64,000 nucleotides of DNA from Macrostomum hystrix (taxonomy: Eukaryota > Animalia > Platyhelminthes). The notes beneath the pieces are model-generated. The model was not told where the DNA came from and ran no database searches. It saw nothing but the letters and a program-made list of their open reading frames with translations. Position 1 is the first letter of the stretch. Each line of letters opens with the position of its first letter. Below are positions 1 to 64,000 of the stretch, piece by piece. The DNA lies in contig CATNEN010000001.1 in NCBI GenBank assembly GCA_950097015.1, positions 9,858,001 to 9,922,000 of the forward strand, given 5' to 3'. Made by a program: the position numbers and the translations under genes.

Positions 1-250
1 TCTAATGGGATCTCATACCATCCATCTCTAATGGGATCTCATACCATCCATCTCTAAAGGGATCTCATCCCATCCATCTCTAATGGGATCTCATCCCATC
101 CATCTCTAATGGGATCTCATACCATCCATCTCTAAAGGGATCTCATACCATCCATCTCTAATGGGATCTCATACCATCCATCTCTAATGGGATCTCATAC
201 CATCCATCTCTAAAGGGATCTCATACCATCCATCTCTAAAGGGATCTCAT
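1..250. repeat. 26-bp minisatellite (tctaatgggatctcataccatccatc)
   Basis: About 9 tandem copies, truncated by the window edge. Confidence 0.95.
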
Positions 251-1028
251 CCCTCCCAGCACATCCTCACATGTAATTATCATCCCCGTGGCCAATTTAA
301 TTCCGTCCAGTCGTCATTCATGCACAAACTTTATTTTAAAATACAATTGTCATCTATAATTTATTGATGTATACGAGCCCGTAGATGTCTCGTCTGTTAT
401 TTAATTTTAACAATAACTATCTATAGTAATTTCTGATTTTTTCAGATTTTATTATTTTTTCTCGCTGCAATTAAAGTTGCAAAAACTATCTGGAGCTGCA
501 ACTGCCTCATAACAAGAGGCAGAAAATAAAAAAGGATATTCCTGACGTTTTTTCACTCTTTTGCGTTTTTATTCTTTGAAAACCATTCACACTCTACTGT
601 TAGTAGACGATCGAACCATTCCGTTGCCTAAGCGGACTATAAAATAATTAAAAAATCGAAGCCAAGAATCGGACCAAGATCAGCCCTCTGCAGAAGCCTT
701 TGTAGTCTTATTTAAATTACTTTTTAGATGACAAAGGAGTTCGTTCATATCGTCGGTAATTATCAAACTATATTTTAAGAGTACTTTTCAGCACCAACGA
801 GTAAGTCTCGCTAAATAGAACGAACGAATTCCGACTTATAGTAGTATGTAAAAATTCACACAAAATCGACTCCATATGATATAAACAGTAGTTGAAAGAT
901 ACGAGCATTGTAGACTATTAATTCAGCTTCGTCGTGATTTTAATAATCTGCGAATGCAAATTAAATTGTTATCGAGGTAATCGAGCGTCAAAAAAATATT
1001 TGTGAAAATAATTTGCGAGTAAAAAGGT

Positions 1029-1099
1029 TGCATCGGCCGGGAATCGAACCCGGGCCGCCCGCGTGGCAGGCGAGCATTCTACCACTGAACCACCGATGC
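1029..1099 (-). tRNA. tRNA-Gly(GCC)
   Basis: Reverse complement GCATCGGTGGTTCAGTGGTAGAATGCTCGCCTGCCACGCGGGCGGCCCGGGTTCGATTCCCGGCCGATGCA; canonical 71-nt cloverleaf; T-run terminator at 1021-1025. Confidence 0.98.
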
Positions 1100-1792
1100 T
1101 TAGACTAAGTGTGTTAACTGAAGTATTTAAATAGCCTTTACCTGGTATCAGTGCGGCCTAATTGGCTGCCCATTTTCGTTGTGATAAAAGCTGCTGAGGT
1201 CGAGGAGCCTTCGAAAATGCACACTTACTAAAGCCATACAGTCAAGGTTTTCAGGCTGTGTCTTGCTTTCTGTCTCCCGGCAGCCAGACAATAGGAATGG
1301 AAGAAATTTTTAGTCAGCTGAATTTTAGTCATGCTCGGGGCTGCAGGCTGCAGCAGCAAATTGTGAAATTGCGAGCACGATAAAATGGTTTGAGAAGCTT
1401 GCTCAGCTTCGATACTATTTTTCTTTCTTGCCTCGTCTTGAGCAGGGTAAAGTGGTCGTTGTTAAGAGAGTGACGCGGTCGGATTGCTGCTTCATTGTCA
1501 GCTATCAGCTACAAATATGAAGACTTGAATGCGTCAATACAGCACTATTTTATTATTAGACTAAACTCGAAAGCTGAAAAATTAAAAATAGGACCAATTT
1601 AAAAAGTTGTCACTGTCGTCCTTATCCATGGCGTCTTCTAGAAGCCGTTCACCTTCGACCTCAGCCAGCTCATCTCGCATTATTTTGTCATCTCGCGGGT
1701 CCGGTAAATATTAATTAGAATGTTTAGCTTGTGATGTTTTAGAAAATCTCATTGATAGATAATAATGTTCAGGATGCTTCCCTGTGCCGCAA

Positions 1793-1863
1793 GCATCGGT
1801 GGTTCAGTGGTAGAATGCTCGCCTGCCACGCGGGCGGCCCGGGTTCGATTCCCGGCCGATGCA
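1793..1863 (+). tRNA. tRNA-Gly(GCC)
   Basis: Same 71-nt sequence as the 1029-1099 copy; T7 Pol III terminator at about 1870-1876. Confidence 0.98.
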
Positions 1864-2085
1864 ATTCAGTTTTTTTCGTTAGTGTTAATCAGTCTATGAT
1901 TTTACACAAAATAATACACAATTTTTTCCTAAAATGTGACCTCTGCCAAGTCCTTGACTTTAGTGAAGAAGTTTTAATAAAGTTTAACCTTTACTGGCTA
2001 TGGTCCTATGGATGATCTGTTGAAGGGCACATAAATTTCAACACCCAACACATTGTCCCATGTAAACATGTATTTATTCACACAG

Positions 2086-5000
2086 GTCGCATTTTAACCA
2101 GCGTTTCGTGTCAAGTTTGCGGCGACTACAGCAGCGGCAAGCATTACGGCATATATGCTTGCGACGGGTGAGTTGATTGTTAGTGTGTTGTCATGGCTAC
2201 GAGCTCTATATTTACTCAGTAGTGTTAATAAACACACCATTAAAAATATTCTTCCAACCTCCCGCAGCTGCGCCGGATTCTTTAAGCGATCGGTGCGCAG
2301 ACAGCACAAGTACACCTGTAAAGCGCTGGCCAATCAGGATTCGTCGGGCACGTCAGGAGAAGGCAGTGGCAATGCTGTCATTGGCAGCTGCCCGATAGAC
2401 AGAAATCAGAGAAATCAGTGTCGCTACTGTCGCATGAATACCTGCTTAAAAGCTGGCATGAGTACAGATGGTGAGTACAGTCCTGATTTAGTCTAGCAGC
2501 TGATGAGGTGTAGTTCTAGTTTCAGTCTAACAGCTGATGAGGTGTTCTAGTTTCAGTCTAACAGCTGATGAGGTGTCCTAGTTTCAGTCTAGCAGCTGAT
2601 GAGGTGTAGTTCTAGTTTCAGTCTAACAGCTGATGAGGTGTTCTAGTTTCAGTCTAACAGCTGATGAGGTGTTCTAGTTTCAGTCTAGCAGCTAATGAGG
2701 TGTAGTTCTAGTTTCAGTCTAACAGCTGATGAGGTGTTCTAGTTTCAGTCTAGCAGCTGATGAGGTGTAGTTCTAGTTTCAGTCTAACAGCTGATGAGGT
2801 GTCCTAGTTTCAGTCTAACAGCTGATGAGGTGTCCTAGTTTCAGTCTAACAGCTGATGAGGTGTTCTAGTTTCAGTCTAACAGCTGATGAGGTGTCCTAG
2901 TTTCAGTCTAGCAGCTGATGAGGTGTAGTTCTAGTTTCAGTCTAACAGCTGATGAGGTGTTCTAGTTTCAGTCTAACAGCTGATGAGGTGTTCTAGTTTC
3001 AGTCTAGCAGCTGATGAGGTGTAGTTCTAGTTTCAGTCTAACAGCTGATGAGGTGTTCTAGTTTCAGTCTAACAGCTGATGAGGTGTTCTAGTTTCAGTC
3101 TAACAGCTGATGAGGTGTCCTAGTTTCAGTCTAGCAGCTGATGAGGTGTAGTTCTAGTTTCAGTCTAACAGCTGATGAGGTGTTCTAGTTTCAGTCTAGC
3201 AGCTGATGAGGTGTAGTTCTAGTTTCAGTCTAACAGCCGATGAGGTGTAGTTCTAGTTTCAGTCTAACAGCTGATGAGGTGTTCTAGTTTCAGTCTAACA
3301 GCTGATGAGGTGTAGTTCTAGTTTCAGTCTAACAGCTGATGAGGTGTAGTTCTAGTTTCAGTCTAACAGCTGATGAGGTGTAGTTCTAGTTTCAGTCTAA
3401 CAGCTGATGAGGTGTAGTTCTAGTTTCAGTCTAACAGCTGATAAGGTGTTCTAGTTTCAGTCTAACAGCTGATGAGGTGTAGTTCTAGTTTCAGTCTAAC
3501 AGCTGATGAGGTGTAGTTCTAGTTTCAGTCTAGCAGCTGATGAGGTGTTCTAGTTTCAGTCTAACAGCTGATGAGGTGTTCTAGTTTCAGTCTAGCAGCT
3601 GATGAGGTGTAGTTCTAGTTTCAGTCTAACAGCTGATGAGGTGTTCTAGTTTCAGTCTAGCAGCTGATGAGGTGTTCTAGTTTCATGTCAGCCAGAGTTT
3701 TTTTGTGTCAAACTTGGCTTTAAACAACGGCTATTTATTTGTGCCGTAGCACGTACATCGGACATTATGTAGGCCAAATACTCGTACAAACAATGACCCT
3801 TTTACGACCCCGTTCCATTCTGCGCAGATTGGACACGTGTTGCTTTGTCATCTGAAATAATACAATATGCTACCTTAAGAACAAGATGCAGGGATGAACG
3901 CTGAGAAAAAGTTGTTTATAAGTCAAACTCATGCAGCGTGGCTTCTGTATTAAAGCAGTTTGCACCGGTCGGCTCATGAAATTCTCTCTCTTCTTCTCTT
4001 TGTTCTTCTGTTCTCAATAGTCGACTCAAATGGAGCTAAAAAGTCACTCACAATAGTTAAGACTTGTCGACGACTCGTTAGAGTTGAATAAAAAAGATTG
4101 CACAGACTAAGACTCATTGTAGCTAGATCTGGCAAAGATTGATTCTATAAAAATTAAACTCACTGCTGAGGTAAAAAAGACAGGTTAGCATTTAGAAGGA
4201 ATTGTGACGATGACTGGCAAGACAGATTTCGTCAAGTGAGCCCCAGGAACGCTACCAAAATGAGGCGAACCTCAACGCACACTCTACAATGGAAATAATA
4301 GTCCTGCTATTTGGAGTTTAGAGACCATTTTATTATTCGTCACAAGATTGCTAACCTGGTGTGTTCTTTCCGATACTTAAGAAGCCGTTTTATATAAAAC
4401 TGTCTATAGTGATGAGGCACCAAAAAAAGAAAGATAAACGCGGTAAAGAGACTTTATGGAGCCTCACAATTGGATGGCGAAATTTACGAATTAAACTTTT
4501 TTCGGACAGCTCACAAGTTAATTGTGAGGGTACTAGTCGAAATTGCCCTATTGGAATCGATAAGTTTACACTTGCATAACGCACTTATAGGGATGAAAAT
4601 ATTTCTAACTTGATAAAATGTCATGTGTCTCATTTGTTTCAGGTGTGTCTTATTTGGTTCAGAGGTCTCGTTTGATTCAGAGGTGTCCCATTTGTTTCAG
4701 GTGTGTCTTATTTGGTTCAGAGGTCTCGTTTGATTCAGAGGTGTCTCGTTTGGTTCAGAGGTGTCCCATTTGTTTCAGGTGTGTCTTATTTGGTTCAGAG
4801 GTCTCGTTTGATTCAGAGGTGTCTCGTTTGGTTCAGGTTTGTCTTATTTGGTTCACAGGTCTCGTTTGATTCAGAGGTGTCTCATTTGTTTCAGAGGTGT
4901 CTCGTTTGATTCAGAGGTGTCTCATTTGGTTCTGAGGTGTCGCATTTGGTTCAGAGGTGTCTAATTTGGTTCAGAGGTGTCTCGTTTGATTCAGAGGTGT

Positions 5001-6722
5001 CTCATTTGTTTCAGGTGTGTCTTATTTGGTTCAGAGGTCTCGTTTGATTCAGAGGTGTCTCGTTTGGTTCAGGTTTGTCTTATTTGGTTCACAGGTCTCG
5101 TTTGATTCAGAGGTGTCTCATTTGTTTCAGAGGTGTCTCGTTTGATTCAGAGGTGTCTCATTTGGTTCTGAGGTGTCGCATTTGGTTCAGAGGTGTCTAA
5201 TTTGGTTCAGAGGTGTCTCGTTTGATTCAGAGGTGTCTCATTTGTTTCAGGTGTGTCTTATTTGGTTCAGAGGTCTCGTTTGATTCAGAGGTGTCTCGTT
5301 TGGTTCAGATGTGTCTCGTTTGGTTCAGAGGTGTCTCGTTTGGTTCAGAGGTGTCTCGTTTGGTTCAGAGGTGTCTCGTTTGGTTCAGAGGTGTCTCTGT
5401 TGATTCAGAGGTGTCTCGTTTGGTTCAGAGGTGTCTCGTTTGGTTCAGAGGTGTCTCGTTTGGTTCAGAGGTGTCTCGTTTGGTTCTGAGGTGTCTCATT
5501 TGGTTTAGAAAGGTGTCATATGTTGTTTTCTTTTCTGCATTCCCTCAGCCGTTCAGCAGGAGCGGGGTCCCAGGAAGTCTCAGCAGCCACCAGCCGCATC
5601 CAAGTCTATCAAGATGATGAAACCTGGCAAGTCAACGACTGTTGCTAAGCAGCCGCTGCCACCGCCGCCGCCGCCGCCGCAGCCACCCCTGCCGATGCTG
5701 ACGCCAGCTCCATCGCAGCAACAGTTTCAACAGTCGCCCCAGACTTCGTCGACCTATTCAACAGTGATGTCAACTGGCCGAGACGAGTTGGCTGCTCGCC
5801 TTCTGTTCCTCCTGTGCAAATGGGCAGCCGGACTGCCTGCCTACCGCAGTCTGGGTTTGCTCGACCGCGCCATCCTCGCCAGGTCCAGCTGGCGGACTCT
5901 GTTCCTGCTCACCGCTGCGCAGGCTCGCTTTCCAGCTTTGGCGGCTGGCGACCCGCGCCCAACAACAGGAACTTCGCCGAGCGATGAGACGGACGCTGCG
6001 TCGGCAATGGCAGCAGCCGCTTCAGCGGTCTCGGTCCTGGCCGATATGATGGCCGAATTCGAAGCTCTACAGGTGCAACCGGGAGAACTCGCCTGCCTAC
6101 AGGGTCTGGCCCTGTTCAGGACAGGTGAGTGCTGCTGAGCTGTACCGCATGTACTCGGAAACTGTTTCGGAAATTTCGCTACTTTTCTGAAGAACGCTGA
6201 TGGGCATCAAAACAAAAATGCTTCCGATAAAACCAGATATTTGGGGGCTGAGATGTGCCATTGCCAGCAGCCCTGCAATTATAATTATTATTTCACCAGA
6301 TATTGTTCCGTAAGACACTCCGAAAACGATTAGTTTATGAAACTTTCTTCAGTACCCTACTGCAAGTAGCAAATAAAGTAAAAGGCAAAACAAGTCCTAA
6401 AAACGCGCAAAAAAACGTTCATAATTTTTGTTTTCCAGTCGGCGTTTCAACCTCGGCCTCGTCCGCACGCACAATTACCGACCTGCGCGATCAGATGCTG
6501 ACGGCTTTGAACTCGGAGGCAACCAGTGCGGCTTCGGCTAGCGTGGCAGCCACCGCGGCAGCCGCCACAGCCAGCACTTACAATCGTGTCGGCCGGCTGC
6601 TGTTGCTGTTGCAGGCGGCCTCTAGTGTGTCGCCCCTGGGTCTGCACGCCGCATTCTTTCGTGAGTTGGACAGCCTGGCAGCTCTGGACAATCTGGTGGT
6701 GGACATGCTGCTGGGTAGCTGA
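2086..6722 (+). CDS. tll: Tailless/TLX (NR2E)-like nuclear receptor; exons 2086-2167, 2268-2470, 5549-6124, 6439-6722 (start-codon exon not located)
   Basis: Spliced [30 protein letters not shown]|[11 protein letters not shown]...[27 protein letters not shown]|[10 protein letters not shown] (tailless-type P-box CDGCAG and T-box). LBD motifs [34 protein letters not shown] junctions are phase-consistent. Confidence 0.85.
2487..3685. repeat. 31/34-bp intronic minisatellite (gtttcagtctaacagctgatgaggtg[tag]ttcta)
   Basis: More than 35 tandem copies in the nuclear receptor intron. Confidence 0.95.
4622..5505. repeat. ~20-bp intronic minisatellite (ttggttcagaggtgtctcgt)
   Basis: Tandem array with variant units, ending shortly before the 5549 splice acceptor. 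Confidence 0.95.
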
Positions 6723-6904
6723 GCTTGGAGAGCCGCTGTGCTTCAGCTGCCAAATCACAATGATTGGTTTTGTGTTGCCACCTTGACTTTTGTAGATGCT
6801 TTTTAGAGACAAATGTTACTAGCACACCTGTGTTTCTGATTCATATGAATAGTTGTTTATTTCCTATAATCTACTTTAGTTATTCTATTTTCTCCTCCTC
6901 TAAC

Positions 6905-7325
6905 CCACTCCTTACCTTCCTCTCCCCCACTCCTTACCTTCCTCTCCCCACTCCTTACCTTCCTCTCCCCACTCCTTACCTTCCTCTCGCCACTCCTTAC
7001 CTTCCTCTCCCCACTCCTTACTTTCCTCTCCCCACTCCTTACCTTCCTCTCCCCCACTCCTTACTTTCCTCTCCCCCACTCCTTACCTTCCTCTCCCCAC
7101 TCCTTACCTTCCTCTCCCCACTCCTTACCTTCCTCTCCCCACTCCTTACCTTCCTCTCCCCACTCCTCTTCCTTCCTCTCCCCACTCCTCTTCCTTCCTC
7201 TCCCCACTCCTCTTCCTTCCTCTCCCCACTCCTTACCTTCCTCTCCCCACTCCTCTTCCTTCCTCTCCCCACTCCTTACCTTCCTCTCTCGATCCACATT
7301 CTCTCTTTCCTCTTCCCCACTCCTC
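6905..7325. repeat. 21-bp pyrimidine-rich minisatellite (ccccactccttaccttcctct)
   Basis: Tandem copies visible. Confidence 0.95.
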
Positions 7326-7854
7326 TGCATCCGCCTCCATCTCCTATTTTTGTTACCTGTCGCGTCGAAAGGCTATCCATATTATTCTTAGTTCTAGTTT
7401 TCTCTTCCTGAAATACCAAGTTATGGCCAATAATTTGCTTAGATTATTTTCTATGAATGGTCGCGTGATTTTATAAGTTCGTTTTAAATGCTACAATACT
7501 CGTAATGGTATGCCGCGTACCATGTAGTGCTTCGGTTTTGTTTTTCCAGAAGTGTTTGCATCTAGATGAACAAATACTCAAGAAATGATTTTTTGCTAAA
7601 CATGTCATGCATCAATGAAATACTCGTTTTTAATACTCGAACACAATTCCCTTAATCCAATTAAAATTTATACTCCTATAAGCAATTAAGCAATGCAGAA
7701 TTTTACTTCACTAATTAAGCTGTAAAACTCTTGATCTATGACTACTTTTATGACTTTGAGACAATGAGGAAATGTGAGAAGAGAGGGTGTGGGACGGGAT
7801 AATTTGGGATGAAATAAACAAAGATGTATTAATCTAGGATTGGATCATCAAGGA

Positions 7855-8265
7855 TGGGATAATCTAGTATAGGATAAACAAGTAGAGGATAATCTAGGAT
7901 AGGATAATCTAGGATTAGGATAATCTAGTGTGGGATCATCTAGGATGGGATCATCTAGGATAGGATCATCTAGGATAAGATCATCTAGGATAGGATCATC
8001 TAGGATAGGATCATCTAGGATAGGATCATCTAGGATAGGATCATCTAGGATAGGATCATCTAGGATAAGATCATCTAGGATAGGATCATCTAGGATAGGA
8101 TCATCTAGGATAGGATCATCTAGGATAGGATCATCTAGGATAGGATCATCTAGGATAGGATCATCTAGGATAGGATCATCTAGGATAGGATCATCTAGGA
8201 TAGGATCATCTAGGATAAGATCATCTAGGATAGGATCATCTAGGGTAGGATCATCTAGGATAGGA
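7855..8265. repeat. 15-bp minisatellite (ggataggatcatcta)
   Basis: Tandem copies visible. Confidence 0.95.
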
Positions 8266-9399
8266 TTTCGACGATGCTGACTCGGAAGCATCGAAAGTTA
8301 GTTCATCGTAATGGGCGAAAATTTAGATCCGCATGGTGGACTTACACAAAATCGATGATTTGGTTTGGGAGCTATCGTGAGTGAGGCTCCCGTGATCTTT
8401 CCCTGAAGGGAAAACAGCACGTTCTTTGTAACTGGGAAAATGGCATCACAGTTTGTGAGGGCTGTTTTAGGATGGGGATTTAGTAATTCTAACTTCTTTT
8501 TTGTAGCAATAGAACTGTTTCAGTTGTTCTGCAAAAGCCAAGAGTTCAGGCGCGGCACCCTTAAAACAAGTACGCTTGGCATTGGCACATGCACTCCAAT
8601 CATTTGACTGCCAATCATAATTCTCTTACGATGGTCCGAAATAACAAACTCTGAAGGACAATGATCCACTAAAGTCCAGCTGTGCTCACTGACAACTCAT
8701 GAAACGGCGCTGGGGTGTGTTGAAGCACTAGAACGGTTCAGTTATAGCATCCCATTCTCGTACACTACAGTCTCAGATGGTTTGCTTTGAGAGTGCAAGT
8801 TCTGTTCAACACAGGACCTGCGTTCTGCTCAGTTTGTCTTCCTCGCCGCCTATTAAATACGTTTGCAGATGCATAGAGACAATGGCTTTGCTCAATGTGC
8901 ATAGCTGTGCAAGCCGTTTAGCATCATGGTATTCTGTTGTTGTGGACTCCAAATCCGTCTCTGGCCTGGGTTGGGAGAATGGGAACGACGGTGAGGGTAG
9001 AAAGATAGCAGGTTGCAGTTGATTGGTGGAACAGACTGGAGGGCATCACTGTCTAGTGCTGCAATTTTTATTGGATTGTACCTCCAGCTCTCAGGGATTT
9101 CACCTGCAACGACCGGGTAGTTTAGATAGCCGTACATTGGCTGAATAGTGCTCTGCAACTTGAGGAAAAAACGCAAGCGGTCCAGAAACTGAATTAAGGA
9201 GGCGAGAGAGGCAATTGCAGAATTGTAGTGGAGAGCCACCCTGTACTTTTCTCTTCCCTCTCAAACCCCACCGCGCCCGCCCTGCCCTGCATTTTTCATT
9301 GTTTTAAACACGGAGACTCAAGACCTGCAGGTAGGTCTGAAGTCCCGCTCTTAGGCCTCAGGACAGGAGAGGGACAGCGATGCCCTGTGGTCTCTCAGC

Positions 9400-11273
9400 A
9401 TGGCTGAAAATGAAACAGAACGACCTTTTGACATCCCGATAGATACTTCGCTCATCTCGCCACCGAGTACAGCCGTGGTGGCGATTCGAACCATTGTCCT
9501 GTCGCTAATTCTGCTGTCTTCATTCGCTGGAAACGCATTGCTGCTGGCAACTCTGATCTACAGTCGAACTTTGCGCCGGCGTTCGGCTCACCGGTTGCTT
9601 AGCAACGCATGCGTGGCCAACCTTTTCGACCTGTTGTGCAACTGCACCGTCGCCATCGGCGCATCCGTGTCTAGCGCTGCCAACACGGCCAGTCAGCACC
9701 GACAGGCTCCGTGGTCTGAAGCTGCCTGCAAGTTCACGGCTTTCACTCTGCTATTCGGCGACCATCTGCCGCTCTTCTGCCTTCTCTGCCTGGCCTCCGA
9801 CCGGCTGTGGGCCGTCGCAGATGCCGACAGCTATCGGAGGCGGTGTCGCGTAGCCGCCGTGTCGCTGGCTGGGGCTGCCGTCTGGCTGGCGGCCTTCTCC
9901 ATCAGCCTGCCAGCCTGGACATCGTCGAACACGGTGCCAGTGGCGTTCTATCCAGGACGGCTGACCTGTAGCCCGGCTCCGGGAACACCGCTGTCTTACG
10001 CCATCCTGCTGCTGTGTATCGGCTTCGTCCTGCCGCTGATCGGCACGGCGGTAACTCTGGTTGCCTCCCTGAGACTGGTTGTCGGCGGTTCCGCTTCGAC
10101 CGCCTCAGCCTCGCAGCTGGCGCTGGCCTCCGCATCCGGTGTCTCGGCGGCGTCGTCCGCCGTTGCGGTTGCCGGAGCTCTGGCCGCTGTCGCCAATGGA
10201 GGCGACGGAGGGGCTGTGGATGCGCCGCGCCAGATGGTGCATGAGGTGAGAGCAGCAGAATTGTAGAATTGTACTAATCACTAATTGAGGTGCAATTCTG
10301 CCTGTTTCGGTGACCCTTCACATTCATTCATTCCCGTTCACATTGATTACGAACGCAGGCGCACACTCATACTGGTGTGTACATCTGCCGAGACTTTCTC
10401 TTCTTCAGGCAGTGTACACTATCACTGCGCCTTGGAGGTTGGCCCTCATAAGTGTAAATTTCACGACAAGCACCCTAGCCTTCTCTCTGCGGCTGCGCCC
10501 CAAATACATGTGGTCTCGCTGCAGAAACGATTTTAGTACCTTGGTGCGAGAGGCAAACCCGTTAGAGCTTTGGGCTGCTGACCGAGACTCTACTGAAAAT
10601 TATATTCCTCCATGCTCTTAATTTATTTCCTAGTACAAATCGTGCAACGCAATAGCTCCAGCAATGTCACACTGCCATGTACAGCTGGCCATCAAAGTGG
10701 TGCTAAAATTTTAGCGTCGTTTTGTGTGACGATGATCGGAGGGTTTTGAATAAGCGCTCACTCATTCCGAACGCACACACGCAGACTCGCCGGCATCAAC
10801 GACTGAGCCGTCAGAACTCGTCGGCCTCGGTGTCAGCCTCGGCCGGGCCGCTAGCTACCTTGGCGGGCTGGCTGACTGCAGCCTGGCTGCTTCTGGTCGG
10901 TCCCTACGCCTCTCTGATCTCAGCCGATCGGGTCAAGGTTGCCGCATCTGCAGCAACTGCGCCAGCGGTTGCTACGGCCAGCGGCAACGCTCCCGTGGCG
11001 AATTCAACTTTGGCCGAAGCGCTGGAGACGGCCGCCCTGGCGCTGCGCCTGGCCTACGGGCCCGCCTTGCCAGCCCTGGTGCTAGCCCTGAGACCGGAGG
11101 TGCGCAGGAAACTCTCCGGCATGCTCAACTCGGCCCTGAGAAGCGGAGGCACCGGCACTGGCACCGGCGGAGGCATCAGCAGTGGCGGCGTTTGTAACGG
11201 AAGTAAAGCTGCGTCTGAAAATGAATGCAGGTCAGCTCAGCAGTTTGACCAACAGGAAAAACCTGTCAGAGGA

Positions 11274-11309
<36 letters not shown>

Positions 11310-11570
11310 CAGCAACAACAAAGACATCTCCAAAATAACAATGGCTCAGCCTCTGTGAATCCATTAGCGGGAACACAGGTGCGCCGAGCGAAGCTTCTGA
11401 CGTTGGCGCCGGTGCTTTTCGCCACCAAGGACGGCCTGCACCAGCAGATGGCCAACAGCCCGCAGCCGGTGCGCTGCGATGTTGTCGCAGAGGATGCGAT
11501 CGCGGCAAAGCAACAGCAGAGGAAATCGGTGAGGTTTGCGCGTCAGCTAGATCCTCTATCACCACCTCTT

Positions 11571-11605
<35 letters not shown>

Positions 11606-11915
11606 ACACAGACGGCGGCACATAAGCCGTCGAGAAAGGCGCGCAGCCGCTGCCGCCGCTGCTGCCGCTGCTGCCGCGGCAAAGCAGGCGTCAACACAGC
11701 CACAGCCACCTCTGCCAACGTCGATGCAGTTTCGCAGACCGCAGACAGCGGTCTCAACAAGTGGCAGGACGTCGATGGCATCGGACCCGCTCGGTCCAGA
11801 CGCTTCAGTCAATCGTCGACCTAGATCTGCAGTCAGACGACTCAGACAGAACTCCGTGGAGCCACCACCAGCGGCGCAGTTGTCGAAGCTGCCAGTGCAG
11901 TCTTCAAAGGCTTGA
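9400..11915 (+). CDS. Orphan class A (rhodopsin-like) GPCR; exons 9400-10245 and 10785-11915
   Basis: TM1 GN (FAGNALL), TM2 ANLFD, TM3 Cys and SDRL (DRY-like), TM4 W..P, ECL2 Cys, TM5 FVLP. Phase-0 GTGAG donor at 10246 joins in frame to the CAG acceptor at 10784. TM6/7-like segments and a long polyQ/polyA tail follow. Confidence 0.8.
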
Positions 11916-13673
11916 TCAGTTTTCGTCATAAATTACAACCACTAGATTGAGTCAAAGTTGAAACCGCCAGAGTTTACTTTGCCGTGTTGGAAAAATTTCC
12001 TATAAATTTTCGTGTCTTGGTGGACGAGCGCAAAAATACGGCGTCGTGGCTTGTCATTTTCTCAACTAAAGGGTTTAATAGTTTTTTTCTAAACTGATCT
12101 GCGGGGACGAGAGAAATAGACGTGGAGCTGAGTGTACATAAACGGGTAAGAAAACTGTCTACAGATGTACATTCGTCCTCGGGGGACGAGAAGGGGTGGG
12201 CGTGGGCCTGGTTAGAAAGCGGCCATAAGTGTACATTCTTAATTAAGACAAACGGGAAACGAATAGAATTGGGGTGGCTTGCGAATGTACATCTGGGTTT
12301 TGAAAAATTAAAGAACTCGTAGGTTAAGCGATGTTTTTAAGGCTTTGCTGTGACGCTATAAAATAGACCATAAAGCTATAATATCATATCATTAGCATAG
12401 CATTAGAATATACTTTTCTGCCTAGATTTCTAGAAGTTTTCACTTGCCATATGTCAAAATGCGTCTCTCAGTCATCATCTTTAATTGCAGATTGAATATA
12501 ATCTTTTCCCTAATTTGAGTAGTCGAGTATCAACGAATTTCAATAGCAATTCACATTCTTTTCTGAAGCATTCAACAAAAGAATATTTTTTTCTTGAACT
12601 CATATCGTGTTTTTCTTGTGCAAAATTTGCCAATTACACTTTTCAACTCAGTTTTTTTTCTTGTTGTTTTCATGTACTTCTAGTGCCACTTAAAAGTCTA
12701 TTTTGAGCGAATGTTTTGTTAAAGTATGATATTTTTATTGCCCTTTTAAAATCTCAATTTTTTCATTCGAGCGACCTTTTCAAAGCAAACGCAGAGAAAT
12801 CGTGAAATCATGAAAGGTGTTCACTTGTGTCACAAATAACGTGTCAAATGCGATACTTGAATATTTTTCCAAAAAAATTATGTAAACTAATGTTACGAGT
12901 CAAAACACGAGTCTTATATTATAGACTTCTGGAGTTTTTAAATTAGTAAACCAATTTGCTTCCAAAATTAATTCTATCGTTTTATCGTTCTCCACAAATC
13001 GATAATGTACATCACATGCACACTTCTAGGTCTAGAATGCAACGCTATGTACGAAAATGTCTCGTATATTCGAAAAAGTATATTTGATTTAATCGATTAG
13101 ATTTATAGATTAGATTAGTTACAATAGTAAATTTACAGTAGGTTTAGTCGAAGATGTCCATTGTATACATATGTAAATGTACAATTTATGTACAATTAAA
13201 TATTTTAATTCGAGACAAGAAAAGTTTTTCAAAAGATTTACACCTGCAGATATAAACTATAAGTGTAATATAATAGTGACATTTAAATTCTCAATGATGG
13301 ACATTAGAAATGACGAAAGGCACTGTACTCTAATGTAAAATAAGCCTAAAATGGAACCGATTCAACCAGAAAGTGTCACATCCATCTACACAGCTAAGCA
13401 TCGTCTATTGTTTTACTAAGCCTGCACGATAGACAAGAATAGTTGTGAAATGCATGTAAGCTGACTATAAAGGCATCGTGGTGAGACAGTTAGGTGAAAG
13501 TGGGAGAATGAGTGAATTTCTGATGGATTCAAAGAGTGCATGTGAGGCCTCAATAATGGAATTTCCGGATGTCAATCAACCGGTGCAGCCTTGCAGCAGA
13601 ATCTTGCAGGGAAAGTACAAATGTGTCTCTTAGCGTTGTTGCCAAGGTGTCTTTTTTCTTAAATATAAACTGA

Positions 13674-13800
13674 TTAGTTCTCTGCTGCTGGGGGGAACTA
13701 GTTCTCTGCTGCTGGGGGGAACTAGTTCTCTGCTGCTGGGGGGAACTAGTTCTCTGCTGCTGGGGGGAATTGGTTCTCTGCTGCTGGGGGGAACTAGTTG
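13674..13800. repeat. 24-bp minisatellite (actagttctctgctgctgggggga)
   Basis: About 5 tandem copies. Confidence 0.9.
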
Positions 13801-14070
13801 GGGAGAATTCCCATCAGTTGCAGAGAAGTAATTCCCCCAGCAGCAAAGAACCATTATCATATAGACTATCGCTATTTAATGCATTTTTAATGAAGCTGTA
13901 AAGTCACGATAAATTGCCATAGATTATGAGCGAGAAATTCACTGTTTTTATTAAGTTAAGCAACAAGAACTTTAACAGGAAACAGATCGAGGATATAGCA
14001 AAGCAAACGAATACCAAAGTATTTAATTTTCGACAGTTAAGACCTATAAGTACGAGCTATATATTCTTTG

Positions 14071-14330
14071 TTAGAAGTTGAACGTGCACCCATCGAAGAG
14101 GCATTTGGCAAACATCGGCTGTTGCACACTTCGCATGTCAACTTGAGCTTGCTGCATGACTGTTGCACTAGTGGTTGCACTCGTAGTCGCCTCGGTTGGT
14201 GGGGCCAAATTGTCACTAACAGCGGTAGCAACCTTCCTGAGGGTTCTATCACGCTTGCGTGCGAGATAACGTCGAACAGTGGACTCCGATCGTTGTCCCG
14301 TTACCGCCATTATCTCACCCATAGGCAAAT
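14071..14330 (-). pseudogene. C-terminal fragment of a Crypton/DUF3504-like tyrosine recombinase
   Basis: EIMAVTGQRSESTVRRY (YR box II with catalytic Tyr) and FDGCTFNF terminus; paralogous to the + strand copy. Confidence 0.7.
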
Positions 14331-14340
14331 TCCTTTGGAT

Positions 14341-15624
14341 ATGCAAGAGGCAATGACGAAAGATAAAATAGTGAGCCTACCAACCAAGACGCGAGAGCAG
14401 ATGATTGCTCATGGTAACGGTTTTGTGCAGTTCCTTCGCGAACATGGAGCTGCTGTTCAGGAATTGAGTCGTGTTGAGATGTGTGAGTTTCTTAGGTATT
14501 ACTACTACCAATTGCGTCGCCATGATGGCGGTCCATACTCGCCTGCAAGTCTTGTGTGCATCCGCGCCGGCATGCTCCGAATGAAGGTCAGGGAATGGCA
14601 CAACTCCGGCGGTCAGGTTCGATCATATCCGCCAATCGAGGAGGGTGATATGGAGAAGCTACGGACGTATTTCGACAGATCAGTGCAGAGACCACTTAGG
14701 ATGAGTTTCTATTTCGCGTTATGTACGGCCTAGGAGAACGAGGAAGGGAACATCTGGAGTCGATTGAATCCAAGAAGTGGTTGGTGAAGCGCGAAGACTC
14801 GGATGGAAGACCGAACTACGCAATGAACTACGCATACGAACTACGAACTACAGCGAAGCTGTCTAAGGAATACACCAATCACAGCATTCGGTGAGTCAGT
14901 TGGTCGGGGAAGTGCATGTGATGTTTCAACTTGTGTCTGATTGAGTCTAGTTTACAGTTCAATTGCTCAATTGCTCTAGAGTTACCAGAGTGTGTGACCT
15001 GGAATCGGCTGGGCATTCGATGAGCGATATCATGGCTATCACGGGTCAAAAGTCCGAGAGCACGGTCCGGCGCTACCTGGCAGTTAAACGGGACAAGTCC
15101 CTGCAACAATGCAGCGATGCAGTGTCGCGTGCGTTGAACATGGGACAAAGCGCCGCGATCCACGGTCAAGTAACAATGCCTGCTGCCATCAGCATCCAGA
15201 GCTCCATCGTGCAAGGAGCAGTGAGCGTGTCTGATGGTCGTCAGATGAACGGTCGGAGTATCTTTATTATGAACAACTGCACTTTCAACAATTGCAATCT
15301 GTAATGGTCTTGGGCACTATATTGACAATAGCGCCATATTGATACTGCACTATTAACTTTCCATAGCGCTCTTTTGTTGTTGGTGTTTGCTGCTTTGTTC
15401 CAAAAATAGGCATCCATTATCCCGAGTTCGAAATCATTATCCTGAAGTTTAAGTGAAGAAATAAATGGAATGTGCTCAAGGTTTAACCATAGACGATTAC
15501 ATTATCCTAAAGACTGATTTTTGACAATGCGCTAAAGTCTATGGTTTCAGAATTAAATAATGATCAGCAGTGGCTTCGCCACTCGTGACTCGTGATCATT
15601 ATCCAAATCTGAAACCATAGACTT
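14341..15624 (+). mobile_element. Degraded Crypton-like (DUF3504 tyrosine recombinase) DNA transposon with intron 14891-14979
   Basis: Motifs FLRYYYYQLRRHDGGPYSPASLVCIRAG, GERGREHL, YTNHSIR|VTRV (HxxR across a GT-AG intron), IMAITGQKSESTVRRY, NNCTFNNC. Frameshifts and stops are present. Long hairpin at 15535-15624. Confidence 0.75.
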
Positions 15625-15854
15625 AATCTACCATTATTAACCACTAACCGGTCAACATATTTAAAAAATTTTAAACGCATTTAGAAAAGTGGTAATTATT
15701 GGACACATTTAGAAAACTTTTGGATACATTTGAAAAATTGTTAAATACATTTAGAAAACTGCTGGACACATTTAGAATGTGTATCACACTGATACAATAT
15801 GTGTATCAGCTTCCAGTGTCTATCTACAATTTAAATTTAAGGCAGGAAGAAAGG

Positions 15855-16200
15855 AGTAGTAGAGACAGATTGACAGGGTGAAATAGACTGTGAGACAAAT
15901 TGACATGGTGAAATAGACTGTGAGACAAATTGACAGGGTCAAATAGACTGTGAGACAAATTGACATGGTCAAATAGACTGTGAGTCAGATTGACAGGGTG
16001 CGATAGACAGTAAGACAGATTGAATAGAAGGGTTAGATAGATAGATTGAGTAGAAGGGTGAGATAGACAGATTGAGTAGAAGGTTGAGATAGATAGATTG
16101 AGTAGAAGGGTGAGATTGACAGTGAGACCGAGTGAGAAGGAGCATGAAACAGACAGTGAGACAGGATTACGGGTGGTTGAGATAGACAGTGAGACAGTGA
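15855..16200. repeat. Degenerate purine-rich tandem repeat (~30-bp and shorter units)
   Basis: aaatagactgtgagacaaattgaca-type units. Confidence 0.75.
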
Positions 16201-16555
16201 AGGTCATATTGAGACAGTGCTTGTCAACAGATCGAACCGTATTACTGGCAAACATTGTTGAGCTGGTCTGTTTACATTTGTCTTTACATCTCTCTTCTTC
16301 CACTTCAATTATTCAGTCAAGAGCATCTGAGCTAAGATCTAAGCTCTTTGTTGTTTTACTTGTCAACTGTCGATCGATCAATTTGAATTACTAATAAACA
16401 GCTTTTTGATGGAAATTCTTGGGGACGGGCTCTATTGATTATCAGCTGCCTACTTAAAAAGTAGTATTCCAGTAACATTTGATTTAATTTTAAGACTAAA
16501 TGTACAAAACGTTAAGAATGTTCTCTAGAAATTTTTGCTGTTAAATCAAATTGTA

Positions 16556-16800
16556 CTGTTCCTGTTAGATGGGGAAGTGTTTCTGTTAGATGGGGAAGTG
16601 TTCCTGTTAAATAGGGATTTCTTCCTGTTAGACTGCGAAGTGTTCCTGTTAGATAGGGAAGTATTCGTGTTAGACAGGGAAGTGGTCCTGTTAGATAGGG
16701 AAGTGTTCCTGTTACGAGCGTAGATAGGGAATTGTTCCTGTTAGACTGCGAAGTGTTCCTGTTATGAGATGTTAGGTAGATGTTAGGTAGATGTTAGGTG
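16556..16800. repeat. 21-bp minisatellite (ttcctgttagatagggaagtg)
   Basis: About 9 degenerate copies. Confidence 0.85.
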
Positions 16801-17289
16801 TTCCTTTTAATTTAGTGGCAACATAAATTTAAGCTAGATAAAACTAAATTTAAAGAAAATTACAAAGAAGAAGCTTATGTTTTATTAAAATAAAGGAATT
16901 GACTTTTTTCATTTCACAAGCAAATAATTACTTAACGATAAAAATGTGATGATTAACTTGTTTTATCGACAGGTGTGAGGCAGAAGAAATAAATGAATCA
17001 TAAATATTTCCGTGTACAAATGAGTGGAAGCTCTATTATTATTTGAACACAGATTAATTAAAGGAAGACAGTAAAAACGCAAAGTGTATTTGTTCAGTGC
17101 ACATGGTAGGCTTGTAGCTTCGAAAAACATGTTGCACTTTTTCTGAAGAAAGTATACCGTCTTTTTGTTAAGATTCAATTATGTAAAATTTGCGCATCGA
17201 GCTTAAGAATTTCTGACTCCAGAGTGATTTCAAATTCTTAGAAAGAAAATTTTGTTGTGAACAGCTAACAAAGTCACCAACAACCAATA

Positions 17290-18222
17290 ACCAACATCAC
17301 AAACAAGCACATGACACCAACATCACAAACAAGCACATGCAACCAACATCACAAACAAGCACATGCAACCAACATCACAAACAAGCACATCCAACCAACA
17401 TCACAAACAAGCACATGCAACCAACATCACAAACAAGCACATGCAACCAACATCACAAACATGCACATGCAACCAACATCACAAACAAGCACATGCAACC
17501 AACATCACAAACATGCACATGCAACCAACATCACAAACAAGCACATGCAACCAACATCACAAACATGCACATGCAACCAACATCACAAACAAGCACATGC
17601 AACCAACATCACAAACATGCACATGCAACCAACATCACAAACATGCACATGCAACCAACATCACAAACATGCACATGCAACCAACATCACAAACATGCAC
17701 ATGCAACCAACATCACAAACATGCACATGCAACCAACATCACAAACAAGCACATGCAACCAACATCACAAACATGCACATGCAACCAACATCACAAACAT
17801 GCACATGCAACCAACATCACAAACATGCACATGCAACCAACATCACAAACATGCACATGCAACCAACATCACAAACAAGCACATGCAACCAACATCACAA
17901 ACATGCACATCCAACTAACATCACAAACAAGCACATGCAACCAACATCACAAACAAGCACATGCAACCAACATCACAAACATGCACATGCAACCAACATC
18001 ACAAACAAGCACATGCAACCAACATCACAAACATGCACATGCAACCAACATCACAAACAAGCACATGCAACCAACATCACAAACAAGCACATGCAACCAA
18101 CATCACAAACATGCACATGCAACCAACATCACAAACAAGCACATGCAACCAACATCACAAACATGCACATGCAACCAACATCACAAACATGCACATGCAA
18201 CCAACATCACAAACATGCACAT
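17290..18222. repeat. 26-bp minisatellite (aaccaacatcacaaacaagcacatgc)
   Basis: About 35 tandem copies; the overlapping ORFs are repeat artefacts. Confidence 0.95.
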
Positions 18223-18410
18223 GAAACAAATAACAAAAATACTGAATTGAAACCAACATCACAAACAAAAATCAAATCAACTATCAAGAAGGCTGACATG
18301 AAACCCTATTTAAGAACAAACGATTATCAATAGAACCAATAGAAAGGAGTTCTATCGCTTACAGATTATACAAGCATGTTAATTAGGCTAAATTTCCCTA
18401 TCGGGCTGTG

Positions 18411-21139
18411 TCACACGAGCTGCAGCATGCGCAACCGTCTGCAAACGGCGCAGTTATCGCTGTAAGCTGAAGATCTTAAATTTCCACCAGAGGTGCCGCT
18501 GATGGCACTTCCAGAGCGTCGCAGTGGACGACAGTGGCAGGAGTCGGAGCTGACCTGGACGATGCCACCGCTGCCACCGCCGCCTGTAGTCAGGGACCAG
18601 CCTTGTCGAGACAGCGGACGAAGGTCGGCAGGCAGTGGCATGATGGACTTCGTTATTGGCACGAAATCATTTCCAGCTTCGCCAGCGGATGTCGCAGGAG
18701 TGGCGGAGCTTGATCTCAGCAGGCAGTTGCCAGTGTAGAGATGGCACAGGCGCGTCCGAGTCTTGGGAATGAACAGGCTCAACTCGGGTGGCAGCGGTCG
18801 CGGCCCAGTGTTCTTCTGCCTGTGCTCGGCCACTTCAGCAAGGAGGTGCTCCTGGTACAGCTGAGTGGCAGATTTCTGATAACGTGGAGCCACAATGGAA
18901 CTAGCTCCCGATTTGGGTCGATGAAACGGTTGGTGCTTCTGTTGTTGCTGCTGCTGCGCTAGCTTCTTCTGCTTTCGACGTTTAGTCGGATCGCGTTTAG
19001 CCATCTGATCGAATAGATCGTCTAATTCAACGGCGTCCTCGTCTGGATCGTCTAGACGCCACAGCTCGGCGATGAGAGCCTCGGATTCGTTGGCCTCGGC
19101 TGCCGCAGCCGCTGCGGCGGCAGCTGCCGCAGTCGCTTCGTCGCGTCGCTTGGCCGACCGTTGAAATCGAGCTGGAAATCCAGCGCTCTTTGGTCGAGCT
19201 GCCAGAGACGACGGCGGTGTGTACACCCCAATATTGGCGCCGTTGACCTTCGTCGAAGCACTGCCACCCCAGCAGAGGTCGTCGGAGGTTAGCGGCGGTT
19301 GTCGCTTGTAGTGCGGCGGCTGCTGCTTGCTAGACCGCGGCCGGAAGGTGCTGTGCAGGTGATTCCAGTTCACCTTGGGAGCGTCGGCTGCTAGCGAATT
19401 ACCTAGACGGATCAATTAATCCAGGTGCCAATTAAATTGTAAATTTTAGTAGCAGATCCTAGAGTGCACAAGTTTGAGAGGTCGTGAGTTAGAACCCCAG
19501 CCCAAGGGAAGCAAGATGTGTCCTTACGGTAGGTTAAAATCTATCTACAGCACACAAAAGCAGTACACAGACATTTTTAGTAACAGGGGTGTACGAGAGT
19601 ACATCTGCTTTGAATCCTCTTCGGCGTCTGAAACCGAAATCCCCAAATTTCGAAAATTCTTTTTAAGATTCCTACGAGGTCCTCAATTTTATTAGAACCA
19701 TGTAATGTCAAAGCTATATATTCCGGGTGTCCGGAAAGTCATGAGAAAACTACAAAAGGTTAATTATAAAAACGCGCAGAACAGTGAAACTTTACTAATC
19801 AGTAATGTAATTTCCCCTGAAGTCAATCACAGCTTGGCAGTGCTCCACGAGCCGTAGAACCTCGCGTTTCAAGCAGTTTGCATCCAGACCCCTCGCCCAC
19901 TGCAACGCGGCCTCGCGGACCTCATCGTGGCTGCTGAACTCCCGCTTCGAGAAGTCCGATTTCAGCCAATTGAAGAAAAAACGGTCGCATAAATTGAAAT
20001 CAGGGCTGTAGGGACTCTGAAAAAGTCCACGAGTCTCCATGTACTGCTGCACAGGCTGGGCCACATGAGGTCGTGCGTTGTCCCACTGCCACAAGACTTC
20101 GGACAGATGAATTGGCTGTGATCTGAGGCTCCGCCATAGGTCACCTGTGTGTCGAACGAATTCAACGATGCGATTGGCATCAACAGTCTGCTTTGGCGCC
20201 GTTGACATGATAGAGAATCGCTTGCTTGGGGTGAAAGCGACTACCAGCATTGTCTTTGGGTCCCCGACTGAGTGTCTCACAACTTGAGGTCGATGGTCGC
20301 CTTGACCCAGCCAGCACCGGTTGTTCTGCCGTGTACCAGTGTTTTTAAGGTACACCCACGTCTCGTCCTCCACCACGTACTTGTTGCAGAAGCTGGTCAT
20401 GCCCTCGGTATGAAAAATCCGACGTATTTGCTTGGCACAATTGACGCGAGCAACCTTGTTCTCTTCGGAGAGAACATGCGGGACCCACACGGCAGACACA
20501 TTGCGAAGTTGCAGGTCTTCAGTCAATATTTCATGCACTGTTGATTTCCCAACCTCCATGAAGTCAGCAAGATCTCTGACACTCACTTTTGGGTCTTCTT
20601 TCACGAGATTTCTGCAGGTCTCGATCAGCTCTGGTGTTCTCGTCGATCTCGGCCGGCCAGTACGGGCAGCTTGGGCCAGTGGTTACGACTCGTCACGGAA
20701 CCTTGTGTACCATCGGTACACTGACGACAGACCAGGCGCCACATCTCCATGCACTTTCAGCAGTTCTCCATGGCAATCAGGAGCAGATATACCAAGCTTA
20801 TACCTGGTATAAGCATAAGCTTGAAACTCGTCCATCTCAAAGCAGCAGCAAGGATCAATGAAGAAAAAAGTAACGATAGATGCTTGCTTTGCCTCTGCGT
20901 TGCAGTGGCCTAGACTTCTAAGTTATAACCATCAGCCTTACCCCCAAATTTGAAGCTAGAATCTAGCTCTTTCAGCCATAGACATATATTAAGTCAAGTG
21001 TTAGAATGGTACAGTATCTTGTCAATAGCTTGTGTCTAAGTAGTTAGAATAACACATTCTCATGACTTTCCGGACACCCGAAGTAATAGGCCAGTAAAAC
21101 AAAAAACGTCTCACCTTCTATCGTCAGACCATACTCCAT
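18411..21139 (-). CDS. Uncharacterised low-complexity protein (~340 aa); exons 21139-21115 and 19402-18411
   Basis: Long GC-rich ORF with acceptor ...ccgtctag| at 19403. Upstream ATG exon MEYGLTIEG|gtgag is phase-compatible. The first-exon assignment is tentative. Confidence 0.6.
19721..21083 (-). mobile_element. Mariner (Tc1/mariner) DNA transposon, full length
   Basis: ~27-bp TIRs with core cgggtgtccggaaagtcatgagaa at both ends; TA target duplication at 19719-19720 and 21084-21085. Confidence 0.95.
19795..20835 (-). pseudogene. Mariner transposase with one premature stop
   Basis: ATG at 20835 (MDEFQAYAYTRYKLG), in-frame TAA at 20685-20683; motifs GRPR, WVPHVL, DETW, DNARPH, YSPDFNLCD. Confidence 0.9.
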
Positions 21140-22765
21140 ATGTGCCTAATTAGCTAACTCTGATAAATTGAAGCCAAATTGCAGCTTAAATTTATTCCTA
21201 ACGACAACAAGCATTTAAAAGAGCCAGACAGAAAAAAATTGGAATTGCTTTAACTTTTCTCACTGTCTCTCTACTCCGAATTATTATTCGATGGTAAGAG
21301 GCTGAGAGAAGAGACAGATCTTCAAGGGTATTGGGCAGTGCTAGTTTAGTTATCGCTCTGTGTTCTATTGTGTCCCTGAGCACGATGCTGCAGTAGCACA
21401 AAAACTAGAGAGCCACGGCTACCTCACCGTGCATGAGTGTTAGACCGTGAAGGAGGACAGAGAAAAGGATTGGATAGAGCATAGACAGAGAGGCTGCAGA
21501 ACCAGACCAGAGCCATCTGCGGAGATTGCATTCCTATTCGTGTGCATTTCTAATAACCAATGCAAGCTTATTTGAACATCTCGGCATGCATAATAAACTA
21601 ATTAGCGGCGCCAGCAGTATTTGAGAGCTTCTTCAAGTCTTCAGTTCAATATTATAGTGGCCCCGGCGTCCATCACAACCATGTAAATTATTAATAAATC
21701 TTCGCTCAACGCCGTCTAAACTACTTAATCAGTAAGACTAAGTAGGGTAGTGAGTATAGTCGCATTTTTACAATTACATAATTGAAAAAAATTAAATCCA
21801 GAGATTTAACCGAACTGGAAAACTGCTTTGAGTCTGTTAGTGCTCTTTATTAAGCATTTTCGAATACATAGTGAGTAGTTCCGTTAAAAATACGAGCTAA
21901 TTATACAACTAATTGTAACTTGTTGTATAATAGCATCGAGAAAGTTTCAAAATTTTGAGGGCCACATGCATAAGGAACTGGATTTTTTTTAAACATTCGC
22001 CAGCTTAAATGAAAAATACAGACACAAGTTTATGGAAATCATGTTTTGTTAGAATTCATACATACAAAATAAAAACGTTCGCCTTGTTTTACTAAACCGC
22101 GTAACGACTAGAGACAGCCTGAAAAGTAGCGCGAATTCAAATCCTAAATAATTCCATAGGTCATGGGACATCCAGGGACATGTACTTGTAGGTTGAATGG
22201 TAACTAATAAAGATTACGATACTGATTGGTAAATTGAAGTAATAAATGTTTATCTAGTTAGTAAGGAAATACAATAACAATGATATAACATCATTAGGGT
22301 CGTGTGCATCAGAAGAATTGAGCGAATGCAATGTAGATTCGAGTATTTATTGCGTTAGTCATTGAGAAGGACAAAAAGCTAAATTACGGACGAAAAAAGC
22401 CGATGTACCTAGAGAACTCAGCAAAATTATAAATTCAGATTTTATTCAATTATTTTATTTAGACTATAACCAAGATAATCTATAATCAATCGAATCGCAT
22501 GCACACCATGATGCTTGACGTGACCACAACATCCTATAGCTGTAGCCCAGTCATTAAAGCAAGACACAAAATGCCCAGCTGTTAAATGGATTACACCAGG
22601 GTTTGCTGGTAAAGAAATTTGGGTTGATGTGACGACCCGATGTCTATGGATACAGCCTTTGGATAACTGAGACTGTCACTGGCTGTACGCGCATCGACTG
22701 GTTACTTGTTATCGATCAGCGAAAATGTATCAATAAGCAATCACACAGTCCAATCTGTGCTTTTA

Positions 22766-23908
22766 TTAGTCAGACTTTTTGCCTGAAACGCTACCATTAG
22801 TGACGGCACTGTCATCATCTAGCTCATCGTTGACGTTGTTATCGGACATCTCGGAGTCCGACCGGATGTCGCCATCGGTCTTGCCAGTTCGCAGCAGGTA
22901 CAGCACTATGCGGAAGATGTAGTAGGTCCAGATGCAGTGCAGCAGCTGCAGCATCACAAACAGGAAGACGAATATGTAGTAGACGAGACAGGGTGGGATC
23001 TCCAAGGCCGGCAGGCTGTGGGCGTACACGGAGTACACCACTCGCAGCGGCAGGGCTACTAGCCGCGACAGCACCCAGACGACGAGGAACACGCCGAATG
23101 TAGCATCGCTGAGCCGCTGCGCCCCGAGGTACTTGGCCAGCTTGCCGAACGACAGCAGCGGATCAACGGCGTCGTGAATGACGAGAGTCAGCAGCCCGAC
23201 TCGGGTGAAGTTGAAGGCCCAGGACAGCACGATCAGGCCAATGGTGACTAGGTGATGCAGCGTCAGTTCAAGGAAGTCCTTCCGTTTGATGTCAGCAGCC
23301 AGGGTGATCAGCAAGCTTGCGTAGAAGCCAAGCTCGAGCATGTAGTACCAGAACGCAGGACCGCTCAGGTGATGCTGAGGCCAATTTAGCCACAGGTGCT
23401 GGCTATCCCAAAAGTGCGGCTCATTCCACTGCAGTACAATGCCGTAGGTCACAAACACTGTGTAGTACATAAGGTACCAGCTGCACTCGGTAAATCTGGC
23501 TAGGGGTGTCGGCTTGTTGCGATTCCGTCTCAATCGAAGCCAGTTTTCAATGGATCTCCTGCTCAGGCCAGACTGGGCAGAGACTTCGGCGAGTTCGGCG
23601 GGAGCGAGTCGTTTTCGTCCGCCTAGAAACGGCTCCAGGAGTTTCGCCCTCGCCGTGTACCAGCAAGGTAGACGGATTTGACGCTCTGAAAGCTTCAAAT
23701 GCCGGCCCAGCGGTCTGAGCAGGCCGTAATGGATTAGAAAACGAACTATGAGCATGAGCAAGGTGCAGAGTAGGCCGTAGAACCACAGGTCCGAGAGACG
23801 CGGTCGAGTGATGCCTGGCACTTCCGCGCTGAACTTGTGCCACGGATACGGATCCCGGAGCCACAGCCACCAGGCAGGAGGCTGCTGGTTTGTGCTGACA
23901 GCTGACAT
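22766..23908 (-). CDS. CERS: Ceramide synthase (LAG1/TLC domain with Hox-like domain; CERS5/6-like), single coding exon
   Basis: Lag1 motif RKDFLELTLHHLVTIGLI...VIHDAVD; homeobox remnant SIENWLRLRRNRNKP; RFTECSW; C-terminal DIRSDSE. Confidence 0.95.
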   Translation of the reverse strand: MSAVSTNQQPPAWWLWLRDPYPWHKFSAEVPGITRPRLSDLWFYGLLCTLLMLIVRFLIHYGLLRPLGRHLKLSERQIRLPCWYTARAKLLEPFLGGRKRLAPAELAEVSAQSGLSRRSIENWLRLRRNRNKPTPLARFTECSWYLMYYTVFVTYGIVLQWNEPHFWDSQHLWLNWPQHHLSGPAFWYYMLELGFYASLLITLAADIKRKDFLELTLHHLVTIGLIVLSWAFNFTRVGLLTLVIHDAVDPLLSFGKLAKYLGAQRLSDATFGVFLVVWVLSRLVALPLRVVYSVYAHSLPALEIPPCLVYYIFVFLFVMLQLLHCIWTYYIFRIVLYLLRTGKTDGDIRSDSEMSDNNVNDELDDDSAVTNGSVSGKKSD

Positions 23909-23949
23909 TGCAGACCTGTTTTGGTAGAATTAATAATGTTCTGATTGTA

Positions 23950-24192
23950 CCTTCTGAAGTATCTGGAAGATGGCAACCTTCTGAGGATGTGGAATATGGC
24001 AACCTTCTGAGGATTTGGAATATGGCAACCTTCTGAGGATCTGGAATATGGCAACCTTCTGAGGATCTGGAATATGGCAACCTTCTGAGGATGTGGTAGA
24101 GGTTAGCTATGTAATGGATCTGGAAGAGGTTAGCTATCTGAGGATCTGGAAGAGGTTAGCTATCTGAGGATCTGGAAGAGGTTGGCTATCTG
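23950..24192. repeat. 26-bp minisatellite (ctgaggatctggaatatggcaacctt, with a variant block)
   Basis: Tandem copies immediately upstream of the CerS start. Confidence 0.9.
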
Positions 24193-24499
24193 AATGCCTA
24201 ACATAATTCTCGGCCTATTTAGTTCGAAGGAACTATTTAGTGCAGCTTCATTGGGGATATGCACTTTAGTATAGAAAATGAGAAGTGAATAGTTTTCAGG
24301 AAAACACACACATTGAGAAGCCAACATGAGACACTCGTGTGCTGCCGTGTTGTAAAGCAAGATTAATCTATCCGCGAGGGAAAATTTCCTTTGATCAAGA
24401 GAGCAGCTCTCGCGAATGCATGCTTAAATGCGCAGAACAACTTTGCTGCCCGTGAATACGTCCTTTAATGACGAATAGAATCGGACATGTATGGGGCTT

Positions 24500-24705
24500 A
24501 CATCGATTGTAAATGTCATGTTAATTGTAGAACGCAACACCCACCCTCAATTTCCTCAGCAATGGGTACCCCAGGTAGCAATTTAGCAGATGGATGAACT
24601 GAAGCAATGCAGAGTTAAAGTGTCTTGTCAAAGGAGGCAAATGTTCCACTGGAGTCGCGAATCGAACCCTCGACCTTAAGGCTGAGATACAAACTCCTGA
24701 ACTCT
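24500..24705 (-). mobile_element. Degenerate tRNA-derived SINE
   Basis: Minus strand has B-box GGTTCGATTC followed by ...ctttgacaagacactttaactc..., resembling the conserved post-tRNA motif of metazoan SINEs; boundaries approximate. Confidence 0.5.
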
Positions 24706-25794
24706 CGTTCGAAATTCTGAATCTTAGAAGCCCCAGGATAAAAGCTACCCATAAATTTGTTTCTATTTTCTTTGAATGATTAATTCAAAATATGCTTTCT
24801 TAGAATCATTTTTCCTATACTGTGAGTAAACCTATTGATAGTTGATGATCTCTAAGTTTATTTCCTAGAATTTCAATGACAAATATTAAATGACAAAGAC
24901 AGGTATCTTTACACCGCACTTGAGAATCAAACAAAGAAATCTTACCTGTAAATTAGAAGAATCAGCCGAAATTAAAGACAAAACTGAAACTCGTAAGTCA
25001 CTAAAACAGACAACAGAAATTATGACGAGATTAGTGCGCGAATTGTAAAGCTGCTTAACTTTCGGGTCTATGCAGAAGCCATAGACACCTACTTCAATAG
25101 CCAAAGTATAGCTAATAATAAAAAAGGCGCAAATACAAGAGAGTAATCTACAATGCACCTTTATACTTAAAGTCGAATGACTTGCTAGTTTCGTAAACTG
25201 GTCAAAGCGGCATTTTGAGGGCTTATTTACTAAAGACCAACTCTACAAAGGCGATCGTCTTCTCTCTCCTTTTGCCAGTCTGTTCTAGTGTCCAACCAGG
25301 CAGAGAGGAAAGGTGAAGCGAGAGTGTAGGCCACCTAACTCGACACTACACACCAGTGCAGTCGTGAGGCGATTCGCTCTGCTATTTACATGCAATCATG
25401 TAATACGCATTTCGGAGGTTGGCCGGACTGAAATATAGGCAAACTGAATCGTTGCTGAAGACTTGCATGCCGGGCACAGGACACGGAAGGAATGAGAGAG
25501 CATGTTGGGTGAGGCACAGGTGCAGTGTAGTGCTAGATATTGCTGAGGGTCATTATTTTTGTCGTTTCGCTTTTCCTGCACCGCCTAGTTCTGTCATGAT
25601 CAAGAAAACTGAATGAACACTCACACCGAGTATGAGTGAGTATAACGCAATCAGACAGGTAATGCTTGCTGGTACGAGCTGTGCTTTTCTCATCCATGTG
25701 CACTGGATTCCATAGAAAGGCCTCATTGAGAAAACCAGCTACCTGTTTGAGATAGACGAAACCAGTTGGACACAGACATAACATGCTGTAAGAG

Positions 25795-27228
25795 ACAAAC
25801 AGGACCTCACCTGTTAGAGACAGACACCTGTTAGTGACAGACATCTGTAAGAGACAGACAGGACCTCACCTGTTAGAGACAGACACCTGTTAGTGACTGA
25901 CATCTGTAAGAGACAGACAGGACCTCACCTGTTAGAGACAGACACATGTTAGTGACAGACATCTGTAAGAGACAGACAGGACCTCACCTGTTAGAGACAG
26001 ACACATGTTAGTGACAGACATCTGTAAGAGACAGACAGGACCTCACCTGTTAGAGACAGACACCTGTTAGTGACTGACATCTGTAAGAGACAGACAGACA
26101 CCTGCTAGAGATAGACACCTGCTAGAGACAGACACCTGCTAGAGACAGACACCTGCTAGAGACAGACATCTGCTAGAGACAGACACCTGCTAGAGACAGA
26201 CATCTGCTAGAGACAGACACCTGCTAGAGACAGACACCTGCTAGAGACAGACACCTGCTAGAGATAGACATCTGCTAGAGACAGACACCTGCTAGAGATA
26301 GACATCTGCTAGAGACAGACATCCGCTAGAGACAGACAGACACCTGCTAGAGACAGAGAGACATATGTTAGAGACAGACAGACACCTGCTACAGACAGAG
26401 AGACATATGTTAGAGACAGACAGACACCTGCTACAGATAGACACCTGTTAGAGACAGACATCTGCTAGAGAAAGACAGACACCTCTTAGAGATAGACATC
26501 TGCTAGATAAAGACACCTGCTAGAGACAGACATCTGCTAGAGAAGACATCTGCTAGAGAAAGACATCTGCTAGATAAAGACAGACACCTCTTAGAGATAG
26601 ACACCTGCTAGAGACAGACATCTGCTAGAGAAGACATCTGCTAGATAAAGACACCTGTTAGAGACAGACAGACATCTGCTAGATAAAGACATCTGTTAGA
26701 GACAGACAGACATCTGCTAGATAAAGACACCTGTTAGAGACAGACAGACATCTGCTAGGGACAGACATACATCTGTTAGAGATAGACATCTGCTAGATAA
26801 AGACATCTGTTAGAGACAGACAGACATCTGCTAGGGACAGACAGACATCTGTTAGAGACAGACAGACACCTTCTAGGGACAGACAGACATCTGTTAGAGA
26901 TAGACATCTGCTAGATAAAGACATCTGTTAGAGATAGACAGACATCTGCTAGATAAAGACACCTGTTAGAGACAGACAGACATCTGCTAGGGACAGACAT
27001 ACATCAGTTAGAGATAGACATCTGCTAGATAAAGACACCTGTTAGAGACAGACAGACACCTGCTAGGGACAGACATCTGTTAGAGATAGACATCTGCTAG
27101 ATAAAGACATCTGTTAGAGACAGACACCTGTTAGAGACAGACAGACATCTGCTAGGGACAGACAGACACCTGCTAGAGACAGACAGACATCTGCTAGAGA
27201 CAGACAGACAGACATCTGTTAGAGATAT
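25795..27228. repeat. Compound minisatellite (59-bp unit grading into 17-21-bp agacagacacctgctag units)
   Basis: Tandem structure visible. Confidence 0.95.
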
Positions 27229-28483
27229 GTAACTGTTTTTAGAGCGATAGCAGCATAGGCAAAGTCTTTTCAAGTCTCAAATCTTTTTCTCCCAGAGAAA
27301 TCTCACAGAAATGAGAGGAACCAGTTTAAAACCGGTTGCCAATCCTGAGCAGCGAACAAACTTTAAAGTTATATAAAATTGCTCACATTTTAGTGCTTAG
27401 AAACTCTAGAGTTAGTTTAAAAACTAGTTAAATAAAGCTCAATCCAGCTGTTTGATATAAGGCAGTGTAAGCCGGTATTAGCCGAATCTGCATCTTACAG
27501 TGTGTGGAGTACGAGTACCGCATTTTCGAACCAACTGGGGTACCCAGCCTGCGAGGCGGTACAATAGGCTGCCATTTAAACAGTTGGAACAATGCAAACA
27601 TATCTTACTCGGAAGGTCATTTGGTACTGCTTTACTAGCTAAAATCTATAATCAGATTTACTTGGCTAAAGAGAGGACAAATGCGCAGAGCTGGAATGGT
27701 GTCTTCAAAGGCAGTCTCAGTGTAAACTTTGCGCTTAATTTTGGAACTGTATTTTAGTGGGTCCAATAAATAATATTAAAATGTTAATTTTTACCTTTTG
27801 ACATTTTTAAACCAGTAAAACCAGTAAGAACTAGGCCGAGAAAATTGATCTTCAACCCCTAAGACAGCGACACTCGCCTGGCATACACAACCTCTGATTA
27901 GACTTTTGACTTTTAACACGTGCATTAATCGGTTTCATGCAGAGCTGTACGTTATTTCGCTATTTAACACTCAGTTAAGAAGCAGGCATTAAGATAACAC
28001 TACGCTCGTAAAGAGATAAGAAAGTCATGTCTAGAATATAATTGCTTGACAGACTACGTATTTGCAGCAGCAGTTCAAATTTTTATTTCTAGTTAAGCAG
28101 TATTGCTTTTAATCTACATTGTAAACCCAAATCGTACTACTGACATAACAGTAGACACTAGCGCTTTTGAACTTCGAAATACATTTCACTGGTTTAGAAA
28201 CAGGGAAAAAAAGAATTTATACATATCTTAATAACAACTACACATAATAAGTAGACATAAGATTTTTTAGACAAATTAAGATATATGTGATAAACATTAA
28301 ACATTAGGAGACAGGTAGGAGACAAAGGTGAGAGAGTCGAGATAATGGATCGAGAGAAATATAAAGTAAGAAATTTATATTAGATAAAATTATGCTTGGC
28401 ACGAAAACTTAAAGTTACTAACAAGGATAAAAATTAAAGTCAAAATGCGCACAATTTCCTTGAGTCAAAAGCTTTAAACAGTC

Positions 28484-31400
28484 TCAAACAGCAGATAGGC
28501 CTACATAGGCTTTAACTATTTTCACATCCTCAACAGGTCGATCATTGCCATCTGTAGCAACCAGGCCCAGTTTTTGTACAGTCCTCATGCCACTATAGAT
28601 CCTACCAAAGATGGTGTGCTTATTATCTAGCCATTCAGTTGGCGCTAGTGTGATAAAGAACTGCGATCCGTTAGTATTTGGCCCAGAATTGGCCATGCTG
28701 AGAATGCCAGCTCCGGTATGCTTCAACTCAGAGTGAATCTCATCGTCGAAGTGTTTGCCATAGATTGAGGAGCCACCACGGCCGGTGCCAGTTGGATCGC
28801 CACCCTGAATCATGAAGTCACGCACAACCCGATGAAATTTCACATCGTTATAATAGCCGCGTTTAACTAGTTCAGCAAAGTTTTTGCAGGTCCGGGGAGC
28901 GTGACGCCAGTAGAGCTCGATCTCAAATGCGCCCATGCTGTTTGGATGAGTTTGCACAGGATTAATTGTATATTTTGTGACAAAAGCGGTGCTATTAAAA
29001 CTGCACTTTTAGGTCCAAAAATTTATATCTATCTCTATAACTGTCTTCGTAACATATCTACTTTATCTACATTATCTATCACTATCCACAATTTCTACCA
29101 ATCTATTTACTATATTTACTTTTTAGTACTTTAGTGACACCAAATTAAATGCCATTGCCCATAGCCTTTTTACATAAATTGTTAACTTTTTAAAGCCAAA
29201 ACTTGGCTAAAGCCAAAACTAAAGTCTATAATGATGAGTCATGGCAGTCACTGTTTAGGGATTATAAAGATAGGATGAGCTAAAAAGTATTGATTTGTTC
29301 CACTTGATTTACATAGGATATAAATCTGAAATGAATTTTGTTTTAATAGTTTTAATAGTTTTGAAACTTTTGTTTTAATAGTATATTATTTACTCACTGT
29401 TAAGATAATAAAAAAAGCTATTAAAAATATATTTTATATATAGCAGCCATGTTACAAATTTTGCCTAGGGCACATGGCCAAGGTTTAATTTCTAACCAAA
29501 AATATAATACTAGGTCTAGAATGAACACAAAAATCTTCATTTTGCATGTTCAAAAGTTAAAAGAATATAACAGGAAAGTTTTGTCTTCCTGTTACCTTCT
29601 GCCACAGCAACAGAGAGATAAACTCTCCACGGGCCAGAGGCCCGTTTCTGTGTGGACTCCGGAGTCACATGAAAAGGGGCAGCGAAGCTCTGCCTCTCGC
29701 TTCCAGTGTATTTAAATTAAAGCAGCGTGCACAACAGAGGCAGAATGGGGAGAGAGGGAGAAATGCTGGGAGATTGCTAACACAGGGGCAGCTGTTCCTT
29801 TGTCCCACACGCACACGCTCCCCAGCGAACGCTCGCCGAACTTCTTCCTCCCATTCCTGGGCCGTATCGATCCACGGACGCCTCATTGTGTACGCGAATC
29901 ATGTGAGCCATGCAAATACAATGTTCTGAAGCGTATTTGCAAGGCTTACCTATACCCCCGTTTTTTCTAACTGGCATTCCTGTCAGTGCTTTGGCAGTCT
30001 GGATCACGTTCTTCTTGAATTGTCCTGATGATGACGTTGTCTCAGGGTGACACAATGCGTAGTTCCGTACCAGCCAGTCCACTTGCCGAAAAATTGAGGG
30101 AGATAAAAATTCTAGTCAGCAGCTTCTGTTCAGTTTAGGCCAGGTTTTCTTCCAAGTTGCTTCAGATGAGCCGTGGGATCCCGATTTGGTCTTCTTATTG
30201 CAGCAATTGTCCTGGCCTGCTCCCACTGTCCACAGCCTCTTCGGACTTGCTGGGTTGCAGCTCAGGCTTCTCTTCAAGCATTCGCAGTTGAGTTGGTTAA
30301 TTGGTGAAGCTCACCTGCTTCACGTAGGGCATGTCTTTTGTGCATGATTGTAGATAGTTACTCAGTTGCTGGTACATTGACTGCGTCGCATAGCTTTTTC
30401 TGCTGATGTTATGTTCGTTCTGTTCGTTTCTCTCTGAAGCCATTGCAGGAATCTGGTGTCTAGCGGTGTAAGAACCTTTCGGCAATCACCCGTCATTTAT
30501 AAAGGTGAAAAGGGTGACTCTCTCAGGGAACCACATATAACAGGAAAGTTTTGTCTTCCTGTTACCTTCTGCCACAGCAACAGAGAGATAAACGCTTCAC
30601 GGGCCAGAGGCCCATTTCTGTGTGGACTCCGGAGTCACATGAAAAGTGGCAGCGAAGCTCTGCCTCTTGCTTCCAGTGTATTTAAATTAAAGCAACGCGC
30701 ACAACAGAGGCAGAATGGGGAGAGAGGGAGAAACACTGGGAGATTGCTAACACAGGGGCAGCTGTTTCTTTGTCCCACACGCACACGCTCCCCAGCGAAC
30801 ATTTGCCAAACTTCTTCCTCCCATTCCTGGGCCGTATCGATCCACGGACGCCTCATTGTGTACGCGAATCATGTGAGCCATGCAAATACAATGTTCTGAA
30901 GTTTTCTGAACAATTCTATTTTTTCTTTACTACAATCTTATTTACTTTCTAGGGCTTACTTTTAGTCATGGCACAAATGTATTTTTGTTTGTTAAATTAT
31001 TTTTTGGTAAACTACAATAATATGTTTATTTAATTTTTTTTCACAAAAATACTAGAAGTTTATTGATATTTTATTTACAAGCCAGCATATACTAAATGAT
31101 CTGGACTATGATAGGCTTAAATTCTAGCAAAAGTTCTGAAGTTTATAGACATGGCCACCATCCATTATTGATTAAAAAACATGGCTGCCATGTCTATAAT
31201 GTTGCAACTAATATGGGGACAGCAGCCAGGCCCTAAGTGTGGTATTATCATCAATACCTAGCCACCCATGGCAGCCATTGATGGCCAACCAAAAATAGGT
31301 TTAACAGCAAACTTTTGGCTGTTGGTATTTACAATGGAAGTGCTTATTCCCACGGTCCCGTGCTGATAATTTCAATTTTATCCACACGGATCCGTGCCAA

Positions 31401-32327
31401 TAATTTTCTGCTTATCCACATGGCAGCTTGTATGAATAGGTCTACTTTTAAGACCCTACCTATTCTAATTCTTCTCTGAGCATAAGGCTTTTGCTTCAGA
31501 GTATAGTGTATAGCGTACACTATCAATGAATAGTGTAAAAGAATAACAATGATGTATAATGTGTGAGGAGTTTGGTGCTGACTAGAATTCTGCTGGTTGA
31601 CTCGTATGATTTTCTTTGACAGACTTTTTACTTTTCACAATTCAATCAATTCAGTCAATACAATTCGAATGAAAACACGTAACGATGACAAAAGATTTAG
31701 TAAGTTGTTATTAAAATAATTAAAAAGGATGACATTAATGTCGGTTAATTAATGTGTAGGTTGAAATGTAGAACACTGTCATAACACACTGGCAACTTTG
31801 TCGATCTATTGGCTCAAGGGTTCAACAAAACGTTCAAACCTGAAAGGGCCCCGTTTCAAAGAACAGAACCATGTGGATAAAATTGAAATTAACAGCACAG
31901 CATATATAAAGAGTTGTAGACCTATTTATACAAGCTGCCGTGTGGATAAGCAGAAAATTATCGGCACAGATCCATATGGATAAAATGGAAATTATTGGCA
32001 TGGGACCATGGGAATAGGCCTAAGCTCTGTCATTTACAATTGCCATTGGCAACATGATGGGTAGGCCCTACTGAATTACAATTGCAATATCCACTTCAGT
32101 GGAACTCTATCTATTAGAAAACAACATCAAGAGCATGGAAAGAATCACTGCCACTGTAATGATAGACAACTAAGACAGACAATGAATTTACAATAAAAAT
32201 ATTCAGAAAATCTAAGTGATAAGCAACTAAAAACCAATTTACAGTAACTTAAATAACTGTTTTTGTAGCCATTTTGATTTACTTACTTTGTTTCAACCTT
32301 TATTATTGGAGGATCGGTTGACGCCAT
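28484..32327 (-). CDS. PPIL1: Peptidyl-prolyl cis-trans isomerase-like 1 (spliceosomal cyclophilin); exons 32327-32287 and 28937-28484
   Basis: MASTDPPIIKVET(N)|MGAFEIELYWRHAPRTCKNFAEL...FMIQGGDPTGTGRGGSSIYG...NGSQFFITLAPTEWLDNKHTIFGR; phase-2 gtaagt/cag intron. Confidence 0.95.
29565..30901 (-). mobile_element. Small non-autonomous LTR retroelement (TRIM-like) in the PPIL1 intron
   Basis: ~367-bp direct repeats at 29565-29931 and 30535-30901; PBS TGGTTCCCTGA at 30533-30523; purine-rich tract agaaaaaacggggg before the 3' repeat; ~600-bp non-coding interior. Confidence 0.75.
31342..32019. mobile_element. MITE-like element with ~100-bp imperfect inverted repeats
   Basis: 31342-31445 is the reverse complement of about 31916-32019; no TSD recognised. 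Confidence 0.55.
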
Positions 32328-32636
32328 GTAAAACTAAGTGTAAAATGAAGGAAATTTTAAAGGTTCGAGTAGGCCTAATTGACAAATTGGTAAAATTACA
32401 GTCATTAGACCTCGTCAATGAACAGGGTAATCAACCGCGCAACCAGTTCGCATGCCGTTTGAAAACGGACTCAAAATATTAATAAAATAATATATAATTT
32501 CTAAATAGCAAAACATAAATAAAAAAATAATCAAAAGCTGCTTAAGCTTTCAGAAACTTACGTACTTGTAATTTTGTTTCTTTTTTGATAACTATTTAAA
32601 CAGAGTTTTCCTAGAAAACGATGATTGACGTAGACT

Positions 32637-32802
32637 CAGGGGCGTATGCTGCCCGCAGGTACGGAGGTATATCTCCCCATTTTCCACAATTTCCCATGTA
32701 CATATTGTACTTAGTCAATTCCTAGAGGACATTATTTAGTCCGGTATGTTTATATTTCTGCTGGTTATCCCCCCCCAAACTAAATTCCAGCAAACGCCAC
32801 TG
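32637..32802. mobile_element. hAT-type MITE
   Basis: TIRs caggggcgtatgctg / cagcaaacgccactg; 8-bp TSD cgtagact / tgtagact. Confidence 0.75.
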
Positions 32803-32992
32803 TGTAGACTTTTGATGTTAATGGACTTCTTTTTATTACTTGAAGTATCGATATTGACCTGTATTGCCTGAATTTTAGTTTGACTGTTGAATTTTTTGTT
32901 TTTAATAATAAGGCTAAGACAACTTAGCTATAGACTATAGTGTGACTATTTTCGTTCCATTTTTGCAGACAATAGGGGCCTAGCGATCCAGA

Positions 32993-33468
32993 GGCAATGT
33001 TCTACTTACATTCGTTATATTATTTTTTGTTTGCAAATGACAGATAACGACAAAAAACAAGTTTAATAAAGGTAACAAAAAGTCAGTAGTTTGGTCACAC
33101 AGTTCTGAAAAGTCTTGGTCAGTCTTTCTTCTTTCAAACTGGGTAATAGTGCCTAATCCAGTAGAGGAGGGCACCAAAGCTATTCTTGGAGTATAGACGG
33201 TGCCATAAGAATTCTTCGAGGTGGCTTTCGAATAGAGCAGCACTCGTGCCATGCATTTGATGCAGCTTGGCCTTTGTGAAATTTTCAGCTGCAGAATTTC
33301 TGTGCTTTTGCTTCCTATTCCCCCATATTTGCCAGATTTTGCCATAGACATAGATCCAAGTGTCAAGTCACTGCAAAGCCACATCAGCACAACTTTTTCA
33401 AACTCAGAATGCATGTGTGGCACAAATACAAACGAAAAAAATATAATGAATGGAAGTAAAACATTGCC
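32993..33468 (-). mobile_element. Non-autonomous Merlin (IS1595/ISXO2-like) deletion derivative
   Basis: ~40-bp TIRs starting GGCAATGTT; perfect 8-bp TSD gatccaga (32985-32992, 33469-33476); minus-strand remnant HGTSAALFESHLEEFLWHRLYSKNSFGALLYWIRHYYPV* typical of a Merlin transposase C-terminus. Confidence 0.85.
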
Positions 33469-35003
33469 GATCCAGACACAGGCAGAATGAACCCAGAAGG
33501 CTAAGGCATTCCATTCTCTCTATTTATGTATATTAATAATGCTGGTTCACTGGAGTTATTTAGTAATAAAAGCTATGTATATTGATTTTTGTCTACAATT
33601 AGTTAGAATCCTCAAGAAATTGTATCAATTCATCATCTTTACTTATTTACTTTTATCTGACTCCTGCCCTCAATGAGTCAAATCCATAACTAGCATAGGT
33701 GCCTACGCTTAAAAATCATTTAGGCCGAATCCGCCGGGTGAAATGAGGGCCAAGCAAGGTAAGTCGCAAAAACCAATTGATTAAGCACAAAAAAATCAAA
33801 GGGGGGGACCAAGGGACAAAAAAAGAAGGCATGAAGAAGAGGAAAAAGGGGCAAATGAGAGCAAACTAAGTTGTAAATAGAGCAATAAAACATACTAAGT
33901 CACAAATGAGAGCAAAGTAAGTCGTAAATAGAGCAAAAACTAAGTCGCACGACTGGCTAAGATTTGGGAGGTTGCACATGAATGCTTAAAAATGACAGCC
34001 AGTGCCAATTAAATTGTCATTTTTTTAAAGTATACAGTTAAACACAGTATTAAATGAATATAAATGACCTACAATCAAGTCATCAAGTGATTTATTGCAA
34101 GTAGGCAATAGCAAGGTTTCCATTGGATTGGAAGGTATCAGTTATCTACACGATCCTTGAATTGCTTATACTTTCTTGCCAACCCTAGAAAAATTCATAA
34201 CCTAATCTAACCTTTATAGACAAATAAAAGCTTGACTTTAGATTTATCCATCTATTCATTAATAAATATGATATAAAATTAATATTTAATGTTGAGGTTA
34301 TAGCTTTCTTGGCTATAGCTAAAATATAAACAGAAATCTTGATTCTCTTTAAATTTTGTTGAAGCAAGATATTGAATCTTTGGGCATTTTTTGGTTTGGG
34401 GGCTACTGGATACTCCTAGTTTTGTTTTTGTGGACCACAATTTGTGGGGGAAATAATTTCCTAAGTTTTTTAAGGGACCAACCATTTTGTCACCCTTTCT
34501 AATTTTAGCTAGCCGAGAAGAAACATAAAGCCCCAGTGGTAAAACTGAACCTAAAAGTTCAGCTTCACACTTTATGCTATCAATTGGTTTAAATAATTAG
34601 CAATAACAGTTTAGTTACTTAGTAAATAAAAATAGTAAATTTCTAATTAAGTTAAGTAGTTCACTTTTCATTTTAGTGTTAGAAGTTTTTAGCATTTTAC
34701 CTTGTTATTATTATATACTTTTTATGTTTTCAAAGTTTGATATATATTTTTTTGGTTTTAATGAGTTTGGCTTCTAGTTAAAAAGATAAAATATGCTAAG
34801 ATGATTCATATATATCAGTTGTTTTGTTACATTTTAGTGAACTAACGAGGTTTAAAATAGATATTCATAAACTTTTAATTTACTAAGCATTTATATAGTC
34901 TATAAAAGATTGAAAATCAGTTCTTATTAAAAAATAGTATAACCTTTTGATATTTTCAGTCAACTTACTACTTCAGTGCTTTGTTAACAAAGAACCTTTG
35001 AAA

Positions 35004-36684
35004 ATGATAGAATATTGCAGCAAAAAGATTATGATGTCTACAATTGGTGGCCTCATTTTGTAAGTGAATGTGCATTTTTAGTTTTTATTAGACTTTATTG
35101 TTTAGTTAAAAATGAAAAGCAACTATCATTTGAACCATTGAATATCTTGCTGGTCTGAAGAGCTGGCAACTTGATTCTTGCTTCATAAGATGCGCAACAA
35201 AATTTTGGCCCATGTTCTTGAGTTTTGTGTGCCTGCATTGTCCGATTTGGGTGCAGCAAAATTTTAGGGAGATTCTAGATAATAGATAGGAGGCAGAATT
35301 AAAACTATCTAGATATTTATATACTGCTTCTAGCAATCATAAATTGCACACCAGTTTACTTAAAGTAGCTAAGTAGCATTAAAACCATTTAGCATCTGCG
35401 TCTTGGCACTCTACCTGGAGGACGCATTGATTGAGCATCCATCGTCAGTGAAAGCCAACGCTGTGCCCTGGCCATCAGATTCTTTGACTTCCACTGCTGC
35501 TGTTGGCTCGTCTTCGAAACCGAAGCCAACGCCGCCACAGGTTTGTATTCATTTTTAGTTTCCTATTTCATTTTCTGTCTACAGTTATAATTGCCAATGG
35601 CCTTGGTGTTTCACAAATCAACCTGCTGTTTCCCAGAAACCCACCTGCCACCATTTCTTCAGGAACCCACCTGCCACCATTTCTTCAGGAACCCACCTGC
35701 CACCATTTCTTCAGGAACCCAACTGCCACCATTTCTTCAGGAACCCACCTGCCACCATTTCTTCAGGAACCCAACTGCCACCATTTCTTCAGGATCCCAA
35801 CTGCCACCATTTCTTCAGGAACCCAACTGCCACCATTTCTTCAGGAACCCAACTGCCACCATTTCTTCAGGAACCCAACTGCCACCATTTCTTCAGGAAC
35901 CCAACTGCCACCATTTCTTCAGGAACCCAACTGCCACCATTTCTTCAGGATCCCAACTGCCACCATTTCTTCAGGAACCCAACTGCCACCATTTCTTCAG
36001 GAACCCAACTGCCACCATTTCTTCAGGAACCCAACTGCCACCATTTCTTCAGGAACCTAAAATTCCAAGAACTAAATGTTTTCCTAATAAACCACCTACC
36101 ATTTCCTACGAACCCACGTACCATTTCCTAAGAACCCACCTGCCATTTCCTAAGAACCCACCTTCCATTTCCTAAGAACCCACCAAACATTTCCTAATAA
36201 ACCACCTGCCATTTCCTAATAAACCACCAACCATTTCCTAAGAACCCACGTACCATTTCCTAAGAACCCACCTGCCATTTCTTTAGAGTCAAGGCCCTAC
36301 CTGACCACTCTACGTTAACCCGCCCGGCAGGTAATAGTCCTATCCGGCAATCGCACCTGCCTGGTTGTTGGACCCTGCGAGCCGTGCAGCCCTTTCGAAT
36401 CCAGCATGTCCAACGCAATTTTATCCAGCTATTGCGCTTCTGGCTACAAGCGTAAGGTGGCTTGTCGCGGAGATTCCGCGGAAAAACCGCCACCTAGATT
36501 CGTCGCCTGCCCGCTAGACGCCACGCCAGGTGGTGTCGCCTATGAGCGCGGAAAATTTCTTCTATTCCACGCTCTCTGCCTGCTCAGCCTACTGCTGTCC
36601 TGCGCGTTTGTTCAACGCCGTCAAAGACAGCTTAATCGCAGCTTTGCCGACAAGATCAACAAGCAGGTTGCTTCAGGCGTATGA
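35004..36684 (+). CDS. JTB: JTB (jumping translocation breakpoint) family membrane protein; exons 35004-35059, 35393-35540, 36331-36684 (~185 aa)
   Basis: MIEYCSKKIMM N-terminus, Cys-rich CEPCSPFE...YCASGYKRKVAC...VACP, TM segment, then RRQRQLNRSFADKINKQV; all junctions GT-AG and in phase. Confidence 0.88.
35637..36280. repeat. 26-bp (aggaacccaactgccaccatttcttc) and ~22-bp minisatellites in JTB intron 2
   Basis: Tandem copies visible. Confidence 0.95.
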
Positions 36685-37006
36685 TGACTGTTTTAATATG
36701 ATTCTTTTTTACATTCCTTACATTATCCCAGATATAGAGATGGTAATCCCACTGTACAAAAATGCTGTTAGATTTGCATTTTCTTTATAACATTAGTGAG
36801 CCTGTTTGTTCTTTGCATGTCACTAACAGCATTCCAGTCTGTCTTTTTGGTTTATTGTGATTTCTGCTTAAACTTATCCTGACCATTTTAGTACAGTTTC
36901 TAGTTATTCACAGTTCAATAAATGACAAAAAATCGAAAAAACAAAACCCGAATCGATTATTCGGATATCAGCGATTTCTAAAATATTAGCGATCTCCCGA
37001 AAACTC

Positions 37007-40000
37007 AAGATTGACGATTTCCCTAGAAACTCTAGATTGACGATTTCCCTAGAAACTCTAGATTGACTATTTCCCTAGAAACTCTAGATTGACGATTTCC
37101 CTAGAAACTCTAGATTGACGATTTCCCTAGAAACTCTAGATTGACGATTTCCCTAGAAACTCTAGATTGACGATTTCCCTAGAAACTCTAGATTGACTAT
37201 TTCCCTAGAAACTCTAGATTGTCGATTTCCCTAGAAACTCTAGATTGACGATTTCCCTAGAAACTCTAGATTGACGATTTCCCTAGAAACTCTAGATTGA
37301 CAATTTCCCTAGAAACTCTAGATTGACGATTTCCCTAGAAACTCTAGATTGACGATTTCCCTTGAAACTCTAGATTAACGATTTCCCTAGAAACTCTAGA
37401 TTGACGATTTCCCTAGAAACTCTAGATTGACGATTTCCCTAGAAACTCTAGATTGACGATTTCCCTAGAAACTCTAGATTGACGATTTCCCTAGAAACTC
37501 TAGATTGACTATTTCCCTAGAAACTCTAGATTGACGATTTCCCTAGAAACTCTAGATTGACAATTTCCCTAGAAACTCTAGATTAACGATTTCCCTAGAA
37601 ACTCTAGATTGACGATTTCCCTAGAAACTCTAGATTGACGATTTCCCTAGAAACTCTAGATTGACAATTTCCCTAGAAACTCTAGATTGACGATTTCCCT
37701 AGAAACTCTAGATTGACAATTTCCCTAGAAACTCTAGATTAACGATTTCCCTAGAAACTCTAGATTAACGATTTCCCTAGAAACTCTAGATTGACGATTT
37801 CCCTTGAAACTCTAGATTAACGATTTCCCTTGAAACTCTAGATTGACGATTTCCCTTGAAACTCTAGATTGACTATTTCCCTAGAAACTCTAGATTGACG
37901 ATTTCCCTAGAAACTCTAGATTGACGATTTCCCTTGAAACTCTAGATTGACAATTTCCCTAGAAACTCTAGATTGACGATTTCCCTTGAAACTCTAGATT
38001 AACGATTTCCCTAGAAACTCTAGATTGACGATTTCCCTTGAAACTCTAGATTGACGATTTCCCTAGAAACTCTAGATTGACGATTTCCCTAGAAACTCTA
38101 GATTGACGATTTCCCTTGAAACTCTAGATTGACGATTTCCCTTGAAACTCTAGATTGACGATTTCCCTAGAAACTCTAGATTGACGATTTCCCTTGAAAC
38201 TCTAGATTGACAATTTCCCTAGAAACTCTAGATTGACGATTTCCCTAGAAACTCTAGATTGACGATTTCCCTAGAAACTCTAGATTGACGATTTCCCTAG
38301 AAACTCTAGATTGACGATTTCCCTTGAAACTCTAGATTAACGATTTCCCTTGAAACTCTAGATTGACGATTTCCCTTGAAACTCTAGATTGACGATTTCC
38401 CTAGAAACTCTAGATTGACGATTTCCCTTGAAACTCTAGATTGACAATTTCCCTAGAAACTCTAGATTGACGATTTCCCTAGAAACTCTAGATTGACAAT
38501 TTCCCTAGAAACTCTAGATTAACGATTTCCCTAGAAACTCTAGATTGACGATTTCCCTAGAAACTCTAGATTGACGATTTCCCTAGAAACTCTAGATTGA
38601 CAATTTCCCTAGAAACTCTAGATTGACGATTTCCCTAGAAACTCTAGATTGACAATTTCCCTAGAAACTCTAGATTAACGATTTCCCTTGAAACTCTAGA
38701 TTAACGATTTCCCTTGAAACTCTAGATTGACGATTTCCCTTGAAACTCTAGATTGACGATTTCCCTAGAAACTCTAGATTGACGATTTCCCTTGAAACTC
38801 TAGATTGACAATTTCCCTAGAAACTCTAGATTGACGATTTCCCTAGAAACTCTAGATTGACGATTTCCCTAGAAACTCTAGATTGACGATTTCCCTAGAA
38901 ACTCTAGATTGACTATTTCCCTAGAAACTCTAGATTGACGATTTCCCTAGAAACTCTAGATTAACGATTTCCCTTGAAACTCTAGATTGACGATTTCCCT
39001 TGAAACTCTAGATTGACGATTTCCCTAGAAACTCTAGATTGACGATTTCCCTTGAAACTCTAGATTGACAATTTCCCTAGAAACTCTAGATTGACGATTT
39101 CCCTAGAAACTCTAGATTGACAATTTCCCTAGAAACTCTAGATTAACGATTTCCCTAGAAACTCTAGATTGACGATTTCCCTAGAAACTCTAGATTGACG
39201 ATTTCCCTAGAAACTCTAGATTGACAATTTCCCTAGAAACTCTAGATTGACGATTTCCCTAGAAACTCTAGATTGACAATTTCCCTAGAAACTCTAAATT
39301 AACGATTTCCCTAGAAACTCTAGATTAACGATTTCCCTAGAAACTCTAGATTGACGATTTCCCTTGAAACTCTAGATTAACGATTTCCCTTGAAACTCTA
39401 GATTGACGATTTCCCTTGAAACTCTAGATTGACGATTTCCCTAGAAACTCTAGATTGACGATTTCCCTTGAAACTCTAGATTGACAATTTCCCTTGAAAC
39501 TCTAGATTGACAATTTCCCTAGAAACTCTAGATTGACGATTTCCCTAGAAACTCTAGATTGACGATTTCCCTAGAAACTCTAGATTGACGATTTCCCTAG
39601 AAACTCTAGATTGACGATTTCCCTTGAAACTCTAGATTAACGATTTCCCTAGAAACTCTAGATTGACGATTTCCCTTGAAACTCTAGATTGACGATTTCC
39701 CTTGAAACTCTAGATTAACGATTTCCCTTAGAAACTCTAGATTGACGATTTCCCTTGAAACTCTAGATTGACGATTTCCCTAGAAACTCTAGATTGACGA
39801 TTTCCCTTGAAACTCTAGATTGACGAATTTCCCTAGAAACTCTAGATTGACGATTTCCCTAGAAACTCTAGATTGACTATTTCCCTAGAAACTCTAGATT
39901 GACGATTTCCCTAGAAACTCTAGATTGACGATTTCCCTAGAAACTCTAGATTGACGATTCCCTAGAAACTCTAGATTGACGATTTCCCTAGAAACTCTAG

Positions 40001-43000
40001 ATTGACAATTTCCCTAGAAACTCTAGATTGACGATTTCCCTTGAAACTCTAGATTAACGATTTCCCTAGAAACTCTAGATTGACGATTTCCCTTGAAACT
40101 CTAGATTGACGATTTCCCTAGAAACTCTAGATTGACGATTTCCCTAGAAACTCTAGATTGACGATTTCCCTTGAAACTCTAGATTGACGATTTCCCTTGA
40201 AACTCTAGATTGACGATTTCCCTTAGAAACTCTAGATTGACGATTTCCCTTAGAAACTCTAGATTGACGATTTCCCTAGAAACTCTAGATTGACGATTTC
40301 CCTAGAAACTCTAGATTGACGATTTCCCTAGAAACTCTAGATTGACGATTTCCCTAGAAACTCTAGATTGACGATTTCCCTTGAAACTCTAGATTAACGA
40401 TTTCCCTTGAAACTCTAGATTGACGATTTCCCTTGAAACTCTAGATTGACGATTTCCCTAGAAACTCTAGATTGACGATTTCCCTTGAAACTCTAGATTG
40501 ACAATTTCCCTAGAAACTCTAGATTGACGATTTCCCTAGAAACTCTAGATTGACAATTTCCCTAGAAACTCTAGATTAACGATTTCCCTAGAAACTCTAG
40601 ATTGACGATTTCCCTAGAAACTCTAGATTGACGATTTCCCTAGAAACTCTAGATTGACAATTTCCCTAGAAACTCTAGATTGACGATTTCCCTAGAAACT
40701 CTAGATTGACGATTTCCCTAGAAACTCTAGATTAACGATTTCCCTTGAAACTCTAGATTAACGATTTCCCTTGAAACTCTAGATTGACGATTTCCCTTGA
40801 AACTCTAGATTGACGATTTCCCTAGAAACTCTAGATTGACGATTTCCCTTGAAACTCTAGATTGACAATTTCCCTAGAAACTCTAGATTGACGATTTCCC
40901 TAGAAACTCTAGATTGACGATTTCCCTAGAAACTCTAGATTGACGATTTCCCTAGAAACTCTAGATTGACGATTTCCCTAGAAACTCTAGATTGACGATT
41001 TCCCTAGAAACTCTAGATTACGATTTCCCTTGAAACTCTAGATTGACGATTTCCCTTGAAACTCTAGATTGACGATTTCCCTAGAAACTCTAGATTGACG
41101 ATTTCCCTTGAAACTCTAGATTGACAATTTCCCTAGAAACTCTAGATTGACGATTTCCCTAGAAACTCTAGATTGACAATTTCCCTAGAAACTCTAGATT
41201 AACGATTTCCCTAGAAACTCTAGATTGACGATTTCCCTAGAAACTCTAGATTGACGATTTCCCTAGAAACTCTAGATTGACAATTTCCCTAGAAACTCTA
41301 GATTGACGATTTCCCTAGAAACTCTAGATTGACAATTTCCCTAGAAACTCTAGATTGACGATTTCCCTAGAAACTCTAGATTGAACGATTTCCCTAGAAA
41401 CTCTAGATTGACGATTTCCCTTGAAACTCTAGATTGAACGATTTCCCTTGAAACTCTAGATTGACGATTTCCCTTAGAAACTCTAGATTGACGATTTCCC
41501 TAGAAACTCTAGATTGACGATTTCCCTAGAAACTCTAGATTGACGATTTCCCTAGAAACTCTAGATTGACGATTTCCCTAGAAACTCTAGATTGACGATT
41601 TCCCTAGAAACTCTAGATTGACGATTTCCCTAGAAACTCTAGATTGACGATTTCCCTAGAAACTCTAGATTGACGATTTCCCTAGAAACTCTAGATTGAC
41701 GATTTCCCTAGAAACTCTAGATTGACGATTTCCCTAGAAACTCTAGATTGACGATTTCCCTAGAAACTCTAGATTGACGATTTCCCTTGAAACTCTAGAT
41801 TAACGATTTCCCTTGAAACTCTAGATTGACGATTTCCCTTGAAACTCTAGATTGACGATTTCCCTAGAAACTCTAGATTGACGATTTCCCTTGAAACTCT
41901 AGATTGACGATTTCCCTAGAAACTCTAGATTGACGATTTCCCTAGAAACTCTAGATTGACGATTTCCCTAGAAACTCTAGATTGACGATTTCCCTAGAAA
42001 CTCTAGATTGACTATTTCCCTAGAAACTCTAGATTGACGATTTCCCTAGAAACTCTAGATTAACGATTTCCCTTGAAACTCTAGATTGACGATTTCCCTT
42101 GAAACTCTAGATTGACGATTTCCCTAGAAACTCTAGATTGACGATTTCCCTTGAAACTCTAGATTGACAATTTCCCTAGAAACTCTAGATTGACGATTTC
42201 CCTAGAAACTCTAGATTGACAATTTCCCTAGAAACTCTAGATTAACGATTTCCCTAGAAACTCTAGATTGACGATTTCCCTAGAAACTCTAGATTGACGA
42301 TTTCCCTAGAAACTCTAGATTGACAATTTCCCTAGAAACTCTAGATTGACGATTTCCCTAGAAACTCTAGATTGACAATTTCCCTAGAAACTCTAGATTA
42401 ACGATTTCCCTAGAAACTCTAGATTAACGATTTCCCTAGAAACTCTAGATTGACGATTTCCCTAGAAACTCTAGATTGACGATTTTCCTTGAAACTCTAG
42501 ATTAACGATTTCCCTTGAAACTCTAGATTGACGATTTCCCTTGAAACTCTAGATTGACGATTTCCCTAGAAACTCTAGATTGACGATTTCCCTTGAAACT
42601 CTAGATTGACAATTTCCCTAGAAACTCTAGATTGACGATTTCCCTAGAAACTCTAGATTGACAATTTCCCTAGAAACTCTAGATTAACGATTTCCCTAGA
42701 AACTCTAGATTGACGATTTCCCTAGAAACTCTAGATTGACGATTTCCCTAGAAACTCTAGATTGACAATTTCCCTAGAAACTCTAGATTGACGATTTCCC
42801 TAGAAACTCTAGATTGACAATTTCCCTAGAAACTCTAGATTAACGATTTCCCTAGAAACTCTAGATTAACGATTTCCCTAGAAACTCTAGATTGACGATT
42901 TCCCTTGAAACTCTAGATTAACGATTTCCCTTGAAACTCTAGATTGACGATTTCCCTTGAAACTCTAGATTGACGATTTCCCTAGAAACTCTAGATTGAC

Positions 43001-43830
43001 GATTTCCCTTGAAACTCTAGATTGACAATTTCCCTTGAAACTCTAGATTGACAATTTCCCTAGAAACTCTAGATTGACGATTTCCCTAGAAACTCTAGAT
43101 TGACGATTTCCCTAGAAACTCTAGATTGACGATTTCCCTAGAAACTCTAGATTGACAATTTCCCTAGAAACTCTAGATTAACGATTTCCCTAGAAACTCT
43201 AGATTGACGATTTCCCTAGAAACTCTAGATTGACGATTTCCCTAGAAACTCTAGATTGACAATTTCCCTAGAAACTCTAGATTGACGATTTCCCTAGAAA
43301 CTCTAGATTGACAATTTCCCTAGAAACTCTAGATTAACGATTTCCCTAGAAACTCTAGATTAACGATTTCCCTAGAAACTCTAGATTGACGATTTCCCTT
43401 GAAACTCTAGATTAACGATTTCCCTTGAAACTCTAGATTGACGATTTCCCTTGAAACTCTAGATTGACGATTTCCCTAGAAACTCTAGATTGACGATTTC
43501 CCTTGAAACTCTAGATTGACAATTTCCCTTGAAACTCTAGATTGACAATTTTCCTAGAAACTCTAGATTGACGATTTCCCTAGAAACTCTAGATTGACGA
43601 TTTCCCTAGAAACTCTAGATTGACGATTTCCCTAGAAACTCTAGATTGACAATTTCCCTAGAAACTCTAGATTAACGATTTCCCTAGAAACTCTAGATTG
43701 ACGATTTCCCTAGAAACTCTAGATTGACGATTTCCCTAGAAACTCTAGATTGACGATTTCCCTAAAAACTCTAGATTGATTTCCCAAGAATTTCTAGATT
43801 GATTTCCCTAGAAACTCTGGATTGATAATT
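37007..43830. repeat. Long 26-bp satellite (attgacgatttccctagaaactctag), ~260 copies
   Basis: Homogeneous array with recurrent single-base variants. Confidence 0.99.
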
Positions 43831-46800
43831 TCTCAAGAAATTCTAGATCGACCATTATAATATAACAATTTAAAAATGTATATAAAATAATTTAAAATAA
43901 AAAAATATAATAAATTAGTCTTCAGTTTAAAAAAAACAGATTGACCTTTAAATACTATAGTCGACCCTCAAATACTCGTAACTCTAATAACTCAACAATA
44001 ATATTTGACTATAGGCCGATATACTTGTAGTAGAAAAAATTCACTTCAGGGACTCCATAGCCAGCTAAAGGCACTCTGCTGACGGCGTCGGGCTGGTGAC
44101 TGATTGGTAGACAGGCTAGGCGAGGCTAAGTCCTATAGTTGAACTTCGTCCCATATTGAAGCTTGATCAGCGTATAGGGAGAAATTTGCATCAGTGTCCG
44201 TATTCGGCTGGTGCCACTTGTTGAAGGTCCAGTAGCACCGTTTAGATAAAGTTGCTTGACCACCGAAGTCGGAGATGATGCATGCACATCCGGGTGATGT
44301 GCTGATTAAGTTTGAAGGCCAGTCAAGGCCGCACTGAGGCGCAGTGCGAATACTTGTATAGGGTATGAAATAAACTCGCCCTTGCTGTAAAAATCTGACG
44401 TTCTGCCAGAACTAATGAAGATCTCGATCGATTCACGCTCGTAGTTTCGCGCCTCCCGTACTGCATTTCTTTCATTAATTATTTAGTCGTCTGAATACAG
44501 TGAAAGATTGCGTTGTTTTTCTTGTAGTTGGAAATATTATAAATAACAATGAGCGGTTATGCATGAGGCTGAAATCCTTAACTGTTACTTATGGTTAAAG
44601 TGTCCTGTGCTAATGTTAATTCTTTTTGGACTTATTACTGTACCGTTAATTACTGCTTACAGCGAAATACGATTCTGATTATCTTATTGTTTGCGCAAAA
44701 AAAATAAAAAATTAATTTGACTGTGTTAGCGAAATGTTTTCTATCTTAATATTCTACTTCTGATAGCTCTACTATTCTATATAAATAACACTTTATTTGT
44801 AAAACGACTGCGGGTGTCCATGTCGCCGCTTGTCCGAAGCTTCGGGCGTACACCTCTTCCCCTTCGTCAAAGGACCGGTGTTTTGAACTCCCATCATGTT
44901 GCTGTTTCTGCTTCTCTTGGCGACTGAGAACTCGTTTTGTGATGTCTGGCCGAGCATGATCCAAGAGCGAACGCAGTGTGCGGCCCATCAGGAGCTGGCA
45001 GGGTGCCACGCCCGTCGTCGAGTGAGGTGTGATGCGATAGCTCATTAGGAAGCGGGCAACTTGCGTCTCGAGCGAGCCGTCTGACTGTTTTGCGATTGAG
45101 CGCTTTAAGCTCTGCACCGCCCTTTCTGCGAGTCCGTTCGACGCTGGGTGGTACGGCGGGGTGCGGACGTGACGAATAGCATTACGGCGGCAAAACTCAC
45201 CGAATTCGCCACTCGAGAAGCACGGTCCGTTGTCAGTCACCACGACGTCCGGGAGCCCGTGTGTGCAGAAGCTTTGGCGCAGTTTCTCGGCTGTAGTCGA
45301 TGCGGTCGCTGAAGAAGTGACGTGAACATCGAGCCACTTTAAGTAGGCATCCACGACGATTAGTAGCATCTTATCTCGAACTGGTCCGGCGTAGTCCACG
45401 TGTAGGCGAGACCATGGGCGCGAAGGCAGAGGCCACGGTTGTAGTGGTGCGGGTGAAGACTCCCTCTGATTTTTTCTGACAAACCGCACAGGCGGCGACC
45501 ATCGACTCGATCTCCTGGTCCATACCCGGCCACCATATGTAACTGCGGGCTAGCGATTTCATTCGAGAAGAACCTGGATGGCTTTGGTGAAGACACTGGA
45601 GCATTTTAGCACGACCTGCTTTAGGAATGATGATGCGGCTGACCCAAAAGACACCCATCTTGAACTGAAAGCTCCTTCGATCGGCGGGCATACTGTTGTA
45701 GCTCCGGGGTTGTAGCAATAGGCCAGCCAGATAGGCAGAATTGCACCACCTGCGACAACTCTGGGTCACGTCTGGTCCAAGTGCGAACGTCTTCTAAACT
45801 AACGGGTCCTGAACCGAGACAGTCCATCAGCAGAACAATCTCTGCAGGCACGGGGGTCGACCAGTCCGCAGTTGGAGTCGGGAGACGGCTAAGGGCATCC
45901 GCCCTAAGGAGCGAGGAGCCGCTGCGATGTACTAGCCTGTACTGGTAAGCCGAAAGTAGCAGCGCCCACCGCTGAATTCGGCCTGAAGCCATGGGTGGAA
46001 TCGACTTGCATTCCCCTAGGAGTCCGAGCAGAGGTCGAGGGTCCGTCAGCAGGTTGAACTTGCGACCCAGGAGGTACTGGTTGAATTTCTTGACACCGTA
46101 AACTAGTGCCAGCGCCTCCTTCTCCAGCTGACAATACTTCCGCTCCGCTGTACTCAAAGTCCTGGACGCGTAAGCAACTGGCTTGTCTAGGCCATCTAAT
46201 CGATGGAAGATGACAGCTCCGATTCCAAATTCTGATGCGTCACATTCGAGGAAGAGTTCCGCTTCTGCGTTGTAATGAGCCAGGACGTTAGGCTGCGTCA
46301 AAAGACGCTTGCAAGCCTCAAAGGCCTCTTGTTGCGACTGGTGCCATTGCCAGGTGGCTCCCTTGTTCAGCAGCTGATGAAGGGGACTGAGCACTGTTGA
46401 CAAATTCGGAAAAAACTTCCCATAATAATTCACTAGACCGAGAAAACTCGGCAGCTGCGTCAGGTCTTTAGGCTCCGGCGCGTTGACGATAGCTTGGACC
46501 TTGTCGTCCAGTGGATGTAGACCTTCCGCATCAATGCGATGCCCAAGGTACACCACGGAGTCCTGCATGAATGCGCACTTGTTCTGGCTGCAATTCAAGC
46601 CGGCATCTTTGAACACAGAGAACACGGCCCGCAGGTTATTTACGTGGTGCTCGTCATCGGTGCCAGTGACGTCGTCCATGAAAGCTGCGCAGTGGTCGAT
46701 GCCGTGCAGAAGGCTGTCCATGACTCTCTCAAACATGCTTGGCGCTGTTGACACACCAAACGGGAGTCTCGAATAGCGGAGCAGTCCCAGCGAGGTGTTG

Positions 46801-47452
46801 ATGGTACACAACTTTTGAGCCTCATCGTCAAGTGGCAACTGGCTGAAGGCCTGGCTCAAATCAAGCTTGCTGAACTTCTTACCTCCGGCCAGTCTTGAAA
46901 AAAGCTCATCGATATTTGGCAAAGGATAAGTATCGGCGTTGATTGAAGCGTTGAGGATCTGCTTAAAATCGGCGCAGACTCGAATACTACCATCCGCCTT
47001 CATCACTGGGACAATTGGAGACGCCCAGTCAGAGGTCTTGACGGGATACAGCACTCCTTGCTGCACCTCTTTATTTAGCTGCTTCTCAACATTGACCTTC
47101 AGAGAGAATGGAACAGGCCGTGCCTTGAAAAACCGCGGCTTGGCGTCTGGCTTCAAATGACAGCGGCTTGCCTTTGTAGGTACCCAGATAGCCGAAAACG
47201 TCAGCGAATTCGATCAGCAGTCCTTGCACCTTAGTGTCGACGGACTTCAGCTGCTTGATGGACTGCCAGTCAAGTGGTAGCTGCTGCAGCCAATCACGTC
47301 CCAGAGGACTTGGACCACTGCCCTCCACGACCAGCAGGCTGAGTTTGACGTGCTCACCTGAGGGTGATTTGCTGACAGGCAACTCTAGTTTACCAAGGAC
47401 TCTAACCGAATGACCCGAGTAAGTGTGTGTGTGTGTTGGTTCAGATCCCTCG

Positions 47453-50400
47453 CTAGGCATACGGGGGGCGCGCCAGCGCGCCCGACGCCTCGACGAAGGC
47501 CCGCACCCCTTCTGGGTCGTTCTGCAGTGGGGACATAGAGCCGTTGATAGCCTCTGGGATGTGAAGCCGGCGCTCCTCCGCCCACCTGGGGCAGTCTAAC
47601 AGGAAATGCCGGGTGTCTTCTTCGGGGGGCATTGCAGTGCGGGCAGGCAGCGGTTGGGTCGCGGCCCCAACGATGCCGGGTGGCCTGCAGGAAGGGCGCC
47701 CGGTTGGCCCGAAGCTGGTACAGCGCCACCTCGGCCGTCCGCGGCCAGCCTGGCCGGTGGATGAACTGCGCTCCGCCGCAGAGCCTGTGGGGGTGGTCCG
47801 CCGGAACTAGCTGATTATACTCAGCCAATTCGGCCGCTCGTCCCTGGCGACGGAGGGCGGCCCTGGCGGCCGACACGGGGACAGGCTGGGGGTCTTGCTG
47901 CATGGCGGACCCTCTCCGGGCCAGCTCATCGGCGGCCTCGTTAAGCGCAAGGCCTGCATGCCCTGGGATCCAGATGACCGTTGGCCTGTGCTCGCTGGCC
48001 AGCTGTTGGAGCAGGATCGCGGCTTGCGCGGTGGCGTGGTCTTGCAGGCACTTGGTCGAGGACTGCAGCCGCTGGAACAGGGCTCGTGAGTCGAACAGCA
48101 GCCAGATCGCCGAGCTCGGCTTCCCCCGAAGGAGACCGAGGGCTGCCTCGAGCCCCGCCGCCGCCGCGGCCGCTTCTGAAGTGGTCGAACTGGTCCACCG
48201 TCCGGTCGGGATACTGCCCTTGACGTCGGGGCCGATAGCATTACGCCGGATGATGTAGCCTCCACCGCCATTTCTGAAGCCTTCTTCCGCCGCCCCGTCT
48301 GTCCAGACTTCGAGGTACGGCGGGTCGCTCCGGCGAAGGGAGTCCAGCAGTTCTAAGGCCCTCGCGCGTCGGACCTCCGGGGGCTCCTCGCGCCCAGCAT
48401 CCGCCGCAGCGAAGCGGGCCGAGTGATGAGGGGTCCACGGCCGGTGCAGGCAGGAGAGCGGAACGCACCCCTCAATGTTCCGAGCGTGACATCCCGCCTC
48501 CTCCAGGGCCGCAAGCGCCGTCTCTCTCCAGCACCCGCGGGTCCCGCCCCCTCTCGACCGCAGTCTCGTCGTGTTCGGCGGGGCGTCGGTTAGCTTCCGC
48601 AGCGGGTGGCCCTCGCTGAACTGGCGGCATCGCAGGTAGAGCTCAGCCGCCCGAATCCGGCAAATGATGTCCAGGGGCTGTAGCCCGGCGTCCGCGATCA
48701 GCGCAGCAGCCCGGGCACCGGGACTGACACCGGTGATGGCCCGGGCCGCGGCGTAATTCATCGACTCCAACCGCTCCCGGTGGGTACGAGCCAGAAAAGG
48801 CCACCACACCTCCGCCGCGTACAGCCCCGCCGGGCGAACGTAGCCGCAGTAGAGCCGACGAAGCGTATCAGCGTCAGCTCCCCACCGGCGGGAAGCCACA
48901 GCCCGCAGGGCGTTGAGCCGGCTCCGCATGGCAGCCAGCGCGCGACGGGCCTGCTCGGCGAAGGTGACCTGGGAGTCCACGAACACCCCCAGGATGCGCG
49001 CCTCCTTCCGGCAGCTGATCGTCTGCCCACCGACCTGGAGCTGAACAGAGTTGCGGAAGGCCTCGGTATTCTCCACGGGATGGGTACTCACCAGCAGGGC
49101 CTCGGTCTTGTTTGGGGCCAGTTCGAAGTGATGCTGCTGGCACCAGGTTTCTGCCGCTTCCAGCGCTTGTTGCATGTTCTCCGCCGCTGCCGCCGCAGTG
49201 CCCGCCGACGTCTTGATGGACAGGTCATCGGCGTATTGCAGCGGCTTACAGAGCGGGGCGGCGGACTGGATGGCGTCTGGCAGGGTACAGGTCGCAATGT
49301 TGAATAGCAGCGGGGACAACGGACTGCCTTGCGGGACTCCCTCCTTCAGGATCTTGGGCCGGCTCATGCTATCAACCCAGCGCACTCGAGCTCTCCGGTC
49401 AGCCAGAAACGCGCGGATCCAGCGCAGCCACCGTCCCGGGGCGCTCGCTCGAGCCAGTTGCCGCAGCACCCCGAGGCGCCAGGTTCGGTCAAAAGCAGCG
49501 AAGAAGTCGATCGCTGCCACCAGGGTCCTCGTCATCGGCCGCGTCTGCAGGTCGTCAAAGGCCGGCTGGGCCAGCTGCGCTAGGGCGTCAACCGTGCTGC
49601 GGCTGGCGCGAAACCCGGACTGCGCGTCCGGGAGCAGGCCGATCTCCTCCGCCCAGGCCGCCAGCCTGCGCTGCACCATCGCTTCTAACGTCTTCCCGAC
49701 ACAGCTGAGCAGCGAGACAGGTCGGAAGGATGCCGGGTCGCTCTTGGGCTTGCCCTTCTTGGCAATGGGCGTGATGATGGCCGTGCGCCAGCCCGATGGA
49801 ACCTTGCCCTCCAACCAGCTCCGGTTGAGCAGGGAGAGCAGGGCGACCCGTCCGATCGACGGGAGGTTTTGAAGAAAAGCCGGGAGAACTCCGTCTTGAC
49901 CCGGCGCCTTCCCCTCGATCTCCCTCAGAACGACGTCCAGCTCTGCCAGGTGGAACGGGGTGGACCGCAGGTCGTCCGTCTCGTTCTGCAGAGCGCGGCG
50001 GACCTCCCTCCTGGCAGCCTGCTGATCTGTCTTCGGAACGCGGAGTCGGCTTGCCTCCGCATAGGTCGCCATCGCCATGTCTGCCTTCTCCCGGTCAGAG
50101 GTCGCGGTCTTGTTGCCCTTGCGGAGCGGGGTGTCAGGGAGCGGCTCATGCGCTCGGCCATCGAGGGCCCTGATGGTGTTCCAGACCTTGTTGTCTGGGG
50201 ACCTGGCCGACAGCTCCGCGACGAAACCTTGCCAGGACTCGGTCTTCGCCTGTTGGTACACTCGGTCGGCTTGGTCGCGGGCAGCGCGGTACCTCGCTTC
50301 CAAGTCCCCTGGCGCGGCTCTGGCTGCCGCTAAGGCGCCGCGAGTGGCGCCCTGGGCCCGTCTGCATCGCTCGTCCCACCAGCTCTTGGCCTTCTTAACT

Positions 50401-51401
50401 CTGCCCTTGGGGATGCAGCTCGCCGCGTCCAGGATCCTGCGGCAGAAGTCTGCATTGGCGGCCTCCACGGACCGAAAGCCGTCCGCCGACCAGCCCAGGA
50501 AAAAATCACCCGCCCGCGTCGCGTAGGTCGGCCAGTCCGCCCGTCGCAGGTTGAAGCCAGCTGGGCGGCGTCGCTCATGGGTTTGGGTGAAGGCGATGGT
50601 CAGCAGCAGAGGAAGGTGGTCCGACCCCATGGTGTCCCCCACGCGCCAGCTGATCCGGCTGGACCAGACAGCACTGCAGAGCGACACGTCGGGCGCCGAC
50701 TCACCACCCCCCGGGCTCACTCTAGTGGCACTGCCGTCGTTGAGCGCCATCCAGCCGTGGTCGCTCAGCCAATCGTCGAGCTCGCTTCCAGGGGGGTCCG
50801 GATCAGCATTCGGGTCCCAGCTACCGTGAGCGTTGAGGTCGCCCATCAGCAGCCAGTGCCCATCGGTGGGCCAGCCGTTGGTGTGTCGGGCCCCGTCTCG
50901 GTCGTCCGCGTCGGAGTGCCGTACAGGTGGGCGGTAGAGGTTGGTGAGGTGCAGCGGCTTGGACTTGTCCCCGAACAGACGGATGGTCAGCTGCTCCAGG
51001 GCCGCGTTGACGGGGGTCCGCAGACCCGCCTCCACCTCTTCATGGGCCAGGCCTTGTTTGACCAGAGTGAGCAGGCCTCCATGGTGACCGCCACCCCCCC
51101 GGTGGACGACCCGGTCGCGGCGGTGGACGGTGTAACCGCGGAGCTTGGGTGTGGGCTCTCTCTCGGTGAGGTTAGATTCCTGCAGAAGGGCGATGTCTAT
51201 TTTGTTTTCCTCCAGCAGCCGTTCAAGTGCCGGTCGACGCGCCTGTAGCCCGTTGAGGTTCCACTGCAGGACACGGAGATCGGCCTGGATAGGACCGGGG
51301 TTCGGCTCAACATCCCCCGACAACAGAACCCGGCGGCGAGACCAGTCGGGGTTGGCCTGCCACCCTCCCAAAAACCCGCCAGCGGGTTGGGGTGCGGACA
51401 T
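47453..51401 (-). CDS. LINE polyprotein: 2A-like peptide + APE endonuclease + RT + RNase H + CCHC finger (one +1 frameshift near 47625)
   Basis: APE: QWNLNGL, LLQES, MGDLNAH, PDVS, SDHLP. RT: QSGFR, GVPQGSPLSP, YADD. RNase H: WTDG, WIPGHAG, NEAADELA. Removing one C from a C6 run restores CPHCNAPEEDTRHFLLDCPRW...PPYA*. Confidence 0.92.
51291..51317 (-). other. 2A-like ribosomal skipping (StopGo) motif GDVEPNPG|P
   Basis: LLSGDVEPNPGP matches the D(V/I)ExNPGP consensus and lies immediately before the APE domain. Confidence 0.85.
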
Positions 51402-51421
51402 CGAAGCGACATCCGGGGAGC

Positions 51422-51489
51422 CGGAGCATTTGGCACAGAACGCATCTGTGACACCTGTCCCCACGTGAAGGGAGCTCCGTTTGACAGGC
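51422..51489 (-). ncRNA. HDV-like (CPEB3-type) self-cleaving ribozyme at the LINE 5' end
   Basis: P1 GCCUGUC/GACAGGU with G1-U wobble; J1/2 AAA; P2 CGGAGC/GCUCCG; P3 CCC/GGG; L3 UUCACGU; J1/4 GU; P4 CACAGA/UCUGUG; J4/2 CCAAAU; G+1 abuts the TSD. Confidence 0.9.
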
Positions 51490-52950
51490 ACCCGAGTAAG
51501 TCGTCAGCTGAGCTGCAGACGGGCTGAGAGACGGTGAACCGTGTAGGACAGTCTTGAAGGTGCGCTCTGATACTAGAGACACGGACGCGCCTGTGTCGAT
51601 TTCCATCAGACATGGGTGACCTCCGATGTAGACCGTCGTAGTGATGGGTGGCACGCTTTTGCTGGCTGGGGTCGCCGAGCCCAGTTGATGCAGGCAGTAC
51701 GACTCCTGATCTGGCCCTGGCACTGTCTGCTGCTCCTCAAGAACTTGATTGGCCACGTGCTGATGTTGTTTCCTGCAAGCCCTGGCAGTGTGTCCAGTTC
51801 TCCGGCACTTGAAACATTCCTTATTGATGAACGGGCACTTCTGGTGGTGATGTTTCGATGACAAGCATCTGCCACATTTCTTGTGCTCAGATGGCTTTGT
51901 CTGCTGAATCTTCAGGACAGAATTTTCGCCCTTGCCTTCCTCTGAGCTTCCAGAGGCTGCTTCAAAAAGCTTGCTGTTGCTCATAGCTGATTCGTGAGCC
52001 AAAGCAATTTCCGTGGCCGTCTTCAGTTGCAGCTTTGACTCCGAGAGCAACCGCGCTGAATCTGCAGGTCGTTGATGCCGCACACAAGCCGGTCTCGCAG
52101 CATGTCGTCGAGGCTGTTACCATAGTTGCAGTGCTCACTTAGCTTCCGCAGTTCTGCCAGGTAGGTTGATACCGACTCGCCCAGCTTCCGAATACTGTTG
52201 TTGAAATTGAATCGCTGAACAATCTCGGACGGCTTGGGGCAGTAGTGGTTCTTGAGCAACTCGCACACTCTGAATAGCTTTTCTCTGCGACTTTCGATGG
52301 TGAGCACAGATTCCGAGCAATTTGAAACGCCTGACGACCGCAAACGCTGAGTAGCACGGCCCTCTTCTTTTCTTCTGAGCTGACGCCTTGAGCTTCAAAG
52401 TACTGTTCTAGACGTTCCTGGTACTCCGTCCAGCTCTCCTCTTTCTCATCGAAAGCCTCAAAAGCATGGGTTGTTGCTGACATCCTCGTCGCCAGTGAAA
52501 CAACTTGATTTACGATTGAGCTAGCCAAAAGGTCCGAACGCGACAGGACCAAAGTAAGGTTAATATATATTGTTTAACGAAGTGAAATAGAGCGAACAAA
52601 TAACAATCGATATAGCGAAGGAATAAAATAATACCGTTTACATTGAAGCATGTACACGCACATGTACATTAAGTATTGTACGCAGAGAACAGAATACAGA
52701 GTGCGCGCACACAACGAAAATAAAACTTTGACGCAGCCACCCCAAAACGCCACGCAGCGTGAAGCCAAAGCCTCACCCCACCACACCATGTAAATGCATT
52801 GGTGGATTCTGCCGCAGGGAAAGCCGTGGCAGTTCCGGGGAGGTCCAGGCGGATTTGTTAAAAATAGAATCAAGGGTAGTGTTTTTATCGTTAAGAGAGT
52901 ATTTATTTAAGACTAATAGGCATTTCGTCACGGAAGTTTGACCTGCTACC

Positions 52951-53403
52951 ATGGATCTTAGCGACGGCTTCAAAGTTCAAGTGCAGGAGTATGAAGGCAA
53001 TATATTCATCGCTATCCGGCGCTTCTACTCTTCTGATGGGGAGCTGAAGCCTGGAATCCCGGGATTCAACTTGAACGTACACCAATGGGAGAAGCTGAAG
53101 CAGCTAAGGCGCCAACTCGTGCAGCCTGCAGTCAACCGACAAAACGTCACTGCCAAGCTGGGCTCCGACAAGCTCGTAGAAGTCAAGCGAGGAGTCATCT
53201 GGCTCAAGCGACTGCCGGAGGACTGCACGGAGGATTTCCTGAGACGGAATTCGATCGAGATGACTCCCCGTCTGTGGCGAGCGCTGTGGTGCCATGTCGA
53301 CCGGATCAGTAGTGAGCTGAGAGGAAAGTCACCGGAGTGCGAGTACGAGCTGGACCCTCAGGACAGAGCCGGACATCAAGAATCGGGCGGGCCAACACTC
53401 TAG
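52951..53403 (+). CDS. PC4/Sub1-like ssDNA-binding protein (probably Maverick-associated)
   Basis: VQVQEYEGNIFIAIRRFYSSDGELKPGIPGFNLNVHQWEKL resembles the PC4 domain. Confidence 0.65.
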   Translation: MDLSDGFKVQVQEYEGNIFIAIRRFYSSDGELKPGIPGFNLNVHQWEKLKQLRRQLVQPAVNRQNVTAKLGSDKLVEVKRGVIWLKRLPEDCTEDFLRRNSIEMTPRLWRALWCHVDRISSELRGKSPECEYELDPQDRAGHQESGGPTL

Positions 53404-53947
53404 TGAGGATGCGGACGACGAGAAGACGCTGCTGATTTCCGAGTCAGACAACGCAACCTCCGAACCGCTTCCAGCTGCAGCCCAACTGTCGACGCCCAAA
53501 GCATTCGGCTGCATCCCACAGCGGTACCGGCCCGTGCGGCTGCGGGTCTCAGTGTCAACTGCTTGATCGGAAGCCGCAAGCGCAAGCGGCTATAGCCTCT
53601 GCGTAGGAGCGATGCGATCAAGTTTCCGAAGCTGACGGACGACTCAGATGAAAACAAGGACAACGAGTGAATTTCCAAGTGACAGTACATGCATCAAATA
53701 ATTTCTAAATTCATTCATTTGGTCAAATGCGCACTAAGCTTATTATCTATCCAGCCATATTTCAGCAATATAGGCTACAGTGTAATTTTGCTCTGTGCTT
53801 CTCGCAAAGCTAATTTAACTGTCTTTTTTGGTTTTATTGCTCGGTATATGTATCAAGACATTTTATAAACTAGATTGTGTCAATACAACTTAAGAAAGTT
53901 GCTAAAGACAAATAATATTGATTCTGACATCCTCTTCATGTTGGAAA

Positions 53948-55000
53948 ATGGAAAAGCTTTACTACAATCCCGCTCAGCCGGCCAGTTTCTCAGGTGCATC
54001 AAAGTTGCAGCGGCAACTAGGGAAAAATAATGAGGGGAAATCTAGAAAATACATTGAGCTGTGGTTAACTGAACAGCCCGTGCACACACTACACAGGTCG
54101 GCTAGAAGGCGCTATCCCAGAGCACCAATCATAGTGAGAGCGATAGATGACCAGTGGGAGCTTGACCTGGTCGAGATGATCCCATTCGCCAAGTACAACA
54201 AAGGCTACAAGTACATCCTCACATGCATTGACGTGTTGTCTAAATCAGCATGGGCCAAGCCGTTAAAGAACAAATCAGCTGCAGAAGTAAAGTCTGCATT
54301 CGAGAGCATTTTGAGATGCTCAAAGCGCCAGCCTCGCACAGTCCGCACAGATCAGGGAAAAGAATTCATCAACAATTTTAGGCAGGTCTGCATACAGCGG
54401 GGAATCCTGGCCTTCAAAACTAACAGTGAGCAGAAAGCTGCAGTAATTGAGCGATGGAACAGAACTTTGAAGAGTAAGATGTGGAAATATTTCACTCACA
54501 AGAGCACAGTGCTCTGGATTGATGTGCTGCCTAAGCTGGTGAAATCATACAACAATACTTACCACAGAAGCATCAAAATGGCACCGACAAGTGTCTGCAA
54601 ACAGAATGAGTCTGAGGTGTGGATGAATCTGTACGATGGAAAGGCAATTGAGACTGTACAGGGACCCAAGAAGCCGAAGTTCTGTGAGAATTTCAAATGC
54701 ACCCAGGCTGTTCCGAAAGGGTTACAAGGCCAACTGGAGCGAGGAGGTATACACTGTAGTGTGCAGGGCACCAAAGCACTACCCGTACATGTACAAGATC
54801 CGAGACATGAAGGGTGAGGAGATTCGCGGACTCTCACGAGTATGAGCTGCAGGCTGTTCCGGACTCACAGCGGCTGTATATATGTCATTGAGAAGGTTTT
54901 GAAGTCAGAAAAGCGCAATGGGAAAATCCGCTATCTTGTCAAGTGGGCTGGCTACAACTCCACAGGCTGGGTGGATGAAAAGGACTTAAAAAAGGTTAGA
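53948..55000 (+). pseudogene. Maverick c-integrase with C-terminal chromodomain, frameshifted
   Basis: LYYNPAQPASFSG, WELDLVEM, CIDVLSK, RTDQGKEF, IERWNRTLK, YNNTYHRSIKMAP, FRKGYKANWSEEVY, IEKVLK...YLVKWAGY. Confidence 0.9.
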
Positions 55001-55038
55001 TAAGCTGCAGATAAAATAATCAGATATAATGAGAAACA

Positions 55039-55712
55039 TTGTCATCAACAGCAACCATGGTGAAGGTATTTCTAGTGATTTTCATTTTTATCTTGCTTCA
55101 CCTGGATCGAAATGTGGACTATGAGGCAGCTCTTGTGGAAATCCATCTACCTGCTGCATGTTTCAATCTTGACGAACCTTACTGCATCTCTGTCTCAGAT
55201 GGAAGAGAGCATGAAACCCTGGTTCTTCAACCTGGACGCTTTGGCAGAGTGGAAGAACTGGTGGAGTCTTTGAATGAGCTGCTAGCCAACTCGCAGCTGC
55301 AGTTCTTTGATGCTAGAAGTGATGGAGATGCTGCAATGGAGGCTGATCAGTCAGGTCTGATGGGACATTCTGCACCTGCTGCGGACAATGGAATAAGGTG
55401 TAAAATTGAAGGCTCAAGGACAGTGGTGCAGAATAACACAGCTCAGGCGGAGCTGTATCTCCCGCCTCACCGGATTCTGCAGTGGCTTGGATTCGGAAGC
55501 CAAGGATTAAAAACTCCCACGCCAATAAAATCCAAAGCGCTCAGTCGGACAAGTGCGGCCTGTTTTGTGTCTACTTTGCCCACCAGAGGCTAGCTTTGAA
55601 GCGGTCCTTCCTGGGTATTCTCACGAGTCTTCATGCAAAGGAGAAATGCCACCTGAACGATAAAGTACTCAGGCAATTTGAAGTTTGCTTAAGAAAAAGC
55701 CAGAAGTCTTGA
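55039..55712 (+). pseudogene. Fused Maverick fragments: possible minor-capsid-like N-terminus and adenain-like cysteine protease C-terminus
   Basis: DYEAALVEIHLP motif, then IQSAQSDKCGLFCVYF (Q...CG.FC protease motif) in another frame. Confidence 0.6.
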
Positions 55713-55738
55713 GTATATTCTGAAAGTCTATTGTAGAG

Positions 55739-56377
55739 ATGGAATCTCATAAGAAATCATGCTACGATGTTCGCCTGCGTCAGGGCCGCTGCATGATTGT
55801 CAGCGGTCCCACAAATGCGGGAAAGACAACCTTTGTGAAGCATCTAATTCAGTATAGGGAAGTCCTATTCGACATTCAACCTGGCAGAGTGCTGTTACTA
55901 CGGGATTCCACAGCCGACGCATGCTGAGCTAAGCAGCCACTTGCAGCAGGGATTCCCCTCCAACTTTGAGACAGCACTCAAACCCAATGACCTGGTTGTG
56001 TTTGACGACTTGATTGACGAAAGCTTAAGTTCTAATTCAATGCGAAATATCTTTACTGGAATAGCCCATCATCTGCCCTGCTTTCTGGTGATGCTGACTC
56101 AGAACATGTTTTTCAAGGGAAAGGAGTTGTGGACGATGAGTTTGAATGCCATGTACTTCGTAATCATGAAGAACCCCAGAGATTAGCTGCAGATTTCCAC
56201 ATTGGGCAGGCAGTGCTTTCCCGAGAAGCCGAGTTTTCTGCTTGCGGTGTTCAAGCATGTCACATCGCAGGGCAGGGGGCATATCTGTTTCTGAATTTCC
56301 ACCCGTCCACCCCCGATGAGCTGCGAGTCCGAGCGCGAGTTCTGGCCAATCAGCGCCCCCATCTGGTCTATGCTTAA
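55739..56377 (+). pseudogene. Maverick packaging ATPase (A32/FtsK-like), disrupted
   Basis: Walker A GPTNAGKT, Walker B VVFDDL, MLTQN, SLNAMYFVIMKNPRD; split by frameshifts and stops. Confidence 0.85.
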
Positions 56378-56428
56378 GAATGGATCAGTTGTGCTCATCC
56401 TGGTCATTCAAACAAAGAAAAAATTTTT

Positions 56429-56752
56429 ATGGAAGTGTTTGATTGCCATCGAAGTTTGTTTGAAGTCCTAGCCTCACATGCTAAATACACTATTCGCCTC
56501 AAGCGCGTGTTAATAAAAGAAAGCCCAAAAGAAGTTGGAATTTTCCTTGCTGAAGCCTGCCAAAATCTGCTACAAGACAATTTACCATTCTCACCTCAAG
56601 AAAAGGCTGTACTTAAAAAATCTAAGGAAATTATCCGCAGAATCCATGCAAAGAAAAGAAAGGCTGATTTGCTGACTGCTGCTTTCATCAAGATTCTTCC
56701 AGTTCTGCTGAAACTTGTGAAGAAGAGGAGGGCAAATGCACAAATTCAATGA
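56429..56752 (+). CDS. Small basic Maverick-associated hypothetical protein
   Basis: 107-aa ORF after the ATPase with EACQNLL...P...K..LKK pattern. Confidence 0.5.
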   Translation: MEVFDCHRSLFEVLASHAKYTIRLKRVLIKESPKEVGIFLAEACQNLLQDNLPFSPQEKAVLKKSKEIIRRIHAKKRKADLLTAAFIKILPVLLKLVKKRRANAQIQ

Positions 56753-57806
56753 AATGGTTTTAATTGCGAAATCAGAGTATGAAATGCTGACACAGAGTGC
56801 AAAGCCCACTGAGTCTGTAACTGATGCGGCCATGAAACAGGCGCAGATGAAGTGTGATGAAATTCTGCTCGCTGAAGATTGTCCTGACGATGTGAAGACT
56901 GCCATGTACCAGCACTAGTCGAACGAAATTCCGAATATTGTAAGATTCTTGCCAATCGTCTTGACAAATCTTGTAATAAAAGTGCAACGATTGCAAGCAG
57001 TCTTGCAAGGAGAATTACAATTATTGTAATTATTTCGTAAGCCAGATTGCAACAATCGCAATTTCTGCAAGTGAACTTGTAATTGTCTTGTAAGACGGAT
57101 TGCAATTTTCGCAATACATTTAAGACTGAATGAGCTTCAAATTTCAGAATTATTTTCAGTGAAACTGCTCACGTAAGTATACAACAATACAAAGGCTGCA
57201 AAATTATTGTTGCTCTTCACCGCCAGTAAGTATCGGAGATACTAGAAGCCTGTTCGTGCTTCAAAGTTTTAACACAATAGAAATAATATCGAGATTTGAG
57301 AACTCGCTTAGCTTTTATACGAATAAATCGGCTTAGTAACGCTGATATATTAACCTATAAGAAATCTAAATTGAAATGATTATCAATAAGGAACGAGAAA
57401 ACATGGACTTAACACATTTACTCCATTGTCTTACACACAAAGTGTAAAACACCAGTAGGAAATTAATATTTTCCTAACTTTCACAAATCGGAAATTAATA
57501 TGATGAAAGTTTTATTTTCTTAACCGAATGCACCCAGCAATTAACAGTTTCACTTCTGCAAGAAGTGGGCAGGGCAACAGGGAGGGCATGGGAGGGCAAC
57601 AAGGAGGGCATGGGACGGCAACATAGACAATATTGGCCTGATAGACAATATGCTAGAGATACGATCGCAATTAGCACTCTAGAACTCCATGTATTGCAAA
57701 TAGGTAGTACCTAATAGGCAGGGAAAACCCGTGGAAATTTCGTTATTCTGCAAATCAAGCTTCAATTGTAAGTCTAAGCATGCAGGCACTAATGTCTCCC
57801 TTGATA

Positions 57807-58070
57807 CCCCAGTGTCTCCCCTGCTACCCCGCTGTCTCCCCTGCTACCCCAGTGTCTCCCCTGCTACCCCAGTGTCTCCCCTGCTACCCAGTGTCTCCCC
57901 TGCTACCCCAGTGTCTCCCCTGCTACCCAGTGTCTCCCCTGCTACCCCAGTGTCTCCCCTGCTACCCAGTGTCTCCCCTGCTACCCCGCTGTCTCCCCTG
58001 CTACCCCAGTGTCTCCCCTGCTACCCCAGTGTCTCCCCTGCTACCCCGCTGTCTCCCCTGCTACCCCAGT
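57807..58070. repeat. 20/21-bp minisatellite (ccccagtgtctcccctgcta)
   Basis: Tandem copies visible. Confidence 0.95.
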
Positions 58071-58111
58071 TTTCTGCAAAAATTACTGTCACGGGTTGGA
58101 TTGCAAAGATT

Positions 58112-59208
58112 TTATTGTCCAGAGTTCAGCGGCTCGTTTTCGTTCGCCGTAGACGAAGGCCGGCAGATGTCACGCAGATACTGGTTGACACTCCCTTCAA
58201 CGGACTTCCAAACGCACTTAGGAAATTTGGCCATAACCGCACTGTAAACATCCTGATAGTCCCCTTTGGAGAAGATCTGGCGGTTTGTCTTGCGCTTGCT
58301 GGAGAGCAGCATTCCATGCAACTCGCCTTTGCCATGAACAACTGTGACGAATTTCCGAGCAAACGAGTTGGGATCCGAGCAATTGATAATCGATAAATCG
58401 ATTATCTTTCCATTATGACACTCGAACTCCGTGACGTCTTCACCTGTAGTAACAGTGCCGGCGCTGTCCGAAGCGCGATGCAGAAGAGCATCAAGAAGCC
58501 GATTCGCTCGCTTTTGCTCCTTAAGCATTGCACGTAAAAGTAATGTCTCGGTCTTCCGATCCTCCAGTGGCTGAAGCCCTCTTGGCGTCGACGCCGGCTG
58601 AATAGCGCCTGCATTGGAGACAGACGTAGATGAAGTTTCAAGGCCGGTTTCCAAGCGGTGACTGACGTACAGCGGTTACTTTTGCTGCCTCTCTAACAGA
58701 TGGATTGCTAGAGGCGATTGGCGGTGGTTTTCCTGGACGCTTTGGGATAGTGCCCACGTCAGACTCGGAACTGGTATCGTTGTCTGTTTCAGCGTCAGCG
58801 TCAACACCGGCATCAGCAGCATTACTTGAGTGATGTTGCACGGAATGGTCAATAGCATCCGTGAAGAGATCTAACTTGAGGACGGTATCAGTATCAACAA
58901 TTTCTAGTTCCTCGATAGCTTGGTCCAAAGTCCTTGAGGCTTGCATGAGTCGCTTTAGCGTACCACGAGCTAGAAGCACAGCCTTCTCAGACTTTGCCCC
59001 ATTTCGAAGCGTCACTGACTGTCCTATCTTCAATAGAAGCCTTGACGTCAGTCGGAATTGATTGCAGCGCAGTAGCATTAGCAGAAAAAACCTGCGAGTA
59101 CACACCGCTGCCAGTGTACCAGAACAGAAAGTAATCCCTGCAGTCGTCTTGATGCAACAGACGGTTCACAGGATCAACGTTTCGACGGCCACCAAGTCCT
59201 CGCGACAT
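58112..59208 (-). pseudogene. Frameshifted accessory gene with possible C-terminal BEN-like domain
   Basis: Three overlapping minus-strand ORFs; C-terminal ARKFVTVVH...EL...VNQYLRDICR resembles BEN domains; lies downstream of the EnSpm transposase. Confidence 0.45.
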
Positions 59209-59970
59209 CGCTGAAAAATAGCAAAGGATTTGCTGTTGTATAAGTTAAAATCGAAGGTCTTCAGACTTTAAATGGCTCTCAAAGAATTCATGATCAAAAT
59301 ACTATTTGCATTCTGCACCAGAAGAAAGTACTCGTAAAATAAAAAGTCTGTTGCTTTTGGATTCCAGAAGAAAACTTATCGAATTCAACTATAAATAAAT
59401 TACCACAACCTACGAGTATACATGAACTAAATAATTTCGGTAAGCCTGCATCCATATAAGTATAACTTCAACCAACATTGTCAATTGAAAGTGGTATGTA
59501 GATTACAATGTTCCATAATCATACTTGTTACGATAGTCCGATATCCAATATCCACTTATCTAGATGACAATTGGCGTAAGTAATAAATCCTGCGAATTTA
59601 CTATATTTTTCCATTGCTCATGTCCTATGATATTACAATTAGAAAGATGATAGGAGGAAGGATTAGATATGAAAAAGTTCTTACTGATCTACCCATGAGT
59701 GAAATTGAGACTAAAATTCTTTCTTTTATTAATTGCAACTCAAAGCATCAATTTCCCAGTTACTGTTGTTTGGCAGTCACTGACTAACTGATCTGTATAT
59801 GCAGCTAGTTTTCCAGAAGTTGGTACAAGGATGCGACCATAACTATTTGGAACAACAAGCTTATATTCAATTGGCAGAACTTTACATAATGGGTAAAATA
59901 AATTAGCAAGGAGTAGTAACGCGGCCAGAATTAATGGGAGCGTAAGCGCAAAATACGGTTACATACAGCA

Positions 59971-60994
59971 TTACATGTGCTCAAAGATGGAGCACACAGG
60001 GACGATAAAATTGTATGGTTCAGAGCGAATGTTATGAGGCATGTGCAGACACAAAGAATTTAGATTGGAGGCAGTAATAGAAATGCCTTGCGCAATTACA
60101 TTATCTAAGTATACAAATTCGTTTTCGTGCTTCTGAACAATGCAACGGATGTTTGGTTTTAGAAAACTGATATCAACTAATTGCAAAATAGACTTTACAC
60201 GATAGATATCTACGGTTGCGTAAATAATCCCGTCAATAGTATTGAACGAGCATATGCGACCATAGTGCAATTTTCTGCTGTAGAAAAAAGTACAGTAATG
60301 GTTGCAGCAATGCTGCGCGCGTTGATAGGAAACAGAATGGTACACAAATCCTTTATACATGCATCGATGCTTACCAATTAGCTTTGGAGATTAAGCAAAA
60401 TTAAGCAAAACTTTGTGTAGCATCAACCTTCCAGCAATCTGGTTCAGATGGCCGCGTGTTCTTTGAAAAAACTTCTTGATTTGGACAAAGCGTGACTCAA
60501 ATGAAAACATTGAGTAGAAGGGCAGGGCACCATGTGCTGTAATCTGATCTTTCAAATGCGTGAGTAAGTGAACGTTCAATGTTGCAAAGCGTTCTCCATA
60601 TATGGACTCAACTTTTGAAATATAGAAGTGAAATAGTGCGTCAATGTCAGAAACATGTTCACGTGCCTGCGGATTATTGGCTAAGCGAGATGCAAGCACA
60701 AAAGAATATAGGTGAAAAAACTGTTCGCGAGGCAAGATGTCGACGAACACTATAACACTGAGATACAACATAAATGTCTTAAAGTCGTGACCCTTCCACA
60801 CAGAAAAGCTGGAAATATCTGGGACAGCTAGAAATCCGGCTGGATAGGGAACTTTCTGCAAAAATCGATTAACAGCTTCTTTTGCGTTATTACCAATAGC
60901 ATATGAAACTGAACGACGATCGTCGAAAATTCCAGTAAGCATGCTCTTTCCACAGTTCTCATACAACAAATGAAGACCATCCAAAAGACAATCG
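59971..60994 (-). pseudogene. EnSpm/CACTA-like transposase C-terminal half
   Basis: DGLHLLYEN, WKGHDFKTFMLY, NVHLLTHL..Q...HG.L..YSMFSFES, YHSVSYQR motifs; upstream part interrupted by an LTR. Confidence 0.8.
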
Positions 60995-61319
60995 TGTAAT
61001 AAAAAGAATGTCCTAGCTGGAGCGAGAGGAATTTTAAAGCTAGCGACTATTCACTATTCACCGGGGCAACGACAATCAAAGAAATTATAAAAATTACAAA
61101 TAGCAACAACAACGGGACAATGCAACTGTGACACACGGCAACAATACAAGAACGCAGTAACTTCTCAAAAATAGCGGAGCATTATTCTGACAACAAGTTT
61201 TACCAGCAATTTGAAATTAAGCGATAGAAGCAAGAAAATGAACGTATTTTACAATAACCGACACGGCGACAATAACTAATAATGCACGGCACAATAAACT
61301 AAAAATCGAACATGATACA
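60995..61319 (-). repeat. 3' LTR (325 bp) of a second Gypsy element
   Basis: Starts TGTATCATG directly after the PPT ggaggggggaggtggtgagag; ends ...TTATTACA where the transposase frame resumes. Confidence 0.8.
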
Positions 61320-61779
61320 CTCTCACCACCTCCCCCCTCCTAAAAGAGGTGGAGTAGGGGTCTTCACTGTTTTCTTGACAGCGGAAACTGATAAATTCAA
61401 GACAATAATTCGTAAAGGACTCTCCAAGCACGGCGAACAGAACTCAGACTCTACGACTTAGACAAGGCTCAATTTTCCTCTTTATTTGTCGCAATCATTG
61501 CCTTGCAATGATGGGTTAATCGATGAACTATAAATTAATGCTCTAGGACGTAATTCGGTACATAATTCGCGCTTTATAGCTACGGTGCAGTTTAACGTCT
61601 TGCCTCCAGGACGTTTAGTTACGGAATTTTAACTAAAAAACAGCTCTTCATTTCCATTGTAATTCCTTCAGCACCGTTGTGCGGTCCTTAAGTTAGATCA
61701 ATATGTATATTTTTCAATTACCGACTGGCGAGAAATTTTCATTCGACACACTCACATCTGTCAATCGCAATTCGCGTCC

Positions 61780-62679
61780 TTATTGCAGCCGCTTGGCCCC
61801 GGGCGCCGGCGCGTGCATATAAACGCACTCAAACCGATCGCCCCGCGTGTCGCGGTCGACCCGAAATCCTACCGCGCTGCGGACCGTCACTGAGCCGTCC
61901 TTTTCCTGTTGCCGGCGGTAGCCCTCATTGAACAGTGACTGGCACTCGGTCCTGTCGAGGGTTCCACGCATGTGGGACATCGAGAACCGGTCCTGGCCCG
62001 GCGGGCCCGACGGTTGCGCCCGAACCGGTGTTGGTGGTGGTGGCGCGGCGGCACGTGGTCCCGGGCCCCACCCAGTCAGAGGCACCAGTTCCTGCTCGCA
62101 CGCTGTCCGGATAAGATCGATAGCCTCGTTCGTCATGCGTCGCCGCGGTGTGAAAGCTACCGCTGCACTGACAGCCTCGCTCAGCGTCCGCTGGAGGTCG
62201 GGGAACGGCACACCGGCGCGTTGTCCTCGAGTCCGATCCCGACGGATCGCCGTCCGCATGTTTGACACGGCTTTCTGACGTCCCTGGAAGGCGCCGTCAC
62301 CGTTGCCGTAGTGGGACCACTCGTTTCGAATGAATGCCTTTAGGGACTGGAACACATTGCGCCGTGCAGCGTCGATGGCCTCCGGCTGAGGCGCCACCGC
62401 TCTCTCCTCGCGGCGCTGTTCTCGACGTTCCCGTTGAAATTTCGCAGCGCGCTGTTGGCGTCGCTCCCTTCGCGTCAGCCTGGGCACTATTTCTGCGGGC
62501 CCCTCGTTAGTGACGTCGACGACGCTCATCGGTTCGTCGGCACACAGGTCCAGAATGTCGGCCGGGTCACATGTCATGGACCCAACGTCGGCGATTTCTC
62601 CGTCCTCTAGGTCGGCCAAGGCTGCAATGCGGGTGTAGTTCATGCTATAAGCTACAGGCAACGCGACCCGTGCCATCAT
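61780..62679 (-). CDS. Extra 299-aa ORF in the env position of the Gypsy element, function unknown
   Basis: Intact GC-rich ORF between the pol stop and the PPT; Arg-rich; no obvious TM segment. Confidence 0.65.
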   Translation of the reverse strand: MMARVALPVAYSMNYTRIAALADLEDGEIADVGSMTCDPADILDLCADEPMSVVDVTNEGPAEIVPRLTRRERRQQRAAKFQRERREQRREERAVAPQPEAIDAARRNVFQSLKAFIRNEWSHYGNGDGAFQGRQKAVSNMRTAIRRDRTRGQRAGVPFPDLQRTLSEAVSAAVAFTPRRRMTNEAIDLIRTACEQELVPLTGWGPGPRAAAPPPPTPVRAQPSGPPGQDRFSMSHMRGTLDRTECQSLFNEGYRRQQEKDGSVTVRSAVGFRVDRDTRGDRFECVYMHAPAPGAKRLQ

Positions 62680-63269
62680 ATAAGTTATTCCCGCATTTGA
62701 CTATAGTGCTCTTAAATGATCCAGTCTGATACAATATGTGTATTTGCCCGATTCCCTGGCAACCATCTTGAATTACTCTACTTCGGTACAGTTTAACGTC
62801 ATGTCCCGGGACGTTTAATATATGTAAGTAGTAATGAGTAGTAATTTACAACTCAACTTGCGTTGATCGTTAACTTTTCTGGTTGTGCTACGCGTCCATG
62901 GCAACCATCTGGAATGCCTTCTATTTTCTCCAGACTGCAGACTAAATCTGAGCCGAATTTTCATCTTAAATTATTCATAACTAGCACTGCAAGCTGGCCG
63001 ATCTTCCTGACCGCAGCTTTGCATGTAGCTGTATTATCCCAGTAATATTAGCATACCGTAACAATATCTCACAGTCACAACTCCCTTCGGATTCAAGTAA
63101 AATCTAAAACATGGGTCTGACACTGTCATAACTTAATTCTCAGTAGCCAAAATCGAAGCAATAAAATGGAGACAATTCCTTCAGTTAACTCTCTCACGTC
63201 TCACTTTCACTTTCTTGACATTGTAACCTTCATGGTCTCGGCGGATTTTTTTAGTCACTTAAGAAGATT

Positions 63270-64000
63270 TCAATGATAATAATACGCAGGGGGCCTAATG
63301 TTCGCGCGGTCTCTCAGCCGCCGACCCCAGGCTGCTGCCGGAGGTGTGCCCCCTCGTTGAGGAGTCGGAATGCGACCCGCAGTCGCCTGTCTTGGCGGAC
63401 TGGCTAGCCGCGGGCTCTGCCTAGCTGGCGTCTCGTCCGGGCTCACCGCTCTGGGTGGAGTCCGCGGACTGTTTCTTTCTACCTGTCCTGTCTGTGGACT
63501 GGTCTGTTGTCCTGTCTGTGGACTGTTCTGTTGTCCTGTCTGTGGACTGGTATTATCAGTATTCTGAATTCTATCCCTTTCGCTGACTCTATCTCTAGCA
63601 CCTTCACCTTCTCTGTCTCGGTGGATTAGATTTCCTAAGCTTGGTCTCTGGACTTCTATATGAATGCTAGACTCTTCTGAGTCTTCTTCTTCGACAGGGC
63701 GGTCATCTCCATTTCGCCACTGCCGCAACTGGTCGTCTCTAAGATGGCAGGGTTTTGCTCTGTCTACAGTGATCACATCATGAATTCTTGCTGGCTGTTC
63801 TATGCCATCAACTTTAGGTCCAGGCTCGACTTTCAGATTTTTTCCATTATTCCTAACTTCTAAGACTCTGTATGGTCCGACCCACTTCCTGTTACTGTCG
63901 AAACATTTCTGGGTATTCGCGAGCCATATCAGGTCTCCTGCTTTGTAGAAATTTCTAAAGGCTTTGGCGTCGTAATTAGTTTTCTGTCGGTTTACCGAAA
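63270..64000 (-). CDS. Gypsy pol C-terminus (integrase GPY/F region), continues beyond the window
   Basis: RQKTNYD...YKAGDLIWL...KWVGPYRV...TVDRAKP...RRLRDRANIRPPAYY*. Confidence 0.85.
   Translation of the reverse strand, partial: SVNRQKTNYDAKAFRNFYKAGDLIWLANTQKCFDSNRKWVGPYRVLEVRNNGKNLKVEPGPKVDGIEQPARIHDVITVDRAKPCHLRDDQLRQWRNGDDRPVEEEDSEESSIHIEVQRPSLGNLIHRDREGEGARDRVSERDRIQNTDNTSPQTGQQNSPQTGQQTSPQTGQVERNSPRTPPRAVSPDETPARQSPRLASPPRQATAGRIPTPQRGGTPPAAAWGRRLRDRANIRPPAYYYH

Follow-up and report, generated by a model that had tools for sequence, protein, structure and literature searches.

The first 68 nt of a full-length LINE (a non-LTR retrotransposon) are highly likely to be a genuine HDV-like (delta-fold) self-cleaving ribozyme, which very probably cuts the element's transcript back to precisely its first base. 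The LINE lies on the minus strand of the window, by which we mean the whole 64-kb stretch of DNA analysed here. An earlier note on this DNA had read the segment as the 5' HDV-like ribozyme of a full-length LINE and had proposed self-cleavage. That interpretation as a whole is supported, since the fold, the coincidence of the first base with the target-site duplication (TSD) and the identity of the element as a full-length LINE all hold, and other copies in the genome agree. Throughout, element nt n corresponds to window position 51490-n. Features are collected in Table 1.

Table 1. Positions of the element, its host, the ribozyme helices and related loci (window positions unless a contig is given)
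Feature	Position	Strand	Remarks
LINE (non-LTR retrotransposon)	51489 to 47424	-	4,066 bp; ribozyme is the first 68 nt
TSD, 5' copy, TTACTCGGGT	51490..51499	-	12 bp possible with ambiguous AC at 51501-51500
TSD, 3' copy, TTACTCGGGT	47413..47422	-	follows (CA)n tail
(CA)n 3' tail	47424..47436	-	
Single LINE ORF	47453..51488	-	stop of the intact frame at 47455-47453
2A-like StopGo motif DVEPNPGP	51291..51314	-	codons 59-66 of the frame open from nt 2
APE (PF03372/PF14529)	about 50607-51269	-	Pfam
RT (PF00078)	about 49050-49748	-	Pfam
RNase H (PF00075)	about 47907-48314	-	Pfam
C-run with one extra C	47624..47629	-	relative to the intact C41 copy and contigs of four public runs
Host LTR retrotransposon	44746..52552	-	gag-like ORFs, retropepsin DTGA, RT, RT_RNaseH_2, integrase
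HDV-like ribozyme (predicted)	51422..51489	-	element nt 1-68; predicted scissile bond between 51490 and 51489
P1, 5' strand (nt 1-7)	51483..51489	-	G1 at 51489; pairs with nt 31-37
P1, 3' strand (nt 31-37)	51453..51459	-	U37 at 51453, partner of G1
P2, 5' strand (nt 11-16)	51474..51479	-	pairs with nt 63-68
P2, 3' strand (nt 63-68)	51422..51427	-	six Watson-Crick pairs in P2
P3 (nt 18-20 with 28-30, CCC/GGG)	51460..51472	-	3 bp; encloses L3
J1/4 GU (nt 38-39)	51451..51452	-	
P4 stem-loop (nt 40-56)	51434..51450	-	nt 40-45 with 51-56, 6 bp
J4/2 CCAAAU (nt 57-62)	51428..51433	-	first base C57 at 51433, then CAAAU
Conserved hairpin just 3' of the ribozyme (nt 75-95)	51395..51415	-	9 bp; holds the lineage-A AUG at 51401-51399
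Family C locus L028	C7:12965379-12965450	-	
Family C locus L029	C39:4710882-4710953	-	
Family C locus L031	C39:17510199-17510270	-	

The 5' end of the LINE can be placed to the base. TTACTCGGGT is found at 51499-51490 and again at 47422-47413, so that G1 (51489) directly adjoins the TSD, as had been claimed. The single ORF encodes APE, RT and RNase H domains; directly 5' of the APE lies a 2A-type motif (GDVEPNPGP), whose last codon is codon 66. The LINE splits its host, an LTR retrotransposon of the same orientation, within the protease. Excising the LINE together with one TSD copy gives a continuous retropepsin frame (…IDTGASV…LTTYSG/HSVRVLG…, with the slash at the joint), and the RT, RT_RNaseH_2 and integrase of that retrotransposon follow downstream on the same strand. 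Another copy of the LINE, on C41, sits within a related LTR retrotransposon, in its RNase H region (LECDAS motif). Elsewhere in the window, a 299-codon ORF at 53918-54817 on the plus strand lies in AT-richer DNA and by eye resembles a DDE/integrase-type transposase (...DQGKEF...).

Read directly, minus-strand positions 51489-51422 are exactly the 68 nt quoted earlier. They make up a canonical HDV-like nested double pseudoknot with its parts in canonical order and sizes (P1-J1/2-P2-P3-L3-P3'-P1'-J1/4-P4-J4/2-P2'), and the fold originally described, a 7-bp P1 with a G1-U wobble, P2, P3, P4 and a C/A-containing J4/2, is present in full. P1 has seven pairs and is closed by the G1·U37 wobble, while L3 is the 7-nt UUCACGU (nt 21-27). 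By its position, which matches the catalytic C of HDV, C57 (51433) in J4/2 is a candidate general-acid cytosine. C23 (51467) in L3 can pair with G38 as a proposed P1.1; a second P1.1 pair beside it would be U·U. The nested minimum-energy structure from RNAfold contains P2, P3 and P4. Its z-score of -1.7 leaves the pseudoknotted P1 unscored and understates the fold, because RNAfold cannot score pseudoknots. Bases -1 to -3 of the window copy (U, G, G) could lengthen P1 by U·G, G·U and G-C pairs, and such a lengthening could compete with P1.1 and interfere with cleavage; P1 extension reduces the activity of the L1Tc and R2 ribozymes (PMC3185411).

How easily such an arrangement arises by accident was gauged with a strict HDV-like descriptor of our own. 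It demands a P1 of 7 bp whose first pair is G·U, a P3 of three Watson-Crick pairs, an L3 of 7-8 nt of the form U-N-C, a G after P1, a P4 of at least 4 bp followed by C, a J4/2 of 3-8 nt and a P2 of 5 bp or more. Run over the two strands of the 64-kb window, it matches once, at 51489 on the minus strand. In 120 first-order Markov sequences of 128 kb it matched twice, about 0.017 per 128 kb, and the count was 2 of 120 with either the window or the element as training sequence. The chance of a match landing on the one base that adjoins the TSD is of the order of 1e-7.

Searches with curated family models gave a different kind of answer. The check with HDV and CPEB3 covariance models that the earlier note had proposed returned nothing, even at E≤10. 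Across the 5 kb, the 91-nt stretch and five sister loci that we scanned, no HDV-type model in Rfam (HDV_ribozyme, CPEB3_ribozyme, drz-Agam and others) matched at that threshold, and the scans gave just chance miRNA and sRNA matches with E above 1. By sequence, this speaks against placing the predicted ribozyme in any curated sequence family, that of CPEB3 among them. HDV-like ribozymes have little sequence in common between lineages, and Rfam models do not score the pseudoknot, so the absent matches do not count against the fold. One metagenome scan with a strict core pattern found no cross-species homologue: all eight loci recovered were chance matches with neither P1 nor P2, and several of them were bacterial contigs of gut metagenomes.

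Further copies were sought in the organism's own 220-Mb assembly, by BLAST of the 5' region and by two covariance-model searches, and about 21 loci were recovered; the second of these models (R2) yielded no additional members. The window copy belongs to a lineage, A, that also includes copies on C2, C41, C33, C32, C35 and C8. These are 82-100% identical and all start at the same base, with unrelated DNA upstream. In four full-length copies in which both ends were located (window, C2, C41 and C33), different TSDs of 10-12 bp abut G1. Compared with lineage A, lineage B is about 73% identical in the DNA of the 5' region and about 65% identical in protein, and it ends in a (CAA)n tail where lineage A has (CA)n. 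Its G1 start is seen at six loci with six different flanks, and TSDs abut G1 in two full-length copies. The TSD therefore lies directly against G1 in six independent full-length insertions from two lineages.

The earlier note had expected other genomic copies to share this 5' end and to keep the pairings. In lineages A and B the start base G1 is common and the pairings are kept by compensatory changes. A more distant family, C (L028, L029 and L031), shares the ribozyme core and starts 33 nt further 5'. Its additional 33 nt form two hairpins before GGUC, the last four bases of the 5' strand of P1, a split-P1 arrangement in which the P1 pairs are kept in colinear register at five of seven positions. 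Lineages A and B behave as the earlier note's test for refutation required, and family C, with its hairpins set into P1, is a qualification.

The paired columns were compared with a control in which the 3' partners were slid by 1-3 columns. In a MAFFT alignment of nine sequences, 93.4% of pair cells held standard pairs, against 35-53% when slid. A larger alignment of 14 distinct genomic sequences was built with a covariance model of P1, P3 and P4 only, and here 90.3% of cells were paired, against 37.6-53.0% when slid. Both sides had changed in 11 of the 23 pairs (four in P1, three in P2 and four in P4), counts drawn from related copies within one genome, which may stand for some three to five independent lineages. 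In 500 column shuffles, neither the fraction of paired cells nor the count of double-change pairs nor the covariation score ever came up to its observed value. Since P2 was left out of the covariance model, its pairing is an unfitted test; it was 94% paired across the 14 sequences, with three compensatory positions.

Individual positions show the same behaviour. Four of the seven P1 pairs changed on both sides, with position 2 being C-G, U-A or U·G and position 4 U-A, C-G or G-C across the copies. Position 2 of P4 is A-U or G-C, and position 1 of P2 is C-G or G-C. The first P1 pair is G·U in 8 of 14 sequences and G-C in 2 of 14. P3 and the C23-G38 pair (C-G in 12 of 13 sequences, with no covariation) are invariant and hence uninformative in this respect. 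The candidate catalytic C is a C in 13 of 14 sequences, the exception being a decayed copy in which P3 is also broken. In J1/4, G38 is present in all 14 sequences and U39 in 13.

Taken alone, some of these results would fit a chance arrangement of complementary segments within GC-rich coding sequence: the z-score of the nested part is just -1.7, and the simulated rate predicts tens of descriptor matches per 220-Mb genome. That reading does not explain why the match sits at the single base adjoining the TSD, why two lineages with different tails use the same start base, or why three helices carry compensatory changes at values that 0 of 500 shuffles equal. With G1 against the TSD in lineages A and B and the covariation besides, we consider chance effectively refuted, and scarcely credible as an explanation.

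The sister lineages also bear on kinship with the CPEB3 ribozyme, to which the earlier note had compared L3 and J1/4. The two ribozymes are similar in overall length and have the J1/4 sequence in common, and both are compact delta folds. Lineage A also has an L3, UUCACGU, identical to that of CPEB3; the mouse Cpeb3 ribozyme contains TTCACGT about 18 nt from its cleavage site (primer in PMC10919898). The L3 part of the comparison is thereby confirmed. True descent from a common ancestor with the mammalian ribozyme is nonetheless very improbable. In sister lineages L3 is UUCCCGA, UUCCCGC or UUCUCGU, which limits the constraint to UUCNCG, and the Rfam CPEB3_ribozyme model gave no match at E≤10 on the 91-nt stretch. 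The settings differ too, the mammalian ribozyme being intronic and single-copy in its host gene whereas this one forms the 5' end of a LINE. On its sequence, the likeness is one of resemblance and not of family membership.

The LINE family is recently active, as indicated by the presence of 100%-identical copies in the genome and by additional insertion flanks in read contigs. At the 3' junction (47423), low-depth contigs of four small runs from one study show at least four flanks unlike that of the window, and no RNA ends; one of these flanks matches the C2 copy, and the others are other or polymorphic insertions. The family is young, and its activity probably continues. About ten young 3' ends were counted against four young full-length copies, the usual LINE pattern of 5' truncation, as expected. 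At almost every insertion of the two lineages, the element is preceded by a target ...(C)GAC and 10-12 bp are duplicated (window 51490-51505 on the minus strand; flanks L018-L027, L043 and L044). The tail, whether (CA)n or (CAA)n, shares the AC of this target, a hint at nick-site preference plus microhomology priming.

The window copy itself had been called complete. That description fits its length and both ends; its coding capacity is another matter, because a 1-nt frameshift lies near the 3' end of the ORF. The C41 copy has an intact ORF at element nt 2-4039 (1,346 codons), which ends after a CX2CX10HX4C knuckle. Six substitutions, a 6-nt in-frame gap and one extra C set the window copy apart from it. 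The extra C, in the run at 47624-47629, puts the last ~60 codons, with the knuckle, out of frame, and contigs of all four public runs (one study) do not have it. Within the ribozyme, nt 3 is U in C41 and C in the window copy, so that C3-G35 becomes U3·G35 and the pair is kept.

From these observations we infer catalysis, co-transcription and a mode of translation along the following lines. The LINE would be transcribed within a longer RNA, here possibly by read-through from the host LTR retrotransposon of the same orientation. The ribozyme would fold co-transcriptionally and cut the bond 5' of G1; C57 in J4/2 would serve as the general acid, and the G1·U37 wobble would hold a Mg2+ ion. Its product would be an RNA with a 5'-OH that starts exactly at G1. 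If that RNA is the template for target-primed reverse transcription, the TSDs of full-length copies should lie directly against G1, as they do. The processed, uncapped RNA would also be translated, its ORF being open from nt 2. The 2A StopGo sequence ~60 codons in would then discard the leader and leave an APE-RT-RNase H protein that begins at a defined proline.

A real and selected structure might also not be catalytic, or be so no longer, with the 5' end set by an internal promoter that starts at G1 and the fold serving cap-independent translation, RNA stability or binding of the element's own protein. In L1Tc, the 77 nt are both promoter and ribozyme, and the transcription start is the cleavage site (PMC5814959); from DNA ends alone, the two look the same. 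The R2 ribozyme region binds R2 protein and is thought to be IRES-like (PMC6765202). In lineages B and C the 2A motif is not preceded by any in-frame AUG, and some unconventional initiation signal must therefore sit in the leader. Against these points, what is conserved is the G1·U wobble at the end of P1, the C that opens J4/2, the GC of the proposed P1.1 and the 7-nt L3, exactly the features that delta-ribozyme chemistry needs. A role in translation or binding needs no such precise topology, and it is compatible with cleavage in any case. We therefore regard a structure that has no catalytic function as unlikely, and prefer a self-cleaving ribozyme.

The leader downstream of the ribozyme has features of its own. 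In young copies of lineages A, B and C, the frame that carries the 2A motif is open from nt 2-3. An ORF open from nt 2 might have pointed to read-in translation; we discarded that idea, since over nt 1-190 of this GC-rich leader every one of the three frames is free of stops, and openness there carries no information. Before the 2A motif there is one in-frame AUG in lineage A (codon 30, 51401-51399) and none in B or C, and the first Met 3' of the 2A site lies deep inside the APE. The lineage-A AUG is held in the hairpin just 3' of the ribozyme (nt 75-95), which is kept in lineages A, B and C and in L030. This hairpin was 83% paired, against 22-49% when slid, with covariation that was not significant. 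Over nt 70-100 the reading frame differs between A and B while the nucleotide sequence and the hairpin are retained, which suggests an RNA-level role for the segment, perhaps in translation start or protein binding. Together, the missing AUG and the kept hairpin suggest unconventional initiation, after which the leader would be removed by the 2A sequence.

HDV-like ribozymes cleave at or near the 5' ends of R2, R4/Dong, Baggins, RTE and L1Tc elements (PMC3774820, PMC3185411, PMC6765202), as the earlier note had stated for R2, L1Tc/ingi and some RTE elements. The closest architectural match is L1TcRz, or Pr77, of L1Tc (ingi clade) in Trypanosoma cruzi. There too the element opens with an HDV-like ribozyme some tens of nt long, whose cut lies 5' of nt +1 (PMC3185411, PMC5814959), as is predicted here. 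L1Tc likewise has one ORF, in which an N-terminal 2A is followed by APE, RT, RNase H and, at the C-terminus, a Cys/His motif (PMC5814959, PMC6765202), and TSDs of about 12 bp (PMC5814959). The differences are ones of detail and host: the ribozyme is 77 nt in L1Tc and 68 nt here, the tail poly(A) in L1Tc and (CA)n or (CAA)n here, the C-terminal motif two C2H2 fingers in L1Tc and a CX2CX10HX4C knuckle here, and the length 4.9 kb against 4.07 kb, in a kinetoplastid against an animal. The Ingi/L1Tc ORF layout was found in full, with the Pfam domains and 2A motif, and with the knuckle as read in the intact C41 copy. A protein homology search returned metagenome proteins, and a protein atlas gave just generic RT clusters and no clade, so 'Ingi-like' may be used here as a label of architecture only.

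Other systems match in part. In R2, R4/Dong, Baggins and RTE, a 5' delta-fold ribozyme frees the element RNA from a co-transcript, as predicted for this LINE, and for several of these elements the cut falls precisely on the 5' junction (PMC3774820, PMC6765202). An ORF that has no conserved AUG has been discussed for R2 as well (PMC3774820, PMC6765202). R2 differs in being site-specific in 28S rDNA with a restriction-like endonuclease, in having a ribozyme of about 184 nt that often cuts upstream inside 28S sequence, and in having no 2A peptide. Single-ORF APE-type LINEs of animals with a 2A sequence (Ingi-1_AC of Aplysia; CR1/L2/Rex1) carry it 40-80 residues from the N-terminus, before the APE, as here (PMC3708506). 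In this LINE, by contrast, the 2A leader is directly 3' of a 5' ribozyme; ribozymes are not mentioned (0 occurrences) in the paper on the animal 2A-bearing LINEs (PMC3708506).

A broader reading, which we hold to be possible but on balance doubtful, is that the ribozyme, the leader that has no conserved AUG and the 2A sequence make up one conserved expression cassette of LINEs with Ingi/L1Tc architecture in kinetoplastids and animals. In such a cassette, the ribozyme and the downstream hairpin would make the exact 5' end and recruit ribosomes at a non-AUG site, and the 2A site would strip the arbitrary leader. If this were true, 2A would be a functional partner of 5' ribozymes and not an unrelated add-on.

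The mechanism proposed here is already well known, and the present case is one more element family, with nothing new mechanistically. A literature search found no report of HDV-like ribozymes in flatworms. The LINE adds a compact 68-nt delta ribozyme with strong covariation, carried by an L1Tc-like element, in a flatworm. The parallel with L1Tc in ribozyme, 2A and APE-RT-RNase H order points to a 5' module that is either old or has come together more than once. For the genome itself, the ribozyme gives base-exact 5' ends for a young LINE family that is probably still active, and cleavage at G1 would explain why full-length copies carry no extra 5' bases.
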